This document shows, piece after piece, positions 1-64,000 of a DNA stretch of 64,000 nt. The notes under the pieces are model-generated. The model worked only from the letters and a program-made list of their open reading frames with translations. It ran no database searches and had not been told where the DNA came from. Position numbers and translations under genes: made by a program. The number at the start of each line of letters is the position of its first letter. The stretch's first letter is position 1. Source of the stretch: Salinivirgaceae bacterium. GTDB lineage: Bacteria > Bacteroidota > Bacteroidia > Bacteroidales > SZUA-534. The DNA lies in the NCBI GenBank assembly GCA_050251815.1, contig JBFWMB010000008.1, positions 2,457 through 66,456 of the forward strand, in the 5' to 3' direction.

Positions 1-21
1 AAGAAAAGTATTTGAATTAAA

Positions 22-375
22 TCATCCATGCCTGCAAAGTTTAATTATTCGTTCTTTAAAAGATCTTTTTCCATCATTAAATTCATCGGCTTTTTTCTCT
101 GACCGACGCATGCGCTTTTTCACGGCATGAGTCTGATTGTTGTACGTTTGCTTTCGTATCTTTTTCGATACTTTTTTATTTAAGCGTCGCTTTTTTCGTA
201 TTTCTGAAGCGTTCTTTAAATCGGTTTTGGTTTGTTCAATAAAATATTCCAGGGGAACCCTGCGTTTATCAGGTGTCTCAAGGTCTACAGAATAGCGGGT
301 ATTACTTTGCCCCTGTACCGAAACCGAAATTAACACAAACAAACTCACATACAACAAGCCATGCAAAATACTCAT
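22..375 (-). CDS. hypothetical secreted, highly basic (Lys/Arg-rich) protein
   Basis: 117-aa ORF with a signal-like N-terminus (LLYVSLFVLISVSVQG) followed by K/R-rich sequence. No family recognised. Confidence 0.4.
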   Translation of the reverse strand: MSILHGLLYVSLFVLISVSVQGQSNTRYSVDLETPDKRRVPLEYFIEQTKTDLKNASEIRKKRRLNKKVSKKIRKQTYNNQTHAVKKRMRRSEKKADEFNDGKRSFKERIIKLCRHG

Positions 376-410
376 TTTTTTATAACTTCCCGGTCAAAAA
401 TTTAACTAAG

Positions 411-863
411 ATGATGCAACGTTCAAAATTAACCATTTTTTACCTGCTTACAATTGTTGTCTTTCTTGTTAGCCATTCGTGCAGTAAAAAAAACGAACAT
501 CCCATTCCCGATATCGCCCTTTATATTGAACCCATATATATTTATGATCCGGAATATACCGAACTTTTACACGATTTTGGCGCGATAGTAATCCCCAACG
601 AAGGGTATCTCAACAACGGCATTTTATTGGTTAATGTTGGGAATCATGAATTTAAAGCTTACGATGCTACCTGCACTTATGAAATTGAAGCCGGCTGTCA
701 GGTAAGCCCCAATAAAAACCAAATAAACAGTGCCATTTGTTCGTGTTGCGGGAGTAACTACGAATTAAGCTTTGGTACACCTAACAGTGGCCCGGCAAAA
801 TATTTGCTGAAAGAGTATCATGTAGTATCCGATGGGGATTACCTTATAATTTATAATAAATAA
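411..863 (+). CDS. lipoprotein with a degenerate Rieske-like motif pair
   Basis: ORF 273..863 trimmed to the internal ATG at 411, giving MMQRSKLTIFYLLTIVVFLVSHSC (lipobox-like signal). CTYEIEAGC and CSCCGSNY resemble Rieske boxes CTHxGC and CPCHGS with both His replaced. Confidence 0.6.
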   Translation: MMQRSKLTIFYLLTIVVFLVSHSCSKKNEHPIPDIALYIEPIYIYDPEYTELLHDFGAIVIPNEGYLNNGILLVNVGNHEFKAYDATCTYEIEAGCQVSPNKNQINSAICSCCGSNYELSFGTPNSGPAKYLLKEYHVVSDGDYLIIYNK

Positions 864-894
864 AAAAGGAGGCTCAAAAAAACCTCCTTTTTTT
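864..894. terminator. bidirectional intrinsic terminator between convergent genes
   Basis: AGGAGG/CCTCCT stem (867-872 / 883-888) flanked by an A-run on the left and a T-run on the right. Confidence 0.6.
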
Positions 895-910
895 GATGAA
901 ATTCTATGTA

Positions 911-2368
911 TTAGTAGCGGTAATGATCGGGCTTGTATGGTCCATCGATCGGAACTCCTAAATACTGAGCCTGATTTGGCGTTAATTTAGTAAGCTTAAC
1001 TCCTAATTTATCAAGGTGTAAGCGGGCTACTTTTTCGTCGAGCGCTTTGGGCAAAGTATAAACCTGGTTCTCGTACTTGTTATTGTTGGTGTGAAGTTCG
1101 ATTTGCGCCAACACCTGGTTGGTAAATGAAGCTGACATGACAAAGCTGGGATGTCCGGTTGCACAACCTAAATTCAACAGGCGGCCTTCGGCCAAAATTA
1201 ACACGCTATGTCCATCGGCAAAAGTCCACTTATCGAATTGGGGCTTTATATTTGTCCTTTTAATACCGGGTGTCCTTGCCAATTCAGCCATTTGAATCTC
1301 ATTGTCAAAATGGCCAATATTACCAACTATGGCCATGTCTTTCATCTGGCTCATGTGTTTAGCGGTAATAATGTCTTTATTACCGGTTGTAGTTACAAAA
1401 ATATCAGCTGTAGCTACCACATCTTCAACGGTTTTTACCTCGTAGCCCTCCATTGCTGCTTGTAAAGCGCAAATGGGATCTATCTCTGTTACAATTACAC
1501 GGGCTCCCTGTCCGCGGAGCGACTGTGCGCTTCCTTTTCCCACGTCGCCATAACCACAAACTACGGCAACTTTACCAGCCAGCATTACATCAGTTGCCCG
1601 CATGATACCGTCGGTTAAAGAGTGGCGACATCCGTAAAGGTTGTCGAATTTCGATTTGGTAACCGAATCGTTTACATTAATTGCAGGGAAAGGCAGCTTA
1701 CCAACTTCAGCCATCTGGTACAAACGGTGTACACCAGTCGTTGTTTCTTCCGATACACCGCGAAGGCCTTCTCTTTTCCGAGTCCAGTAAGTAGGATCTT
1801 CGGATAGCTGTTTGCGGCACAATTCCAAAAACACACCCCATTCTTCGGCTTCGGTTTCGGGATTAAAATCAGGAACTTTTCCTGCCGCTTCAAACTCTGC
1901 TCCTTTAACCACCAGCATAGTAGCATCGCCTCCATCATCCAGAATCATGGTAGGACCACTTCCATCGGGCCACTGTAATGCCTGATGAGTACACCACCAA
2001 TATTCAGGTAGCGTTTCGCCTTTCCAGGCATAAACGGGTACACCCTTCGGATTGTCAATGGTTCCTTCTTTACCAACCACAACGGCTGCTGCGGCATGAT
2101 CCTGAGTTGAAAATATATTGCATGAAACCCAACGCACATCAGCCCCCAATTCAACCAGCGTTTCAATTAAAATGGCGGTTTGAACCGTCATGTGTAACGA
2201 ACCCATAATTTTAGCTCCGGCCAGGGGTTTCTTTCCTTTGTATTCTTCTCTTAAGGCCATTAAACCCGGCATCTCTATTTCGGCCAGATCAAGTTCTTTT
2301 CTGCCCCAATCGGCCAGCTTAATGTCGGCAATCTTAAAAGGGACTCTTTCTGTTAAAACTTCTGTCAT
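911..2368 (-). CDS. ahcY: adenosylhomocysteinase (S-adenosyl-L-homocysteine hydrolase)
   Basis: 485-aa ORF. N-terminus [35 protein letters not shown]-binding GYGDVGKG and C-terminal YRY are all typical of AhcY. Confidence 0.97.
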
Positions 2369-4011
2369 TTTGTATTAATGTTTGTTTCGTTATTGCTTTC
2401 AAGTAAACGTATTCCCTCAAGTAAGGTTTTATCTATTTCCTGAATAACCGGATAAAACCCATCATTGTCGAAAATATTACGGGCAATAAGTGCTTTTATT
2501 TCTACATCGATAATTTTTCCCGAAAGCTCCAGGCCTTCTGCATCTTTTTTTATTCCCTTTTTTGCTGCAAAGGAAACAAATTCATCAAGTATGTTTTGCT
2601 TATTCAGGTACTCCGTTAATCCTTCTACATTTTTAAACTGCGAAAGCATTTGCCTGTTTTTATCGGTATATTCGAACGAGAAAAGATATTCCAAGCCTTT
2701 GCGTCGTATTTTCATTAAATAGTCGGAAACACCTGTAGTATCAACCGGAATAAAAACGTCGGGCATGATACCACCTCCACCATAAACCACACGACCACCT
2801 GAAGTATAATATTTTAATGAATCGGCTTGGTGTATGCTGTCTTTTTCCTGGAACTCTCCGTTTATAAATCGGTTGTGAATATCGTGATAATAGGCTTCCT
2901 GACCTTCATCGTAAGGTTTTTGAATACTTCGTCCGGCTGGAGTATAGTATCTTGCGATGGTTAAACGCAAACTTGAACCATCGTTAAACATTACAGGTTC
3001 CTGTACCAATCCCTTTCCAAATGAGCGACGACCAACAATTAATCCCCGATCGTTATCCTGAATGGCACCTGCAACAATTTCGGATGCGGAAGCCGACCAA
3101 TCGTCGATTAAAATTACCAAGCCCAAATCGATGCATGAAGAACGATGCGAAGCAAAATAGTCAGAACGCGGACGGGCCTTTCCTTCGGTGTAAACAATTA
3201 GTTTGCCGTTTTCAAGAAACTCGTCGACAATATTAATGGCTGCATCCATATAGCCACCGGAATTTCCCCGCAAATCGAAAACCAATTGCTTCATCCCTAA
3301 AGCTTTTAATTTAACAACGGCCTGTTGAAATTCTTTATAGGTAGTTCGTGCAAATTTTGAAAGCTTAATGTATCCGGTTTTTTCATCAATCATGTACGAC
3401 ACATCGATGCTATACAGGGGAATTTTATCGCGTGTAATGTTAAAATAAACCAAATCGCTCTCGCCCCGCCTAAAAATTCCTACGTTTACTTTGGTTCCTT
3501 TTTTTCCACGTAACAATTTCATTACCGAATCGTTTGTTATACCAATTCCGGCAATAAGCGAGTCGTTTACCGATACAATGCGGTCGCCATCTTTTATCCC
3601 CACTTTTTCCGACGGACCTCCCAAAATGGTTTTAATAACGGTAACGGTATCGTTTTGAATATTAAATTGCACACCAATACCATCGAAATTTCCTTCCAAA
3701 GGTTCGTTCATAGCATCATAGTCCATGGCAGGAATATAAATGGAATGGGGATCGAGATCATCGAGGATTTGTGGAATGGTGCTTTCAATTATTTCCGAAA
3801 TATTTACGGAATCAACATATTCCTGATCGATGTAGTTTAACACGGCATCGATTTTATTGTTTGCCATACCTTTGGCATGATAGCTTCTTACCTTTTTATT
3901 GTCAGACTGTTTTTGAATATACATACCCAAAACAATTGAAACAGCAATTAGCAAGGGTACACCAAATTTTGATAGTTTATTTTGTTGATTCATTTTCATC
4001 AATTTTTTCAA
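2365..4011 (-). CDS. S41 family carboxy-terminal processing peptidase
   Basis: 548-aa ORF with an N-terminal TM segment, a PDZ-like segment ([13 protein letters not shown]) and S41 catalytic region motifs ([18 protein letters not shown]). The 4-nt overlap with ahcY suggests co-transcription. Confidence 0.9.
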
Positions 4012-4444
4012 CTTGAATAATTTCGATACCAGCCTTTTTTAACAGGTTAATTCCATCGTGCAAACGGTAATTATCAGAAAAAACTACCCGCTTAATACCC
4101 GCCTGAATAATAAGTTTTGAACATTCAAGACAAGGCGATGAGGTAACATAAAGGGTAGCTCCTTCGCTACTGTTGTTCGACCGAGCCACCTTAGTAATGG
4201 CATTGGCTTCGGCATGTAAAACGTATGGTTTGGTTTTATTGTTTTCGTCTTCGCAAATATTTTCAAATCCCGCAGGCGTTCCATTGTAGCCATCAGAGAT
4301 TATCATTCGGTCTTTTACCAGCAAAGCTCCTACTTTTCGACGCTCACAATAGGAATTTTCAGCCCAAATCAGGGCCATTTTAATGTAGCGCAAATCGAGA
4401 AGGTATTGCTTTTTTTCTGTAGGATTCGACTTTTGAGCAGCCAT
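3977..4444 (-). CDS. deoxycytidylate (dCMP) deaminase, ComEB-like
   Basis: 155-aa ORF with the cytidine/deoxycytidylate deaminase zinc motifs HAEANAI and PCLECSKLI. Confidence 0.9.
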   Translation of the reverse strand: MAAQKSNPTEKKQYLLDLRYIKMALIWAENSYCERRKVGALLVKDRMIISDGYNGTPAGFENICEDENNKTKPYVLHAEANAITKVARSNNSSEGATLYVTSSPCLECSKLIIQAGIKRVVFSDNYRLHDGINLLKKAGIEIIQVEKIDENESTK

Positions 4445-4457
4445 ACGCGTAACTATT

Positions 4458-4487
4458 AAAAAAAAACCCTCAAAACTGAGGGTTTTT
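4458..4487 (-). terminator. intrinsic terminator following tRNA-Leu
   Basis: CCCTCA/TGAGGG stem (4467-4472 / 4477-4482) with a 4-nt loop. The 9-nt A-run on the + strand gives a U-run on the - strand immediately after the hairpin. Confidence 0.65.
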
Positions 4488-4488
4488 G

Positions 4489-4572
4489 TACCCAGGGCCG
4501 GGCTCGAACCGGCACGGGTTTAACCCCACTGGTGTTTGAGACCAGCGCGTCTACCAATTCCGCCACCTGGGC
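4489..4572 (-). tRNA. tRNA-Leu (anticodon CAA), long variable arm
   Basis: Reverse complement reads GCCCAGGTGGCGGAATTGGTAGACGCGCTGGTCTCAAACACCAGTGGGGTTAAACCCGTGCCGGTTCGAGCCCGGCCCTGGGTA. D-loop AATTGGTAGA, anticodon stem CTGGT/ACCAG around loop CTCAAAC, long extra arm, T-loop GGTTCGAGCC. No encoded CCA. Confidence 0.92.
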
Positions 4573-4758
4573 ATGGTCTTTCTTTTTAATCCATTCAGAC
4601 AATTAAAGTTTTTTGCTTTTCTCGTCTGATGCTCAGTGGCGGCTACTCTCCCGAATTATCGGATTTTGGTCTGCCATAAGCAATTATTTAGGTCTGCGAA
4701 TATAGAATATTTGTTTAATTCAAGCAAATAAAATTTCTTTTTTGTTAAAAAGCTGTGA

Positions 4759-4989
4759 TTAATCTTTTATTTCCTCATAATCAACATATTCTCCGTCGTC
4801 CTTGGTAAACAACTTCGATTTACCCGGGTTTTTGTCAACCGAAACTTCACCTTCTTTCCGTCGGTTTTCGCGACCGGAATCGAATCCAGCACCCGATGAT
4901 GCCTTATTTATTAAAGAAGCAAAGAACCATTTTACCAGAAATCCGAGCAAATAGATAACAATAAAAAATATCAATAAAAATTTTAACAT
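4759..4989 (-). CDS. DUF4834-like small membrane protein
   Basis: ORF 4759..5010 trimmed to the ATG at 4989 (MLKFLLIFFIVIYLLGF), which avoids overlap with the upstream gene. One N-terminal TM and an acidic tail GEYVDYEEIKD, as in Bacteroidota DUF4834 proteins. Confidence 0.6.
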   Translation of the reverse strand: MLKFLLIFFIVIYLLGFLVKWFFASLINKASSGAGFDSGRENRRKEGEVSVDKNPGKSKLFTKDDGEYVDYEEIKD

Positions 4990-4993
4990 ACTA

Positions 4994-5539
4994 CTAATTA
5001 TTAATGGCAATTGCGATTGCTATGACCAGGTAAAATAGAGCGGCAAACAATTCGTAGCGGCCTTGTTTTAATTTTTTCATTTGGAAACCCATCAAATATC
5101 CTACCAATGCAAAAATGGTAAATATTGTCAGTCCATAAAACATTTTTACGGTAGTTTGTTCCAACATTCCAAACCCCAAACCCACAAAAAAACTATTAAT
5201 AACCATAAGTACCGTAAGAATCCGATATCCTTGTTTATCGATGGGATTAACGGCTCGCTTGAGTTTGTTTAGTTTAAACCCGTCGAAAAGCATTTTTATT
5301 GAAAAAATAAAAAATAAGCTTGCGGCATACCAGTTGTTAAATTGTGGCCAGGTATTGCCAACCAGATTCCCAAAAAAAATACCCACACCTAAAACCAGGG
5401 AGGCGGTAATTGCTGCTCCCAGCAATTTAAATACATCAACTGCAAGTATTTTCTTTTGAAAAAAAGCAGTAATTGAAGCCATTAAAAAGAGTTCGATGGC
5501 CAACAAAACCAGAGATACAATATAAAAAGTAAAAATCAT
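4994..5539 (-). CDS. MntP/DUF204-like multi-pass membrane protein
   Basis: 181 aa with about six hydrophobic segments. NNWYAASLFFIFSIKMLFDGFK resembles the E. coli MntP segment [22 protein letters not shown]. Assigned from memory of the family only. Confidence 0.5.
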   Translation of the reverse strand: MIFTFYIVSLVLLAIELFLMASITAFFQKKILAVDVFKLLGAAITASLVLGVGIFFGNLVGNTWPQFNNWYAASLFFIFSIKMLFDGFKLNKLKRAVNPIDKQGYRILTVLMVINSFFVGLGFGMLEQTTVKMFYGLTIFTIFALVGYLMGFQMKKLKQGRYELFAALFYLVIAIAIAINN

Positions 5540-5543
5540 GTGC

Positions 5544-8285
5544 TTAGTTTAATTTATAGTTGAACAAGTATTGTTCGTCGCCACCCACAACCAGGTTAAA
5601 GCGCGCCGAACCCGGTTCTAAAACACCAATACTAAAACGGGTTTTACCCGGCAACGGAAATCCATCCATAAACTTACCCCGGGAGTTAAAAAGATAAATC
5701 TTTTGCGAACCTGTCTCGGTAATGCCAATGGCAGTTTGGCTGGCTGAGAATTGATAAAATGCCGGCTCGTGCATAATTTCAGTCGAAAAAGTATACTCAT
5801 ATTGCTTTTTGCCCGCAACAGTAAATACCGTCAGTTTATTTTTATCTACAAAGACAATATCTGCAATATTGTCGCCAGTAACATCTTCGAATTTAAAATA
5901 ATGTAACGGTGAAAAATCGGCAATGGGTTGCGATTCCACTTCGCCGTTAAAATAAATATAATAAAGTGTTCCGCCTTCGTCGGTTCGAATTAAACGCCCG
6001 CTGCGTGTGGCAGTCCCAGCCTGGTATTCGAACAAATTGTTACGCGAAGGATTGAACTGTTTGTTTAGTTTTATGCGGGGATTACCTCTGCGATCGAGTA
6101 TGTAAATACGCGAAACATCAGTTACCAAAAGATAATCCTTGTCTTTATCGCGAACATATTGCACGGGCGAAATAATCGGGTTATCGGCTCCTTTAAAATT
6201 AAACCCGGTTACTATTCGGCCCTCAATATCGTAACAATAAACCTGTTTATCAGCAGTGGGCACAAAAATCCGATAATTTTTCCGCTTATCGTAATCAAAA
6301 ATCGACAAGGCATTTACTGCTTTTGCAGGCAAATTAATCGGATAGCGCTCTACGAAATTTCCGTTCCGGTCGAGTAAATGAATCTGGCTTTCGGTATTAA
6401 ACAGGTATTGCAACTTACCATTTTTGTAATAATCAATCTGGGTAACTTCGCTTAAAATGGGCTCTTCCAATTTCTTTTTCCAAAGTATCCGGCCGGTTTT
6501 ATTGATTAAATAAACGGTATTTTTCATGTCCTGCACCAGAATCTCCTTCTCGTTGTTGTAATGATTAACTACCAGTTGTGGCTTAAAAGCTATGGTAGTG
6601 TCGAGCCGGGTTTCCCATTCAGTTGCCGCTTTTATTTTGTTCGAAGGTTGATGCCGGAACAAAAAATTATTGTAGTACATGTTATTTTCCGATGCAATTT
6701 GCCACGACACCGCATAAAAATCGCGCAGTATGGATTGATGCTTTTTAAAATAAGCAAAAGCATCGGGTGTCAAAAATTCATTCAGAAAACCGGTGCTTCC
6801 GGTTAAAGAAACAAAAGCATAAAAATTAACTTTATTCGACAAAAAATCGGAATACTGGTTGTAAGCTCCGTCGAAAGCCATGGTTTTTTGCAGTACATTA
6901 TTATATATAACCCGCGATAGGGTGTGAACCGATTCACCAAAAATCAGGAAATCATCGAAAGCAGTTACATACGTTGCCGAACAGGCTTTAAACCAGGGAC
7001 CAAACATACGTACCGGAAAATACGTGGTGGGAAACCGGTAAATCGGAAATTTGGTTTCGTTATCAATTTTGCATTCGTGAATAAGGCTTTGTTTCGAAAT
7101 TCCTTCCGTCCTGGCATAATGGGTAATCCATTTTTGTATCAACTCATTGGCATCGTGATATCCTTTGGTTCGGATATAAAACAAAGTTGATCCGTTGGCA
7201 TAATTTACCTGAGCCAGTTCATGGTCAAAAATAGCCAGCAAATCTTTTTCGTAGCTTGGCCCAAGCACAGCCACCAGTTGCTTTTGATTTATTTCGTGCC
7301 GTTCGCTTTGGTTTATGGCCGCCATATGCTTCTGCAACTGCTCCTCGAAACGGGCCAGGTTGCTAATACCAAAAGCAGCAAACGATTCAACTCCTGTAGG
7401 AACCCACTTTATAAATTTAAGGTTTTGCGGTTCCTGAGAATCCAGTAATGAATAGAAATGTGCCGGATTATTGGTGTTTTGTGTAAAGCCATTAATCAGC
7501 CAGGTTTGGTTTTTAAAATTCAAATCGAGCACGCTCCATTCGCCCATATGCTTAATTTCTCGCTCATTTAGAAATTCAGCAGCTATTAACTTGGTATAAA
7601 AGGCATCAAATCGATTAAAATTTACGTAGATGTTAGCATCGGCATGCTTTCCGGCTGTTTTTCGCAAGTTCTGAAGTCCGTTTTGACTACCCAAACCGGT
7701 ATCCACTTCAACCTGACGCAAAGCATCCTGCAATAGCAATTCCGATTCACTGGCCATAAGTATGCCCCGGTGGTATGCATAAAAAACGCTGGAACGCGAG
7801 TTTTTATAAGTATAAACTTTTACCTGGTTGTATTTGCCTTCCGATAAATTTGCGGTATTTAAAACCGAGGTATGTAGTTGTTTAAAAAACTGATTTGCCT
7901 CGAACCGTCCTGAAAGGTGAGTTATATAAAGCAGCTCAAACTGTTTGTTTCCCACCTCGTGTAACGACAAGCTTAGGGTATTATCGCGCCCGTCGCTCAG
8001 CAATTTTTCATTGGTTTTTAAAAGCGAATCAATAACCAGCATTTTTTTTGCCACTAGGGCCAGTTCAGGCAACTCCTGCAATTGATTAGCCAAACGATTG
8101 TCTTGCGAAACCTCCTGAAGAAAAAGTGCGGGATTATTTATTTCAGCAACCAAAGCGGCATTAACCGGAATGGCTGCAAAGGCATCAATTTTTGGACTTT
8201 GCTGTTTTTTAAGGTAAATATAAAACCCAACAATTACCGTTACAAAAACTACAATTACAATAATAAATCCAGGCTTTTTATTCAT
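5544..8285 (-). CDS. large conserved hypothetical protein, N-terminal TM anchor and C-terminal beta-propeller-like repeats
   Basis: 913-aa uninterrupted ORF with TM segment FIIVIVVFVTVIVGFYIYL. The C-terminal third has repeated blade-like segments (YLINKTGRILW, HLLDRNGNFV, YCYDIEGRIV, YILDRRGNP, YLFNSRGKFM). Confidence 0.75.
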   Translation of the reverse strand: MNKKPGFIIVIVVFVTVIVGFYIYLKKQQSPKIDAFAAIPVNAALVAEINNPALFLQEVSQDNRLANQLQELPELALVAKKMLVIDSLLKTNEKLLSDGRDNTLSLSLHEVGNKQFELLYITHLSGRFEANQFFKQLHTSVLNTANLSEGKYNQVKVYTYKNSRSSVFYAYHRGILMASESELLLQDALRQVEVDTGLGSQNGLQNLRKTAGKHADANIYVNFNRFDAFYTKLIAAEFLNEREIKHMGEWSVLDLNFKNQTWLINGFTQNTNNPAHFYSLLDSQEPQNLKFIKWVPTGVESFAAFGISNLARFEEQLQKHMAAINQSERHEINQKQLVAVLGPSYEKDLLAIFDHELAQVNYANGSTLFYIRTKGYHDANELIQKWITHYARTEGISKQSLIHECKIDNETKFPIYRFPTTYFPVRMFGPWFKACSATYVTAFDDFLIFGESVHTLSRVIYNNVLQKTMAFDGAYNQYSDFLSNKVNFYAFVSLTGSTGFLNEFLTPDAFAYFKKHQSILRDFYAVSWQIASENNMYYNNFLFRHQPSNKIKAATEWETRLDTTIAFKPQLVVNHYNNEKEILVQDMKNTVYLINKTGRILWKKKLEEPILSEVTQIDYYKNGKLQYLFNTESQIHLLDRNGNFVERYPINLPAKAVNALSIFDYDKRKNYRIFVPTADKQVYCYDIEGRIVTGFNFKGADNPIISPVQYVRDKDKDYLLVTDVSRIYILDRRGNPRIKLNKQFNPSRNNLFEYQAGTATRSGRLIRTDEGGTLYYIYFNGEVESQPIADFSPLHYFKFEDVTGDNIADIVFVDKNKLTVFTVAGKKQYEYTFSTEIMHEPAFYQFSASQTAIGITETGSQKIYLFNSRGKFMDGFPLPGKTRFSIGVLEPGSARFNLVVGGDEQYLFNYKLN

Positions 8286-8513
8286 GCTTTTTAAACGTTC
8301 AAATCTGCATCAAAAATATAAAAATTAAGGGAGCCCCCGGCAAAATAGCCGTTATAATGCTTATAATTTTTCTGTTAATCATTCCGTTTTTTAAACGGAT
8401 TCGGCCATCTGCTAAAATTAAACCTTTTTACATACCGAATAATTGCAGTATAATTAATCCTAAAAGCAAATAAACAATAATTAAATAAATTTTTTATAAG
8501 TCAACTATTCAGC

Positions 8514-8521
8514 TATTTTTG
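8514..8521 (+). promoter_or_regulatory. candidate Bacteroidota -7 promoter element (TAnnTTTG) for glyQS
   Basis: TATTTTTG lies 24 nt upstream of the glyQS ATG in an AT-rich intergenic region. Confidence 0.4.
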
Positions 8522-8544
8522 CGAGTTGATTAAAATAAATTTTT

Positions 8545-10098
8545 ATGGCTCAAGAAGATGTTTTCAAAAAAATAATTGCCCACTCAAAAGAGTACGGGTT
8601 TATTTTCCAATCGAGTGAATTATACGACGGATTAAGTGCTGTTTACGATTATGGTCAATACGGCTCAGAGCTCAAAAACAACATTAAAAAATACTGGTGG
8701 GATTCCATGGTAAAACTAAACGAAAACATTGTTGGGATTGATGCCGCCATTTTTATGCATCCTACCGTATGGAAAGCATCGGGCCACGTAGGAGCATTTA
8801 ACGATCCGCTTATCGATAACAAAGACTCAAAAAAGCGTTACCGTGCCGATGTGCTTATTGAAGAGCATCTTGAAAAAATTGAAGCCAAAATATCAAAAGA
8901 AATTGAAAAAGCTTCCGCTAAATTTGGGGCAGCCTTCGACGAAGCCCAATTCCGTGCAACCAATCAGCGGGTAATTGCCAACCAGGAAAAAATCGATCGC
9001 ATAAAAAAACGCTTTGTGTCGGCTCTTGAAACCGACAATTTAGCCGAAGTAAAACAACTTATCGAAGATTGCGAAATTGTTTGCCCCATTTCGGGGTCAA
9101 AAAACTGGACCGACGTACGCCAGTTTAACCTGATGTTCGAAACCAAACTGGGCTCGGTTAGCGAAGAGGCCAGCAGCATTTATCTGCGCCCGGAAACTGC
9201 CCAGGGAATTTTTGTTAACTACCTGAACGTTCAAAAAAGCGGGCGCATGAAAATTCCCTTTGGAATAGCCCAAATTGGAAAAGCGTTCCGTAACGAAATT
9301 GTTGCCCGCCAGTTTATTTTCCGCATGCGCGAATTTGAACAAATGGAGATGCAGTTCTTTGTGCGTCCGGGCGAAGAACTCGAGTGGTTTGCCAAATGGA
9401 AGGAAATACGTTTAAGATGGCACAAGGCCCTGGGCTTCGATACAAAAAAATACCGTCTCCACGATCACGACAAGCTGGCGCATTACGCCAACGCTGCTAC
9501 CGATATTGAGTTTGAATTCCCCATTGGTTTTAAAGAAGTGGAAGGAATTCATTCGCGTACCGATTTCGATTTGTCGCAACATCAGGAATACAGCGGCAAA
9601 AAAATCCAGTATTTCGATCCCGAACTAAATAAAAACTACATTCCTTACGTAATAGAAACTTCAATTGGTCTCGACCGCATGTTCCTGCTAATCCTGTCGA
9701 ATGCATACGACGAGGAAACCATTGAACAAGACGGTAAAACCGACACCCGTGTGGTGTTGCGCATTCCGCCAGAGTTGGCTCCGGTAAAGTTGGCCGTGCT
9801 TCCACTGCTTCGTAAAGACGGATTGCCCGAAAAAGCCCGGGAGATTCTCAACGATTTAAAGTTTGATGTAAATTGTATCTACGAAGAAAAAGACTCTATC
9901 GGCAAACGCTACCGTCGTCAGGATGCTATTGGAACCCCTTATTGCATTACCGTTGATCACGACACACTAACTGACCATAAAGTTACCCTGCGAGACCGCG
10001 ATACCATGCAACAAGAGCGGATTCCCATCGACAAGGTAAAAGAAATTGTAATAGGAAAAACAAGTATGACCAATTTATTGAAAAAAATTGAAGGATAA
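8545..10098 (+). CDS. glyQS: glycine--tRNA ligase (class II, dimeric type)
   Basis: 517-aa ORF. N-terminus KEYGFIFQSSELYDGLSAVYDYGQYG, YLRPETAQGIFVN and FRNEI..R.F.FRMREFEQMEMQFF are GlyRS signatures. Confidence 0.96.
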   Translation: MAQEDVFKKIIAHSKEYGFIFQSSELYDGLSAVYDYGQYGSELKNNIKKYWWDSMVKLNENIVGIDAAIFMHPTVWKASGHVGAFNDPLIDNKDSKKRYRADVLIEEHLEKIEAKISKEIEKASAKFGAAFDEAQFRATNQRVIANQEKIDRIKKRFVSALETDNLAEVKQLIEDCEIVCPISGSKNWTDVRQFNLMFETKLGSVSEEASSIYLRPETAQGIFVNYLNVQKSGRMKIPFGIAQIGKAFRNEIVARQFIFRMREFEQMEMQFFVRPGEELEWFAKWKEIRLRWHKALGFDTKKYRLHDHDKLAHYANAATDIEFEFPIGFKEVEGIHSRTDFDLSQHQEYSGKKIQYFDPELNKNYIPYVIETSIGLDRMFLLILSNAYDEETIEQDGKTDTRVVLRIPPELAPVKLAVLPLLRKDGLPEKAREILNDLKFDVNCIYEEKDSIGKRYRRQDAIGTPYCITVDHDTLTDHKVTLRDRDTMQQERIPIDKVKEIVIGKTSMTNLLKKIEG

Positions 10099-10195
10099 AT
10101 TAATTGCGAATAGAAGGAATTTATTGCTATGCGAATCGCATAATTTTCTATTTTTACATTTGTTAAAGAACAATACCAAAAAAACGCTCGAAATT

Positions 10196-11080
10196 ATGAA
10201 GAAAATTCTCTTAATCGCTATAATTATAGGCGCATCCGGCATTTTTGCGTATTCCCAAACCCAACCAATAAACAAGCCAACTACGGGTTACCGTTTTCAG
10301 GAACGCATAAAAGGTCCCAATCATAAAAAGAGCAAGGTTCTGGAACTTATGGTCGACGAGCATGGCAATTATTTGGTGGCAACTTTCCGTGGCGAAAAAT
10401 CAAAATATGTTTACTTAATAGTATATAACCTTTATACCTGGGAAGAAAAATACAAAATTAAACTCGACGATAACCGATGTGAATTGTACAACAGTGTTTT
10501 CGACGAATCGGGCGAATTTTTTTATGTAAATTACGACATATACCGGAACCTTTTTAAAGAGATTAACCTAAAAACCGGCGAAATTAAAGAAGTTGATTGT
10601 ACAGCCACTCCCAAAGGGTGCCGAAAAATTGAACCTCAAATATACCGTGTTGACGCCTATACCATTGGCGACAACTATTACATCTATCGCGACGAAAAAT
10701 TCCTCAATTACATTCGAATTCTGGTGAAAAAAGAAATGTATATCCCCAAAGGCGACGAAGAAGAAAATTCATCGGCTGATTATGGCTTAAAAAATGCCCT
10801 CATGGTCGATCCCAATAGTGGCGGTGTCATTCAGATTACCCCCAACGATTTACGCCAGCTAAAAGCCGGAATCGAAATTGAAAAAGATGGTGTTCCCGTG
10901 TTCTTCGATCCCAATAGTAGCGATACTCCTTATACCCCCGCTGAAGGAGACCCCTTTAAAATTAAACTGTCACAAACCGAGATAAGCAAGCTGGAAAGCA
11001 AAATCAGCTTTGTTCATGGTAACTTTGTTATTAAACTTGATTTGGAAGCACTGGAGCAAGAAAAACAAGAAAACAACTAA
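10196..11080 (+). CDS. hypothetical secreted protein
   Basis: ORF 10088..11080 trimmed to the ATG at 10196 (MKKILLIAIIIGASGIFAYSQ signal peptide). The longer start would overlap glyQS. Confidence 0.6.
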   Translation: MKKILLIAIIIGASGIFAYSQTQPINKPTTGYRFQERIKGPNHKKSKVLELMVDEHGNYLVATFRGEKSKYVYLIVYNLYTWEEKYKIKLDDNRCELYNSVFDESGEFFYVNYDIYRNLFKEINLKTGEIKEVDCTATPKGCRKIEPQIYRVDAYTIGDNYYIYRDEKFLNYIRILVKKEMYIPKGDEEENSSADYGLKNALMVDPNSGGVIQITPNDLRQLKAGIEIEKDGVPVFFDPNSSDTPYTPAEGDPFKIKLSQTEISKLESKISFVHGNFVIKLDLEALEQEKQENN

Positions 11081-11105
11081 TCAAAAATATTCCTATTTTT
11101 GATCT

Positions 11106-11549
11106 ATGAGTAAATACCTAACGCTAATACTATTTTGTTTCCTGATACTTGGCTTGTCCAACAATGCCAGCGCACAATGCGATCAGGCATTAATCGACAA
11201 TTGTGCATCGGGCTCGGGCAATATAAAATACATTAAGCATTTCCGTATTCGTTTTGCTGAATCAAAAAACGCCAAAAACCGCTCCGAAGGAAAATTTGTG
11301 ATGATGCTAAGTAAAGGCAACCATTACCGCTTTTCAGTCTGCAACGATCCCTCGAAACCAGGTAGCACAATTATTGAACTGAACAGCGACTATTCAAAAT
11401 TTGGCGGAAACTACAATGCCGAAACCGATAAAGAATACAAAGCTTTCGATTTTATGTGCACCAAAACCGGGCCCTACTACTTAACCATGTATTTTAAAGA
11501 TGGCCAGGAAGGCTGTGGCGTTTGTGTGGTTTCTTTAGTAACCGATTAA
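11106..11549 (+). CDS. hypothetical Cys-rich secreted protein
   Basis: 147 aa with signal peptide LTLILFCFLILGLSNNASAQ and 8 Cys in the mature part. Ends 16 nt upstream of zupT, so probably co-transcribed. Confidence 0.6.
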   Translation: MSKYLTLILFCFLILGLSNNASAQCDQALIDNCASGSGNIKYIKHFRIRFAESKNAKNRSEGKFVMMLSKGNHYRFSVCNDPSKPGSTIIELNSDYSKFGGNYNAETDKEYKAFDFMCTKTGPYYLTMYFKDGQEGCGVCVVSLVTD

Positions 11550-11565
11550 TTACTTCAATAAAGGC

Positions 11566-12390
11566 ATGAATACTGAGAACATACTCTTTGCATTTGCCTT
11601 AACCTTATTTGCAGGCCTATCGACAGGTATTGGCAGCACATTGGCTTTTTTTACCAAACGAACCAACACCCGTTTCCTTACCTATTCGCTGGGCTTTTCG
11701 GCCGGGGTGATGATTTATGTTTCGTTGGTCGAGATTTTTCAAAAATCGGTTCATAGTTTTGCCGAACTTTACAGTCCCAAAGCCAGCTATGCCTTCACCC
11801 TGCTGGCCTTTTTCGGGGGTATCGCATTCATTGCCCTAATCGACATGTTAATTCCCTCGTACGAGAACCCACACGAAATACGAAGCATTGAGGAAATTGA
11901 TAAAGCCGAATACAAAATTGAAAAAAACAAAAAGCTGGCCCGCATGGGAATTTTCTCAGCATTGGCCATTGCCATTCACAATTTTCCCGAAGGAATTGCC
12001 ACCTTTGCTGCTGGTTTAGCCGACCCCGAAGTGGCTATTCCCATTGCCTTTGCCATCGCTATTCACAACATTCCTGAGGGCATTGCCGTTTCTGTTCCGG
12101 TTTATTATGCTACTGGAAATCGCCGAAAAGCTTTTCTCCTTTCCTTTCTTTCTGGTTTGGCCGAACCAGTGGGGGCTTTGGTTGGGTTTATACTTATTTA
12201 TTTTATTGCCGGTGGCATGAATCCCATTATATCGGGAGTAATGTTTGGTACGGTAGCCGGAATTATGGTCTTTATTTCGCTCGACGAATTACTACCCACC
12301 GCCGAAGAATACGGTGAGCACCACATCTCTATTTACGGACTGGTATCAGGAATGGCCATAATGGCCGTAAGCCTCCTGCTGTTTATGTAA
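11566..12390 (+). CDS. zupT: ZIP-family zinc transporter ZupT
   Basis: 274 aa, multi-TM, with the duplicated ZIP signature AIAIHNFPEGIA and AIAIHNIPEGIA. Confidence 0.92.
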   Translation: MNTENILFAFALTLFAGLSTGIGSTLAFFTKRTNTRFLTYSLGFSAGVMIYVSLVEIFQKSVHSFAELYSPKASYAFTLLAFFGGIAFIALIDMLIPSYENPHEIRSIEEIDKAEYKIEKNKKLARMGIFSALAIAIHNFPEGIATFAAGLADPEVAIPIAFAIAIHNIPEGIAVSVPVYYATGNRRKAFLLSFLSGLAEPVGALVGFILIYFIAGGMNPIISGVMFGTVAGIMVFISLDELLPTAEEYGEHHISIYGLVSGMAIMAVSLLLFM

Positions 12391-12659
12391 TTCCTTAGGG
12401 TCAAACTTCAATCAATACGCCATATGATTACCTGGCTATCAGTACCAGCTCTTTTTCTAACCTGTTTGCCAAGGTGCAACTTTGAAATCGAACAGATGCA
12501 ATAACGAAATCCCTAAGGAGCAAAATCGAACCACTGTACTTTATAACGAAGGATAAACTCACCCTACGAAATCAGAAAATTTCCTCTCAGACACTTAACT
12601 TCCCTTAACTCCTTAATGGTTCAATAAAAACCACACCCCACATACAGTAACTTAAAGCC

Positions 12660-13185
12660 CGCTGATAACACCGGGGTTTCCGCTACATACACTGGCATTC
12701 CCGCTACATAAAATGGAGTTCCCGTTCCATTAAATGATGATTCCGCTACATACACTGGCATTCCCGCACTACTAAATGATGTTTCCGTTACTGACATTGG
12801 CATTTCCGCTACATTAAAGGGCATTCCCGCTACTGACATTGGCATTTCCGCTACATTCATCCAGATTCCCGCTCCTTAGATTGGCATTTCCGCTACATAT
12901 ATTGTGGATACCGCTACTTAAACCAGGGTTTCCGCTCTATAAATTGAGGCTCCCGCTTCAACCCTTTCAATTGGCAATGAATTCATTTGGGTTTGCGTTG
13001 AGTCACGTATTGTACGCATTGTATACAGCGTGGTTTGCGTTGAATTCATTTCCAGTTGTGCTACACGAATTGTTGTTTGCGCAGCATCTCGTGTAGTTTG
13101 CGCTATATTCCTTTCAATCTGCGCTGCCAGCCGAAGGGTTTGCGCTGCATTCCTGGCAATTTGCAGTACCGATTCCGGGTATTAA
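12660..13185. repeat. strictly phased 21-bp degenerate tandem array with two core flavours
   Basis: The CG of core TTYCCGCTAC lies at 12660 and then every 21 bp to 12954 (15 units). The CG of core TTTGCG(C/T)TG lies at 12996, 13038, 13080, 13101, 13122 and 13143, with TTTGCAG in phase at 13164. Every position is an exact multiple of 21 bp from 12660. Confidence 0.9.
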
Positions 13186-13200
13186 GTCATATACACCCAT

Positions 13201-13227
13201 AAAAAAAGGAGCCCGAAGGCTCCTTTT
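13201..13227. terminator. bidirectional intrinsic terminator downstream of the LTD/T9SS gene
   Basis: GGAGCC/GGCTCC stem (13208-13213 / 13218-13223) with loop CGAA, an A-run on the left and a T-run on the right. Confidence 0.7.
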
Positions 13228-13247
13228 ATATGATACGATAAAAGTGT

Positions 13248-14912
13248 TTATTGCTTAACTACTTTTACTGTTTTAGCGTTATTGTTTCCATCGGTGATGG
13301 TAACAAAGTATACTCCGCGGTTCAGGTTATCGGTAGAGATGTCTTTCGACTCCTGACCAGCAAGATTAACTTTCATTACTTCCTGACCCAAAATATTGCT
13401 TACGCGGATTTGTTTGGCATTAGCCAGACCATTCACGGTAATAACATTATTGAATGGGTTCGGGAATACAGCCACATTGCCAAATAGTTCTTCTTCAATT
13501 CCAACAGTAATTATGTCAGCCAAGCTACGTGGGAACAATTGATAAGTAGTGTTGTATTGTTGTCCGAATCCGGTTATTGACACAAATTCCTCGTCTAATA
13601 CTGCGGCATAATCTACAATCCCGTTGCGAATTACTAGGGTATTGCCATCAGCATCAGCTACAGTCCAGTTTTTACTACTTTCAGGAACAGTACAGGTTAC
13701 ATTCTCGATGGTAACCAATACCGCTTCATACATTTCACCATTCATCTGAGTAAGTGTTGCTACAGTAGCATCGGCCACAGTATTACCACTGTTAATTTTC
13801 ACAATGGTCGGTTCAATTAATTCAGTCAAACCGCTGTATTCATAAACCTTTGCTTCAATTGAAACTGAATCTCCGGTTGCTACAGTTGGTGTGGCATTCT
13901 CATATACATAAACACCATTCCAGGCACCAGCACCATCCTGCAGATAGAATCCTTTTGCATCCACGGTTACTACAACACCTTTTGTTCTGACAATTTCACC
14001 ATTGTATGGGCTGTCGCCTGAAGCATCAGCAGTTTCCTGAATTTGTTTAATGGTCAGCATTTCAGGTTCAGCAGCTTGCAATACATAAACAGTCCAAAGT
14101 TTTTCTGTTGCGTCAGCAGCAGTTACTCTATATATAACAGGGTCAACTCCGTTGAATACTACAGGCAAAGTAGTAGCAGTAACCTGAGCACCAGCAGAAA
14201 CGGTAATGGTTGGTTCCAAAGAACCTAAATCAGCATCCCAGGCAACAGTTGAAGTTACCATGGCATTTTCAGAACTGATAATGGCAGTACTAATTTCTTC
14301 GGCTAATACAAAACCTAAAATCTCAGCTTCGTTTGAAGGAGGAGTTATGTGCCATCCTAAATAGGAAAAATCATCCTGATTATAAACTTCCCATTCTGAA
14401 CTTGCAGCATCAGTTCCTGAAGCAGCAGTCCAATCAACATTACCTTGGGTAACAGCAGATTTTCTTACCAGAGTATGATTTTGTGTTGCCCCGGTAGTTC
14501 CGGCAACATCCCAGGCAGAACCTGGATCTACAGTTGGATTTCCAATGATGTCAATCAACGCGTCGCTTTTAAACAAACCTAATGCGTCGTCTCCATTGAA
14601 AAAGGTAACATTGCTTTCGATATCACCAACGGCAGCAACGGCAGCAACAGACTGAGAGTTGTAAATAACATAAACATCACCTGCGGCAAGTGTTCCGGTA
14701 AGATCAAGGGTATTTCCCCAATCGGCTCCATTTGATGCAAGTTTTACAACATAAGGTGTTAAATCAACATCAGCACTGGTTGGATTATAAATCTCTATTG
14801 CCTTGTTGTTACTGCCCCCCTCGATATATTCCGAGAAGAATAAGTCTTGTGCCCAGGCTCCCTGTGCAAACAAGAGCGCAAACACGTAAAAAATCAATGT
14901 AATTTTTCTCAT
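13248..14912 (-). CDS. T9SS-secreted protein: lamin-tail domain plus ExeM/NucH-like OB region plus type-A sorting domain, no nuclease domain
   Basis: 554 aa with a signal peptide. DLFFSEYIEGGSNNKAIEIYNPT matches the LTD N-terminus of ExeM/NucH nucleases. IKQIQ...GFYLQDGAGAWNGVYVYE...VYEYSGLTEL matches their OB-like region. C-terminus FPNPFNNVITV...GVYFVTITDGNNNAKTVKVVKQ is a Por_Secre_tail. Confidence 0.8.
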   Translation of the reverse strand: MRKITLIFYVFALLFAQGAWAQDLFFSEYIEGGSNNKAIEIYNPTSADVDLTPYVVKLASNGADWGNTLDLTGTLAAGDVYVIYNSQSVAAVAAVGDIESNVTFFNGDDALGLFKSDALIDIIGNPTVDPGSAWDVAGTTGATQNHTLVRKSAVTQGNVDWTAASGTDAASSEWEVYNQDDFSYLGWHITPPSNEAEILGFVLAEEISTAIISSENAMVTSTVAWDADLGSLEPTITVSAGAQVTATTLPVVFNGVDPVIYRVTAADATEKLWTVYVLQAAEPEMLTIKQIQETADASGDSPYNGEIVRTKGVVVTVDAKGFYLQDGAGAWNGVYVYENATPTVATGDSVSIEAKVYEYSGLTELIEPTIVKINSGNTVADATVATLTQMNGEMYEAVLVTIENVTCTVPESSKNWTVADADGNTLVIRNGIVDYAAVLDEEFVSITGFGQQYNTTYQLFPRSLADIITVGIEEELFGNVAVFPNPFNNVITVNGLANAKQIRVSNILGQEVMKVNLAGQESKDISTDNLNRGVYFVTITDGNNNAKTVKVVKQ

Positions 14913-15037
14913 AATAATAGGTTTTAATTAAAAAATACAACTTGCGGTTTTATAGGGTAATTAATAGAACATCAAATGTACTAAATATTTTTATAAATAA
15001 TAAAAATTTTTGTTAAATGTGTGTTAAAATTTTGGGT

Positions 15038-15068
15038 AAAAAAAAAACCACCGTTTATGGTGGCTTTT
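15038..15068 (-). terminator. intrinsic terminator of queA
   Basis: CCACC/GGTGG stem (15048-15052 / 15059-15063). The 10-nt A-run on the + strand gives a U-run on the - strand, directly downstream of the queA stop. Confidence 0.6.
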
Positions 15069-15078
15069 AATTTGTATC

Positions 15079-16128
15079 TTAAAGGATTAACATGGCATCG
15101 CCATAGGTTCCAAAGCGGTATTTTTCTTTTATGGCCTTTTGGTAGGCTTCAAAAAGCAAATCGTAGCCGGCAAAGGCCGAAACCATCATAAACAAGGTAG
15201 ATAGCGGCAGGTGAAAGTTGGAGACCATTCGGCTGGCGACACTAAACTCGTAAGGCGGGAAGATAAATTTATTGGTCCAGCCTTCGTAAGGTTTTAAGTA
15301 ACCATAGGTTGAAACGCTGCTTTCGAGGGTTCGCATTACGGTTGTTCCTACCGCACACACGTGTTTGCGCTTATCTTTGGCTCCATTTACCACATCAACG
15401 GCAGCATCGGTAATAATTATTTGCTCAGAGTCCATTTTATGCTTGGTCAAATCCTCAACGTCGACACTTCGGAAATTACCCAAACCCACATGAAGGGTAA
15501 CCTCGGCAAAGTTTATTCCTTTAATTTCGAAGCGCTTAAGTAATTCGCGGCTAAAGTGTAATCCTGCTGTAGGAGCTGCCACAGCCCCTTCGTGTTTAGC
15601 AAAAATGGTTTGATAGCGATCTTTATCTTCGGGAACCACCTCGCGTTTTATAAATTTTGGTAGCGGTGTTTCGCCCAAATCGTATAAATTCTTCTTAAAT
15701 TCTTCGTAGGGTCCATCATAAAGAAAGCGCAGTGTACGTCCTCTACTGGTCGTATTGTCAATTACTTCGGCAACCATCATATCGTCTTCGCCAAAATAAA
15801 GTTTGTTGCCAATACGTATTTTCCGTGCGGGATCAACCAATACATCCCAAAGTCTTTGTTCCCGGTTTAATTCGCGCAATAAGAAAACTTCGATTTTCGC
15901 CCCTGTTTTTTCTTTGTTTCCGTATAGTCGGGCAGGAAAAACCTTGGTGTTGTTAAAAACCAAAACATCTTGCTCGGAAAAATAATCGATGACATCTTTA
16001 AATACTTTGTGCTCAATTTTTCCCGTGGCCCTATCCACTACCATGAGTCTGGATTCATCGCGGTTGGTTGACGGATGCAAGGCTATCAGGTTTTCAGGTA
16101 ATTTAAAATTAAACTGAGATAATTTCAT
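15079..16128 (-). CDS. queA: S-adenosylmethionine:tRNA ribosyltransferase-isomerase
   Basis: 349 aa. [19 protein letters not shown]...RDESRLMVV and AAPTAGLHF are QueA hallmarks. Confidence 0.95.
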
Positions 16129-16162
16129 AATCTATGCTATATGTATTAAAATTCGAGGTTTT

Positions 16163-16894
16163 TTATACGTGTTTATCTATATTTGGTTGCATGTTGCCAA
16201 GGCTATTTTCAAAGTTTTCGATTTCAAGTGCTTTTGTTACATCAAAATCGCCGATGCGGGTTCGACGAAGCTCCCACAGATAGGCTCCCGATTCCAGCGC
16301 AATTCCAAAATCGCGTCCAAAAGAGCGCACATAGGTTCCTTTGCTGCACGACATCTTAACGGTTACAAAGGGCATATTAAAATCTATCAGTTCCAACGAA
16401 TAAATTACAATCCGCCGGGCTTTTAGTTCAAGTGTTTCCCCATTTCGTGCAGAAATATATGCTTTTTTCCCATTTACTTTTTTAGCTGAAAACATGGGAG
16501 GAATCTGATCCTGTTCTCCTATAAATTGCTCAATAGCCGATGCAACTTTTTCACGAGTTATATGAGCGGTTGGATAGGTTGCGTCTTCGGGGGTTTCGCA
16601 GTCGAAAGAAGGTGTTGTGGCTCCCAATTTTATGGTGGTAATGTATTCTTTGGTTTGCGCCTGATAGGTATCAATTTGCCGGGTTAATTTACCGGTACAA
16701 ACTATTAATAATCCGGTAGCTAAAGGATCTAAAGTTCCGGCGTGTCCCACCTTCAGTTTTTTATAGCCAAATTTGTGACGAATCAGATACCTGATTTTGT
16801 TCACCACGTCGAATGAAGTCCACTCTTTGGGTTTATCAATCAGAATAAGCGCACCCTCTTTAAAATCGACCGGAGAATTTTCAGAATAAAGCAT
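16163..16894 (-). CDS. truB: tRNA pseudouridine(55) synthase
   Basis: 243 aa. KVGHAGTLDPLATGLL is the TruB catalytic Asp motif. Confidence 0.94.
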   Translation of the reverse strand: MLYSENSPVDFKEGALILIDKPKEWTSFDVVNKIRYLIRHKFGYKKLKVGHAGTLDPLATGLLIVCTGKLTRQIDTYQAQTKEYITTIKLGATTPSFDCETPEDATYPTAHITREKVASAIEQFIGEQDQIPPMFSAKKVNGKKAYISARNGETLELKARRIVIYSLELIDFNMPFVTVKMSCSKGTYVRSFGRDFGIALESGAYLWELRRTRIGDFDVTKALEIENFENSLGNMQPNIDKHV

Positions 16895-16898
16895 AAAA

Positions 16899-17684
16899 TT
16901 AAGCTAAAGCTATGGCCAGAACTCCAATTATCAAACAATAAATTGCAAAATAAATAAGCTTTCCTTTTTTAACTATTTTTAACATCCAACTGCAGGCGAA
17001 TAATCCTGAGATAAAAGCAGCCAAAAAGCCTATTCCCAGAGGAAGTATTCCAATCTGGCTGTTTTCAGTCATACCTCCGCTTAGTATATCGAGCAGGTTC
17101 TCGCCCAAAATGGGAATCAAAACCATAAGAAACGAAAAACGGGTTACTGCTTCTCTTTTATTGCCCAACAACAAGCCGGTTGCAATGGTTGAACCGGAAC
17201 GACTGATTCCGGGCAATACAGCAAAAGCTTGCGCCATACCAATTACAAAGGCATCAGAAAATTTTATATCACGAGTTTTTGCTTTAACAAAATGCGTCAG
17301 TCCCAACAAAAAAGCGGTAATCAACAACATAAAGCCAACAAACATCACATTACCTTCGCCAAAAAATGACTTAACCCAATCTTTTAAAAAGACGCCGACA
17401 ATGGCAACGGGAATCATTGAGATTAATATTTTTGATACATATTTGGTTTCGTCGTTCCATTGAAATTTAAAAAACCCGCCAAATATTTCGAATATATCTT
17501 TACGAAAGACAACCAAGGTGCTTAATACCGTTGCCCCATGAACAGCTACAGAAAAGTTGAGGCTTTCGGTTGCCGCCACCCCCATTAGGGCTTTGCCAAT
17601 CTCTAAATGACCACTGCTGCTAACAGGCAAAAACTCGGTTAATCCCTGGACAATTCCAAGAATAAGTGCTTCAATCCAATTCAT
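16899..17684 (-). CDS. uppP: undecaprenyl-diphosphate phosphatase
   Basis: 261 aa. [15 protein letters not shown] and [10 protein letters not shown] are BacA/UppP motifs. Confidence 0.95.
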
Positions 17685-17698
17685 TTTAACTGTTTAAA

Positions 17699-17944
17699 TT
17701 ATTTGTCTTTGGGTTTTTTCATGATGGCATATATCTCAAAAACAAAACCACCAAAAACCAGCATGGGAGCCAGTGTAATTCTTCGGAAACTAAACATTTC
17801 TTCGTTAAAAACATTGGGGTCAGTCGATTTACCACCAGCCATCAAAATAAATCCAATTACAATGGCGGCCAAACCAATTCCCATTAATATAAAATTGCTT
17901 TTTCCTAAAGCAAATTCCATTTTGCTGTTGTTTTTATTGCTCAT
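17699..17944 (-). CDS. DUF3098-like small membrane protein
   Basis: 81 aa with two TM segments, in the ftsX-DUF3098-uppP arrangement I recall as common in Bacteroidota. Confidence 0.65.
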   Translation of the reverse strand: MSNKNNSKMEFALGKSNFILMGIGLAAIVIGFILMAGGKSTDPNVFNEEMFSFRRITLAPMLVFGGFVFEIYAIMKKPKDK

Positions 17945-17955
17945 TTTAAGTCAGT

Positions 17956-18834
17956 TTAAAAATACAAATCGCTGCTCCTTAGTTTAAGGTACCTGTTCAC
18001 AGCAAATCGTGTAGAAATGTATACAATGCCTATTCCCACAACAAATACTCCGGCAAACAATAAAGCCAGGGTGTCCAAATCGTTTAACATGCTTAATTCA
18101 GGAAGTTGTGCTTCAATCATATAAACAGTTCCTCCCAACATTAAGTAGGTTAACGCAATGCTGTAAATAGCATGCGCCAGGCTTTTTAGGATAAATGGTC
18201 CGCGCACAAAACGCCTGGTTGCCCCAACCAATTGCATGGTTTTTATTAAAAATCTTCGCGCATAAACCGTTAACCGGATGGTGTTATTGATTAATGAAAG
18301 TGATATGATGAACAAGGCTCCCGTAAAAACCAACAATACAAGGCTTATGCGATTAATGTTTTTGTTCACCACATCGATGAGAGATTTTTGATAAGCGACC
18401 TCTTTAACCTGCTCGTATTTTAAAATTTCCTGTTCAATCTTTGCTACACTGTCGGGATTGGCATATTCGGCAAACAAGCGAACGTCGATTGAAGGTAAAA
18501 GCGGATTGTATCCTAAAAACTCAATAAAATCCTCACCTAACTCTTCTTGCAATTCCTGAGCAGCACGCTCTTTTGTAATGTATTCAGTGGTCTTAACATA
18601 TCGCGACGCATCGAGGTTTTTTTGTAATCGAATCATGTCAACTTCGCGTATATTGTTTTCGAGGATAACTGAAAACCCGATATTCTCTTTAACCTGACGC
18701 GATAATTTATGTGCGTTAAGCAAAAGCATCCCCATTAATCCTACCACAAAAAGGACCAAGGCAATACTTACAATAGTTGTAAAATAAGAGCTGCGAAGTT
18801 TTCGTCTCGACAGCTTATGCTCTTGCTTGCTCAT
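17956..18834 (-). CDS. ftsX: cell division protein FtsX-like permease
   Basis: 292 aa with an N-terminal TM, a periplasmic domain and three C-terminal TMs. MQLVGATRRFVRGPF is typical of FtsX. Confidence 0.85.
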   Translation of the reverse strand: MSKQEHKLSRRKLRSSYFTTIVSIALVLFVVGLMGMLLLNAHKLSRQVKENIGFSVILENNIREVDMIRLQKNLDASRYVKTTEYITKERAAQELQEELGEDFIEFLGYNPLLPSIDVRLFAEYANPDSVAKIEQEILKYEQVKEVAYQKSLIDVVNKNINRISLVLLVFTGALFIISLSLINNTIRLTVYARRFLIKTMQLVGATRRFVRGPFILKSLAHAIYSIALTYLMLGGTVYMIEAQLPELSMLNDLDTLALLFAGVFVVGIGIVYISTRFAVNRYLKLRSSDLYF

Positions 18835-18917
18835 ATCAAAATTATATAAGTGCGCAAAGATATAAAATTATTGTCGAATTCAATTCATGAAACACCTTGC
18901 AAACGAATTACAAATAA

Positions 18918-21389
18918 CTAGCTGCGCTGTTTTTTTAATTCGCTGACACCAAAGCCCAATATTAATAATATGAGCAGTGCTGAACTGGCATACGACACGG
19001 TTTTTCCGACTTTATAGGATGCCGGTTCAAAATGCCATTCAATCAAGTGTTCCCCTTTAGGAATTACCATTGCTCTTAACACATAATTTGCTCTAAGATA
19101 ATCAGCAGGTTTACCATCGATAAAAGCAATCCATCCTTTGGGATAATAAATTTCAGAAAATACGGCCAATTTACTAGTTCCCACTTTGGAACGGTATTTT
19201 AAATAATTGGGTTTGTATGTCTCAAGTCGAATATAATCGCTGGAGTCAGCCTGGGAGGTTGATAGCTGATCAAGTTTCGACTCAAAGTTTTTATTAATCA
19301 CGGCTTCAACTGCAGGATTGAAATTATACAAGGCTTCTATTTCAGCATCGGCATCATCAACCATTTTTATGGAATCAACATACCAGGCGTTTCCTAATGT
19401 TCCGGAATTATAAATTGGAAAACTCTCCGGGCTAACAATAACAAACTTAGTATTTAACATATTTAATACCGGTTCGTTTGAAACAGCTTGGTAATAATTG
19501 GGTTGATTTTCCTGTTGCAAATTTCGGGCAATACGCTGAATAGATGGCGCAATATGATAATCGATGAGCTCCTGATACCTGCGCATTTTGGCTCCATGAT
19601 AACCTCCAATTGATTTATGGTAATACGAGGTAGTAGCATCGTTAAAAGTACTTACGGTAAGGTTAAGTACTCTAAAATTCGGGTCCTGATCTTTTAAAAT
19701 AAACTGGTCGGCCGGGGTAGGTTGAAATTCCTGATTTGATACCCTGGCGGTTACAAAATGCGATTCGTTAAGGTATCGTTTATTTACCGGCCACATATCG
19801 AATAAAACCAAAAGAATTAAAGCCGGGAAAAAATATTTTTTTTCAAGCTTTTGGTGATAAGCTGCAAAAACTATAAGGGCAGCAACGGCAATAAACAAGA
19901 AGGAACGCCAGGCATCGTTGCGAAGAAGCATTTGCCGGTCGGTTTGCAGGGCATCGACTAAAACCTGCTGCATTCCTGCATCGGAAGGCGCCTGGAATGA
20001 AAAAGCACCGGCAAATAGGGCCAATATCAAACTTAAGCCGCCTGTAATTCCAAACGACCAATAAAGGGCTTTCTTAAACGCGTCTTTTGATACCTGACCA
20101 GAAAACAATTCCTTTAATCCCAAAATGGCTAAAAAAGGCATGGCAAATTCAGCAATAACAAGTGTCATGCTTACTGTTCGAAATTTATTATAACCCGGAA
20201 AGTATTCGAGAAATAAATCGGTAAGAAACATGAAGTTTTTACCCCAGGCCAACGCAATGCTTAAAAGTGTAACCGTTAACAGCCACCATTTAACCGGCCC
20301 TTTAACCACAAAAAGTCCCATTATAAACAAAAAGCAAATAATAGCCCCAACATACACTGGTCCCGAGGTCATGGGTTGTGTTCCCCAATAAAGCGGAAGT
20401 TGCTGAATCACTTTTTTAGCATAGGCTTTCCCCTGCGCCTGTTCAAATAAGTTAAAAGTTGCTGAGTTTTCTGGTAAACTACCGGCAGAACCCCCTCCTT
20501 TAAAATTTGGTACTAAAAGTGTAAGCGTTTCATCAATTCCGTAACTCCATGCGGTTGCATAATCCTTGTCAAGTCCACTGGTTTGGTTGTCCTTATTATG
20601 GGTCAACTCCGATGCTCCCCTAATGGAATATTTTCCGTATTCGTAGGTTAAATACAGGCTGTTACTGTTTGCACCAATTGCTAAAAGAACACCAATTACA
20701 TTCAACGCCAAAGCCTTTAAAAAAGGCTGATACGATTTTTCACGAATGGTTTTAACCAACCAAAAAACACCAAAAACCAGTATTATTAAGGCGGTATAAT
20801 AAGTTATCTGAAAATGATTTACCCGAATTTGCAAGGCTAAAAACAAGGCTGCCAGCAAAGCTCCCCAGATAGGTTTTTTGGTGAACGATAGGTAAACTCC
20901 CGCAATAATAGGTGCCATATAGCCAATAGCAAAAGCCTTGGTAGCATGTCCTGCCTGAATAATAATGAAAAAATAAGACGAAAAGGCAAAAGCCACCGCT
21001 CCCAATGCGGCTAATACAGGACTGATTCCCAAAGCAATTAACGCCAGATAAAATCCAATTAAATACAAAAATGTTTGTCCCATGGGTTCGTTTTTCCAAA
21101 CACTGAAAAGCCGGTGAACCTTACCCAATACAGGATTACCTACGTTGTTTATTAAATACGTAGGCATTCCGCCAAACATACTGTTGGTCCAAAGCGTGGT
21201 TTCTCCTGTTTCTTTTTTAAACTGCTTAGACTCCTGAGCCGCTCCACTCCAGGTTGATATATCGTGCCGTTTTAAACTTTTGCCTTGCATAATAGGCGAA
21301 AAATAAACCGCTGTTATCAATAAGAAAAAAACAATAGCTGCCAGATGGGGCAATCCCTTTTTCAATAAATCCTTTTTCATTGCTTTCAA
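18918..21389 (-). CDS. YfhO-like polytopic membrane protein (putative glycosyl-transfer/assembly)
   Basis: 823 aa with more than 10 TM segments, then a soluble domain and a terminal TM. Divergently adjacent to the glycan cassette. Family assignment is by architecture and N-terminal similarity from memory. Confidence 0.6.
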   Translation of the reverse strand: MKAMKKDLLKKGLPHLAAIVFFLLITAVYFSPIMQGKSLKRHDISTWSGAAQESKQFKKETGETTLWTNSMFGGMPTYLINNVGNPVLGKVHRLFSVWKNEPMGQTFLYLIGFYLALIALGISPVLAALGAVAFAFSSYFFIIIQAGHATKAFAIGYMAPIIAGVYLSFTKKPIWGALLAALFLALQIRVNHFQITYYTALIILVFGVFWLVKTIREKSYQPFLKALALNVIGVLLAIGANSNSLYLTYEYGKYSIRGASELTHNKDNQTSGLDKDYATAWSYGIDETLTLLVPNFKGGGSAGSLPENSATFNLFEQAQGKAYAKKVIQQLPLYWGTQPMTSGPVYVGAIICFLFIMGLFVVKGPVKWWLLTVTLLSIALAWGKNFMFLTDLFLEYFPGYNKFRTVSMTLVIAEFAMPFLAILGLKELFSGQVSKDAFKKALYWSFGITGGLSLILALFAGAFSFQAPSDAGMQQVLVDALQTDRQMLLRNDAWRSFLFIAVAALIVFAAYHQKLEKKYFFPALILLVLFDMWPVNKRYLNESHFVTARVSNQEFQPTPADQFILKDQDPNFRVLNLTVSTFNDATTSYYHKSIGGYHGAKMRRYQELIDYHIAPSIQRIARNLQQENQPNYYQAVSNEPVLNMLNTKFVIVSPESFPIYNSGTLGNAWYVDSIKMVDDADAEIEALYNFNPAVEAVINKNFESKLDQLSTSQADSSDYIRLETYKPNYLKYRSKVGTSKLAVFSEIYYPKGWIAFIDGKPADYLRANYVLRAMVIPKGEHLIEWHFEPASYKVGKTVSYASSALLILLILGFGVSELKKQRS

Positions 21390-21602
21390 AGCTTTAATGT
21401 AATGTTGTTAACACTTAAGTTTTTTTGTCGCCTTGACGAATTTACAAACTTAAAACAATTCAGTAAAGTTGCGCCATTTCTTATCAACATAAACATCAAA
21501 ATTGGTTGATTTTTTAAATCATTCAAGGAAATTAGCTGAAGCCTAACTATTTTTCGTGCTATCAAAATATTTATACTTTTACAGCACTAAATTCAAAAGC
21601 AC

Positions 21603-22775
21603 ATGCCTCAAAAAGTATTAATGGTTTTAGAAGGTGATTTTCCGCCCGACGATCGGGTTTATAAAGAAGCAAAAAGCCTTATTAACGAGGGGTTTTCTGT
21701 TACTATAGCCTGTTACACATTTACCCAAAAACCGCAACATGAGGTATTTCAGCAAATAACTATTATCAGAAAACGCATCCCAAAGCTTATCTATAAATTA
21801 AGTGTGGCCGCGTTAAAGTTTCGGTTTTACTTTTTATGGTGGCAAAAATATCTTGAGTCGGTTTTGCGACACGAAGCATTCGATATTATTCATATTCATG
21901 ATTTGCCGTTGGCAAAAGTTGGCTCATTTATTAAAAAAAAATATGGCTTAAAACTGGTAGTTGATTTGCACGAGAACTGGCCCGCTCATTTATCACAAGC
22001 AAAACACACCAACACTTTTTTTGGAAAAATACTTTCAGACCAAAAAAAATGGAGAACTTATGAAGCTGAAATTCTTCATAGTTCAAACCTGATAATTTGT
22101 GTGGTTGAAGAAATGAAGGAACGCATTGTTAAACTGGGATATGCTGATGAAAAAGTAATTGTTTTACCAAACACCATTGATCCATTAGATTATAAACTTG
22201 CTGCCTCTGAAAAGCAAAACGGTGAATTTGTTTTGTTTTTTGCCGGAGGAATAACTATTGAACGAGGCCTACAATATGTAATACCTGCCATTGCAAAACT
22301 AATTGACAAAATACCTACACTAAAACTAAAAATAGTTGGAACGGGAAGTTATCTGAATCACCTAAAAATACTGGTTGATAGATACAATTTAAACCAACAA
22401 ATTGAGTTTCTGGGATGGAAACCACTAAAAGATGTGATTCAAATGACCTGCGATGCTGATGTCGCATTAATTCCCCATTTAAAATGGGAACAAACTGACT
22501 GCTCATCGCCCAATAAATTATTTCAGTGTATGTATGCCAAAGTTCCTTTAATTGTTTCGAATTGTAATTCAGTAGAACGAATTGTGTTGGAAACCCAATC
22601 GGGAGTTTCTTATGTTTATAACAACATCAACGAACTGGCTGATAAGATACTCTATTTATATAAGCGCCCTGAGGTTCGTTTAACAATGGCCGAAAATGGC
22701 AACAAGGCGGTGCTTTCAAAATACAACTGGAATAACACAGCAACCACACTTATTGAAGCTTATAAAAATCTTTAA
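21603..22775 (+). CDS. glycosyltransferase, GT4 (GT-B fold)
   Basis: 390 aa with a C-terminal GT1/GT4-type region (FAGGITIERGLQ..., LIPHL...SPNKLFQCMYAKVPLIVS). Confidence 0.8.
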   Translation: MPQKVLMVLEGDFPPDDRVYKEAKSLINEGFSVTIACYTFTQKPQHEVFQQITIIRKRIPKLIYKLSVAALKFRFYFLWWQKYLESVLRHEAFDIIHIHDLPLAKVGSFIKKKYGLKLVVDLHENWPAHLSQAKHTNTFFGKILSDQKKWRTYEAEILHSSNLIICVVEEMKERIVKLGYADEKVIVLPNTIDPLDYKLAASEKQNGEFVLFFAGGITIERGLQYVIPAIAKLIDKIPTLKLKIVGTGSYLNHLKILVDRYNLNQQIEFLGWKPLKDVIQMTCDADVALIPHLKWEQTDCSSPNKLFQCMYAKVPLIVSNCNSVERIVLETQSGVSYVYNNINELADKILYLYKRPEVRLTMAENGNKAVLSKYNWNNTATTLIEAYKNL

Positions 22776-22779
22776 ACCA

Positions 22780-23835
22780 ATGAAAATTGCAACCATAATA
22801 GGCGCCCGACCCCAGTTTATAAAAGCTGCCGTAATCAGTCGGAATCTAAAAAACCATCCCGATATAAATGAAATCCTGATTCATACCGGACAGCATTACG
22901 ACCGAAACATGTCGGAAATTTTCTTTCAGGAACTTGAAATCCCAAAACCCCAATACAATTTAGGTGTGGGCTCGGGAAACCATGGAGAACAGACGGGTAA
23001 AATGCTTCAACAGATTGAAGCTGTATTGTTAAACGAAAAACCCAATGTTGTATTGGTATATGGCGACACCAATTCAACCCTGGCTGGTGCATTGGCGGCC
23101 TCGAAACTAAACATTCCCATTGCCCACGTTGAAGCCGGACTACGCAGCTTTAATCGTAAAATGCCCGAAGAGATTAACCGTATTGCCACCGACCATATTT
23201 CTGACCTGCTTTTTGCTCCTACTCAAAACGCTATGAACCTACTTGCAAAAGAAGGTTTAGCCGAACAAAGCTTTTTAACCGGTGACATTATGTACGATTC
23301 GGTGCTTTTTTATAAAGAAAAGGCATTACGACAAAATTATCAATATCCTTTCGATGACCGGGAATTTTACCTGGCAACCATTCACCGTCAGGAAAACACC
23401 GACGATCCGAAACGATTACAGGCTATTTTTACCGCTTTTTCGAACCTTGACAAACCCGTATTGTTACCACTTCATCCACGAGTGCGTAACTTTTTGAAGA
23501 CAATTCATTATTCTGAAAACATAAAAATAACAGAGCCTGTTGGTTACCTGAATCTTTTACAGTTAATAAGTAAAGCATCGAAAGTTTTAACCGACTCAGG
23601 AGGCTTACAAAAAGAAGCCTTTTTTATGAAGGTACCCTGCATTACCTTACGAAACGAAACCGAGTGGATTGAAACTATTGAGCATGGATGGAATCATGTT
23701 GTAGGAACCGACCAACAAAAGATTATTGAAACAACAAAACTCGACTATCCGACAATAAAAGGGAATCCATTTGGTGACGGAAAAGCGGGAGAAAAAATAC
23801 TAAACCATCTGCAGGATTTCCAAAATAATAGGTAA
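22780..23835 (+). CDS. wecB: UDP-N-acetylglucosamine 2-epimerase (non-hydrolysing)
   Basis: ORF 22696..23835 trimmed to the ATG at 22780 (MKIATIIGARPQFIK). HTGQHYD, VYGDTNSTLAGALAA, HVEAGLRS and TDSGGLQKEA are the WecB family pattern. Confidence 0.93.
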   Translation: MKIATIIGARPQFIKAAVISRNLKNHPDINEILIHTGQHYDRNMSEIFFQELEIPKPQYNLGVGSGNHGEQTGKMLQQIEAVLLNEKPNVVLVYGDTNSTLAGALAASKLNIPIAHVEAGLRSFNRKMPEEINRIATDHISDLLFAPTQNAMNLLAKEGLAEQSFLTGDIMYDSVLFYKEKALRQNYQYPFDDREFYLATIHRQENTDDPKRLQAIFTAFSNLDKPVLLPLHPRVRNFLKTIHYSENIKITEPVGYLNLLQLISKASKVLTDSGGLQKEAFFMKVPCITLRNETEWIETIEHGWNHVVGTDQQKIIETTKLDYPTIKGNPFGDGKAGEKILNHLQDFQNNR

Positions 23836-23924
23836 TAGCCTTTCTGAAGTTTATATTTTATCAAATAAGTTCCAATATTATGTTCATGAAATTACTCTAA
23901 ACTTTAAAGTAACTAATATAATTG

Positions 23925-25157
23925 ATGAAAAATTTAGTTTTACTTACTAATGGATATCCCTTTGGATCTGGTGAGACATTTATTGAAACTGAAATAAATG
24001 AACTCTCCAAAAATTTTGATACAATAACCCTGGTAAGCGTTTCCAATAATTACCAAAACAAGCGAGCTCTTCCTAAAAATTGCCGAATCTTAAGTTTTCA
24101 GTCGATTATTACGCTAAAGAGAATTCCAATGTTGACCTGGGTACTTTTGACCCATTTAAAGTTATTTATTTCATTGGTTAATTCTGAATTAAAAAACATT
24201 AAATTATTATTTAAGCTTAAACCCAATTCCACCATACTTGCCAAACTATTAATTGATTTAATTAAGGCATTTGATATTTATCGCTTTTTGCACAAACAAA
24301 GGTTTGAATCCACTATTTTTTACTCCTATTGGTTCGATCAAAAGGCTTTGGCTCTGGTTATACTTAAACAAAATTCGAACGCAGTCTGTATCAGCAGAGC
24401 TCATCGTGCCGATTTGTATTTTGAACATAGTCCTATAAAATATTTGTCTTTCCAAAAAATAAAACTGGATTTGCTTGATAAGGTTTTTCCCATATCGAGC
24501 CACGGAAAAGAATACTTATGTGAGAAATTACATTGCAGTAATTCAAAAATCTCAGTATCAAGACTTGGGGTAATTATACCAGAAAACACCCTAACCTTTA
24601 AGCCCAATGTGGTTAAAACGCTGGTGAGTTGTTCCATTCTATCTCCGGTTAAAAGAGTTGATCTTATTATTAAAGTACTGGCCAGGTTAAATAGCCTTTC
24701 CATTCAATGGATTCATTTGGGTGGAGGCTCTTTGCTTAACGACTTGCAAACTATGGCTATCAAAGAACTATCTTCAACAAATCACCGCTTTCAATTCATG
24801 GGTATGTTAACTAATGCTGAAATATACAAGTTTTATTCCCAAACATCGATTGATGCATTTCTTAATGTAAGTGAGTCAGAAGGAATTCCAGTAAGTATTA
24901 TGGAGGCTATGGCTTTTGGCATACCAGTAATAGCAACCCATGTAGGAGGAACATCAGAATTGGTTGACCCGACTAATGGAGTATTATTGCCCAAAGAATT
25001 TTCAGTCGATTTTTTGGTTAACCAACTGGAAACCTTTTTTGCCTTAGATGAGCCAACAATTAAAGATTTAAGAATTAACGCACAGCAAAAGGTGAGGAAT
25101 CAATATGATGCAATTGCCAACTTTACACAATTTATTAAGGAAATAAAAGCCTTATAA
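23925..25157 (+). CDS. glycosyltransferase, GT4 family
   Basis: About 410 aa. The ATG at 23925 is preferred to the TTG at 23922. C-terminal ESEGIPVSIMEAMAFGIPVIATHVGGTSELV is the GT4 E-x7-E region. Confidence 0.8.
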   Translation: MKNLVLLTNGYPFGSGETFIETEINELSKNFDTITLVSVSNNYQNKRALPKNCRILSFQSIITLKRIPMLTWVLLTHLKLFISLVNSELKNIKLLFKLKPNSTILAKLLIDLIKAFDIYRFLHKQRFESTIFYSYWFDQKALALVILKQNSNAVCISRAHRADLYFEHSPIKYLSFQKIKLDLLDKVFPISSHGKEYLCEKLHCSNSKISVSRLGVIIPENTLTFKPNVVKTLVSCSILSPVKRVDLIIKVLARLNSLSIQWIHLGGGSLLNDLQTMAIKELSSTNHRFQFMGMLTNAEIYKFYSQTSIDAFLNVSESEGIPVSIMEAMAFGIPVIATHVGGTSELVDPTNGVLLPKEFSVDFLVNQLETFFALDEPTIKDLRINAQQKVRNQYDAIANFTQFIKEIKAL

Positions 25158-25239
25158 TTATCTTTATTGCCTGCGTTTGCATCTTATATATATTTTCAGA
25201 TTGCATAATATCAATTGATTACAAATAAGAATTACTTTA

Positions 25240-26346
25240 ATGAAATATCAAATAGCAGGTAAAATATGGTTATTTAAAAACAACGATTCCAGGTTGCCTA
25301 ATGAAATATTACTTCAATTACTTGAATTTTATCAGGAAAGTGATGACGTGCCAGAAGAAATTTGTGTTGTTTTTGTGAATAAACCCTTAGACAATTTAAT
25401 TGAATACCGAAATCCTAAAATACATGGGGAACTTAAAAACGGTTTTGTAATTCCTGCTGTTTATGGGCAGGTTGCATATTCCAAAGAAACCGATATTCCA
25501 GTGATTAAAGTCTATTTGAGCTCTTTATTCTATAAAAACACGATCTTTTCTCGAGTAATTATTAATGGGGAATTTTCGTCGCTCCGCGACAAATTGTCGG
25601 CAGTACTCTATGAAACAATTATTATTCCTTCAACGTTCTTTTTTGCTGATTTAGGATTAATTCATTCCACCGGAGTATTTAACCAAAAGGAACAGGGGAT
25701 TTTGTTGGGAGGAACAGGTGGAATTGGAAAAACATCAATGGAAATTGAACTTTGTTTTTATAACAAATACCATTTTTTAAACGACGATATTGGAATTATT
25801 GACACCCATGGATATTTGTATCCAAATTACGCGTTCCCCAAAATTTATGGGTATAATTTCGACGGTTATTCTGAATTTAAACAAATGGTTTTTAGCAACC
25901 GGTCGATTCTTGATAAATTTGCTTGGTATTACAAAAAAACCAGAAATGGAATTCATAGGGTACGCCGAAAAATTTCGCCTGAGCTTTTTCATGCAACAAC
26001 TAAAAATCACGTAAAACTAAATACTTATTTTCTGCTATCACGACATCAGAATACAGAATTTAAAATTAATACCATTGAACCTACTACAGCTGCTATTCAT
26101 ACACAAAATATTATACAAACAGAATATGCTGATTTTTTTAACCATTTAAGTTGGCACCAATACAATACCGAAATGACCGGAAGAAAACCTGTAATTGACC
26201 TTATAGACTACAAAAACAACCAAAAGCAACTTTTAGTAAAAGCCTTTTCATCAGCCAATATATACTCCGTATTGATTCCTAATCAAATATCCCACAAAGA
26301 ATATCTGAAAACAATGAAATCAATTATAGAAAATCACCTTAGCTAA
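25240..26346 (+). CDS. hypothetical protein with an HPr-kinase-like P-loop core
   Basis: 368 aa. LIHSTGVFNQKEQGILLGGTGGIGKTSMEIELCFYNKYHFLNDDIG parallels the HprK C-terminal core (hG...GvLi.G.SG.GKS..aLeL...Gh.LvaDD). Confidence 0.55.
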   Translation: MKYQIAGKIWLFKNNDSRLPNEILLQLLEFYQESDDVPEEICVVFVNKPLDNLIEYRNPKIHGELKNGFVIPAVYGQVAYSKETDIPVIKVYLSSLFYKNTIFSRVIINGEFSSLRDKLSAVLYETIIIPSTFFFADLGLIHSTGVFNQKEQGILLGGTGGIGKTSMEIELCFYNKYHFLNDDIGIIDTHGYLYPNYAFPKIYGYNFDGYSEFKQMVFSNRSILDKFAWYYKKTRNGIHRVRRKISPELFHATTKNHVKLNTYFLLSRHQNTEFKINTIEPTTAAIHTQNIIQTEYADFFNHLSWHQYNTEMTGRKPVIDLIDYKNNQKQLLVKAFSSANIYSVLIPNQISHKEYLKTMKSIIENHLS

Positions 26347-26353
26347 ATACTTT

Positions 26354-27865
26354 ATGGGTAATAGAACGGGAAAAAAAGACACCATTAAAAACTCCATTAT
26401 TTACGGCCTCGGAAATGTGGCTACAAAAATTATTGGACTAATACTGATTCCCTTATACACCAATCCAAGTTATTTAAGCGTGGAGGATTTTGGAGTATTG
26501 GGTGTTTTAGAAATTTCGGGACAGGTACTTGTAGCCATTTTAAGTTTTTCGATGCCCCAATGTTTAACCCGCTGGTATTATGATTCCAATTATCTCAATA
26601 AACAAAAATCGCTTTTCTTTACATCGCTAAGTTTTTTAACCGCCGTGTCGGTACTATTCTATTTGGGGACCTATCCATTCTACGAAAAATTCTCATTATT
26701 AGTATTTGACACTGTAGGCTACAAATATGTAATACAACTGGTAGTTATTTCATCAATACTACAAGTAATTGTTCAGCAAGTTCTCACTTTAGCCAAACTT
26801 CAGTATAAATCAAAACTTTATTCAGGCACATCAATCATAAAACTAATTGTTGGACTGTTTCTTACTATATATCTGATTATCGTAAAGGGAAAAAGAATTG
26901 ATGGTATTTTTGAAGCTCAGGTCTATGCTAATTTTTTACATCTGATTTTACTTTTACCTATTTTGGTGAAAAACCTGATGCTTCGCTTTGAAAAAGTCGT
27001 CTTAAAAGAGATGCTTGCATTTGCCTATCCATTGATTCTATCCTCTACATTTGGTGTTTTTTTAAATGTAATTGACCGGTACTCGTTAAACTTTTTAACT
27101 ACTTTGGAAGATGTAGGGGTATACTCCCTAGCCTATAAAATATCGAGCACTTTAAAGATTACCATTGTTATGTCCATTCAATATGCCTTGTCTCCCGTAA
27201 TTTATAAAAAAATGAATGATCCGGATGCAAAAACCTTTTATGCCGGTTTATTAAGTAAATTCAGTTTTATTTTAATGTTTTTTTCTATAATACTTTCCTT
27301 GTTCTCATTAGAAATGATAAAAATACTCACGGGCGATATAATTTATTGGGATGCCAATTATATAATTCCCACCCTTATTCTCGGCGTGTTTTTTGGAATG
27401 ACAAAGGATACCACACAAATAGGATTAAACATTATGAAACAAACCCAAATTATTGGAATTGTAATCATTACTATATCACTATTGAATCTTGGATTAAATG
27501 TGCTATTAATACCGCTTATTGATTATCATGGAGCCGCATTAAGCACTTTATTTTCGCAATTCTTGTATTTTTATATCATTTATTATAAATCACAAAAAGT
27601 TTATAACATTCCCTATAAGTTAAATAAACACTGGTTACTTATTGTTTTGGGTAGCCTGATAATGTATTCCGGGCTACTGCTGAATTCAGTTACGGGTTGG
27701 ATACGCATTCCGATAAAACTTGTGGCCATAACAAGTTTTCCAATAGCACTCTACTATTTAAAGTATTTTACTTCTGAGGAAGTGGAATTGGTAACTTCTC
27801 TCTGGCAAAGATGGAAAAATCCAAAAAGCTGGTTATCAAATATAAAAGCCCTTAAGGCGGAATAA
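26354..27865 (+). CDS. Wzx-like oligosaccharide flippase (MOP superfamily)
   Basis: 503 aa with about 12-14 TM segments. N-terminus KNSIIYGLGNVATKIIGLILIPLYT is typical of polysaccharide biosynthesis flippases. Confidence 0.75.
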   Translation: MGNRTGKKDTIKNSIIYGLGNVATKIIGLILIPLYTNPSYLSVEDFGVLGVLEISGQVLVAILSFSMPQCLTRWYYDSNYLNKQKSLFFTSLSFLTAVSVLFYLGTYPFYEKFSLLVFDTVGYKYVIQLVVISSILQVIVQQVLTLAKLQYKSKLYSGTSIIKLIVGLFLTIYLIIVKGKRIDGIFEAQVYANFLHLILLLPILVKNLMLRFEKVVLKEMLAFAYPLILSSTFGVFLNVIDRYSLNFLTTLEDVGVYSLAYKISSTLKITIVMSIQYALSPVIYKKMNDPDAKTFYAGLLSKFSFILMFFSIILSLFSLEMIKILTGDIIYWDANYIIPTLILGVFFGMTKDTTQIGLNIMKQTQIIGIVIITISLLNLGLNVLLIPLIDYHGAALSTLFSQFLYFYIIYYKSQKVYNIPYKLNKHWLLIVLGSLIMYSGLLLNSVTGWIRIPIKLVAITSFPIALYYLKYFTSEEVELVTSLWQRWKNPKSWLSNIKALKAE

Positions 27866-27885
27866 CTCTAATGCAGAATAAGATA

Positions 27886-27927
27886 TAAAAAACGGGGCTG
27901 TTAAAATCAATTAACAACCCCGTTTTA
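27886..27927. terminator. bidirectional terminator between the flippase gene and infB
   Basis: ACGGGGCTGTT / AACAACCCCGT stem (one mismatch) flanked by an A-run and TTTTAT. Confidence 0.6.
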
Positions 27928-27946
27928 TCTTAAATTCTTTAATGGA

Positions 27947-30928
27947 CTAAAGCGTACGTTTTACCTCAACTTCTTCGTAGGCTTCAATTACATCGCCCAT
28001 TTTTATGTCGTTGAATTTTTCGATATTCAGACCGCATTCGTATCCGGCGGCAACTTCTTTCACGTCGTCTTTAAAGCGTTTGAGTGAGCCCAGATCGCCA
28101 CTGTAAACCACAATACCATCGCGGATGATTCGGATTTTAGACGAACGTTTGATTTTTCCGTCGCGTACGTAGCAACCGGCAACAGTTCCCACCTTGGTAA
28201 TCTTAAACACTTCACGAATTTCAACGGTTGCTGTAATTTCTTCTTTAATGTCGGGCGAAAGCATGCCTTCCATAGCATCTTTAACCTCATTTATGGCATC
28301 GTAAATTACCGAATACAGGCGTATGTCGATTTCCTCTTTTTCGGCCAACTTACGAGCAGCCATCGACGGGCGAACCTGGAAGCCAATAATAATGGCATCA
28401 GAAGCTGCAGCAAGCAATACATCCGACTCCGAAATCTGACCTACCGCTTTATGTTTCACATTAACCTGAATCTCTTCGGTCGATAATTTGATCAATGAGT
28501 CGGTAAGCGCTTCTATTGAACCATCAACGTCACCTTTAACAATTACATTCAATTCCTGGAAGTTTCCAATGGCTATCCTACGACCAATTTCGTCGAGTGT
28601 AATGTGTTTCTGGGTACGCAAGCCCTGCTCACGCGCCAATTGTTGACGTCGGTTGGCAATTTCTTTTGCCTCGCGGTCACTATCCATCACATTAAACTTA
28701 TCACCAGCTTGCGAAGCTCCGTTCAATCCCAATATTTGCACGGGTGTCGAAGGTCCAGCTTCGGTAACGGCTTCGTTACGTTCGTTATACATGGCTTTTA
28801 CGTGTCCGGTGTGATTTCCGGCTAATAAAATATCACCAATTCTAAGAGTTCCGGTCTGAACCAGTATGGTAGTAACATATCCACGGCCTTTATCCAGGGT
28901 AGCTTCTATTACGGTACCCGATGCTTTGCGGTTGGGGTTTGCTTTTAAATCGAGTAATTCAGCCTCAAGCATTACTTTATCAAGTAATTCGTAAATATTT
29001 ATTCCATTTTTAGCTGAAATGTCCTGCGATTGATATTTTCCACCCCATTCTTCAACCAAAAGGTTCATATTGGCCAGACCTTCCTTTATTTTGTCGGGAT
29101 TTGCTCCGGGCTTATCAATTTTATTAATGGCAAAAACAAGCGGAACATTGGCAGCCTGAGCGTGATTAATTGCTTCTACCGTTTGAGGCATAATGCTGTC
29201 GTCGGCAGCCACAATAATAATAGCTACGTCAGTTATCTGAGCACCACGGGCACGCATCGCTGTAAAGGCTTCGTGACCGGGAGTGTCGAGGAAAGTAATT
29301 TTTCGGCCGTCTTCCATGGTAACGCTATAGGCACCAATATGTTGGGTGATTCCCCCGGCTTCGCCCGAAATTACATTTGTTTTACGAATATAGTCGAGCA
29401 GTGATGTTTTACCGTGGTCAACGTGACCCATAACCGTAACAATGGGAGGACGAGCAATCAAATCTTCTTCGGCGTCTTCCTCTTCGTTCGAAATAGCTTC
29501 GAGTAATTCGGCACTTACAAATTCTACAATATATCCAAATTCGTCGGCAACCAGAGCCATTGTTTCGGCATCGAGCCGCTGATTAATTGAAACAAACAAA
29601 CCAAGATTCATGCAAGTACCAATAACCTGGTTTACCGGCACATCCATCATGTTTGCCAATTCGTTTACCGATACAAACTCGGTAACTTTAATAATATTTT
29701 TTTCTGATTCAATTTTCGCCAAATCATCCTGATGCTTTTGGCTAACTATATCGCGTTTTTCGCGGCGGTATTTTGAACCTTTGCTTTTTCCTTTGGTTGC
29801 AGTGAGTCGGGCCAGGGTGTCTTTAATCTGTTTTTGCACATCCTCCTCGTTCACCTCTTTTTTAAGTGGTCGCTTTTGTCCTTTTTTAGGCAGCACCGTT
29901 TTGGCTTTAGCTGTTTTAGGATTCCGGCTGTCGACTTCGTTCGAAACCTCCACTTTATCTTTTTTAATACGCTTGCGCTTTTTCTTTTTGCGGTCGTCGT
30001 CGGCTGAACTTCCTGGCTGTCCCGGACGGCGAGGTTCGGTGGGTAATTCAATTTTACCAACGACTGTCGGACCAGAAAGCCTGTCGACCTTACGCTGAAT
30101 AAAATTATCATCGGCACTTGTTTTTTCATCAGCGCCTTCTTTTTCAGAAGAATCCCCCGGTTTTCTTACTTTTTCGCGATCTTTGCGTTCTTTTGCTTTC
30201 TCTTCTTTCGATTTCCGTGCCGGCCGGGTTTTTTGATTCAGCATCTCCAAATCAATCTTACCAATCACCTTAACATCTTCGAGTTGTTCTATCTGCGTTT
30301 TAATTTCTTCGTTAACTTCTTCAGCCTTTTTTTCTGTAGTTACAGGTTTTTCCGGCTCAACAATCTTTTCTTCTTTGGCTGCAACAGGCTCCCTTTTCTT
30401 TTCCGGAGCTTTGGTTTCGGGTTTGGGTTCAGGCTTTTCCGGTTTTTTTGTTTCTTCCGCAGCTGGCTTTCCTTTTTTAGCTTCCAAATCGATTTTACCC
30501 ACAACCTTTACTTTAGGACTTTCAACCGGGGTTGTTTCCACGGGCTTGGGTTCGGGTTTTGGTTCAGCTTTTACCTGAGGTTTAAGTTCTTTTTCTTTGG
30601 GTTTGTGGCTGCTAAGATCTTTAACAATCACTTCTTCAGGTTCATTTTCCGGTTCGTCGTCCGACTCATCAAAATCGGAATCGGCAGATATGGCCTCTTG
30701 CCTACCCCGGTGTAATCCCAGCTCTAATTTTTCAGACTCCTCTTTTACCCTGATGTCGGTACTATACTCCTTAAGTAACATGGAATATACATTTGCGGGT
30801 ACTTTGCTGTTTGGGTTTGTGTCTAGCTCAATTCCCTTCTTTTGCAGGAATTCAACCATGGTATTGATCCCAACATTAAGCTCTTTAGCAATTTTACTGA
30901 GTCTTTTTACTTGATTGGCGTCTGTCAT
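27947..30928 (-). CDS. infB: translation initiation factor IF-2
   Basis: 993 aa. Low-complexity K/E/P-rich N-terminal half, then the GTPase motifs [19 protein letters not shown] and NKID, then C-terminal IF-2 domains. Confidence 0.97.
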
Positions 30929-30986
30929 TTCTTGACCTTTACTAATTTACTTTGTTAAAAATGAACCTAAAAATCCCTGAACCGGC

Positions 30987-32222
30987 TTAGTCAAATTCAG
31001 CTCTTAGGACTCTAATTACCTCATTAATAGTTTCTTCTTCCAAATCGGTCCGCTTAACCAAATCTTCCATGCTCAAATCAAGAACGCTTTTGGCCGTATC
31101 GCAACCGATACCTTTTAATACATCGAGTACCCAACCTTCAATCTCGTCGGTGAATTCATCCAAATCAACGTCTTCGTCGTCTTCGGTAGTTTCGCGGTAC
31201 ACGTCAATTTCGTAGCCGGTAAGCTGGCTGGCCAGTTTAATATTTGACCCCCCTTTACCAATGGCTAGTGAAACCTGATCGGGCATCAAGAAAACATCGG
31301 CACGTTTGTCTTCTTCATTCAATTTTATCAAAGAAACTTTTGCCGGACTTAATGCACGCTGAATATATAGCTGGGTATTGTTTGTAAAGTTAATTACATC
31401 GATGTTTTCGTTTTTGAGCTCCCGCACTATGCCGTGAATCCTGGAACCTTTCATTCCTACGCAGGCTCCAACAGGGTCAACACGGTCGTCGTAAGATTCA
31501 ACAGCCACTTTTGCACGTTCACCGGGAATGCGTTTAATGTTTTTAATGGTGATTAAACCATCAAAAATCTCAGGAACTTCCATTTCGAATAAACGCTCCA
31601 GGAAGATTGGGCTGGTTCTGGAAAGAATAATAAGTGGCGTGCTGTTGCGCATCTCAACACGCAATACAACTGCCCGTACGCTATCTCCTTTTCGGAAGTA
31701 ATCGGATGGAATTTGCTCGGTTTTTGGCAATATGAGTTCGTTGCCTTCGTCGTCAACAACCATAATTTCTTTTTTCCAAACCTGATAAACTTCTCCGGTT
31801 ACAATTTCTCCAATGCGATTTTTGTATTTTCCGTAAATATTATCCTTTTCAAGTTCAAGAATTCGTGAGGTTAGGTTTTGCCGAAGTGCTAAAATTGCCC
31901 TGCGTCCAAAATCGGCCAGTTTTACTTCATCCGTCACATCTTCACCTACCTCATAGTCTGCATCAATCTTTTTGGCTGCAGTAATTGAAATTTGAGTGTT
32001 TGGATCTTCAAGATCTTCGTCGGCAACCACTTCACGATTACGCCAAATTTCAAAGTCACCTTTATCGATGTTTATAATTACATCAAAATTTTCATCTGTA
32101 CCGTATCGTTTAACCAAAACACTCCGGAATACATCTTCCAGAACCCGCATCATGGTTGGGCGATCGATATTTTTCAGTTCTTTAAACTCCGAAAAGGTGT
32201 CTATAAGATTCAAGTTTTCCAT
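30987..32222 (-). CDS. nusA: transcription termination/antitermination factor NusA
   Basis: 411 aa with an S1 region (GEIVTGEVYQV), KH domains (DPVGACVGMKGSRI, AIGKGGSNIKLAS) and an acidic C-terminus. Confidence 0.96.
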   Translation of the reverse strand: MENLNLIDTFSEFKELKNIDRPTMMRVLEDVFRSVLVKRYGTDENFDVIINIDKGDFEIWRNREVVADEDLEDPNTQISITAAKKIDADYEVGEDVTDEVKLADFGRRAILALRQNLTSRILELEKDNIYGKYKNRIGEIVTGEVYQVWKKEIMVVDDEGNELILPKTEQIPSDYFRKGDSVRAVVLRVEMRNSTPLIILSRTSPIFLERLFEMEVPEIFDGLITIKNIKRIPGERAKVAVESYDDRVDPVGACVGMKGSRIHGIVRELKNENIDVINFTNNTQLYIQRALSPAKVSLIKLNEEDKRADVFLMPDQVSLAIGKGGSNIKLASQLTGYEIDVYRETTEDDEDVDLDEFTDEIEGWVLDVLKGIGCDTAKSVLDLSMEDLVKRTDLEEETINEVIRVLRAEFD

Positions 32223-32243
32223 TTCTTTTATGCTAAACTTCCG

Positions 32244-32708
32244 TTAAAATATTATTATCTCTTTTACCGATTTTGCCTCAGTAAAACCAATAGTTTTTTC
32301 TTTTTCTACCTGCACGGGCCTTTTTGCACCTTCGGGTTTTTCCTTAACCGAATATCTCAGTGTAAAATTCTCATCGTTCACGCTAAGCAGGTTTCCCTGT
32401 AGTTTTTCTCCATTTATAAAAAGAACTTCAATGGTTCGGCCAATCGCTTTCTGATATTGCCCTATTACTTTAAAGGGATAACCAATGCCGGGAGACGAAA
32501 CCTCTAACGCAAAATCTTCTGTTTCGCGATCGAGTGAATGCTCCACATGTCTGCTTATGGCAACGCACTGATCGATGCTGACTCCCTGAGGAGAATCAAC
32601 AAAAATACCAATGTTGTTCCTGGCATCTACCTTTATATCAACCAGAAAAAGATCGGTATCCTGTGTTTTTTCGTTCACTAAGTGTTCAACTGTCTTAACG
32701 TCGATCAT
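32244..32708 (-). CDS. rimP: ribosome maturation factor RimP
   Basis: 154 aa immediately upstream of nusA. LEVSSPGIGYPF is the RimP motif. Confidence 0.9.
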   Translation of the reverse strand: MIDVKTVEHLVNEKTQDTDLFLVDIKVDARNNIGIFVDSPQGVSIDQCVAISRHVEHSLDRETEDFALEVSSPGIGYPFKVIGQYQKAIGRTIEVLFINGEKLQGNLLSVNDENFTLRYSVKEKPEGAKRPVQVEKEKTIGFTEAKSVKEIIIF

Positions 32709-32718
32709 AACAAATCTC

Positions 32719-32747
32719 CAATAAAACAGGGGACTACAGGTCCCCTG
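32719..32747 (-). promoter_or_regulatory. leader hairpin plus U-tract (candidate attenuator) upstream of rimP-nusA-infB
   Basis: On the - strand, CAGGGGAC-CTGTA-GTCCCCTG (8-bp stem, 6 G:C pairs) is followed by TTTTATT and ends about 10 nt before the rimP ATG. The upstream neighbour is divergent, so this cannot be another gene's terminator. Confidence 0.55.
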
Positions 32748-32973
32748 ATGTGTGCTAACCCCACAATAATTGCCTGCAAAAGTAGAAAGAAATATCTGAA
32801 GTGCAAAATATTACACTGAAAATTAAAGGCTTTCAGTAAAAATTTGCACCTTTAAGGGCTTGTTACAAAGTGATTTTTTGTTAAAAAAGGGGTAATTCTT
32901 TCGGATGACTTGCTGCTTTGTTTTACTTTAGCTTTGATTTAATTTAATAAACTGATTTAATGCACGAACGTGA

Positions 32974-34218
32974 ATGAACACACGAAAAATAATAAACGAC
33001 CCGATTTATGGCTTAATTGAACTGCCTCGCGGCAAGGTTTTCAATCTAATTGAACACCCCTGGTTTCAACGCTTGCGACGAATCAGACAGTTGGGCCTTA
33101 CCGAGCTGGTATATCCGGGAGCCCGTCACACCCGGTTTCATCATGCTTTAGGTGCCACTTACTTAATTACTATGGCTCTTGATGTACTACGTTCGAAAGG
33201 ACACATTATAAAAGCCGAAGAAGCTGAAGCGACTATTACTGCAATTTTACTTCACGATATTGGACATGGCCCTTTTTCACATGCGCTGGAGCACCAAATG
33301 GTAAATGTACGGCATGAACAGCTTTCGCTACTTTTTATGGAAGCCCTAAATAAACAAATGAATGGAACCCTTGATATGGCTATTGCCATTTTTACCAACC
33401 AATACGAAAAAGGGTATTTGCATCAATTGGTTTCAAGCCAGTTAGATGTGGATCGGTTGGACTACCTGCGTCGTGACAGTTTTTTTACCGGTGTTTCGGA
33501 AGGGGTAGTAAGTAGCGACCGGATTATTAAAATGCTCGATGTGGTTGACGACCAACTGGTGGTAGAAAAAAAAGGTATATATTCCATTGAAAAATTTTTG
33601 ATCGCACGCCGCTTAATGTACTGGCAGGTGTATTTACACAAAACAGTTCATGCGGCTGAACAATTGGTGCTGAGCATCTTAAAAAGAGCCTCTTTTTTAG
33701 CACAACAGGGTATTGATTTGTTTGGAACCCCGGCCATGCGCTTTTTCCTTTACAATAAAGTTACGCTCAACGATTTTAAAAACCCAGACATAAGAGCTCA
33801 CGGAAAAAATGTGCTTGAACTGTTTGCTTTGCTCGATGATGACGATTTGATTGCTTCCATAAAAGTTTGGGTCAATCATGAGGACCCGGTGCTATCAAGA
33901 CTTTGTGCCTGTTTTGTGAATCGCACCTTATTTAAAAACCTGATTCAGGATAAGCCTTTTGAAAGTGATCAGGTTGCCCGGTTAAAAGAAAAAGTTAGCC
34001 AGGCTTATAAAATTCCTTTAGCTGACGCCTCGTATTTTGTAATTTCTGATACTATCGAAAATAGTGCCTACAAGCAGGAAACTGACAAAATACTGATTAA
34101 AGAAAAAGACGGAACAGTAACTGAAATTGTTAACGTTGCTGACATGTTAAATATCCGCGCCCTTTCGGGAACTGTGAGTAAATACTTTTTGTGTTACCCG
34201 AAAGAAATTGTCGTCTGA
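32974..34218 (+). CDS. HD-domain phosphohydrolase (dGTPase-like)
   Basis: 414 aa. RFHHALGA...LLHDIGHGPFSH...DVDRLDYLRRD is the HD superfamily pattern. Confidence 0.88.
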   Translation: MNTRKIINDPIYGLIELPRGKVFNLIEHPWFQRLRRIRQLGLTELVYPGARHTRFHHALGATYLITMALDVLRSKGHIIKAEEAEATITAILLHDIGHGPFSHALEHQMVNVRHEQLSLLFMEALNKQMNGTLDMAIAIFTNQYEKGYLHQLVSSQLDVDRLDYLRRDSFFTGVSEGVVSSDRIIKMLDVVDDQLVVEKKGIYSIEKFLIARRLMYWQVYLHKTVHAAEQLVLSILKRASFLAQQGIDLFGTPAMRFFLYNKVTLNDFKNPDIRAHGKNVLELFALLDDDDLIASIKVWVNHEDPVLSRLCACFVNRTLFKNLIQDKPFESDQVARLKEKVSQAYKIPLADASYFVISDTIENSAYKQETDKILIKEKDGTVTEIVNVADMLNIRALSGTVSKYFLCYPKEIVV

Positions 34219-34286
34219 TTTAAAGCATTCACCGGAATATTTTGATGTTTCGCCGCAATAACTATGAATTATTTACCATTGTTTTT

Positions 34287-34294
34287 TAGCTTTG
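34287..34294 (+). promoter_or_regulatory. candidate -7 promoter element (TAnnTTTG) for lpxD
   Basis: TAGCTTTG lies 23 nt upstream of the lpxD ATG. Confidence 0.4.
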
Positions 34295-34316
34295 CCACAA
34301 ATTTTAATCATTCAAT

Positions 34317-35360
34317 ATGGAATTTTCAGCGAATCAGATAGCGGGATTTTTAAAAGGTCGTGTAGAAGGGGATGGCGAGGTAAAAGTCAGCAACGTTTCA
34401 AAAATTGAAGAGGGAGCAAAAGGCACGCTATCCTTTTTAGCAAATCCCAAATACACGCATTATATTTACCAAACCCAGGCATCGATAGTGCTGGTTAACA
34501 ATAGTTTTAAGGTTGAAAAAGCCATCAATACCACGTTAATTTATGTTGAAGATGCCTATCAGGCATTTGCTTCGCTGCTTGAGATGGTTGCATCGGCTCT
34601 TTTCGAAGAAAAAACCGGAATAGAGCAACCCTGCCATATTCACGAAACAGCCAGCTGCGGCGATAATGTTTATGTGGGTGCTTTTGCTTATGTTGGTAAG
34701 AATGTAAAAATTGGAAACAACGTAAAAATTTATCCCCAGGTATATATTGGCGATAACGTTACCATTGGTAACGATGTTACGCTATTTGCCGGAGCAAAAA
34801 TTTATCACGACTGTATGCTGGGTAATCATGTTACACTCCATGCAGGCACTGTTGTTGGTGCCGACGGATTTGGCTTTGCCCCAACCGATACGGCTAATTA
34901 CAAAAAAATTCCTCAGATTGGGAACGTAATTCTTGAAGATTATGTTGAGATTGGCGCCAACAGTACCATCGATCGGGCTACTATGGGTTCAACCATTATC
35001 CGTAAAGGTGTTAAGCTTGATAATATGGTACACATTGCACACAACGTAGAAGTTGGAGAAAATACCGTTATGGCAGCACAATGCGGGGTTGCCGGCTCAA
35101 CAAAAATTGGTGCCGACTGTATGTTTGGCGGACAGGTTGGACTGGCTCCGCACATTAGCATTGCCAAAGGAACAAAACTGGGGGCCAAAAGTGGTGTAAA
35201 TTCAAGCATAAAAAAAGAAGGTGCAACTATGATTGGAGCTCCAGTACAGGATTACAGCGAATGGGCCAAATCGTATGTACATTTTCGTAATTTTCCCAAA
35301 TTAGTTACACGCCTGAATGCTCTGGAAAAAGAGCTGGAAGAACTTAAGAAAAATAAGTAA
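34317..35360 (+). CDS. lpxD: UDP-3-O-acylglucosamine N-acyltransferase
   Basis: 347 aa. N-terminal LpxD domain (SFLANPKY), left-handed beta-helix hexapeptide repeats and GADGFGF. Confidence 0.93.
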
Positions 35361-35380
35361 TCAAAAATATTTTATTGGTT

Positions 35381-35411
35381 AAAAAGCTATCCTGATTGGA
35401 TAGCTTTTTTT
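35381..35411. terminator. bidirectional terminator between lpxD and the TetR gene
   Basis: AGCTATCC/GGATAGCT 8-bp stem (35385-35392 / 35398-35405) with A- and T-runs on either side. Confidence 0.7.
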
Positions 35412-35422
35412 AATTTCATTTT

Positions 35423-36022
35423 TCAACATTTACAGATGCCGAAAAAAAGCACGGGTAATAATTCCTCAACATGCTGATTTAAGACATCGCGATTTTGACT
35501 GAGAACCGGCATTTCAAGTCCCTTTACAATGATCAACAGGGTTTTTGCAGTAGCGTCAATGTTTTCAATACTAAAACTTCCGTTTGCAACGCCATATTCC
35601 AGCAGGTTTTGTATTATTTCCAATTCCAATTTGTCGTACTTTTCACGTAAAGCCACAGCATTATCGAGCGACAAATACTGACTTTTTCTGAAATCGTACA
35701 GGTTTCCCAATCTTTTTATGCCTTCAAGTCTTGATTTTATGTATAACGACACCTTTTCGCGGGCATTATCAGTTTTGCCCAGTTCACCAAGAATCTGATC
35801 TTTAAGCTCACCTGCTTCCTGATCCAAAACCGCTTTATACAATTCCTCTTTGCTGTTAAAGTAATAATAAAGCGAACTTTTTCCCTTTTGTAATTCCTTG
35901 GCTATGTCGTCGATGGTTGTTTTCTTAAATCCATATTTGGTGAAAATATCCCGGGCAACCTTTAATACCTGATTTCGCATACTGTCTTTGGCAACAGCCA
36001 AATCATTGCTTTCTGTCTTCAT
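35423..36022 (-). CDS. TetR/AcrR family transcriptional regulator
   Basis: ORF trimmed to the ATG at 36022 (MKTESN...). The HTH region VARDIFTKYGFKKTTIDDIAKELQKGKSSLYYYF is a TetR_N signature. Confidence 0.88.
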   Translation of the reverse strand: MKTESNDLAVAKDSMRNQVLKVARDIFTKYGFKKTTIDDIAKELQKGKSSLYYYFNSKEELYKAVLDQEAGELKDQILGELGKTDNAREKVSLYIKSRLEGIKRLGNLYDFRKSQYLSLDNAVALREKYDKLELEIIQNLLEYGVANGSFSIENIDATAKTLLIIVKGLEMPVLSQNRDVLNQHVEELLPVLFFGICKC

Positions 36023-36210
36023 AAATATGCTTCCCTTTTTTGAACAAACGAATGATTTGTTCAAATGTAACAAATACCTGATAGGATGCAAAGCATTCAG
36101 TTTCTTTTTTGAATAAGGATTGTTTTACGCCCTAAAATTAGAATGTAATAATGTGGCAAAAAGCACCTTTCTTTGCTTCTGCACATTTTCGTGAACAACA
36201 AAACAACTGC

Positions 36211-38385
36211 TTACACCAGTTCAGGGAAAGGTGCCAACTCAAAATCGAGTTGTTTTTTTGCCAGATTTGCTGAAACTACCCGAATGGCAATGCTGTCGCC
36301 CATGGTAAAGCGTTTTTTATTTCGTTCCCCAATCAAAGCAAATTCCGCTTCATCGTACTCATAAAAATCGTCGGTAAGCGAGCGAACAGGAATCATGCCC
36401 TCACATTTGGTTTCGTTAAGTTCCACATAAATGCCCCATTGGGTAACTCCTGAAATAACTCCGCGGTACTCTTTACCCACATTGTCTTTCATAAATTCCA
36501 CCTGTTTGTATTTTATGGATGAACGCTCGGCAGTAGCTGCCAATTGTTCCATATCGGATGCGTGCCTGCACATTTCTTCGTACTTTTCCTGAACGGCCGA
36601 TTTTCCGCCTTTAAGGTATTGTTCCAGCAGCCGATGCACCATCATATCGGGATAACGGCGGATGGGTGAGGTAAAATGCGAATAGTAATCGAACGAAAGG
36701 CCGTAATGACCCAGGTTTTTGGTTGAATATTCGGCTTTTGCCATGGTTCTGATGGCCAGGGTTTCAACCACCGTTTGCTCATTTCGTCCCTGAACATTAC
36801 CCAGCAATTGATTCATAGATTCTGCAATCTTTTTCGGCGACTTGGTTTGCACCTGATAACCAAACCTTTTTATAAAGTGGGCAAAAGCATTCAGTTTTTC
36901 TTTATTTGGCTCGTCGTGAACGCGGTAAACAAAGGTCTTTATGGTTTTCTTTCCATCGGGTTTTCCAACAAACTCGGCAACCTGGCGGTTGGCCAGGAGC
37001 ATAAACTCCTCAACCAGTTGGTTACTTTCTTTGTTTTCCTTCAGGTAAACGCCAATGGGCCGGGCTTTGTCATCGAGCTGGAATTTAACTTCGCTTCGCT
37101 CAAAAGCTATGGAACCCATCTGAAACCTTTTGGCCCGAAGTTTTTGCGCCATTTGATGCAATACCAGGATTTCCTCTTTCAAATCACCTTCACCGGTTTC
37201 AATTACTTCCTGAGCTTCCTCGTAAGTAAAACGTCGGTCACTATTTATAATGGTGCGGCCAATCCAAGAGTTTATTACGTGTGCTTCGGCATCGAGTTCT
37301 ACTACGGTTGAGAAACAAAGTTTGTCTTCGTTCGGCCGCAGCGAGCAAATAAAGTTCGACAAACGCTCGGGCAACATGGGTACCACCCTGTCAACCAGGT
37401 AAACCGAAGTAGCCCGCTCATAAGCTTCTTTCTCAAGCACGGTATTTGGCCGTACATAGTGGGTTACATCGGCAATATGAATCCCCACCTCGATGTTTCC
37501 ATTCTTAAGTTTTTGATATGAAATAGCGTCATCAAAATCTTTTGCATCAAAAGGGTCGATGGTGAAGGTAGTAATGCTTCTAAAGTCGCGTCGCTGAGCA
37601 ATTTCTTCCTCGGTAATTTCTTCCGGGATGCGTTCTGCCGCATCCAATACTTTTTGAGGAAAAGCATAGGGCAAGCCAAACTCGGCTAGTATGGCATGCA
37701 TTTCCACTTCGTTCTCGCCCGGCATTCCTAAAACCTCAACCACTTCGCCAATAGGGTTTTTCTGGTTCTCAGGCCATTCAATAATTTTGGCAATGGCTTT
37801 TTGGCCGCTTTTGGCTTTCTTTAACTTGTCAAGCGGAATAAAAATATCGAAAGGCATTTGGTTTCGCTCCGGAATCAAAAAAGCAAAATGCTGCGAAACC
37901 TCGATGACTCCAACAAAAACCTCACGTTTGCGTTTTAAAATTTCAACTACTTCGCCCTCCACGTGATTCCGTTTTTTAAGTGCATACACGTAAACCCGGA
38001 CCACATCGTCGTGCAGGGCATGATTAAGGTTTTTTGCGGCCACAAAAACATCACGATCAATCTCATCAGAGACAATATATGCCGAGCCTTTGGCCGTTAA
38101 ATCAACTTTTCCGGTAATGTAATTGCCGGTAGTTTTCAGCTTAAATTTTCCGCGATGAATCTCAATCAAATCACCTTTGGCAGCCATTTCAATTAAACAA
38201 CCGTTTATGAGTTTTCGGGTATTGGCATCGGTAACGTGTAACAGAGTGGATAACTGTTTGTAATTCAATGAGCGACCCGGATCTTCGTTAAAAACAGATA
38301 GAATCTTATTTATCAGGGAGGGTTTGTTAAACGAAGCCTTCTTGCCTTTCTTCTTCCAGCCTTCTTTGCTTTTCTTTTTCGACAT
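36211..38385 (-). CDS. rnr: ribonuclease R
   Basis: 724 aa. RNB catalytic region (TIDPFDAKDFDDA, HYGL...YSHFTSPIRRYPD) and a C-terminal S1 domain (GVISGVTQWGIYVEL). Confidence 0.95.
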   Translation of the reverse strand: MSKKKSKEGWKKKGKKASFNKPSLINKILSVFNEDPGRSLNYKQLSTLLHVTDANTRKLINGCLIEMAAKGDLIEIHRGKFKLKTTGNYITGKVDLTAKGSAYIVSDEIDRDVFVAAKNLNHALHDDVVRVYVYALKKRNHVEGEVVEILKRKREVFVGVIEVSQHFAFLIPERNQMPFDIFIPLDKLKKAKSGQKAIAKIIEWPENQKNPIGEVVEVLGMPGENEVEMHAILAEFGLPYAFPQKVLDAAERIPEEITEEEIAQRRDFRSITTFTIDPFDAKDFDDAISYQKLKNGNIEVGIHIADVTHYVRPNTVLEKEAYERATSVYLVDRVVPMLPERLSNFICSLRPNEDKLCFSTVVELDAEAHVINSWIGRTIINSDRRFTYEEAQEVIETGEGDLKEEILVLHQMAQKLRAKRFQMGSIAFERSEVKFQLDDKARPIGVYLKENKESNQLVEEFMLLANRQVAEFVGKPDGKKTIKTFVYRVHDEPNKEKLNAFAHFIKRFGYQVQTKSPKKIAESMNQLLGNVQGRNEQTVVETLAIRTMAKAEYSTKNLGHYGLSFDYYSHFTSPIRRYPDMMVHRLLEQYLKGGKSAVQEKYEEMCRHASDMEQLAATAERSSIKYKQVEFMKDNVGKEYRGVISGVTQWGIYVELNETKCEGMIPVRSLTDDFYEYDEAEFALIGERNKKRFTMGDSIAIRVVSANLAKKQLDFELAPFPELV

Positions 38386-38390
38386 AGCGT

Positions 38391-38999
38391 TTAATTTATA
38401 TAAACCATTAAGCTAAAAGTTACCAAAAACCCCAATAAAAAACCGGCGTAGACCTGCGAGTGTGTATGTTCGCGAAGGTATAAGCGCGCTGAAGCTATAA
38501 GCCCGGCAATAAGAATGGCCAGCATGAGTAATCCATCTAACTGAATCTGATAGCGATGTCCCAATACAGATAACAAACCAATAATTCCACCAATTCCCAT
38601 GGTATGCAGGCTGATTTTCCATTTTAAATGGATAAATGCTGCCATTAAAACACAAATAAAAGCAGCCAACAGGTATTGTTGAAGAAACACCGGAACCATA
38701 TACCTATGCAACAGGTAATATCCAAAATAGTAGAATCCGGCTGTTATAAAAATGGGCAACAAGCGTTCATTTCTATCAGAAATTGTTATCCCGGTTATGA
38801 GCTTATGGTAATAAAAAAATGGCAATAGCGCCAGTGGAAAAATAACATTGGTAAGGGCAACTATTTTTATAATGGCCATACGGCTTTCGGATGGAAGCAA
38901 TGCCAAATGGCTGAAACTTAAAATAATTAGCACTCCAAACAGGGTCATAAAAACCGGATGAAGCACAAACGAGATAAGGAAAACTACTTTTTTTGTCAT
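38391..38999 (-). CDS. PAP2-like integral membrane protein
   Basis: 202 aa with 5-6 TM segments. SLHTMG and REHTHSQVYAGFLLG loosely resemble the PAP2 C2/C3 motifs (PSGH, SR...H...D). Weak assignment. Confidence 0.45.
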   Translation of the reverse strand: MTKKVVFLISFVLHPVFMTLFGVLIILSFSHLALLPSESRMAIIKIVALTNVIFPLALLPFFYYHKLITGITISDRNERLLPIFITAGFYYFGYYLLHRYMVPVFLQQYLLAAFICVLMAAFIHLKWKISLHTMGIGGIIGLLSVLGHRYQIQLDGLLMLAILIAGLIASARLYLREHTHSQVYAGFLLGFLVTFSLMVYIN

Positions 39000-39128
39000 G
39001 GTTTTAATTTTGCTTACGCAAGGTAAAATTTTTTACTTTGTGAAGGTGCAACAAAGTTTACAATATTACAACTCCTGTCTTAAAAACAGAAATTGAGTCC
39101 CTATCAGGACAGAATTAGCGGGGTGCAA

Positions 39129-40574
39129 CTAAAGTTCTTTTCGCAAACGGGCTACCGGAATGTCGAGTTGTTCGCGGTACTTGGCTACCGTTCGCCGGGC
39201 TATCTGATACCCTTTATCCTGAAGAATTTTTGTTAAGCGTTCATCGGTAAGTGGTTTCTTTTTATCCTCGCCCGAAATGGCTTCCTCAAGAATACTCTTT
39301 ACTTCACGGGCGCTCACCTCTTCACCACTGGTGGTTTGCATGGCTTCAGAAAAGAACGATTTTAACGACAGTATACCAAAATCGGTTTGTATGTATTTAC
39401 TGTTGGCTACCCTCGAAATGGTTGAAATATCAAGTCCGGTAATATCGGCAATATCTTTAAGAATCATGGGTTTGAGTTTTTTCTCGTCCCCGTCCAGAAA
39501 ATATTCGTGCTGGTATTCCAGAATGGCCTCCATGGTAATGAGCAGGGTGGTTTGCCGCTGTCGAATGGCGTCGATAAACCAACGGGCCGAATCGAGTTTT
39601 TGCCTGACAAAAGTAATGGTCTCCTTATCCTGACGATTTTTCTTGGCCTTTTTTCGTGCCAGATTGTCCAACATATCAGCATAAGTACGGCTCACCTTCA
39701 AATCGGGCACGTTGCGTTCATATAGCGAAACTTCAAGGTTTCCATCCTGGTTTTCAAGTATAAAATCGGGAATAATGGGACGGCTACTTTGATCGCGTGG
39801 ATCGGAATAAGTCCCTCCGGGTTTGGGGTTTAAGCGCAGAATCTCGTCGAGCGCTGCTTTTAATTCCTCTTCAGTAATGTTTAGTTTAGCAATTATTTTG
39901 TCGTAATGTTTTCGGGTAAATTCCGTAAAGAATTCGTCAAGTATTTTTTCGGCTAAAACCAAGGCTTCGTTTTCCTGGTCGCGTTTCCTGATTTGAATCA
40001 GCAAACATTCTTGCAGGTTAGTAGCTCCAACACCTGGTGGATCGAAATCCTGAATTACTTCCAACACTTTTTTAAGTTGCTCCAAGCTGGTTTCCATATT
40101 CAGGGCAAAAGCTAAATCGTCGACAATAGCATCCAAATCACGACGCAGGTACCCATCGTCGTCAATGTTTCCAATTATGTACTCGGCTAGTTTTTTTTCA
40201 AAATCACTTAAAACACGTAGGCCCAACTGGGTTAACAGGTTCTCATGAAAAGTAGAACCCATGGAAAAGGGTATTTCTTTGCGTTCGTCGTCTTTTGAAT
40301 AATTGTTGGCCCGCAGTTTATAGGCAGGGGTATCGTCCTGATCGGCCAGGTAATCTTCCAGCGAAAATTCCTCCAGTTCTTTTTCTTCACCGACTCCTTC
40401 GTCGGCCTGATCGATGTCGTATTCAGCACCCTCTTCCAACGCCGGGTTTTCTTCCAGCTCTTTTTTAATGCGTTGATGCAACTGCATGGTAGGAATCTCA
40501 AGCAGCTTAATCATTTGTATCTGCTGTGGCGATAATTTTTGTAAAAGCTTTTGTTGTAACCTTTGTTTTAACAT
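39129..40574 (-). CDS. rpoN: RNA polymerase sigma-54 factor
   Basis: 481 aa. Gln-rich N-terminus LKQRLQQKLLQKLSPQQIQ and the C-terminal RpoN box ARRTVAKYREQL. Confidence 0.95.
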   Translation of the reverse strand: MLKQRLQQKLLQKLSPQQIQMIKLLEIPTMQLHQRIKKELEENPALEEGAEYDIDQADEGVGEEKELEEFSLEDYLADQDDTPAYKLRANNYSKDDERKEIPFSMGSTFHENLLTQLGLRVLSDFEKKLAEYIIGNIDDDGYLRRDLDAIVDDLAFALNMETSLEQLKKVLEVIQDFDPPGVGATNLQECLLIQIRKRDQENEALVLAEKILDEFFTEFTRKHYDKIIAKLNITEEELKAALDEILRLNPKPGGTYSDPRDQSSRPIIPDFILENQDGNLEVSLYERNVPDLKVSRTYADMLDNLARKKAKKNRQDKETITFVRQKLDSARWFIDAIRQRQTTLLITMEAILEYQHEYFLDGDEKKLKPMILKDIADITGLDISTISRVANSKYIQTDFGILSLKSFFSEAMQTTSGEEVSAREVKSILEEAISGEDKKKPLTDERLTKILQDKGYQIARRTVAKYREQLDIPVARLRKEL

Positions 40575-40689
40575 GCAATTAACTGCTAGTGGTTCGTTAA
40601 ATTTATTGGATGCAATTTAATGAAAAAATATGGTTTTCTTTCTTTAGCATCCTGCTTTTTGAAGCTTTGCAAACACTGCTAATAAAACG

Positions 40690-40720
40690 AAAAAAGACCT
40701 GCAATTGTTGCAGGTCTTTT
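40690..40720 (-). terminator. intrinsic terminator of asnS
   Basis: GACCTGCAA/TTGCAGGTC stem flanked by an A-run and a T-run, 27 nt downstream of the asnS stop. Confidence 0.7.
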
Positions 40721-40746
40721 GGTATTTTAAAACAGGCTTATTTTTA

Positions 40747-42195
40747 TTAGAATTCCGCATTCTTAGGTGTACGTGCAAAGGGAATCACGTCGCGGATGTT
40801 TCCCATGCCGGTTACAAAAAGCATCAGACGTTCAAAACCCAGCCCGTAACCACTGTGCGGAACGGTGCCAAACTTACGGGTTTCGAGGAACCACCACATG
40901 TCTTCTTCAGCAATTCCCATTTCGTCGATACGCACTTTAAGTTTCTCATAGCTTTCTTCGCGTTGCGAACCGCCAATAATTTCGCCAATGCCCGGGAATA
41001 AAACATCCATTGCCCGAACGGTTTTGTTATCGTCGTTTTGCTTCATGTAAAAAGCCTTGATTTCTTTGGGATAGTCGGTAAGAATCACGGGTTTTTTGTA
41101 ATGCTTCTCCACCAGGTACCGTTCATGTTCACTCTGTAAATCGATGCCCCATTTTACCGGATACTGGAATTGTCCCTTCTTATTGGGTTTCGAATCTTCC
41201 AAAACTTTTATGGCTTCCGTATAGCTTAAGCGCACGAATTCATTTTTGGTCACAAATTCCAGTTTATCAATCAAAGACAGTTCCGAGCGTTCGTTTTGGG
41301 GTTTTGATTTCTCTTCGTCGATCAAGCGGTTTTGCAGAAACTCCAAATCATCGCGACAATTGTCGAGGGCATACTGAATCAGGTATTTGAGCATTTCTTC
41401 GGCCAAATCCATGTTATCGTGAATGTCGTAAAAGGCCATTTCGGGTTCAATCATCCAGAATTCGGCCAGGTGACGCGAAGTGTTTGAATTCTCGGCACGA
41501 AAGGTAGGCCCAAAAGTATAAATCTCGCCCAGGGCCAGCGCAGCCAATTCTCCTTCCAGCTGCCCCGAAACGGTAAGGTTGGTCATTTTCCCAAAGAAAT
41601 CTTTGGAATAATCCACATCGCCGTCTTTGGTCTTGGGTAGTTTGTTTAAATCGAGGGTAGTAACCTGAAACATTTCGCCGGCACCTTCGGCATCGGATCC
41701 GGTAATGATGGGCGAATGCATGTAGTAAAACCCTTTATCGTTAAAGAATTTATGAATGGCATAGGCCATGGCATGCCGGATGCGGAACACAGCGCTAAAC
41801 GTATTGGTGCGGAACCGCAGGTGTGCTTTTTCGCGCAAAAATTCAAGGCTGTGTTTTTTGGGTTGTAAAGGATATTCGTCAGGGTTGGCCTCACCATAAA
41901 CCTCGATACTTTCGGCCACCAGCTCCACCTTTTGTCCCGAACCCTGACTCTCGGTAAGTGTTCCAATAATATTTAATGAAGCTCCGGTATGGATGCGATC
42001 CAATATGGAATCGGCAATGTTTTCGCGGTCGGCAACCACCTGAATGTTATGAATGGTCGATCCGTCGTTTAAGGCAATAAAAGCCACGTTCTTGCTTCCG
42101 CGTTTGGTCCGTACCCATCCTTTTACACAAACTTTACTGCCAAAATCGTCTGATTTAAGCACTACTGCAATTTTTGTTCTTCTTAATGATTCCAT
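40747..42195 (-). CDS. asnS: asparagine--tRNA ligase
   Basis: ORF trimmed to the ATG at 42195 ([11 protein letters not shown]). Class IIb motifs [21 protein letters not shown] and GYGLGFERL. Confidence 0.94.
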
Positions 42196-42302
42196 AATTT
42201 TTTCCTGTTCAAAAATAAAGGGCAAAAATAATAATTACTTGCAAGTTGCAAGTTTTTGGCCGCCCAATTTATTGGTATGAAGTTTTTTTACCCTGTTTGC
42301 TT

Positions 42303-43778
42303 TTATTTTAGCTCCCACTCAAAGCCGTCTTTGGTGTCTTTTATTACCACACCCATTTGCGTAAGCTGGTTGCGAATGCTGTCGGCAGTAGCCCAATCCT
42401 TATTATTTTTGGCTTCGATGCGCAAATTCAACAACATTTCGATAAGCTGTCCGCTTAAATCGGTATTTGCAGAACCCGATTGTTCTCCGGGCAACAGTCC
42501 CAGTATATCCACAACAAAATCGTGGTACAACTTGCGGAGTAATTCCAGACCTTCAGTATCGATGGTTTCGTTTCCGGCCAGCAGGCTGTTGGTAATTTTC
42601 ACCGCTTCAAAAAGTTGAGCCAGCAAAACGGGACTGTTCAGGTCGTCGTTCAGGGCCTGGTAACATTTGTCACGTAAAGCAGCCATATCCACTGTACTTT
42701 GGCCAGAGGCAGTAATTTTTTGCGTGGCTTCCATTCCCTTCATCAGCCGGTCGAGTCCTTTTTCGGCAGCCAGCAAGGCCTCGTTCGAAAAATCGACAGT
42801 CCCCCGATAATGGGCCATCAGAATAAAGAATCGGATGGTCATGGGACTATAGGCTTTTTCGAGCAGCGGGTGCGAACCGGTAAACAGTTCGTTCAGGGTA
42901 ATGAAATTTCCCAGCGACTTGCCCATCTTTTGTCCGTTAATGGTAATCATGTTGTTATGCATCCAGTAGCGGGCCGCATCGTGACCGTGTGCTGCTGTGG
43001 ATTGGGCAATCTCGGCTTCGTGATGCGGAAAAACCAAATCCATGCCCCCGCCGTGAATGTCGAAGGTCTTGCCCAGGTAACGGGTACTCATGGCCGAGCA
43101 TTCCATGTGCCATCCGGGAAAACCGTCGCTCCATTCGCTGGGCCAGCGCATAATATGTTCGGGGGCGGCTTTTTTCCACAGGGCAAAGTCGGCACTATTT
43201 CGCTTTTCACTTTGTCCGTCTAGCGTACGGGTATTTTCGTAAAGTTCTTCAAGTTTGCGTCCCGAGAGTTTTCCGTAGGGGTGCTTTTCGTTGTATTTAA
43301 ACACATCGAAATAAACCGAGCCATTAACTTCGTAAGCAAAACCCTGGTCAAGAATCTCCCGAATCATTTGTTGCTGCTCAATAATGTGGCCCGTTGCCCG
43401 TGGCTCAATGGAAGGCGATTTCACGTTCAGCGCCCGCATGTTGTCGTGGTAACTTTCGGTGTATCGATGCACGATTTCCATGGGTTCCACCTGTTCGATC
43501 CGGGCTTTGCGGGCAATTTTATCTTCGCCTTCGCCAGCTTCTTCGTCAGACAGGTGGCCCACATCGGTAATATTTCGCACATAGCGCACCTTATAGCCCA
43601 GGTGCTCAAAATAGCGGGTCAGCAAATCGAAGGTTACCGCCGGACGTGCGTGCCCCAGGTGGGCTTCGCCATAAACGGTGGGCCCACAAACGTATAGCCC
43701 CAGGTGACCGGGGTGTAAGGGAATAAATTCTTCTTTTTTGCGCGTTAGCGTATTATAAATGAAAACTTTGTGTTGCAT
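42303..43778 (-). CDS. cysS: cysteine--tRNA ligase
   Basis: 491 aa. [16 protein letters not shown] (HIGH motif) and KMGKSLGN (KMSKS motif). Confidence 0.96.
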
Positions 43779-43956
43779 TGTATATTCTGGTTTTGTAGCT
43801 GCAAAGCTAAAAATTATTATTTAAAAGCAGGCTATAGTGTGGGTAAGGTTTGAAGAATGTCTTGCTTTAAGCTAAGATGGAAATGGTAAACGCCTAAATT
43901 TTCTGTTCTTGAGTTTTTGTATGACTAAAGGAAATTGCATTTTGAAATCAGCAGAA

Positions 43957-44799
43957 TTACTCCTCAACCGACTCAATCACTTTGCCGTCTTTATAAATCA
44001 GCGTGCGGATGAGTTCGCCCTGATCGTTATACAGGTAGCGCTTGCCGTTTATGAACTTGCCTTTGACAAAGTCGCCTTCGCGATCAACCTTTTTAAACTC
44101 GTTGTAGGTAACGTAATAGCCGGTTTGGGTAAAAAAATCGAGTTCCTTACCCGATGTTTTATCATTGGTAACCGGCTGGAGTTTGGGTGCGGTCTGTTTT
44201 TTTGCTGGTTTTTCGGCAATCTCAAATTCTTTAATAGAAGCTACTTCAATTTTACCATCGGTAAAATTCATTTCAGCTTTGATGCTGCCATCGGGGTGGT
44301 ATTCGGTAAGGATGCCCTGCTTTTTTCCATCGGTCCAGTCGCCTTTAATCATTAGCGAGCCGTCGCTGTAGTAATAACGCTGTTCGCCGGTACGTTGGCC
44401 GGTTTCGTTGTAGCTCCAGTCGTAGGCCAGACTTCCGTTCTCGTGGTAGTATTTGTATTCGCCCACCCACTTGTTTATTTTCCAGATTCCCTGTTCCGAA
44501 ACCTTGCCGTCGGGATAATAGAATTTGGCGGGACCATCGGGGCGGTTGTTTTTATAGGTAATTTCGTGTTTGAGTTTGCCCGAAGGATAGTAGCCATACC
44601 ACAGACCTTCTTTTTTATTATTGGTGTATTGCCCCTTTTCCTCAAGTACCCCGGCTGCGCTCAGGCTAACCCACAAGCCCTGCTTCTGGTTGTTGACATC
44701 GCGCTGATTTACGGTTTCGCCCTGATACGTTTCAGCGTGTTGCCCGAATCCGGCAAACGAAAACAATAAAAACCCTATTGCAAGCAGGTACTTCACCAT
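43957..44799 (-). CDS. secreted MORN-variant repeat protein (YwqK-like)
   Basis: 280 aa with a signal peptide and repeated G.w..Yy.nG.l motifs (GLWYGYYPSGKL, KFYYPDGKV, YKYYHENGSL, RYYYSDGSL, TEYHPDGSI). Confidence 0.7.
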   Translation of the reverse strand: MVKYLLAIGFLLFSFAGFGQHAETYQGETVNQRDVNNQKQGLWVSLSAAGVLEEKGQYTNNKKEGLWYGYYPSGKLKHEITYKNNRPDGPAKFYYPDGKVSEQGIWKINKWVGEYKYYHENGSLAYDWSYNETGQRTGEQRYYYSDGSLMIKGDWTDGKKQGILTEYHPDGSIKAEMNFTDGKIEVASIKEFEIAEKPAKKQTAPKLQPVTNDKTSGKELDFFTQTGYYVTYNEFKKVDREGDFVKGKFINGKRYLYNDQGELIRTLIYKDGKVIESVEE

Positions 44800-44940
44800 T
44801 GGGGATATTTTTTATCAAAAATAACATTTTTAGCCAGTTATTGAAAAATTAATTTTTCGAATCATCTATTCTTAAAAACAAGAATAGGAATTAAACAAAA
44901 ACTCTTTTTGATGAAAAACATTGGAACCGTTATTTTGAGT

Positions 44941-45557
44941 TTTCGCAATAGATATATGCCCCTGCGTCCTACATCGCAGCTACAATAATTTTGCAGGGCC
45001 CAAGCCGGAACCCGGTTAAGCGGCGGCCTTATATTTTGGCTTAAACAAAGCGACGGTCAGGTTCCTGCACTTTGTAGGAACTCGACTGGAGCCTCGGTTA
45101 GGTAGCTGCAAATTGCAGGAGCTCAACCGGAGTTGCGGTCAAGTCGCTGCAAATTGCAGGAGAACAAACGGAGTTGCGGTCATGCTCCTACAAAAATGCA
45201 GGAGACCAAACGGAGTTGCGATCATGCTCCTGCAAAATGCAGGAGGTTAACCGGAGTCACGGTCATGCTGCTGCATTTTGCAGGAGCTCAATCGGAGTCT
45301 CGGTTAACCTGCTGCAAGTTGAAAAGGCAAAATCTTAGTCGCGGATTTACTGAAACAAGTTGTAAAAGTAAAATCGGTGGCTCAGATTGACCCAAACATC
45401 ATGTAATTAAACAATCGGAGACTCAGATAAGCTGCTGCAAGGTAGTAAAGCTAAATCGGCGTCACGGATTTATCGAAACAAGTTGTAAGAGTTCAATCGG
45501 AGTCACAGATTTGCTGCTGCAAAAGGTATTGAACCCAAATTACTCCGGGATTAACTT
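44941..45557. repeat. degenerate tandem array of about 15 units of 41 bp, each with a CTGCA-N3-TGCAG hairpin core
   Basis: TGCAGGA or its decayed forms begin at 45073, 45114, 45155, 45197, 45238, 45279, 45320, 45361, 45402, 45443 and 45484, in steps of 41 bp with one of 42. The best unit, 45227-45245, forms CTCCTGCA-AAA-TGCAGGAG (8-bp stem). Confidence 0.88.
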
Positions 45558-45808
45558 TTCAGCTTTGTTAAAATGCTATGGGCTTTCGAACCAAGTGAAA
45601 AATCTTGCCCGCATCTTACTTATATTGTCGTTTAAACCAACTAATAGTTAAAATGCGTATTGCAACTTCTTTTTATAGTGTATCGCCGGATAGGAAAACC
45701 ACACGGGGAGCTGGTAAGCGAGTCTTTCAATTGGTTGAAATAACCGGGTCAAAAATCACAAATTGAAACTTTTTTTGCTGTTTTGTTTTGATTTAACACT
45801 TTTGCCTG

Positions 45809-45816
45809 TATATTTG
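45809..45816 (+). promoter_or_regulatory. candidate -7 promoter element (TAnnTTTG) for the SAM riboswitch and met operon
   Basis: TATATTTG lies about 32 nt upstream of the riboswitch P1 stem, with TTTG-rich sequence further upstream. Confidence 0.5.
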
Positions 45817-45847
45817 TAGCTCAATTATCGATCTTTTTACGGTTGAT

Positions 45848-45959
45848 GTTATACAGAAGAGCAGAGAGATTAGGCTCGCAGAAGCTCTAGCAACCTTCCC
45901 CCCGAAAGGAAAGGTGCTAATACCTAACCTGCCGGATATTCCGGTTGGGAAATTATAAC
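45848..45959 (+). promoter_or_regulatory. SAM-I clan (S-box) riboswitch aptamer
   Basis: P1 GTTATA...TTATAAC encloses AGAAGAGCAGAGAGATTAGGCTCGCAGAAGCTCTAGCAACC...GGTGCTAATACC. The conserved words AGAG, GCAACC and GGUGCUAA are in the order of the SAM-I consensus. It lies upstream of methionine biosynthesis genes. Confidence 0.8.
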
Positions 45960-45970
45960 GAAACAGACAG

Positions 45971-46087
45971 ATGAAAACATTCGCAACTCAAAAATCAGGA
46001 AACCTTTACCAGCAGCAAAAAGCCTTTGCTTTGTGTTCGGTAGTTTCGTACCACCTGGCCTTTTCAAAAGCCTGCATGCACCTGTAG
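45971..46087 (+). CDS. candidate 38-codon leader ORF (MKTFATQKSGNLYQQQKAFALCSVVSYHLAFSKACMHL)
   Basis: The ATG lies 11 nt after the riboswitch P1 3' strand, behind an A-rich tract. The ORF ends Cys-Met-His-Leu-stop inside a terminator-like hairpin. Below the length cut-off of the ORF track. Confidence 0.25.
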   Translation: MKTFATQKSGNLYQQQKAFALCSVVSYHLAFSKACMHL

Positions 46088-46101
46088 GTGCTCTTTTATT
46101 T
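46078..46101 (+). terminator. weak intrinsic terminator-like hairpin between the riboswitch and metY
   Basis: GCACC-TGTA-GGTGC followed by TCTTTTATTT. Confidence 0.4.
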
Positions 46102-46227
46102 ACCCCTAAAAGCTATTTATAGCCGCAACGCTTTGGGTTCAAGGAACCGAAAACCGTTTGCACACCAATATTTGGTTTAGCCCCAGTGGCTATACCTGAA
46201 CTCATACAAACTTTTAATTTATTTATC

Positions 46228-47511
46228 ATGACAACAAAAAACACCCATATAGCCACCCGCGCGGTTCAGAGTGGTTACGAACCTAAAAATGCCGAACCCC
46301 GCGTAGCCGGAATTATTCAAAGCACCACCTATAAGTTTGACACCGCCGAGCAAATTGCCGACGTGTTCGACTTAAAAGATACCGCTCACATTTATTCGCG
46401 CATCAGCAACCCCACAGTAAGCCAGCTCGAAGAAAAAATTACCGCGCTCGAGGGCGGAACCGGGGCCCTGGCGCTGGCATCGGGACATGCCGCCGTATCG
46501 CTGGCCATTCTGAACCTGTGTAGTGCCGGCCATCATTTTGTAGCGGCCAAATCGCTTTACGGCGGAACCATCAACTTGTTTTCGAACACGCTGAAGCGCT
46601 ACGGCATTAGCTGTACTTTTGTCGATCAGGATGCCCCGCTGAGTGAATTGCAAAAGGCCATTCAGGACAACACCCGTTTAATTTTTGCCGAAAGCCTGAC
46701 CAATCCGGGAATGGAAGTGCTCGATTTTGAAAAATTCAGTCACCTGGCAAAAAACAATCAACTGCCGCTGATTATCGACAACACATTCCCCACACCGGTG
46801 CTTTGCCAGCCTTTTGAACACGGAGCCCATATTGTTATTCACAGCACTACTAAGTTCATCGACGGGCATGCCACCAGCGTGGGCGGAGTAATTGTTGATG
46901 GTGGAAACTTTAACTGGGACAATGGAAAATTCCCCGAGTTTACCACCCCCGACGAGAGTTATCATGGTGTACGCTATGCCTTCGATTTTAAGGACATCCC
47001 TTTTGTGGTGAAAGCCCGCACCCAGTTGCTGCGCGACTTTGGTCCCTGCCTTTCGCCGTTTAATGCCTTTCTTACGTATCACGGGTGCCAGACCCTGGCC
47101 CTGCGTATGGAACGCCATAGCAGCAACACCCTGCAACTGGCCCAATGGCTCGAAAAACAAAAAGAAGTGGATTGGGTACGCTTTCCCGATTTGAAATCGA
47201 GCCCTTATCATAAACTGGCTAAACGCTACCTGCCCGGAGGTTCCAGCGGGGTACTCGCTTTTGGTTTCAAAGGCGGTTTTGAGGAAACCAAACAGCTTAT
47301 CAATCGCTTAAAACTGGCCAAACTGGTGGTTCATGTGGGCGACATCCGCACCAGCGTGGTTCACCCGGCCAGCATGACACACCGCCAATTAAGCGAAGAC
47401 CAACTGCTCGACATTAAGATTACCCCCAACCTGATTCGCGTATCGGTGGGTATTGAACACATTGACGATATAATTGCTGATTTTAAACAAGCCTTTTCAA
47501 TTAACAATTAG
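46228..47511 (+). CDS. metY: O-acetylhomoserine aminocarboxypropyltransferase (sulfhydrylase)
   Basis: ORF trimmed to the ATG at 46228 (MTTKNTHIATRAVQSGY). YSRISNPT and HSTTKFIDGH (PLP lysine) fit the Cys/Met-metabolism PLP family, MetY type. Confidence 0.92.
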   Translation: MTTKNTHIATRAVQSGYEPKNAEPRVAGIIQSTTYKFDTAEQIADVFDLKDTAHIYSRISNPTVSQLEEKITALEGGTGALALASGHAAVSLAILNLCSAGHHFVAAKSLYGGTINLFSNTLKRYGISCTFVDQDAPLSELQKAIQDNTRLIFAESLTNPGMEVLDFEKFSHLAKNNQLPLIIDNTFPTPVLCQPFEHGAHIVIHSTTKFIDGHATSVGGVIVDGGNFNWDNGKFPEFTTPDESYHGVRYAFDFKDIPFVVKARTQLLRDFGPCLSPFNAFLTYHGCQTLALRMERHSSNTLQLAQWLEKQKEVDWVRFPDLKSSPYHKLAKRYLPGGSSGVLAFGFKGGFEETKQLINRLKLAKLVVHVGDIRTSVVHPASMTHRQLSEDQLLDIKITPNLIRVSVGIEHIDDIIADFKQAFSINN

Positions 47512-47632
47512 CAATGAGTAATGAACAATAGTCTTCAGTGGTCAGTTTGCAGTTTGCAGCCAACAGTTGAAACAGACAAACGAAAGCGGTGCAAGCAGTT
47601 ACCTGTAATGGAAAGCTAGAACATTATACACC

Positions 47633-47665
47633 GCAAAAGGCGGCAGGCTGCAAAAGGCGGCAGGC
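47633..47665. repeat. perfect 16-nt direct repeat with 17-bp period, in the metY-metX spacer
   Basis: GCAAAAGGCGGCAGGC occurs at 47633-47648 and 47650-47665. A CAGTTTG x2.4 repeat lies nearby at 47543-47559. Confidence 0.8.
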
Positions 47666-47731
47666 CACAAATTGCCCGTCGTTTACAACGGACATTTAAT
47701 CATTCGAATTCATTCTTAAGAAACAAAAAAC

Positions 47732-48811
47732 ATGGAAGCAACAGATACCGAGTGTTTGATAAAGTCAGAATTTCTCTCGCACGACGGAGGGAAAAATGTA
47801 AAATACCTGAAACACACGCAGGAATTTAAACTGGAAAACGGAGCGGTTTTGCCGGAAGTGGAAATTGCGTACACCACCTACGGCACACTTAATCGTGAAC
47901 AAAACAATGTGGTGTGGATGTGCCATGCTTTTACGGCAAATGCCGATCCAGTGGATTGGTGGCCGGGAATGGTGGGCCCGGGGCATTTTTTTGATCCCGA
48001 ACACTATTTTATTGTGTGTGCCAATATTCTGGGTTCCTGTTACGGAAGCACCGGTCCATTATCACTTAACCCGCTAACCGGAACGCCTTACTATCTCGAT
48101 TTTCCGCAGGTCACTGTGCGCGATCAGGTGAAAGCTCACGAAATATTGTGCGAACACCTGGGCATCGATAAAATTCATCTGGTGCTGGGTTGTTCCATTG
48201 GAGGACATCAGGCCCTGGAGTGGACCATTTCAAATCCCGATTTGTTCGAACATGCCATTTATGTAGCCACCAACGCCATAAACACGCCCTGGGTAACAGC
48301 CTTTAACGAAAGTCAGCGCCTGGCCATTGAGGCTGACCCTACATTTTTTGAGAAACGTCCCGATGGCGGAGCCCGGGGAATGAAAGCGGCGCGAAGCATA
48401 GCACTTATCAGCTATCGTAACCCGAATGCCTACAATAAAACCCAGGCCGAAGACGACCCGGAAAAAACCGACGGATACCGGGCCAGCTCATACCAGGCTT
48501 ATCAGGGCGACAAACTGGTAAAGCGCTTTAACGCCTATTCGTATTATTACTTAAGCAAGGCACTCGATTCGCACAACGTAGGTCGCGCTCGCGGTGGATA
48601 CAAAGCAGCTTTAAGTAGAATTACCGCTAAAACGCTGGTGATATCCATCGATACCGACCTCTTGTTTTCGCCCGACGATCAGCAACTGATACACCAGAAC
48701 ATTCCGGGAAGTCGGCTCGAAGTGCTCGAATCGTTTTACGGCCATGATGGTTTTCTGCTGGAATTTGAGAAACAAAACCGGATATATGCCGATTTTTTAA
48801 ACGCAGATTAA
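47732..48811 (+). CDS. metX: homoserine O-acetyltransferase
   Basis: 359 aa. Alpha/beta-hydrolase nucleophile elbow GCSIGG, CHAFTANA and C-terminal GHDGFLLE are typical of MetX. Confidence 0.92.
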   Translation: MEATDTECLIKSEFLSHDGGKNVKYLKHTQEFKLENGAVLPEVEIAYTTYGTLNREQNNVVWMCHAFTANADPVDWWPGMVGPGHFFDPEHYFIVCANILGSCYGSTGPLSLNPLTGTPYYLDFPQVTVRDQVKAHEILCEHLGIDKIHLVLGCSIGGHQALEWTISNPDLFEHAIYVATNAINTPWVTAFNESQRLAIEADPTFFEKRPDGGARGMKAARSIALISYRNPNAYNKTQAEDDPEKTDGYRASSYQAYQGDKLVKRFNAYSYYYLSKALDSHNVGRARGGYKAALSRITAKTLVISIDTDLLFSPDDQQLIHQNIPGSRLEVLESFYGHDGFLLEFEKQNRIYADFLNAD

Positions 48812-48833
48812 ATTCAAAAACACGAAGAACAAC

Positions 48834-50036
48834 ATGAGTACACAAATAAATATAGGATTGATTGGCTTTGGCACCGTAGGCAGAGGGCTCTACGAAGTGC
48901 TCGAAAAGTCGCCCAACGACCGGGTGGCCATTAAAAAAATCTGTATTAAAGATGCAGACAAACAGCGGGAGCTTCCTCAGGAATATTTTACCACCGATGC
49001 CGATTCGCTATTAAATGACCCCTCGCTTAACCTGATTGTTGAGCTGATTGACGATGCCGATGCAGCTTACGATTTGGTAACCTCGGCCCTGGCAAAAGGG
49101 AAATCGGTGGTGTCGGGCAATAAAAAGATGATTGCCACCCACCTTACCGAACTGATTGAATTGCAAAAAACTTACGGAACCGCTTTGCTTTACGATGCCT
49201 CGGCTTGCGGAAGCATTCCGGTAATCCGTAACCTCGAAGAATATTACGACAACGATTTGCTTAAATCGATAACCGGCATCTTAAATGGTTCGTCGAATTT
49301 TATTCTGACGCGTATCTTTAACGACAAAATGGATTACCATACCGCCTTAAAACTGGCTCAGGATTTAGGTTTTGCTGAAAGCAATCCCCTGTTCGATGTC
49401 GAAGGCTTCGACAGTTTATACAAGCTGGTGATTCTTGCTGTACATGGGTTTGGCACGGTAATAAATCCCGATGAGGTATTGAACTACGGCATTTCAAACA
49501 TTTCGGATTTTGACATACAGTATGCCCGCGAGAAAGGCTATCGCATAAAACTGGTGGCTCAGGTAACTAAAATCAATAAAAATGAAATTACCTTGTATGT
49601 GCTTCCCCGTCTGGTAACCAAGGACAAATACATTTACAGTGTCGAAGACGAGTTTAACGGAGTAGTGATTCAGGGCGAAGCCTACGATAAGCAATTTATG
49701 TTCGGGAAGGGTGCCGGAGCACACCCCACGGGTTCGGCAGTACTTTCAGACATTACAGCCCGCTTACACAATTACCGCTACGAATACAAAAAGCAAAAGT
49801 ATTTTAACGTGCCAAAATACAGCACCAACCATACATTAAGCGTATATTTGCGCTATACAAATCCGGTGGACTTAAACCTTTTTGATTTTGAACAAATTCA
49901 GGAAAGGTATACCTCGGAACAAAACAACTATGTTATTGGTACCATTAAACTCGACCAACTGATTAAGCTGAAAAACACTCTCCCTAAACTGGATGTGTTT
50001 CTAGCTTATTTGGGCGATTTGGTAAACACCTATTAA
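48834..50036 (+). CDS. hom: homoserine dehydrogenase
   Basis: 400 aa. NAD-binding start IGLIGFGTVGRG and the catalytic region LNGSSNFILT...AQDLGFAESNP..D.EG.D...K. Sits in the met operon. Confidence 0.85.
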   Translation: MSTQINIGLIGFGTVGRGLYEVLEKSPNDRVAIKKICIKDADKQRELPQEYFTTDADSLLNDPSLNLIVELIDDADAAYDLVTSALAKGKSVVSGNKKMIATHLTELIELQKTYGTALLYDASACGSIPVIRNLEEYYDNDLLKSITGILNGSSNFILTRIFNDKMDYHTALKLAQDLGFAESNPLFDVEGFDSLYKLVILAVHGFGTVINPDEVLNYGISNISDFDIQYAREKGYRIKLVAQVTKINKNEITLYVLPRLVTKDKYIYSVEDEFNGVVIQGEAYDKQFMFGKGAGAHPTGSAVLSDITARLHNYRYEYKKQKYFNVPKYSTNHTLSVYLRYTNPVDLNLFDFEQIQERYTSEQNNYVIGTIKLDQLIKLKNTLPKLDVFLAYLGDLVNTY

Positions 50037-50095
50037 AAGGTAAGGTAAAAATTAAAACAATTGATAAGAAGTGTTTATTGATGAAGTTAAAAGAT

Positions 50096-50198
50096 TAGAA
50101 CGCGGATAACGCAGATGCAAGCACCGCGGATTTAAAATCATAAAAATCAGCTAAAATCGGCGCTTTCGCGAAGCAAAATCCGCACCATCAGCGTTCTA
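50096..50198. repeat. left copy of a ~100-bp structured direct repeat flanking the GxxExxY gene
   Basis: TAGAACGC...GCGGATTT...TTCGCGAA...AAATCCGC...GCGTTCTA. The outer and inner arms are inverted repeats. It is co-linear with the right copy at 50626-50720. Confidence 0.85.
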
Positions 50199-50231
50199 TA
50201 GTCACAGAGAATAATCCAAAAAATTAATACA

Positions 50232-50624
50232 ATGCCTTTAAAACATCAGGAATTATCAGAGCAGCTAATAAGAACCTTTTTCGATGTTTACAATGAATTG
50301 GGATATGGTTTTCTTGAGAAAGTTTATCAAAATGCGATGTATGTTGAGTTGAAATCCCGGGGATATTATGTTGAAGCACACAAACAATTAAAAGTATATT
50401 ATAAAAATGTGGAAGTAGGTGAATATTATCCCGACTTAATTGTTGATGATAAAATAATTATCGAACTTAAGGCTGCCGAATATCTGGTACAGGAAAACGA
50501 AGCTCAATTAATAAACTATTTGAAGGCTACCGATATTGAGGTTGGTTTACTGTTTAATTTTGGAAAGAAGCCTGAATTTAAAAGAAAAGTATTTGAAACA
50601 GCCAGAAGTATTAAAAAAAAATAA
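50232..50624 (+). CDS. GxxExxY protein (PD-(D/E)XK nuclease-like, PDDEXK_3)
   Basis: 130 aa. The eponymous motif is GFLEKVY. The PD-(D/E)XK-like core is YYPDLIVDDKIIIELKA. Confidence 0.88.
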   Translation: MPLKHQELSEQLIRTFFDVYNELGYGFLEKVYQNAMYVELKSRGYYVEAHKQLKVYYKNVEVGEYYPDLIVDDKIIIELKAAEYLVQENEAQLINYLKATDIEVGLLFNFGKKPEFKRKVFETARSIKKK

Positions 50625-50625
50625 C

Positions 50626-50720
50626 AAAACGCGGATGCAAGCAACGCGGATTTAATTACAAAAAAGATCAGCGAATATCAGCGCTTTCGCGATAGCGAAA
50701 TCCGCGGCATCGGCGTTCTA
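50626..50720. repeat. right copy of the structured direct repeat flanking the GxxExxY gene
   Basis: AAAACGCGGATGCAAGCAACGCGGATTT...CAGCGCTTTCGCGATAGCGAAATCCGCGGCATCGGCGTTCTA is the same word order as the left copy. Confidence 0.85.
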
Positions 50721-50753
50721 AAAAAATTTTTGAATAAATAAAAAATACACACC

Positions 50754-53700
50754 ATGTCACATCAGAAAACTCAGATAGAAGAATTAATTAAAAAGCGTAT
50801 TTTGGTGCTCGACGGAGCTACCGGAACCATGATACAGCGCTACAAACTCAGCGAAGAAGACTTCCGGGGCGAGGAATTTAAAAACCATCCTGCCGATTTA
50901 AAAGGGAATAACGATTTATTGTCGCTTACCCGCCCCGACATTTGTAAAGAAATACACCAAAAGTTTTTGGAGGCCGGTTCCGATATTATTGAAACCAACA
51001 CCTTTAATTCAACCCGCATTTCGCAAGCCGATTACTCCATGGAACCCCTGGTTCGCCGCATCAATGTGGCTGCTGCAAAAAACGCCTGCGAAATGGCCGA
51101 CAAGTATACCGCCATGAACCCCGACAAACCTCGCTTTGTTGCTGGTTCCATGGGCCCAACCAATAAAACCGCTTCCATCTCGCCCGACGTGAACGATCCC
51201 TCAAAACGTTCCATTACCTGGGATCAGCTGGTGGATGCCTACCAGGAACAAGCCGAAGGGTTGATTGAAGGTGGTGTGGACCTGCTGCTGATTGAAACCG
51301 TATTTGATATTCTGAACGCCAAAGCCGCTTACGTGGGCGTGCTGAATGCTTTCGAAAAATTCAATACCAAACTTCCGGTAATGATGTCGGTTACCATTGC
51401 CGATAAAAGCGGACGCACCCTTTCGGGACAAACCGTAGAGGCTTTCATTATTTCGCTTTCGCACATGGATTTATTGAGCATCGGGCTGAACTGCAGCTTT
51501 GGTGCCGAAGGCTTGCGTCCTTACCTGGAGGAACTGGCAGCCAAATCGCCCTGGTACATTTCAGTGTATCCCAATGCCGGATTACCCAATCAGTTGGGCG
51601 AATACGACGAGTTGCCCCGGACCATGGCGCATCAGATTCAGTATTTCCTCGACAACAACCTGCTAAACATTGTTGGCGGGTGCTGTGGAACCACTCCCGA
51701 ACACATTAAAGCGATAGCCGAAATTACAAAAGGGTACCAGCCCCATCAGAAAACAGCAATAAAAACGGCTACCCGCTTAAGCGGACTGGAGCCCCTGATA
51801 ATTACTCCCGAAATTAATTTTGTGAATGTGGGCGAACGTACCAATGTTTCGGGCTCCATTAAATTTGCCCGGCTCATACGCGAAAAAAAATACGACGAAG
51901 CGCTCAGCATCGCCCGTAATCAGGTAGATGGCGGCGCCCAGATTATTGACGTTAATCTTGACGACGGCTTGTTGGATGCAGTGAGCGAGATGACCACCTT
52001 TTTGAATTACATTGTTTCAGAACCCGAAATTTCGCGCCTTCCCATCATGATCGATTCATCGAAATGGGAAGCGCTTGAAGCTGGTTTAAAAGTGTTGCAG
52101 GGAAAAGCCATAGTGAACTCCATCAGTTTAAAGGATGGGGAAGCCGACTTTATTAAAAAAGCAAAACTGGTCCGTAAATATGGAGCGGCAGCAGTAATTA
52201 TGGCTTTTGACGAAGAAGGTCAGGCCGTAACTTCTGATCGTAAAAATGCCATTTGTAAACGGGCTTACGATATTTGGGTGCATCAGCTGGGTTTTCCACC
52301 TGAGGATATTATTTTCGATCCAAACATTCTGGCCATTGCCACCGGAATGGAAGAACACGACAATTATGCTGTGGAGTTCATTAAAACAGTTACCTGGATT
52401 AAACAGAACCTGCCTCATGCGAAAATCAGCGGAGGCCTGAGCAACCTTTCGTTCAGCTTCCGCGGAAACAATACCGTGCGCGAGGCCATGCACTCGGTGT
52501 TTTTGTATTACGCCATTAAAGAAGGCATGGACATGGCCATCCTAAATCCCGGAATGATTCAGATTTACGACGATATTCCAAAAGACTTGCTTACGTTGGT
52601 CGAAGATGTGGTGCTGAACCGCAAACCCAATGCCGGTGAAAAACTGATAGAATTTGCCGAAACGGTAAAAAACGATGGGAAAGAAGTGGTAAAAACAGAA
52701 GCCTGGCGCGAGAAACCACTTGAAGAACGGCTCTCTTATTCACTTATGAAAGGGATAAATGAATACCTGCATCAGGATTTGAATGAAGCATTGGGAAAAT
52801 ATTCTCCCACACTTAAAATAATTGAAGGGCCGTTGATGGATGGCATGAACCTGGTGGGCGACCTGTTTGGCGAAGGCAAAATGTTTCTACCGCAAGTGGT
52901 TAAAACTGCACGGGTAATGAAACAGGCTGTAGCTTTTCTGCAACCCTATATTGAAGCCGAACAGGAAGGCGGAACAAGCGGTGAGCGTACCTACGTAGGA
53001 AAAGTACAACTGGCTACCGTAAAAGGTGACGTGCACGACATTGGTAAAAATATTGTCAACGTGGTTTTGGCCTGCAACAATTACGACACCATCGACCTTG
53101 GGGTAATGACTCCCTGCGAGACCATATTAAATAGCGCCCGTGAAAACAAGGTCGACATAATTGCGTGCAGTGGTTTAATAACTCCGTCGTTAGACGAAAT
53201 GGTGCATGTAGCTAAAGAAATGGAAAAAGCAGGCTTCACCATTCCTCTGTTTGTTGGTGGTGCAACCACATCGAAGATTCATACCGCGCTCAAAATCGAT
53301 CCGCATTACAGCGGCCCGGTAATTCATTCAAAAGATGCTTCGGAAGCGGTAAAAATGATGAACGAGGTAATGAATAAAACCACGGGTGAAGCTTTTTGCC
53401 AATCGTTAAAAGAGGAATATGCAAAAATCCGTCGCAATTACGGAAAAACTGCCAAACCCTTGTTAAGTCTGCCCGAAGCCCGGGCTAAAAAGATGCCGTT
53501 TAACCTTATGGAATCGGCTATTGTAAAGCCAAATAAACTCGGGTTAATGCAAATTGAAGACTTCGATTTATCGGAAATTCGTCAGTACATCGACTGGACT
53601 TTCTTCTTTATCTCGTGGGACTTTAAAGGGAAATTTCCGCAACTGCTCGAAGATCCTGAAAAAGGAGAAGAAGCACGGAAACTTTATAACGAGGCCAACC

Positions 53701-54431
53701 AGATGATTGATGAGATTATTGCCGAAAAATCGCTGCGTGCCAATGCCATGGTTGGTTTGTATCCGGCCAACAGTCAGGGCGACGACATCATTATTTACGA
53801 TCCGGAAGACGACACCAAAGAGATTGCCCGTTACCACAGCTTACGTCAACAAAACCCGGCACCAAACAGTGAATACTGTTATGCGTTGGCCGATTTTGTT
53901 GCACCGGTAGCTTCGGGTGTTAAAGATTATGTGGGTGCTTTTGCTGCCACAGCCGGCATCAACATTGAGAAAAAACTGGAGGAATACAAAGCAAAGAACG
54001 ACGATTACCAGGCCATTCTGTTAAAATATGTAGCCGATCGTCTGGCTGAAGCATTCACCGAATTGCTGCACATAAAAATTCGCCGCGAATGGTGGGGCTA
54101 TGTTCCGCAGGAAGAAATAAGCTTTGATGATTTGCTGGCCATGAAATACCGGGGAATTCGTCCGGCCATTGGTTATCCGGCATGTCCCGAACATACGGAA
54201 AAAGGCATGTTGTTCCAGCTAATTCAGGCTGATAAAGCGGGCATAAGTTTAACAGAAAACTTTGCCATGTATCCAAATGCTGCCGTATCGGGTTTGGTTT
54301 TTGCGCATCCCAAATCGCATTATTTTGGTGTGGGTAAAATTGGCCGCGACCAGGTGGAAGATTATGCCAAACGTAAAGGTTGGGATCTTGCCACTGCCGA
54401 AAAATGGCTGGGAACCTTATTGAATTATTAA
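50754..54431 (+). CDS. metH: cobalamin-dependent methionine synthase
   Basis: 1225 aa. Hcy-binding domain ([10 protein letters not shown]), pterin-binding domain, B12-binding [10 protein letters not shown] and a C-terminal AdoMet activation domain. Confidence 0.97.
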
Positions 54432-54458
54432 AATCGTATGAAGTAAATGGCTTGACCC

Positions 54459-54494
54459 GTTCATCATTTTTTTCTTTCGGAAAAAATGATGAAC
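54459..54494. other. perfect 14-bp-stem inverted repeat in the metH-metF spacer
   Basis: GTTCATCATTTTTT-(8 nt)-AAAAAATGATGAAC with no U-tract following on the + strand. Confidence 0.85.
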
Positions 54495-54555
54495 TTAGGG
54501 TGGCTATCGCATAAAATGCATCCATGGAAAGCTTATCAAACTTATTGAATTAACA

Positions 54556-55509
54556 GTGAAAGTAATAGATCTCATTAATCAGCGGGAAAAAACACTTTTT
54601 TCCATCGAAATAGTACCTCCTTTGCGGGGAAACAATATTGAAGCTATTTATAAACGTATTGATCAGCTTATTGAATTTGATCCGGCGTTTATCAACATTA
54701 CCTATCATAAGGATGAAGCCACTTATACCCAGTTAAAGAACGGGAAAATTGTAAAGCGTACCCTTTCAAAACGACCGGGAACGGTAGCACTTACCGCATC
54801 GATAATGAATAAATACAAGGTTGAAGTGGTTCCCCACCTGACCTGCGGAGGTTTTACGCGCGACCAGGCTGAAAATGCACTGATTGACTTTAACTTTTTG
54901 GGTATTGAAAACCTTTTGGTTTTGCAGGGCGATGCCGGACGCGGTCAGGATGTTTTTATTCCCGAACCTGAAGGCCATCGTTATGCTGTGCAATTGGTTG
55001 AGCAGGTAATGAACATGAATCGGGGAAAATATCTTGACGAAAATCTGGAACAGGGAAACCCTTCGAATTTTTGCGTGGGCGTTGCCGGATATCCCGAAAA
55101 ACATTATGCAGCAGCCAGCATCGATTCCGATATTCAGTACCTGAAAGCCAAGGTATTGGCCGGAGCCGATTATATTGTTACCCAGATGTTTTTCGACAAC
55201 AAATACTACTACGATTTTGTAGCCAAATGTCGGGCCGAAGGAATTGATGTCCCAATTATTCCCGGTCTAAAACCCATTGCTTTAATAAACCAGGTTGATG
55301 TGCTGCCAAAAATATTCCACACCGAAATTCCCGAATCACTAAGTAAAGAAATTCGAAAATGCCGTGATAACAAAGAAGCACTTGAAATTGGAACCCGCTG
55401 GACCATTGAACAAGCACGCGACCTGATGAAAAACGGTGCGCCGGTTTTACATTTTTATACCCTGGGGGCAGGCAGCAGCATACGCAAAATTGCCAAAGAA
55501 ATATTTTAG
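54556..55509 (+). CDS. metF: methylenetetrahydrofolate reductase
   Basis: 317 aa with a GTG start. FSIEIVPP, HLTC and the C-terminal region are typical of MetF. Last gene of the met cluster. Confidence 0.9.
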   Translation: MKVIDLINQREKTLFSIEIVPPLRGNNIEAIYKRIDQLIEFDPAFINITYHKDEATYTQLKNGKIVKRTLSKRPGTVALTASIMNKYKVEVVPHLTCGGFTRDQAENALIDFNFLGIENLLVLQGDAGRGQDVFIPEPEGHRYAVQLVEQVMNMNRGKYLDENLEQGNPSNFCVGVAGYPEKHYAAASIDSDIQYLKAKVLAGADYIVTQMFFDNKYYYDFVAKCRAEGIDVPIIPGLKPIALINQVDVLPKIFHTEIPESLSKEIRKCRDNKEALEIGTRWTIEQARDLMKNGAPVLHFYTLGAGSSIRKIAKEIF

Positions 55510-55694
55510 CATTGAAAAAAACAAATTGAAACAAGTTGGTTGATTAAAAACGCTAGTACACCAACCCCTGTAATACCATTTGGTGAAGCTTACCTAACCA
55601 ATATCGAAAAAAAACAAAAAATAATTGAGCTTTAGAGAATAAGGTATTGCTTTTGCATCTAAATTTGCCCCCTTCAAATCAAAAGCTTTTTATT

Positions 55695-57365
55695 ATGGCA
55701 AATCTTTTTAAGCCTAAGTTTTTCAGCCTCCTGAAAAACGGGTTTACAAAAAAACAGGTTTCGCAGGATGTCCTTTCGGGTGTGGTGGTTGGCATTGTGG
55801 CTTTGCCCCTGGCTATTGCCTTTGCTGTAGCTTCGGGTGTTTCGCCCGAGAAGGGGCTTATTACAGCCGTTATAGCCGGATTCCTGATTTCACTTTTAGG
55901 GGGTAGTCGTGTTCAAATTGGTGGACCAACCGGGGCATTTATTGTAATTATTTATGCCATTGTGGAGCAATACGGCATCAACGGATTAATGATTTCGACC
56001 GTAATGGCCGGTATAATTCTGATAGCTTTTGGTTTGCTGCGTCTGGGTAACCTGTTGAAATTTTTTCCGCATCCGCTCATTGTTGGTTTTACCAGTGGTA
56101 TTGCGCTGGTAATTTTTTCAACCCAGATTAAAGATGCCTTTGGCCTTCCCATTGAAAAAGTGCCTTCTGAATTTCTCGAAAAATGGAGTCTTTATTTTTC
56201 ACATCTTTCAGAATTCAATCCCACCGCTTTACTAATAACTTTAGTAACCATTTTTATTACCATCTATTTTAAAAAGATTACTCAAAAAATACCTGGTTCA
56301 TTTGTGGCTATCGTTCTGATAACCTTAATCGTTCAGCTTTTCGACGTTCCGGTAAGCACCATTGAAACTTTTTTTGGTGAAATTCCCAATAAATTTTCGC
56401 TTGAATGGCCAGCCATTGAATGGGGCGCGTTGAGTGTTTATCTTGCACCCGCTTTAACCATAGCCTTGCTGGGCGGCATTGAAAGCCTGTTGTCGGCCGT
56501 TGTTTCTGATGGTATGATTGGTGGAAACCATCGCTCAAATACCGAACTTATTGCCCAGGGAATTGCCAATATAGTTACTCCTTTTTTTGGAGGAATTCCC
56601 GCCACGGGAGCTATTGCTCGTACGGCTACCAATGTTAAAAATGGTGGTCGCACACCCATTTCGGGAATGATGCACGCGCTGACGCTGCTGTTAATTATGC
56701 TTTTTGTGGGCAAATGGGCCAAGCTGATTCCCATGTCGGTACTGGCCGGAATCTTGATTGTTGTTGCTTACAACATGAGTGAATGGCGCTCATTTATTAA
56801 CATATTAAAAGGTTCGGTTTTCGACATTATGGTATTAGTCACCACCTTTTTATTGACTGTTCTGGTCGATTTAACGATTGCTATCGAAATTGGTGTAGTA
56901 CTTTCGGCCCTATTGTTTATGAAACGCATGGCCGATTCCGGAACCAAGGGACTGTTCTCTGTCGATAGTGATGTAATAAATGAATATAGCGAGATTCCTA
57001 AAGAAATTGGTATTTATGAAATCAGTGGTCCCTTCTTTTTCGGCTCAGCCAAACATTATGGAGAACTGATTCGTGAAACCGGATTTAAAAGTAAGATTTT
57101 AATTATCCGGATGCGCCACGTACCTTTTATCGATGCCACCGGAGTACATAATTTCAGAGGAACTTTGTGTCTATTGTTGGGAGCACACATAAAAATATAC
57201 CTTTCGGGTGTAAACCCCGAAGTCCGTAAAGAATTGATTAAGGGAAATATTGCCCAAATGGTAGGCCCTGAACATATTTTCGACTCTTTTGATGAAGCAG
57301 TAAAAGCTGCAAAAGCAAGTTTGTCGGTAAAACAACAGGTTACGCCGCATCACGATTGTGAATAA
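55695..57365 (+). CDS. SulP family inorganic anion transporter with a C-terminal STAS domain
   Basis: ORF trimmed to the ATG at 55695 (MANLFKPKFF). DVLSGVVVGIVALPLAIAFAVASG is the SulP signature region. The C-terminal ~110 aa are STAS-like. Confidence 0.9.
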   Translation: MANLFKPKFFSLLKNGFTKKQVSQDVLSGVVVGIVALPLAIAFAVASGVSPEKGLITAVIAGFLISLLGGSRVQIGGPTGAFIVIIYAIVEQYGINGLMISTVMAGIILIAFGLLRLGNLLKFFPHPLIVGFTSGIALVIFSTQIKDAFGLPIEKVPSEFLEKWSLYFSHLSEFNPTALLITLVTIFITIYFKKITQKIPGSFVAIVLITLIVQLFDVPVSTIETFFGEIPNKFSLEWPAIEWGALSVYLAPALTIALLGGIESLLSAVVSDGMIGGNHRSNTELIAQGIANIVTPFFGGIPATGAIARTATNVKNGGRTPISGMMHALTLLLIMLFVGKWAKLIPMSVLAGILIVVAYNMSEWRSFINILKGSVFDIMVLVTTFLLTVLVDLTIAIEIGVVLSALLFMKRMADSGTKGLFSVDSDVINEYSEIPKEIGIYEISGPFFFGSAKHYGELIRETGFKSKILIIRMRHVPFIDATGVHNFRGTLCLLLGAHIKIYLSGVNPEVRKELIKGNIAQMVGPEHIFDSFDEAVKAAKASLSVKQQVTPHHDCE

Positions 57366-57421
57366 TCGATAATTTCTGCTTCCTGAGCCTTGGTTTCCGT
57401 CAGATTAATTAAATTTGCGGC

Positions 57422-58117
57422 GTGAAACAATTTATACTAATAGGGTTTTCTTTACTTATACTTTGGCATAACCCAACTTTTAGCCAGGATAGGAACGACA
57501 AATACAATCGTTATTTTAAAAAAGACCAACTGTCGCTTACCTTAAATGGTACACAATGGCTGGCTGCTGATGCGACTCCACGCCCCACGGTTTTTTCGCG
57601 TGGCATTAACCTGCAAATGATGTATCCCATTCTGGGAAACCGTTCGAATGTGGCGCTGGCTTTGGGTTTTGGCTATGCGGTGCAAAACTATTACCTCGAC
57701 CATTTTTTACACACCAACACAACTGACGCCTGGTTTACAAAAATTCCCGATAATTTATCGTACAGCAAATACAAGCTCACCACCAATTACCTTACTATAC
57801 CTTTCGAGCTGCGCATAAGAACCAATCCCGACGCACTGTATCGCCGTAGTTTTAAAATATACCCCGGTTTCCGTGCCGGATACTTGGTAAATGTACATAC
57901 CAAATATGTGGGTGAAAGTCCGGATACCGGAGAAGACATCAAGATTAAGGAATATCATATTAAACGAATTAATCCCCTTAGTTACGGTCCCACAATTCGT
58001 ATCGGCTACGGAAAACTGATGCTGCACGGGTATTATTCCCTTTCCGGTCTTTTCGATTCAGTTACCCTGAATCCTTTAAATACATACGAGGTAGGTCTTT
58101 CGATAGTATTATTCTGA
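57422..58117 (+). CDS. outer-membrane beta-barrel protein (porin-family-like)
   Basis: 231 aa with a GTG start, a signal peptide, alternating beta-strand pattern and a terminal aromatic residue (SIVLF). Confidence 0.6.
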   Translation: MKQFILIGFSLLILWHNPTFSQDRNDKYNRYFKKDQLSLTLNGTQWLAADATPRPTVFSRGINLQMMYPILGNRSNVALALGFGYAVQNYYLDHFLHTNTTDAWFTKIPDNLSYSKYKLTTNYLTIPFELRIRTNPDALYRRSFKIYPGFRAGYLVNVHTKYVGESPDTGEDIKIKEYHIKRINPLSYGPTIRIGYGKLMLHGYYSLSGLFDSVTLNPLNTYEVGLSIVLF

Positions 58118-59044
58118 CTGAACAAAACGCAAATTACGCTGCACTCCCTTAAGTTTAGCCCTTTTCAAAGCCGATTTCGCAAATAATCGGTTAAAATTTG
58201 CCTCATCCATGGCATTCCATGCTTCCCAATCGAGTAAATAAAAATCGCTGGAAGGTTTAAACTCGGGTAAAGCTGTAATTAAGGGTTTTTTATTCCAGGG
58301 GCAAACATCCTGACAAATGTCGCAGCCAAAAATACGGTCTTTGAAATTACCCTTCAAATCATCATCAATGTAGTCGTTCCGGTTTTCAATGGTTTGATAC
58401 GAGATACAGCGCCTGCTGTCGACAACTCCGGGTTGCGCAATAGCCTGCGTGGGGCAGGCATCGATACATAAGGTACAACTTCCGCAAAAATTCGATGCAT
58501 AAGGTTCATCATACACCAACTCAAGGTTTACCAGCAATTCGCTGATAAAAACAAAAGAGCCCATTTCTTTATTTATCAGGCAACTGTTTTTCCCGAGCCA
58601 GCCCAAACCTGCTTTTACAGCCCACAGCTTATCGGAAACCGGAGCTGAATCGACAAAAATACGGCCTTCCAAATCGGGAACCAGCGTGGCTATATGCTTC
58701 CAGAGTTCCTTCATCCGGTCCTTTAATACAAAGTGATAATCGGTTCCGTAAGCATATTTGGCAATTTGAGGATGTGCGGCGTTTTGCACTTGCTCAGGAT
58801 AATAGGAAGTAATAAGTGATATGACCGATTTAACGCCGGGAACCAATTCAGTGGGATCGCTGCGTTTTTCCTGGTTACGCGCCATGTAATCCATTTCAGC
58901 GTGGTATCCTTTGGCAAGCCAGCCTTTTAAAGCGTCGGCAAAACCATTCAGTTTTTCGGCCCGGGCTATACCTACCCCATTAAAACCAAGCTCGAGGGCT
59001 TTTTCTTTTATTTTTTTGGTGATATCTGTTTTTGTCAGGCTCAA
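58109..59044 (-). CDS. queG: tRNA epoxyqueuosine(34) reductase
   Basis: 311 aa with a TTG start. 4Fe-4S motifs CGSCTLCIDACP and CDICQDVCPWN. N-terminus is typical of QueG. Confidence 0.9.
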   Translation of the reverse strand: MSLTKTDITKKIKEKALELGFNGVGIARAEKLNGFADALKGWLAKGYHAEMDYMARNQEKRSDPTELVPGVKSVISLITSYYPEQVQNAAHPQIAKYAYGTDYHFVLKDRMKELWKHIATLVPDLEGRIFVDSAPVSDKLWAVKAGLGWLGKNSCLINKEMGSFVFISELLVNLELVYDEPYASNFCGSCTLCIDACPTQAIAQPGVVDSRRCISYQTIENRNDYIDDDLKGNFKDRIFGCDICQDVCPWNKKPLITALPEFKPSSDFYLLDWEAWNAMDEANFNRLFAKSALKRAKLKGVQRNLRFVQSE

Positions 59045-59056
59045 ATCAACAACGAA

Positions 59057-60079
59057 TTAAAACAAACGCCCCTGATTACCTGAAGGAATTTTTCCGAGAT
59101 GCAGGTAAGCTTTTTCGGTGGCTTCGCGGCCACGTGGCGTGCGTTTAATAAAACCTTCCATTATCAGAAACGGCTCATATACTTCCTCGAGCGTTCCACT
59201 GTCTTCGCCCACTGCGGTAGCAATGGTTGTAAGACCAACCGGACCGCCTTTGAATTTATCAATAATTGTCGATAAAATTTTGTTATCCATTTGGTCCAGT
59301 CCGTAGGTGTCAATATTTAAGGCTTCGAGCGCGTATTTGGCAATTGCCAAATCAATCTGTCCATCGCCTTTAACCTGGGCAAAATCACGCACCCGACGAA
59401 GCAGGGCATTTGAAATACGTGGAGTTCCTCGGCTTCGTGATGAAATTTCATGAGCCGCATCATCAGTAATGGGAACTTTTAAAATACCCGCTGATCGCTT
59501 GATTATTTTTTTCAGCGTTTCTGCATCATAATACTCCAAATGCGAATTGATGCCAAAACGCGCACGCAGCGGGCTGGTAAGCAATCCCGATCGGGTGGTT
59601 GCCCCGATTAAGGTAAAGGGATTTAGTGTTAATTGAACTGAACGAGCACTGGGTCCTTTATCGATCATAATGTCGATACGAAAATCTTCCATGGCTGAGT
59701 ACAGGTACTCTTCAACTACGGGATTCAGGCGATGGATTTCGTCAATAAACAACACATCGTTTTCTTCCAGATTGGTTAACAAACCGGCTAAATCGCCGGG
59801 CTTATCGAGCACCGGGCCCGAAGTTAATTTAAAACCTACGCCCAGTTCATTGGCAATAATATTCGACAAGGTTGTTTTTCCCAATCCTGGAGGTCCGTGT
59901 AAAAGCACATGGTCGAGGGCTTCGAACCTCATTTTGGCTGCTGCTACAAACACTTTCAGGTTTTCAACAATCTTCTCCTGTCCGCTAAAATCGTTAAATG
60001 TTAATGGGCGAAGCTTTTGTTCAAATTCTTTATCATTTGAAAACTCAGCATCTCCGCGTATGTTAAAATTATCTGTCAT
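59057..60079 (-). CDS. ruvB: Holliday junction branch migration helicase RuvB
   Basis: 340 aa. Walker [10 protein letters not shown], Walker [10 protein letters not shown] and sensor regions are as in RuvB. Confidence 0.97.
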
Positions 60080-60223
60080 AAAAAATCCCGATGTCTATCG
60101 GGAAACAATATTACAAAAAAATAGGGTTTTATCTGCTTAAAATTTGTGCTCGTGCTTTATCGGCAAATGCTTTTCAAGAATGTTTTTATTTCCCAAAAAA
60201 GCAAACTCAATGCGGATAGGTTT

Positions 60224-60628
60224 TCAATTCAGCTTCGGTTTCTGCGGTTTATCGTCTAAAGGAATTTCTTTTCGTTGTTCTTCAAAATTCTCCTCCTGTT
60301 TAGCCAGATTCTCGGAAACCTCATCGTAAATTTTCTCAAGAATCCGTGGTTTTTGAGCGTAATGTTTAAACGAATTATCAATTTGTTTTTGGGTTACCCC
60401 ATGCTTTTGCATAATAGCCTGATAATACAACTCTATTTCGGTGGTATCTTTACTTACATTTAACCCAGCAACAGCCAGTGTTGCATCGGCCATGTGCAAA
60501 TCGGCAAGTACCAACGCAAATTTCTCGCGCCCAATTATTTTATCATTGGAGTTTTTAGAACTGCATCCGGCAAAGATTAATACAAATAGAAAAAACCAAA
60601 TTTTCACTCCTATAAAACGCATTAACAA
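60224..60628 (-). CDS. DUF4296-like lipoprotein
   Basis: 134 aa. Lipobox LIFAGCSS and LADLHMADA, as in DUF4296 proteins. Assigned from memory. Confidence 0.55.
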   Translation of the reverse strand: MLMRFIGVKIWFFLFVLIFAGCSSKNSNDKIIGREKFALVLADLHMADATLAVAGLNVSKDTTEIELYYQAIMQKHGVTQKQIDNSFKHYAQKPRILEKIYDEVSENLAKQEENFEEQRKEIPLDDKPQKPKLN

Positions 60629-60656
60629 TTTTTAATTAATTGGTTTAGATAAATTT

Positions 60657-61607
60657 TTAACGAATTTTTCGTCGCGATTTTGATTTGCGGATATCATTAA
60701 ACTTAACACCAATCATAATCTCATGGGACCCATAGGTTGTTTTTGCCAGGGTTGATAAACCAATATCGTAGGAATATCCGATGTTTATCATGTCGTTGTA
60801 ATTGTATCCCAGAAACACAATAATGGATTCCATGTTTTTAAAATTATAACGAACTCCCAGCCCGCCCCAAACCATTTTTTGGTATATGGTGCGAATATTA
60901 ATGTCGGTTATAAAATCGAAATTGGGCGAAGCTTTCATTAATACCGAAGGTTCCAAATCAAAATTCCGGTCAATATTGTATTTATATCCTCCCTGGATGT
61001 TGAAGTAGGGTTTTAAGCGGGCATCGGCTGTGTTGAACCCTTCGTCGTATTCACTTAAAAGCGACATGTTATTAAAAAACAGGTGGCTCATACTTACCCC
61101 AAAAAAGTATTGCGATGTGTAGAGATATACACCCAGCGTTCCATCGGGAATAAACTTATTGGGTGTAGCGTCTAAAAAAACCGGATCTTCAGGCGAGATA
61201 GCCGCCATATCAATTTTTTGCTGGACTACACCGGCCAGTAAACCCATCGACAACCGAATGTCGCCCGATATTTGAATGTTGTAAGCATAAGAACCATACA
61301 TTCCCAGATAAGAAATGGGCCCGACAATGTCGTTAAAAATATAACCTCCATAACCCATCGGCATGGTTTTGTGCGGACCATAAGCACCCAGCATATAAGT
61401 TTGCGGCCCATCGTTTAATCCGGCATACTGTAACCGGTAATTTGAACGAATTTGCCAATAATCGTTGGTTCCACCAATGGCCGGGTTTATGGCATAATCG
61501 TTAAACATGTATTGCGAAAACTGAAACATGGGTTGCGCGTGCCCCACTTGCACAGCAAGCAGGAGCACCCATGCTATTCCGATGTATTTTTTCATTGTAC
61601 GCTTCAT
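60657..61607 (-). CDS. PorP/SprF family T9SS membrane protein
   Basis: 316 aa with a signal peptide, then QPMFQFSQYMFNDYAINPAIGG (PorP/SprF signature). Immediately downstream of a type-B CTD cargo gene. Confidence 0.9.
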   Translation of the reverse strand: MKRTMKKYIGIAWVLLLAVQVGHAQPMFQFSQYMFNDYAINPAIGGTNDYWQIRSNYRLQYAGLNDGPQTYMLGAYGPHKTMPMGYGGYIFNDIVGPISYLGMYGSYAYNIQISGDIRLSMGLLAGVVQQKIDMAAISPEDPVFLDATPNKFIPDGTLGVYLYTSQYFFGVSMSHLFFNNMSLLSEYDEGFNTADARLKPYFNIQGGYKYNIDRNFDLEPSVLMKASPNFDFITDINIRTIYQKMVWGGLGVRYNFKNMESIIVFLGYNYNDMINIGYSYDIGLSTLAKTTYGSHEIMIGVKFNDIRKSKSRRKIR

Positions 61608-61608
61608 A

Positions 61609-63999
61609 TTATCTCAATATTGTTACAGGTCCGGTTAAAGTTTTGCTAACTCCCTGATTATTTCCATAGGTTATCACATAATAGTAAGTGCCCGACGGAA
61701 CAGGATTTCCTTTGGAATTGGTACCATCCCACTTATTATCGCCATCGTAGGCTCCGCTGTGTTCCCAAACTAATCCTCCCCAGCGGTTAAAAATCTGAAC
61801 TTCCACCTCAGCCCAACCGTTGATTCCCGAAATATCCCAGGTATCAAAATTGCCATCCCCATTGGGCGTAAATCCGCTTGAAGCTTCAACACTCGACAAC
61901 ACTTTTAAATTTAAGGTGTCGGAAACTAAACAAACCTGGTTCGAATAGGATGGATTAAAGATTTTTATGGTATCGTAAACTGTAATTATACCTGATTCTC
62001 CGGCTATAAGTGTTGGCGCAATGGTATCGGGTGGTGCTGGTAACCAGGTAGCACCAGCAAAGGCTGAGGTCCAGGTATAACTATGGGTGGTGGTGAATAC
62101 TTCCTCTTTAACATAGCTCACCTCAGGACTGTTGGCAAACAACTTCACTTCGCTGCCGGCAGCCACTATACTATCGCCATCAACTGATGCAATTAAAGGT
62201 TCAATTACATAGCGGCCTACAATAACCGTATCCTCATCGTAACAGTTATTGTTGTATGCGGTAACAAAGAAAATCTTATTGGTTGTTGCTAAAACAGTAA
62301 TCATTGGCCCTGTGGAATCGCCAACTATATAATCGGCGTTACTCCACAGAATAGAATCGGGTTCAACCACACTGGCAAACAATTTCACGGTGTCTCCAGG
62401 ACAGAAATAATCTTCTTTCAGCTGAGAACCAACGATGTAGGCGTCATCAATCCAGATTACAGTTTTTGAAGGCATTATTGTGCTAAAGCTATTTTGGCAA
62501 CCCAGATTGTCGGTAATACGGACAATATGCGAGCCTCCTAAAGCTTGTGTTAAGGTGTCGTTCGCTAATGCCGGATTTTCATCCCAACGGTAACTATAGG
62601 TAATGGTTTCAGTTACTAAGTTTGGAGAAATCTGATCAAAATACCCCATTTTCACATCAACAGCAAGAACTCCATCGCTGGTATTATTATTACAACTAGC
62701 GGTGTCAATAACCTCAAACTCCGGTAACATTTGTGGAGAACGCGATAAATAAACAAAAGGATAAGGTTCACTTAAACATCCCAGTTCATCTTCAATCCGT
62801 ATCTGGTAATCACCCGGACACAGGTTGCTAATACTTGCATCGGTTCCCTCTCGAACTATTTGACCACTTTCTCTGATTATATAATTCCAAACTCCTGCAT
62901 TGCCCCCCTGAATATTGTCGATGGTAATGCCTCCATTACAATCGGTATAACAAAGTAGGGATAAAGTGTCTTTCAATGTAAAGGTTATGGAATCGGGCTG
63001 AGTAAGTTCAATGCTTCTTGAGCGAACACAACCCTCATTGTCTGTTACTGTAACAACATACAAACCAGCATCCAAGCCAGTAATTTCTTGTGTTGTCTGA
63101 CCGCTGTCCCATGCAAAGTTGTAAGGCTCAATACCATTTGATGGATTTACATCAATGCCACCATTGGTCCAGCTAAAACAACGTATTGGAGACAAAACCG
63201 GATCGATAACAAAGGGTGAGTTATCCTCCATACGCACTGTGTCTAGGTAAGTACAACCACTGGCATCGGTAATGGTCACATAATAATCGTCAACCCAAAG
63301 GTTACTCAAGGTAAAACCAGTACTATCGGCCGCAGGATAAGAACCCCAGGATTCATGCGCCCATTCAAAAGTAAATGGAGCCGTTCCTCCCTGAATAAGT
63401 GCTAAATTCACGGTTATTACACCCGATGAATCACTACAATTGGTTGGACTTATTGAATAGTCCGGAATAAAGGGTTCGGGTTGCGTAATTACAATACTAG
63501 CAACCAGGGTATCCAGTTCGCTGCGATTTGTTATGGTCAAGAAATAGGTTCCCGCAACCAGGTTGGTAAGCGAATTTCCTGTTGAGTCATGAGCCGGATA
63601 AGAATCCCAGTTCTCGTTTGCCCAGAAATAGTTGTAGCCGTCAGGATAACCTCCCATTCCCTGAACGGTGATTGCCCCAGAATTATCGCCATAACAACTG
63701 ATGTGCTGTAGCAATAAAGTGTCGTAACGCAAGGGATCGTCCTCAATAAACACGCTGTCAATAACCTCACAAACAGGAGCCGCAGAAGCGTCGGTTACGG
63801 TTAGGTAATACCAACCTTCACATAAATCAGCTATATTATCGGATGTATTATTATCAGCGGTAGACCATAGGTAAGTGTAGGGTTCCGTCCCACCCGAAAC
63901 CACAGCCTCAGCATAACCGTTACAATCTTCGCCTCCCTGGCTGATATCGTTAAAATGAGTAATCTTAACTTTTAGGGCATCCTCATCAGTAATGGTCAC
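61609..63999 (-). CDS. SprB-repeat adhesin-like protein with a T9SS type-B C-terminal domain (5' end outside window)
   Basis: At least 796 aa. Repeated CNG/CYG...GGT.PY.Y.W modules (SprB repeats). C-terminus GFTPNGDGNFDTWDI...FNRWGGLVWE...WDGTN..G...PSGTYYYVI is the gliding-motility CTD. Confidence 0.88.
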   Translation of the reverse strand: MTITDEDALKVKITHFNDISQGGEDCNGYAEAVVSGGTEPYTYLWSTADNNTSDNIADLCEGWYYLTVTDASAAPVCEVIDSVFIEDDPLRYDTLLLQHISCYGDNSGAITVQGMGGYPDGYNYFWANENWDSYPAHDSTGNSLTNLVAGTYFLTITNRSELDTLVASIVITQPEPFIPDYSISPTNCSDSSGVITVNLALIQGGTAPFTFEWAHESWGSYPAADSTGFTLSNLWVDDYYVTITDASGCTYLDTVRMEDNSPFVIDPVLSPIRCFSWTNGGIDVNPSNGIEPYNFAWDSGQTTQEITGLDAGLYVVTVTDNEGCVRSRSIELTQPDSITFTLKDTLSLLCYTDCNGGITIDNIQGGNAGVWNYIIRESGQIVREGTDASISNLCPGDYQIRIEDELGCLSEPYPFVYLSRSPQMLPEFEVIDTASCNNNTSDGVLAVDVKMGYFDQISPNLVTETITYSYRWDENPALANDTLTQALGGSHIVRITDNLGCQNSFSTIMPSKTVIWIDDAYIVGSQLKEDYFCPGDTVKLFASVVEPDSILWSNADYIVGDSTGPMITVLATTNKIFFVTAYNNNCYDEDTVIVGRYVIEPLIASVDGDSIVAAGSEVKLFANSPEVSYVKEEVFTTTHSYTWTSAFAGATWLPAPPDTIAPTLIAGESGIITVYDTIKIFNPSYSNQVCLVSDTLNLKVLSSVEASSGFTPNGDGNFDTWDISGINGWAEVEVQIFNRWGGLVWEHSGAYDGDNKWDGTNSKGNPVPSGTYYYVITYGNNQGVSKTLTGPVTILR

Positions 64000-64000
64000 A

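What the first reader, a model, noticed from the sequence alone, without database searches (positions are those of the whole stretch)
12660..13185. 504-bp non-coding array holding an exact 21-bp phase over 24 periods, with a switch of core motif
About 860 bp without a credible ORF lies between the convergent zupT (ends 12390) and the LTD/T9SS gene (ends 13248). Inside it a ~10-nt core recurs with no phase slippage. The CG of TTYCCGCTAC sits at 12660, 12681, 12702, 12723, 12744, 12765, 12786, 12807, 12828, 12849, 12870, 12891, 12912, 12933 and 12954. The array then changes to a second core, TTTGCG(C/T)TG, with its CG at 12996, 13038 and 13080 (42-bp steps) and at 13101, 13122 and 13143, plus TTTGCAG at 13164. 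From 12660 to 13164 is exactly 24 x 21 bp. The ~11-nt spacers between cores differ heavily by substitution, yet no indel has accumulated, which argues for selection on spacing rather than recent duplication alone. Twenty-one bp is two helical turns, so every core faces the same side of the DNA. That geometry resembles plasmid iterons or centromere-like partition sites, or a cooperative nucleoprotein landing pad with two adjacent specificities. Two alternatives remain. It could be a decayed heptad-repeat (7-codon) gene. Or a minus-strand transcript (GUAGCGGRAAUGCC every 21 nt) could act as an RNA-binding-protein sponge. I know of no described element with this organisation.
Basis: partly seen in the sequence, partly recalled or inferred. 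Interest (0 to 1): 0.8.

Follow-up and report, generated by a model that had tools for sequence, protein, structure and literature searches.

The report
Phase-locked 21-bp non-coding repeat array
Between two convergent genes of an uncultured Salinivirgaceae bacterium lies a non-coding run of about 24 repeats, each exactly 21 bp, whose short CG-centred core and spacing are kept in four related lineages while the rest of each repeat drifts; this points to a site where many copies of one protein dock on one face of the DNA, but that protein is unknown.

Summary
From 12656 to 13180 the sequence holds one 21-bp register (lag-21 identity 0.53 vs 0.26 in shuffles, z 14), with 42/63-bp higher-order units.

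The same array sits at the same place (LTD gene / zupT) in three other genus-level lineages, with 19-33 units. It is absent from relatives whose ZupT is only 79-85% identical. In those three lineages a CG occupies unit columns 4-5 in 73 of 74 units; the common core is TTYSCGCT.

All array indels are whole units (21, 63, 84, 105 bp), whereas the flanking leader carries 1- and 3-bp indels. Between species the core columns change less than the rest (7.7% vs 19.6%, p = 0.004).

Coding is rejected. Substitutions show no codon phase. The would-be Ala codon is GCG in 23/24 units, though GCG makes up 9% of Ala codons. Stops differ between lineages, and no homologs were found.

It is not an origin, plasmid, phage, CRISPR, Rfam RNA or demonstrable MITE.

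Best reading (about 0.4): a one-face, cooperative protein landing pad on DNA. A transcribed RNA platform and a largely neutral minisatellite remain live rivals.

The parts
12391..12445 (+). Poorly conserved spacer just after the zupT stop. It holds a weak hairpin followed, after 12445, by a T-run (CTGG..CCAG CTCTTTTTCT, about 12432-12458) that may be a leaky zupT terminator.
   Evidence: Identity to L196 is 0.76 here, close to 4-fold-degenerate sites, so it serves as an internal near-neutral reference. Sequence read; alignment.
12446..12655 (.). Conserved, non-repetitive 'leader'. The best-kept blocks are ACCTGTTTGCC, GAAATCGAAC and ACTTAACTTCCCTTAACTCCTTAATGGTTCAATAAAA.
   Evidence: 0.89-0.92 identical between lineages. 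It carries 1-bp and 3-bp indels, a 46-bp deletion (L196), a deletion of about 100 bp (L202) and an insertion of about 190 bp (L194). No fold signal on either strand (z -0.16 and +0.33).
12656..12970 (+). Part A: 15 units of 21 bp with core TTYCCGCTAC, all in direct orientation, and a 42/63-bp higher-order structure.
   Evidence: Unit columns 1, 3, 4 and 5 are invariant in 14/14 units. Copy number is 4 units in L202, about 12 in L194 and about 19 in L196.
12705..12767 (.). A 63-bp block (3 units) present in the window and L001 but absent from L003 and L004. Its placement is ambiguous within a 19-nt repeated flank.
   Evidence: L002 (GCA_964559525.1) has a contig end at the same point, so an assembly artefact cannot be fully excluded.
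12971..13180 (+). Part B: 10 units of 21 bp in the same register with core TTTGCGCT. Each unit is distinct, and this is the best conserved part between lineages.
   Evidence: Identity between lineages is 0.92-0.95. L196 and L202 carry 5 further in-phase units at the right end.
12918..13160 (-). 'ORF-Q' (xxRxAAQ heptads ending ..TLV*). It is open in all lineages and starts with ATG in L194, L196 and L202 but with ATT in the window. Judged not to be a gene.
   Evidence: Substitutions by codon position are 2/8/8. pS is 0.10-0.14, far below the flanking genes, and pN/pS is similar in all six frames. No homologs in an exhaustive HMMER search beyond two marginal hits at E 4e-4 and 7e-4.
12621..12860 (-). 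79-aa ORF (MNVAEMPMSVAGMP...) that gene callers predict inside part A. Judged spurious.
   Evidence: The frame is broken by stops at different places in each lineage. No Pfam hit above threshold and no homologs.
13204..13227 (.). Bidirectional intrinsic-terminator hairpin (AAAAGGAGCC / GGCTCCTTTT). It is followed by a 7-T run when read on the minus strand (terminating the LTD gene) and by TTTT on the plus strand.
   Evidence: I4, 10-nt arms, 100% complementary. Conserved in all lineages.

Best explanation
The array is a non-coding, cis-acting DNA element. It holds 19-33 directly repeated copies of an 8-bp CG-centred core (TTYSCGCT), with weaker positions about one helical turn further on (A10 T11 .. 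A14 . T16 G17). Copies are spaced exactly 21 bp apart, which is two turns of B-DNA, so every core faces the same side of the helix. I infer that many copies of one sequence-specific DNA-binding protein, or two close paralogs reading C or G at column 3, load cooperatively along that face and form a long, coherently bent nucleoprotein filament. Such a filament could act as a titration (decoy) site, an anchoring or centromere-like site, or a roadblock between the convergent zupT and LTD transcription units. Shown: the repeat, its phase, conservation of core and phase across lineages, whole-unit gain and loss, and the absence of coding. Inferred: that the constraint acts on DNA rather than RNA, that a protein binds, and what the filament does.
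For: (1) Strict 21-bp register over 24 units here and over 22, 33 and 19 units in L194, L196 and L202. (2) CG at unit columns 4-5 in 22/22, 32/33 and 19/19 units of the relatives. Pairwise identity among units is 0.92-1.00 at column 4 and 0.78-1.00 at column 5, and it averages 0.34-0.41 over columns 8-20. Core and spacer of a unit share one genealogy, so this contrast reflects constraint. (3) Between lineages the five best core columns show 8 changes in 104 sites against 63 in 322 elsewhere (Fisher p = 0.004). (4) Array indels are only 21, 63, 84 or 105 bp, while the adjoining 286 bp of non-repeat DNA has 1-, 1- and 3-bp indels; at that rate about 5 small indels would be expected in the array. 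(5) Array identity between lineages is 0.85-0.95, like the short promoter-bearing intergenic regions of the locus (0.91-0.98) and unlike 4-fold-degenerate sites (0.65-0.76). (6) All cores share one orientation: CCGC occurs at 24.8 per kb on the + strand and GCGG at 0. (7) 21.0 bp is two helical turns; a wedge-model path puts the 504-bp array at the 0.4th percentile of the window for end-to-end/contour ratio (0.354 vs median 0.834; parameters recalled from memory, so approximate). (8) Coding explanations fail. (9) Established analogues exist for cooperative binding to phased direct repeats, for example the six 12-mers bound cooperatively by RctB in Vibrio cholerae oriCII (PMC4551981).
Against: No candidate binding protein was found. 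Genes within about 8 kb to the left (down to about 3.98 kb in the window) and about 8-9 kb to the right are zupT, two unknowns that are also present in array-less relatives, glyS, a beta-propeller protein, MntP, a deaminase, LTD, queA, truB, bacA, a DUF3098 gene, ftsX and, in L194, part of infB; there is no rep, par or regulator gene. No second site with the motif at 21-bp spacing occurs in the other 63 kb of the window. The element exists in one genus-level clade only, and part A shrinks to 4 units in L202, so most of it is dispensable. Any exact 21-bp repeat will be predicted to be curved, so point 7 is not independent evidence. Spacers are also fairly well conserved between lineages, which a pure 'core plus free spacer' model does not predict. 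Recombination among these lineages is evident (the hyp147 gene is identical at 4-fold sites between L194 and L196) and could lower apparent divergence. The data cannot separate DNA-level from RNA-level constraint.
Confidence: 0.4

Rival explanations
1. A largely neutral intergenic minisatellite. A 21-bp unit arose at a rearrangement junction, grew by slippage or unequal recombination (which only adds or removes whole units) and is slowly decaying. Phase constancy reflects the mechanism, not selection.
For: Copy number varies: there is a 63-bp polymorphism within the species, and part A has 4 to 19 units between lineages. A higher-order 42/63-bp structure is typical of arrays that grow by duplication. 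The element is confined to one young clade and absent where zupT abuts queA directly (L200) or where an LTD homolog has a different downstream neighbour (L201). A metagenome scan shows that 21-bp arrays with the same 10-mer are not rare, and by my estimate they are compatible with chance. No function-linked neighbour was found.
Against: A near-invariant CG and core amid randomised spacers within the same units. Slower between-lineage change at core columns (p = 0.004). No small indel in more than 500 bp although the adjoining DNA has them. Conservation well above 4-fold sites and above the 55 bp next to zupT. The arrays are stable within lineages: five assemblies of the L196 type are identical or differ by 3 SNPs, and four of the L202 type are identical.
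Confidence: 0.25
2. The constraint acts on RNA. The array is transcribed, either as a long zupT 3'UTR on the + strand ending at the shared terminator, or as read-through from the LTD gene on the - strand. The repeated motif (UUYSCGCU, or AGCGSRAA with GGA on the minus strand) recruits or titrates an RNA-binding protein.
For: The element is bounded by a weak hairpin with T-run after zupT and by a strong bidirectional terminator, the layout of a transcription unit. Part B with the terminator folds better than shuffles on the + strand (z -4.25). The minus strand of part A is far less structured than its shuffles (z +5.1, all 200 shuffles fold better), as expected for a single-stranded binding platform. 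Spacers are conserved as well as cores.
Against: No TAnnTTTG-type Bacteroidota promoter on either strand in the window, L194 or L196; L202 alone has one unconserved match per strand. No Rfam family here or in the orthologous loci. RNAalifold finds 0 compensatory pairs among 63 predicted pairs, and several helices are broken in relatives. A 21-nt spacing has no natural meaning for RNA, whereas it equals two DNA turns. Direct-repeat arrays are expected to look unstructured relative to shuffles.
Confidence: 0.2
3. A decayed or living heptad-repeat protein gene on the minus strand (MPxxVA[EG] / xxRxAAQ repeats). At minimum, the part-B ORF-Q of 73-118 aa would encode a small protein.
For: The minus frame has only 2 stops in 187 codons. 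ORF-Q is open in all four lineages, with a conserved stop and an ATG in three of them, and gene callers predict ORFs here. pN/pS is about 0.35-0.65 for comparisons involving the window and up to about 1.1 between the other lineages.
Against: Substitutions by codon position are 2/8/8, against identities of 0.96/0.99/0.76 at positions 1/2/3 in zupT. pN and pS are about the same in all six frames, and pS (0.10-0.14) is 2.5-3 times lower than at 4-fold sites of the flanking genes. The would-be Ala codon is GCG in 23/24 units, though GCG is the rarest Ala codon in the window's genes (9%). Third positions of the core codons are more conserved than whole spacer codons. Part A has stops at different places in each lineage. 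The window has no start codon for ORF-Q. No homolog was found in 5.8 billion clustered proteins, and the exhaustive HMMER search of 1.84 billion representatives gave only two marginal hits. No Pfam hit above threshold.
Confidence: 0.07
4. A BrickBuilt-like mobile element: a MITE that carries an internal minisatellite between a leader and a tail, inserted between zupT and the LTD gene.
For: The architecture is leader + tandem array + tail, always intergenic, in a member of Bacteroidales, as for the 23-nt BrickBuilt element of Porphyromonas gingivalis (PMC4596501). It is absent from the corresponding site in related genera. L194 has an insertion of about 190 bp in the leader flanked by a duplication of about 55 bp.
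Against: No terminal inverted repeats at the ends. No second copy in the other 63 kb of the window or in about 60 kb of related loci. The unit is 21 nt, not 23 nt, and shares no sequence with plasmid or phage records. BrickBuilt arrays tolerate 0-6% indels, whereas this one has none.
Confidence: 0.08

Closest known systems
Iteron arrays bound cooperatively by replication initiators (R6K, P1 incA, RK2; Vibrio cholerae oriCII 12-mers bound by RctB)
   Same: Short direct repeats in one orientation, with a conserved core and variable flanks, held in a fixed phase. RctB binds the six-12-mer array cooperatively, and changes in site spacing impair function (PMC4551981). That iterons are 17-22 bp long with roughly two-turn spacing is from my own knowledge.
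   Different: There is no initiator gene, AT-rich unwinding element or DnaA-box cluster next to the array. The context is chromosomal housekeeping genes with a flat GC skew. The array has 19-33 units instead of 3-9, and it lies downstream of two convergent genes.
Centromere-like partition sites made of tandem direct repeats (parC of R1 and pSK41, sopC of F, tubC)
   Same: Many in-phase direct repeats that a small DNA-binding adaptor coats to form a curved or superhelical filament (my own knowledge). The array here is predicted to be coherently curved.
   Different: No parA, parM, tubZ or adaptor gene within about 8 kb on either side. The element is not on a plasmid or phage. Unit length and sequence are unrelated.
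BrickBuilt minisatellite-MITE of Porphyromonas gingivalis (PMC4596501)
   Same: A Bacteroidales, strictly intergenic element with a leader, a tandem array of about 1-23 short units having conserved and non-conserved positions, and a tail. Gene callers wrongly predict ORFs in it.
   Different: BrickBuilt has 23-nt units, up to 6% indels, terminal inverted repeats and 19 copies per genome. Here the units are 21 nt with no phase-breaking indel, no TIR was found and only one copy was seen.
Bacterial VNTR / minisatellite loci
   Same: Head-to-tail repeats, whole-unit copy-number differences between strains and species, and a higher-order repeat structure.
   Different: Units are old and diverged (about 40% identity outside the core), yet core and phase are retained and the arrays are stable within lineages.

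Membership tests
Plasmid/chromid iteron origin | Direct repeats of 17-22 bp in phase at about two helical turns | tested here: met
   Exact 21-bp register over 24 units.
Plasmid/chromid iteron origin | Adjacent gene for the iteron-binding initiator (Rep) | tested here: not met
   Neighbours within about 8 kb on either side are housekeeping, transport or unknown genes that array-less relatives also carry.
Plasmid/chromid iteron origin | AT-rich unwinding region and DnaA boxes; a replication origin signature | tested here: not met
   One chance near-match to a DnaA box in the array; 22 matches in the window against 17.6 expected. GC skew is uniformly negative with no switch.
Centromere-like partition site | Tandem in-phase direct repeats | tested here: met
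Centromere-like partition site | Linked partition NTPase and adaptor genes | tested here: not met
   None in the window from about 3.98 kb to about 18.8 kb, nor in L194 out to about 7 kb beyond the array on the LTD side and about 4 kb on the zupT side. The rest of the genome was not searchable.
Centromere-like partition site | Specific cooperative binding of the adaptor | not testable with these tools
   Needs EMSA, DAP-seq or ChIP.
BrickBuilt-type MITE with internal minisatellite | Leader and tail flanking a tandem array, intergenic | tested here: met
   Leader 12446-12655, array, short tail plus terminator.
BrickBuilt-type MITE with internal minisatellite | Terminal inverted repeats | tested here: not met
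   No inverted repeat joins the two ends.
BrickBuilt-type MITE with internal minisatellite | Multiple dispersed copies per genome | tested here: inconclusive
   No second copy in 63 kb of the window or in the related loci. BrickBuilt density is about 1 per 120 kb, and whole genomes could not be scanned.
Neutral VNTR/minisatellite | Copy-number polymorphism by whole units | tested here: met
   A 63-bp difference within the species; 21-, 84- and 105-bp differences between lineages.
Neutral VNTR/minisatellite | No sequence constraint: all unit positions decay alike | tested here: not met
   Pairwise identity among units is 0.92-1.00 at column 4 and 0.78-1.00 at column 5, against 0.34-0.41 for columns 8-20. 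Core columns change less between lineages (p = 0.004).
Heptad-repeat protein gene or its relic | ORF across the repeats, intact in at least some relatives | tested here: not met
   Part A is broken by different stops in every lineage. Only the 73-118-aa part-B ORF is open, and it lacks a start codon in the window.
Heptad-repeat protein gene or its relic | Codon-phase substitution pattern and protein homologs | tested here: not met
   Substitutions by position are 2/8/8. All frames look alike. GCG in 23/24 units against 9% usage. No homologs beyond two marginal hits.
CRISPR array | Repeats of 23-47 nt separated by unique spacers of similar length; cas genes | tested here: not met
   The whole period is 21 bp, the spacers are related to one another (42/63-bp higher order), and there are no cas genes nearby.
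Protein-titrating sRNA (CsrB/RsmZ-like) | Own promoter and terminator; repeated motif presented single-stranded; cognate RNA-binding protein | tested here: inconclusive
   A terminator is present, no conserved promoter motif and no Rfam hit. The minus strand of part A is unstructured. Transcription and the binding protein are not testable here.

The most novel reading that the evidence does not exclude
A chromosomal, genus-specific nucleoprotein landing pad of unusual length for bacteria. It would consist of 19-33 one-face, two-turn-phased copies of a CG-centred 8-bp core, coated cooperatively by a still unidentified DNA-binding protein. It would act as a decoy, anchor or barrier element between convergent genes and evolve by whole-unit gain and loss under selection for phase.
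Probability: 0.35. Interest if true: 0.7.

Novelty: new variant of a known kind. Interest (0 to 1): 0.45.

Why it matters
Long phase-locked arrays of short direct repeats are known in bacteria mainly from plasmid origins and centromeres, where the binding protein is encoded next door. Here the same geometry sits in a housekeeping region of a chromosome, with comparative evidence for constraint on core and phase but no partner gene. If a protein coats it, the array would be a natural example of a chromosomal decoy, anchor or roadblock, and a ready-made bait for finding a new DNA-binding specificity in Bacteroidota. If it proves to be neutral, it is still a useful calibration case. It shows how far slippage alone can preserve phase, and that gene callers routinely invent 70-110-aa 'proteins' in such arrays.

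Tried and rejected
- **Protein homology:** the minus-frame pseudo-translation gave nothing in the word-indexed search. ORF-Q gave only two marginal hits in the exhaustive HMMER search. Pfam gave only a sub-threshold PXPV match. Exact look-up of six called array ORFs showed none is in the protein collection, which limits what could find.
- **Genome-contig scan with ZupT:** only relatives at <=69% identity came back, none with an array.
- **Metagenome scan for two cores 21 bp apart:** 99 stretches, about 20 of them true 21-bp arrays with unrelated spacers. I first read this as a family, then rejected that: the search itself imposes the core, and my rough estimate of about a million 21-bp arrays in the collection predicts on the order of 100 chance hits. 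The best spacer matches (8/11 in L135, L188 and L189) are within multiple-testing expectation.
- **Viral contigs:** 10 hits, mostly coding repeats.
- **Plasmid and phage BLAST:** no match.
- **Rfam:** nothing.
- **Origin or terminus idea:** flat GC skew, no DnaA-box cluster.
- **MITE idea:** no TIR, no second copy.
- **Promoter search (TAnnTTTG):** nothing conserved; the sigma-70-type scan found nothing relevant.
- **RNA structure:** z -4.25 for part B on the + strand, but no covariation, and helices are broken in relatives.
- **CpG-methylation idea:** prompted by the CG->TG/CA losses in the window. There is no genome-wide CpG depletion (observed/expected 1.12), so it is left as speculation.
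- **7-bp sub-period:** none at lag 7; the period-7 Fourier peak is only a harmonic.

Full report
**1. The observation**

The region 12391-13247 lies between the stop of zupT (+ strand, 12390) and the stop of a lamin-tail-domain / T9SS-sorted protein gene (- strand, 13248).

- Lag-21 identity is 0.534 against 0.256 +/- 0.019 in shuffles (z 14.4). Part A (12677-12970) gives z 13.4 and part B (12971-13185) z 6.7.
- No other part of the 64-kb window shows this periodicity.
- Lags 42 and 63 are as strong or stronger, and TRF reports periods 21, 42 and 63. The array therefore has a higher-order structure.
- All cores point the same way.

**2. Relatives**

The exact ZupT protein is found on contigs of near-identical strains. 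L001 equals the window. L003 and L004 lack one clean 63-bp block, which is three units.

The LTD protein places the organism in Salinivirgaceae. It led to syntenic loci (queA-LTD-array-zupT) in two further lineages: L194 (GCA_050179685.1) and L196. A ZupT search added a fourth, L202-L205 (HGW-Bacteroidetes-4, GCA_002840905.1).

Relatives whose ZupT is 79-85% identical have no array: zupT is followed within 18-96 bp by other genes, and in L200 directly by queA. A more distant queA-LTD locus (L201) has a SAM riboswitch downstream instead. The element is therefore confined to one genus-level clade.

**3. Anatomy across lineages**

In register, the arrays have 24-25 units (window), 22 (L194), 33 (L196) and 19 (L202).

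- Part A ranges from 4 units (L202) to about 19 (L196). Part B has 10 units, plus 5 more in L196 and L202.
- Orthologous units can be matched one to one, and all length differences inside the array are 21, 63, 84 or 105 bp.
- In the relatives a CG occupies unit columns 4-5 in 22/22, 32/33 and 19/19 units.
- The consensus is T0 T1 Y2 S3 C4 G5 C6 T7, with weaker A10 T11, A14, T16 G17 and R20.
- The 'switch of core' is essentially C versus G at column 3.
- The window lineage has lost the CG in four part-B units, always by CG->CA or CG->TG.
- Within lineages the array is stable. Five L196-type assemblies are identical or differ by 3 SNPs, and four L202-type assemblies are identical.

**4. Is it constrained?**

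- Four-fold-degenerate sites of zupT, hyp147, queA and the LTD gene are 0.65-0.76 identical between the window and L194 or L196. The leader is 0.89-0.92, part A 0.85-0.91 and part B 0.92 identical. The 55 bp next to zupT are 0.76 identical to L196.
- Short intergenic regions elsewhere in the locus are 0.91-0.98 identical. The array therefore behaves like functional intergenic DNA, not like neutral DNA. The caveat is that these lineages recombine: hyp147 is identical at 4-fold sites between L194 and L196.
- Within arrays, pairwise identity among units is 0.92-1.00 at column 4 and 0.78-1.00 at column 5, against 0.34-0.41 for columns 8-20.
- Between lineages, the five best core columns changed at 8 of 104 sites against 63 of 322 elsewhere (p = 0.004). 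For columns 0-7 the figures are 12% against 19.6% (p = 0.046).
- The 286 bp of non-repeat DNA to the left carry 1-, 1- and 3-bp indels plus larger ones. The array of more than 500 bp carries none that breaks phase.

Core and phase are therefore under selection. This is my inference from these counts.

**5. Not a gene**

- The minus frame with MPxxVA[EG] / xxRxAAQ heptads has few stops. In part A, however, the stops fall at different places in each lineage.
- The part-B ORF (73-118 aa, conserved stop) has an ATG in three lineages but ATT in the window.
- Its substitutions fall 2/8/8 on codon positions 1/2/3. For comparison, identities in zupT are 0.96/0.99/0.76 at those positions.
- pN and pS look alike in all six frames, and pS (0.10-0.14) is far below that of the flanking genes.
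- The would-be Ala codon is GCG in 23 of 24 units, although GCG supplies only 9% of Ala codons in the window's genes.
- No homolog exists in either protein search beyond two marginal hits, and nothing passes threshold in Pfam.

**6. Other identities tested and rejected**

- Rfam gives nothing.
- There is no plasmid or phage similarity.
- GC skew is flat and there is no DnaA-box cluster.
- No rep, par or regulator genes lie nearby.
- There are no terminal inverted repeats and no second copy.
- No conserved TAnnTTTG promoter is present on either strand.
- A metagenome scan for two cores 21 bp apart returned about 20 unrelated 21-bp arrays. Because the search imposes the core, and such arrays are numerous, I do not take this as a family.

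**7. DNA or RNA?**

Part B with the terminator folds better than shuffles on the + strand (z -4.25). RNAalifold, however, finds no compensatory change, and some helices break in relatives. The minus strand of part A is much less structured than its shuffles (z +5.1). That fits a single-stranded platform, but it is also expected of any direct-repeat array.

The 21.0-bp period equals two turns of B-DNA, and a wedge model predicts coherent curvature: end-to-end/contour ratio 0.354, the 0.4th percentile of the window (the parameters were recalled from memory). I therefore favour a DNA-level, one-face cooperative protein landing pad (confidence about 0.4). The rivals are an RNA platform (0.2), a mostly neutral minisatellite (0.25), a BrickBuilt-like mobile element (0.08) and a gene or gene relic (0.07).

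**8. Comparison with known systems and verdict**

The geometry matches iteron and centromere arrays, for example the cooperative, spacing-sensitive RctB 12-mer array (PMC4551981). The defining partner genes and replicon context are absent, so it is not a member of those families.

The closest described Bacteroidales element is the BrickBuilt minisatellite-MITE (PMC4596501). BrickBuilt differs in unit length, indel tolerance, terminal inverted repeats and copy number.

I class the array as a new variant of a known kind. It is real, conserved and non-coding, and its function is unproven.

Noticed in passing
L175 6551-6781: An 11-unit 21-bp array (TTTCCGCTACCTTTTCGGAAA, each unit with a TTTCCG/CGGAAA inverted repeat) lies about 210 bp upstream of a 1064-aa Cas9-like ORF (6995-10189) on a GC-rich metagenome contig. 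L086 carries a related array.
   Followed up: no
L171 (reverse-complement coordinates 1341-1634); also L146 and L163 2546-2713: AT-rich 21-bp arrays (TTTCCGCTACCTTAATATTTT) at one locus in related strains. In L163 the array follows a 485-aa ORF that looks to me like a DNA methyltransferase (no domain search was run). L171 has a second unit family (TTTCTCTAGCGTTAGAATTAA) in the same phase, another 'core switch' without phase slip.
   Followed up: partly
L135 2354-2459: Just downstream of ftsZ in a GC-richer bacterial contig (ftsA-ftsZ locus; taxon not checked), an array with unit TTCCCGCTACTGTGATTGCCA is 18/21 identical to the window unit at 12824. The contig ends inside the array. The spacer match (8/11) is within chance after multiple testing.
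   Followed up: partly
L189 5209-5292, L183, L118: A 4-unit 21-bp array (GGGGTTTCCGCTACGTAAACC...) on a marine viral contig and on TARA contigs. It looks like a phage iteron set; one unit is 17/21 identical to the window unit at 12908.
   Followed up: no
L194 about 7650-7835 (window-oriented intergenic positions about 390-575): An insertion of about 190 bp inside the leader, flanked by a direct duplication of about 55 bp of the leader's 3' end (..GGACACTTAACT[TC]CCCTTAACTACTTAATGGTTCAATAAAAGACAA).
   Followed up: no
L194 9065-9508 vs L196 4561-4965: The 147-aa hypothetical gene upstream of zupT is identical at all 4-fold sites between L194 and L196, while zupT (0.85) and the LTD gene (0.76) next to it are not. 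This indicates recent recombination among these lineages.
   Followed up: partly
window 13248-14912 (-): The window's LTD/T9SS protein (554 aa) is 110-150 aa shorter than its orthologs (667-705 aa), which carry an extra DUF5018-type segment. It is only 66-76% identical to the L194 and L196 orthologs, whereas ZupT next door is 97% identical.
   Followed up: no
L201 5179-5295: A SAM riboswitch (RF00162, 69.6 bits) sits upstream of a Cys/Met-metabolism PLP enzyme gene in the array-less relative. This is ordinary.
   Followed up: yes
window 12976, 13018, 13059, 13165: All four losses of the core CG in the window lineage are CG->CA or CG->TG transitions, the pattern expected from deamination of a methylated cytosine. 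The window shows no general CpG depletion (observed/expected 1.12).
   Followed up: partly

Follow-up and report, generated by a model that had tools for sequence, protein, structure and literature searches.

What is the 41-bp tandem array that lies head to tail in the gap upstream of the met operon of a Salinivirgaceae bacterium, and could it act on the genes beside it? The question was addressed in a 64-kb window, which is the whole stretch of DNA that was analysed, and in related genomes. The gap spans 1 kb between a MORN_2 gene (43957-44799, minus strand; Pfam PF07661) and a SAM-I riboswitch. The riboswitch leads the genes annotated by Pfam as O-acetylhomoserine sulfhydrylase (Cys_Met_Meta_PP; 'metY'), Abhydrolase_1 ('metX') and homoserine dehydrogenase ('hom'). 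The signals on the two sides of the array are listed below.

44816 to 44823, minus strand: -7 box of the MORN_2 promoter, TAnnTTTG type, TATTTTTG; the motif also lies upstream of the homologues in relatives L124 and L131
45809 to 45816, plus strand: -7 box of the met-operon promoter, TATATTTG
45846 to 45961, plus strand: SAM-I riboswitch aptamer, Rfam RF00162, 65.3 bits

The met -7 box is downstream of the array, so the array is outside the riboswitch transcript. Since the MORN_2 and met promoters each have their own -7 box outside the array, neither flanking gene needs read-through of it. The met -7 box is about 250 bp from the end of the array and about 830 bp from its start. The only Bacteroidota-type -7 box aimed into the array is TAATTTTG at 44986 (plus strand), which reads CATTTTTG in relative L149. 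No conserved Bacteroidota-type promoter or terminator framed the array, and no terminator-like site was detected in or beside it; those found in the region belong to the riboswitch leader.

The neighbourhood is a housekeeping one, with cysS, asnS, rpoN, RNase R, the met genes and infB/nusA/rimP, plus MORN_2. Among the neighbouring genes annotated by Pfam, no regulator gene adjoins the array, and no par, rep, transposase or integrase genes were found near it. The right flank (45556-45760) is conserved and was considered as a small gene, which was rejected because its ORFs are disrupted by indels in relative L080. The sequence CTGCAACATTTTTG is found upstream of the met promoter in the array-less relative L126 and also at the left array edge in L149, and it is a possible origin of the unit. 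At least one further large array lies in intergenic DNA of the window.

The register cut and the profile showed that the recognisable array consists of 14 units of 41 bp, one of them 42 bp, at 44982-45556. TRF detected two periods: 41 bp at 45105-45321 (5.3 copies, 80% matches, score 229) and 123 bp (3 × 41) at 45289-45511 (score 297). The in-register slices 1 to 8 start at 44941, 44982, 45023, 45064, 45105, 45146 (42 nt), 45188 and 45229, and slices 9 to 15 start at 45270, 45311, 45352, 45393, 45434, 45475 and 45516, the last ending at 45556. The extra base of the 42-nt unit at 45146 sits inside the palindrome spacer. The all-unit profile search detected 14 units with E values from 1e-9 to 0.09. 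The slice 44941-44981 matched the consensus at 13 of 41 positions, which is chance level. The window's left flank from about 44958 is homologous to the left flank of the array in L149. The array can be divided as follows.

44941 to 44981, unstranded: first 'unit' of the earlier note, not demonstrably a unit (13/41 to the consensus)
44982 to 45556, unstranded: whole recognisable array (TRF, register table and profile matches)
44982 to 45104, unstranded: three old, degenerate left units (register table and comparison with L149)
45105 to 45310, unstranded: five type A units (TRF and register table)
45311 to 45515, unstranded: five AT-rich type B units forming the 123-bp higher-order repeat (TRF, register and alignment)
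45516 to 45556, unstranded: terminal unit, GCTGCAAAAGGTATTGAACCCAAATTACTCCGGGATTAACT (register table)

The earlier note on this DNA had counted about 15 units; the tandem array stands, and the count comes down to 14 recognisable units, five of which are well kept. Its TGCAGGA starts and its pattern of 41-bp steps with one of 42 were correct when the coordinates were checked. It had also described decay toward both ends. A homogenised centre with older, degenerate edges is supported by our comparison. The symmetry of the decay does not hold: the right units are an AT-rich subtype with a palindrome of its own, and the left units are old yet conserved between species.

The type A consensus is GCTGCAAATTGCAGGAGCTCAACCGGAGTTrCGGTCATGCT. 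Its conserved blocks CTGCA, TGCAGGAG, CAA, CGGAGT and CGGT scarcely vary in 21 good units from four genomes; free variation is seen in the palindrome spacer and at positions 18-19, 23, 30-31 and 36-41. The type B consensus is GAAACAAGTTGTAAAAGnAAAATCGGAGTCGCGGATTTACT. Counted from the consensus units, the G+C content is 34% in type B versus 54% in type A. The motif GGAG occurs twice per unit, and the core motifs of the array far exceed shuffled expectation.

The TRF and register results place the unit in the 10-100 bp range of minisatellites, head to tail and without unique spacers. The ORFs over the array are short, TTG-started and without a Pfam match. A coding repeat was rejected, since 41 is not a multiple of 3, these ORFs match no Pfam family, and the type B units contain stops. 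The plus-strand consensus is stop-free in all frames, for which the chance expectation is about 10-14%. The array is, with high confidence, a young, clade-restricted, non-coding DNA minisatellite of a 41-bp palindromic unit.

A scan for dyad symmetry by unit phase showed two centres per unit, at 8.0 (P1) and 28.5/29.0 (P2), which are 20.5 bp apart. These were the top dyad centres in both species tested. P1 has the form CTGCA-N3-TGCAG and is followed by GGAG, and P2 reads ACCG-N6-CGGT in type A units and AATCnGnGnCnCnGATT in type B units. As sequence patterns the two dyads can be written CTGCANNNTGCAG and AATCNGNGNCNCNGATT; their positions are given below.

45106-45118, 45147-45159, 45188-45201, 45230-45242 and 45271-45283, unstranded: P1 dyads, CTGCA-N3/4-TGCAG, centred on unit position 8
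45331-45347, 45372-45388, 45413-45429, 45454-45470 and 45495-45511, unstranded: type B P2 dyads, skeleton AATCnGnGnCnCnGATT, centred on unit position 29

CTGCA-N3-TGCAG is perfect four times (45106, 45147, 45230 and 45271), with a one-mismatch copy at 45065 and a copy with a 4-nt spacer at 45188. In the dinucleotide-shuffled window the mean was 1.2 matches, and no shuffle reached six. The 8-bp stem that the earlier note had placed at 45227-45245 is present. The second palindrome, ACCG-N6-CGGT, had been reported in many units and is exact in only two. In the type B units P1 is largely lost, and P2 is retained and stronger than in type A. The least variable 17-column window of type B covers positions 21-37, and its conserved positions spell the perfect palindrome AATCnGnGnCnCnGATT. 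This palindrome includes G28 and C30, which are spaced too closely for hairpin pairing. With both dyads of every unit counted, the array holds as many as about 28, spaced two turns apart and facing roughly one side of the helix. Searches of the 64-kb window and of about 1 Mb of fetched loci placed both skeletons, P1 and P2, inside the arrays only, which gives no hint of a regulon in this DNA.

The unit was then sought beyond its own locus. Three unit profiles matched nothing outside 44988-45556 in the 64-kb window, including positions 50142 and 50663. In the genome and metagenome scans the unit was not seen beyond the orthologous locus, so it does not show the dispersed distribution of MIRU- or REP-like repeats. 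There was no match in 72,556 plasmids, 50,697 phage records or IMG/VR, and the scans of viral contigs gave nothing but one chance match in high-G+C coding DNA. The genome collection was scanned with one genome per species, using three phased AAnCGGAGT motifs as the query. At least 120 loci were found, and only L080 was related among the matches listed; the rest were unrelated tandem repeats. Several of these lie in Bacteroidota with 21/41/42-bp periods and are mostly non-coding, and such unrelated non-coding arrays are common in other Bacteroidota. An Arcicella/Cytophagales repeat from the same scan resembles a 14-aa coding repeat. The metagenome scan with a single good unit gave one true match (L134) and 16 chance matches.

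Neither the gathering score nor a cut-off of E ≤ 10 gave an Rfam family over the array, except for spurious miRNA models, and no inverted repeat joins the two flanks of the array. A CRISPR array, already discounted in the earlier note, was rejected because the units abut without unique spacers and no cas domain appears in the Pfam lists of the neighbouring genes; the CRISPR-DR matches were sub-threshold and all outside the array. The same note had proposed an amplification site for the D12 repeats that flank the PDDEXK_3 (GxxExxY) gene. This kinship was discarded, as none of the three profiles matches there. A 13-nt resemblance between the array and the D12 repeats, GCTAAA(A)TCGGCG, is at chance level.

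An identical MORN protein was found on three contigs of the window's species (L001, L002 and L003). The spacer of L002 is identical over its full length. L001 (GCA_964559525.1) has a 100-N gap exactly at the 123-bp repeat, and L003 ends there too, which indicates that short-read assemblies break in the array. Among the four assemblies of the species (>99% identical), the array length is equal wherever it was assembled.

Further array carriers were found outside the species. L080, from the one-genome-per-species scan, is a Salinivirgaceae MAG whose met genes are 88-90% identical at the nucleotide level. The array-bearing genomes include the Salinivirgaceae MAG assembly JBFXEW01. L134 is the further relative recovered from the metagenome scan, and L149 was reached through a MORN homologue with 95% amino-acid identity. 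In L080, L134 and L149 the array occupies the same chromosomal locus as in the window. None of the four copies lies inside a mobile element; it was a location of that kind in relatives that, according to the earlier note, would reassign the array.

The number of good type A units is 5 in the window, 4-5 in L080, 8 in L149 and 3 in L134. L080 has 7 right-hand units versus 5 in the window, with a 42-nt unit insertion. The related genomes thus differ by whole units, and the array evolves through whole-unit gain and loss. The comparison of copy number between strains suggested in the earlier note gave equal lengths within the species, as far as the array was assembled, and whole-unit differences between species. 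Where the window has 123 bases between the array and the MORN gene, L149 has unrelated sequence with a 385-aa gene of unknown function and a questionable 69-aa ORF.

None of the next relatives, L150, L124, L126-128, L129 and L131, carries the array. The MORN amino-acid identity of these array-less relatives is 77-78% for L150 and L124, 73% for L126-128, and 63% for L129 and L131. In L131 the riboswitch is roughly 170 nt from the MORN gene. About 1 kb, made up of the array and the 200-bp right flank, could not be aligned to anything in L150. Differences at four-fold sites are 0.27-0.35 among the array carriers and 0.53-0.68 against L150. Since L150 is array-less and all four carriers bear the array, it arose after the split from L150 and before the carriers split from one another. 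These sequence comparisons show that the amplification took place in the recent ancestor of a narrow Salinivirgaceae clade.

The divergence of the units was compared with a neutral yardstick of about 0.29 differences per four-fold degenerate site (window versus the array-bearing relatives, 0.27-0.35). The matched units gave the following values.

Left units: 0.097 differences per site (P = 2e-7 versus 0.29)
Central units: 0.092 differences per site (P = 4e-12 versus 0.29)
Terminal unit: 0.13 differences per site (P = 7e-4 versus 0.29)
Transition units: 0.27 differences per site (P = 0.38 versus 0.29)
Right-hand units: 0.22 differences per site (P = 0.04 versus 0.29)

The three left units differ from their L149 counterparts at 9.7% of sites. 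The right-hand and transition units, at 0.22-0.27, serve as an internal near-neutral control within the array. The collinear alignment with L080 showed 80% identity in the centre and 70% in the right half, and the terminal unit was 98% identical to L080 in pairwise alignment. Unit length is also held. Of the 46 register-cut slices in four genomes, 45 are 41 or 42 nt long (two of 42), and the remaining one, an L149 slice cut by the contig end, reads 40. The length is kept even in degenerate units that are 15-23 sites off the consensus. Every length change in the array is of whole units; the neighbouring intergenic DNA has about one small indel per five substitutions. We infer from these rates that parts of the array are probably conserved more than neutral DNA. 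The test rests on four genomes, two of them close to each other, and central units were paired between species partly by their similarity, so that their divergence is biased towards low values. The appearance of purifying selection could also arise from biased gene conversion among units. According to population-genetic theory, conversion without bias leaves the long-term substitution rate of a repeat family no lower.

The array is one of the bacterial VNTR/MIRU-type minisatellites. It shares with them non-coding head-to-tail units of tens of bp between genes, whole-unit copy changes, a homogenised centre, degenerate edges and assembly breaks. In mycobacteria, MIRUs are scattered over about 40 loci of the genome, some of them overlapping short ORFs. 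The present unit was seen at one locus, is palindromic and is partly below the neutral rate. REPs occur in hundreds of dispersed copies with alternating orientation within BIMEs. The array resembles REP/BIME elements in its G+C-rich palindromic units clustered in AT-rich intergenic DNA, but all of its units have the same orientation and stand at one locus.

The sopC site of plasmid F has 12 × 43-bp units, each with a 16-bp inverted repeat bound by SopB, and the parC/ParR repeats are comparable. The array is similar to sopC/parC in its unit of 41-43 bp (about four turns), a dyad per unit, about a dozen copies and a strict register, so that the dyads of the tandem units are in helical phase. It differs from them in that it is chromosomal, lies in a housekeeping locus, matches no plasmid or phage in the records searched, has two dyads per unit, and lacks the adjacent partition or replication genes. 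The CsrB/RsmZ families are proteobacterial. The array shares with them repeated short hairpins with a GGA-containing motif. It shows no conserved -7 box pointing into it and no terminator-like site, and it lacks GGAG in the loop, covariation and an Rfam match. BrickBuilt of P. gingivalis is a Bacteroidota MITE present in 19 copies per genome, with a 23-nt unit and ends formed by inverted repeats, and bidirectional promoter activity has been measured for it (PMC4596501). It is always intergenic and contains a spacer-less minisatellite with distinct 'leader' and 'tail' ends (PMC4596501). The array is likewise intergenic and spacer-less with distinct ends, but it has a 41-bp unit, no inverted-repeat ends, a single locus and no sequence similarity to BrickBuilt.

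The repeated hairpins raise the question of whether the unit is read as RNA or as DNA. The earlier note had offered a protein-titrating RNA of the CsrB/RsmZ type. It would be a transcribed sponge, most likely from the plus strand, with CUGCA/UGCAG hairpins followed by GGAG, and we consider it improbable. Folding of the central units is very stable for both strands (z about -10), GGAG recurs twice in each unit, and good units retain the 5-bp stem with variable loop bases. However, the fold pairs the palindromes of neighbouring units rather than forming unit hairpins, and is thus a trivial outcome of tandem palindromes. On 45 aligned units the two-hairpin structure had 75.7% paired cells versus 73.0% in shuffles, and RNAalifold gave 0 consensus pairs. 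The check for compensatory changes in the CTGCA/TGCAG stem found no convincing ones, and the covariation measures were near those of the shuffled controls. Only one pair (4-12) changed on both sides in more than three units, as a G-C, G-U, A-U series that would be tolerable on the plus strand only. The G4-C12 to A4-T12 change between types A and B was rejected as covariation, because two GC-to-AT transitions are expected from AT-biased decay; the type B units may also share one founder. The type B stem has just 3 bp, and GGAG lies beside or within the stem and not in the loop. In the second 'hairpin' about half of the good units leave the outer positions unpaired, and a fixed G faces C, A or T at position 23; the sequence is nevertheless conserved. 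A hairpin also leaves the conservation of G28 and C30 unexplained. The RNA reading is further weakened by the empty Rfam search, by the left-edge box at 44986, which is not kept in L149, and by the lack of a terminator-like site in or near the array. The sequence-level conservation, the symmetry about the dyad centre and the strict register of about two and four turns agree better with a symmetric dimer that recognises double-stranded DNA than with an RNA structure.

The main rival to such a binding array is a functionless minisatellite, neutral or selfish, which is nearly as likely. It would have grown by slippage or unequal recombination, aided by the palindromic unit, into a harmless spacer, and its apparent conservation would come from recent homogenisation and biased gene conversion. 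The confinement to a narrow clade with array-less next relatives suits this possible explanation, and unequal exchange typically produces whole-unit copy differences and higher-order repeats such as the 123-bp one. Transition and right-hand units diverge near the neutral value, type B looks like AT-biased decay of type A (G to A, C to T), and the profile and dyad scans found no motif copies elsewhere. The other large array in the window and the unrelated 21/41/42-bp arrays of Bacteroidota also suit it. What argues against it is that the left, central and terminal units diverge three times slower than four-fold sites and right-hand units, and that the unit length is almost perfectly held against an indel-to-substitution ratio of about 1:5 in the flanking DNA. 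Moreover, the P2 core is symmetric and conserved in otherwise decayed units, and all four lineages have kept a G+C-rich array within an AT-rich spacer. A remnant of a mobile or extrachromosomal element, either a MITE with an internal minisatellite of the BrickBuilt type or an integrated plasmid centromere or iteron, is very improbable. The stretch of about 1 kb with no alignable counterpart in L150 and the sopC-like architecture of the unit would suit it, and BrickBuilt shows that Bacteroidota MITEs can hold internal minisatellites with promoter activity (PMC4596501). It is opposed by the lack of terminal inverted repeats bracketing the array, by the single locus per genome or metagenome with all four copies at the same chromosomal position, by the empty searches of plasmids, phage records and IMG/VR, and by the absence of par, rep, transposase and integrase genes nearby.

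We tentatively prefer, at somewhat less than an even chance, the reading of the array as phased double-stranded DNA sites for a putative dimeric protein on a minisatellite background. A phased binding array had been among the roles suggested in the earlier note, and it appears to be the best functional reading, given the 41-bp register, the two dyads 20.5 bp apart and the sub-neutral divergence. A 41-bp unit was amplified head to tail between the SAM-riboswitch met operon and the MORN_2 side. In this model, P1 and P2 of each unit would be separated by about two helical turns, so that they face roughly the same side of the helix. The intact units may then act as phased sites for a putative dimeric, cooperatively binding protein, which would form a nucleoprotein block, or a protein 'sink', between the two divergent promoters. 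The hairpins would be a by-product of the dyad symmetry and not an RNA structure.

Several observations speak against the binding-array reading. At 250-830 bp from the met -7 box, the array is far for a classical operator. Sister lineages manage without it, its copy number varies two- to three-fold among close relatives, and the right-hand units as a whole are almost neutral. No regulator gene adjoins it, and the dyads occur nowhere else in the window and the roughly 1 Mb of loci.

By analogy with known systems, the array might also be a chromosomal protein-titration or scaffolding device with about two dozen dyad sites at two-turn spacing, which we regard as unlikely. A dimeric protein would load cooperatively on the DNA or, less likely, on a plus-strand transcript. 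The array would then buffer the concentration of free protein, or insulate the met operon from its divergent neighbour. If true, the array would represent a chromosomal counterpart, linked to a regulator, of sopC/parC arrays or CsrB-type sponges; to our knowledge, neither sopC/parC-like chromosomal arrays nor CsrB-type sponges are known in Bacteroidota.

The array explains the contig breaks and the N-gap at this locus in public assemblies, and it can be used as a strain or species marker for an uncultured Salinivirgaceae lineage. If the constraint is real, the conserved dyads, in two-turn register beside a riboswitch operon, would point to an undescribed DNA-binding factor, for which the array could serve as bait, and would suggest how divergent promoters can be organised or insulated in Bacteroidota.

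The region to the left of the 41-bp array differed in gene content among relatives. In L149, which carries the array at this locus, and in the array-less next relatives L126-128 and L150, a 385-aa gene separates MORN_2 from the met promoter or the array. Its product had no Pfam or NCBIfam match. The window does not have this gene and holds 123 unrelated bases instead (window 44855-44977 compared with L149:497-2013). Because these bases occupy its place, the gene was probably lost by deletion in the window's lineage.

The 200-bp segment that separates the array from the met promoter (45556-45760) showed about 88% identity with L080 and about 82% with L134, two related contigs with the array. 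Indels break the reading frames, and this segment is conserved non-coding DNA. It contains a CTTCTTTTTA motif common to all three genomes and the following feature:

45610-45657: imperfect 27-nt palindrome in the right flank of the 41-bp array

Public short-read assemblies were interrupted within the 41-bp array. The scaffold of the window's own species, GCA_964559525.1, has a 100-N gap there (L001:9335-9434), and three contigs (L003 of the same species, L134, and L149) terminate within the repeats.

Other repeats were found near the met genes. The metY-metX spacer of the window (47512-47731) could not be aligned with those of close relatives, and the spacers carry differing short tandem repeats (also L080:5096-5500, L134:1991-2313, and L126:2054-2087). 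The repeats are GCAAAAGGCGGCAGGCT (2 copies) and CAGTTTG (2.4 copies) in the window, and ATTAGAC (6–7 copies) and ATTACTCATTGTTA (3 copies) in L080 and L134. A further gene lies between hom and metH:

50232-50624: PD-(D/E)XK_3 ("GxxExxY") gene, 130 aa

This gene is bracketed by 30-nt direct repeats (50142-50171 and 50663-50692), which are 87% identical and 521 bp apart; this bracketing suggests a small inserted cassette. Kinship of these direct repeats with the 41-bp unit was considered and rejected.

The window has another array with half the period of the 41-bp array and no sequence similarity to it:

12657-12950, extending to about 13180: second large array, intergenic, with 14 tandem copies of the 21-bp unit TTCCGCTACATACACTGGCAT

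The 14 copies are followed, up to about 13180, by GTTTGCG(C/T)TG motifs at 21/42-bp spacing. A ZIP transporter gene (+ strand) and a T9SS-sorted LTD/DUF5689 gene (− strand) flank the array, each with its 3′-end towards it. The array ends at a hairpin (13205-13228) that has T-runs on either strand and resembles a bidirectional terminator.

Arrays of tandem repeats with periods of 21, 41, or 42 bp occurred in several other Bacteroidota and Ignavibacteria genomes (L043, L071, L038, L050, L062, L059, L068, and L070). For example, an Ekhidna MAG has a 21-bp unit in 50 copies, and in a Prevotellaceae MAG the palindromic AATCGGAGTCATTCCCGATTG is repeated 13.6 times. Judged by an open-frame check, the arrays are apparently non-coding. 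Apart from the search motif AAnCGGAGT, they are unrelated in sequence.

A possible source of the 41-bp unit was seen at the met locus itself. In L126, which has no array, the 14-mer CTGCAACATTTTTG is located a short way upstream of the met promoter (L126:3940-3990), with an inverted TTGCAG 17 nt upstream of the 14-mer. In L149 the 14-mer recurs at the array's left edge (L149:400-440). The CTGCAACATTTTTG region may be a vestige of the sequence that was amplified to give the 41-bp unit.
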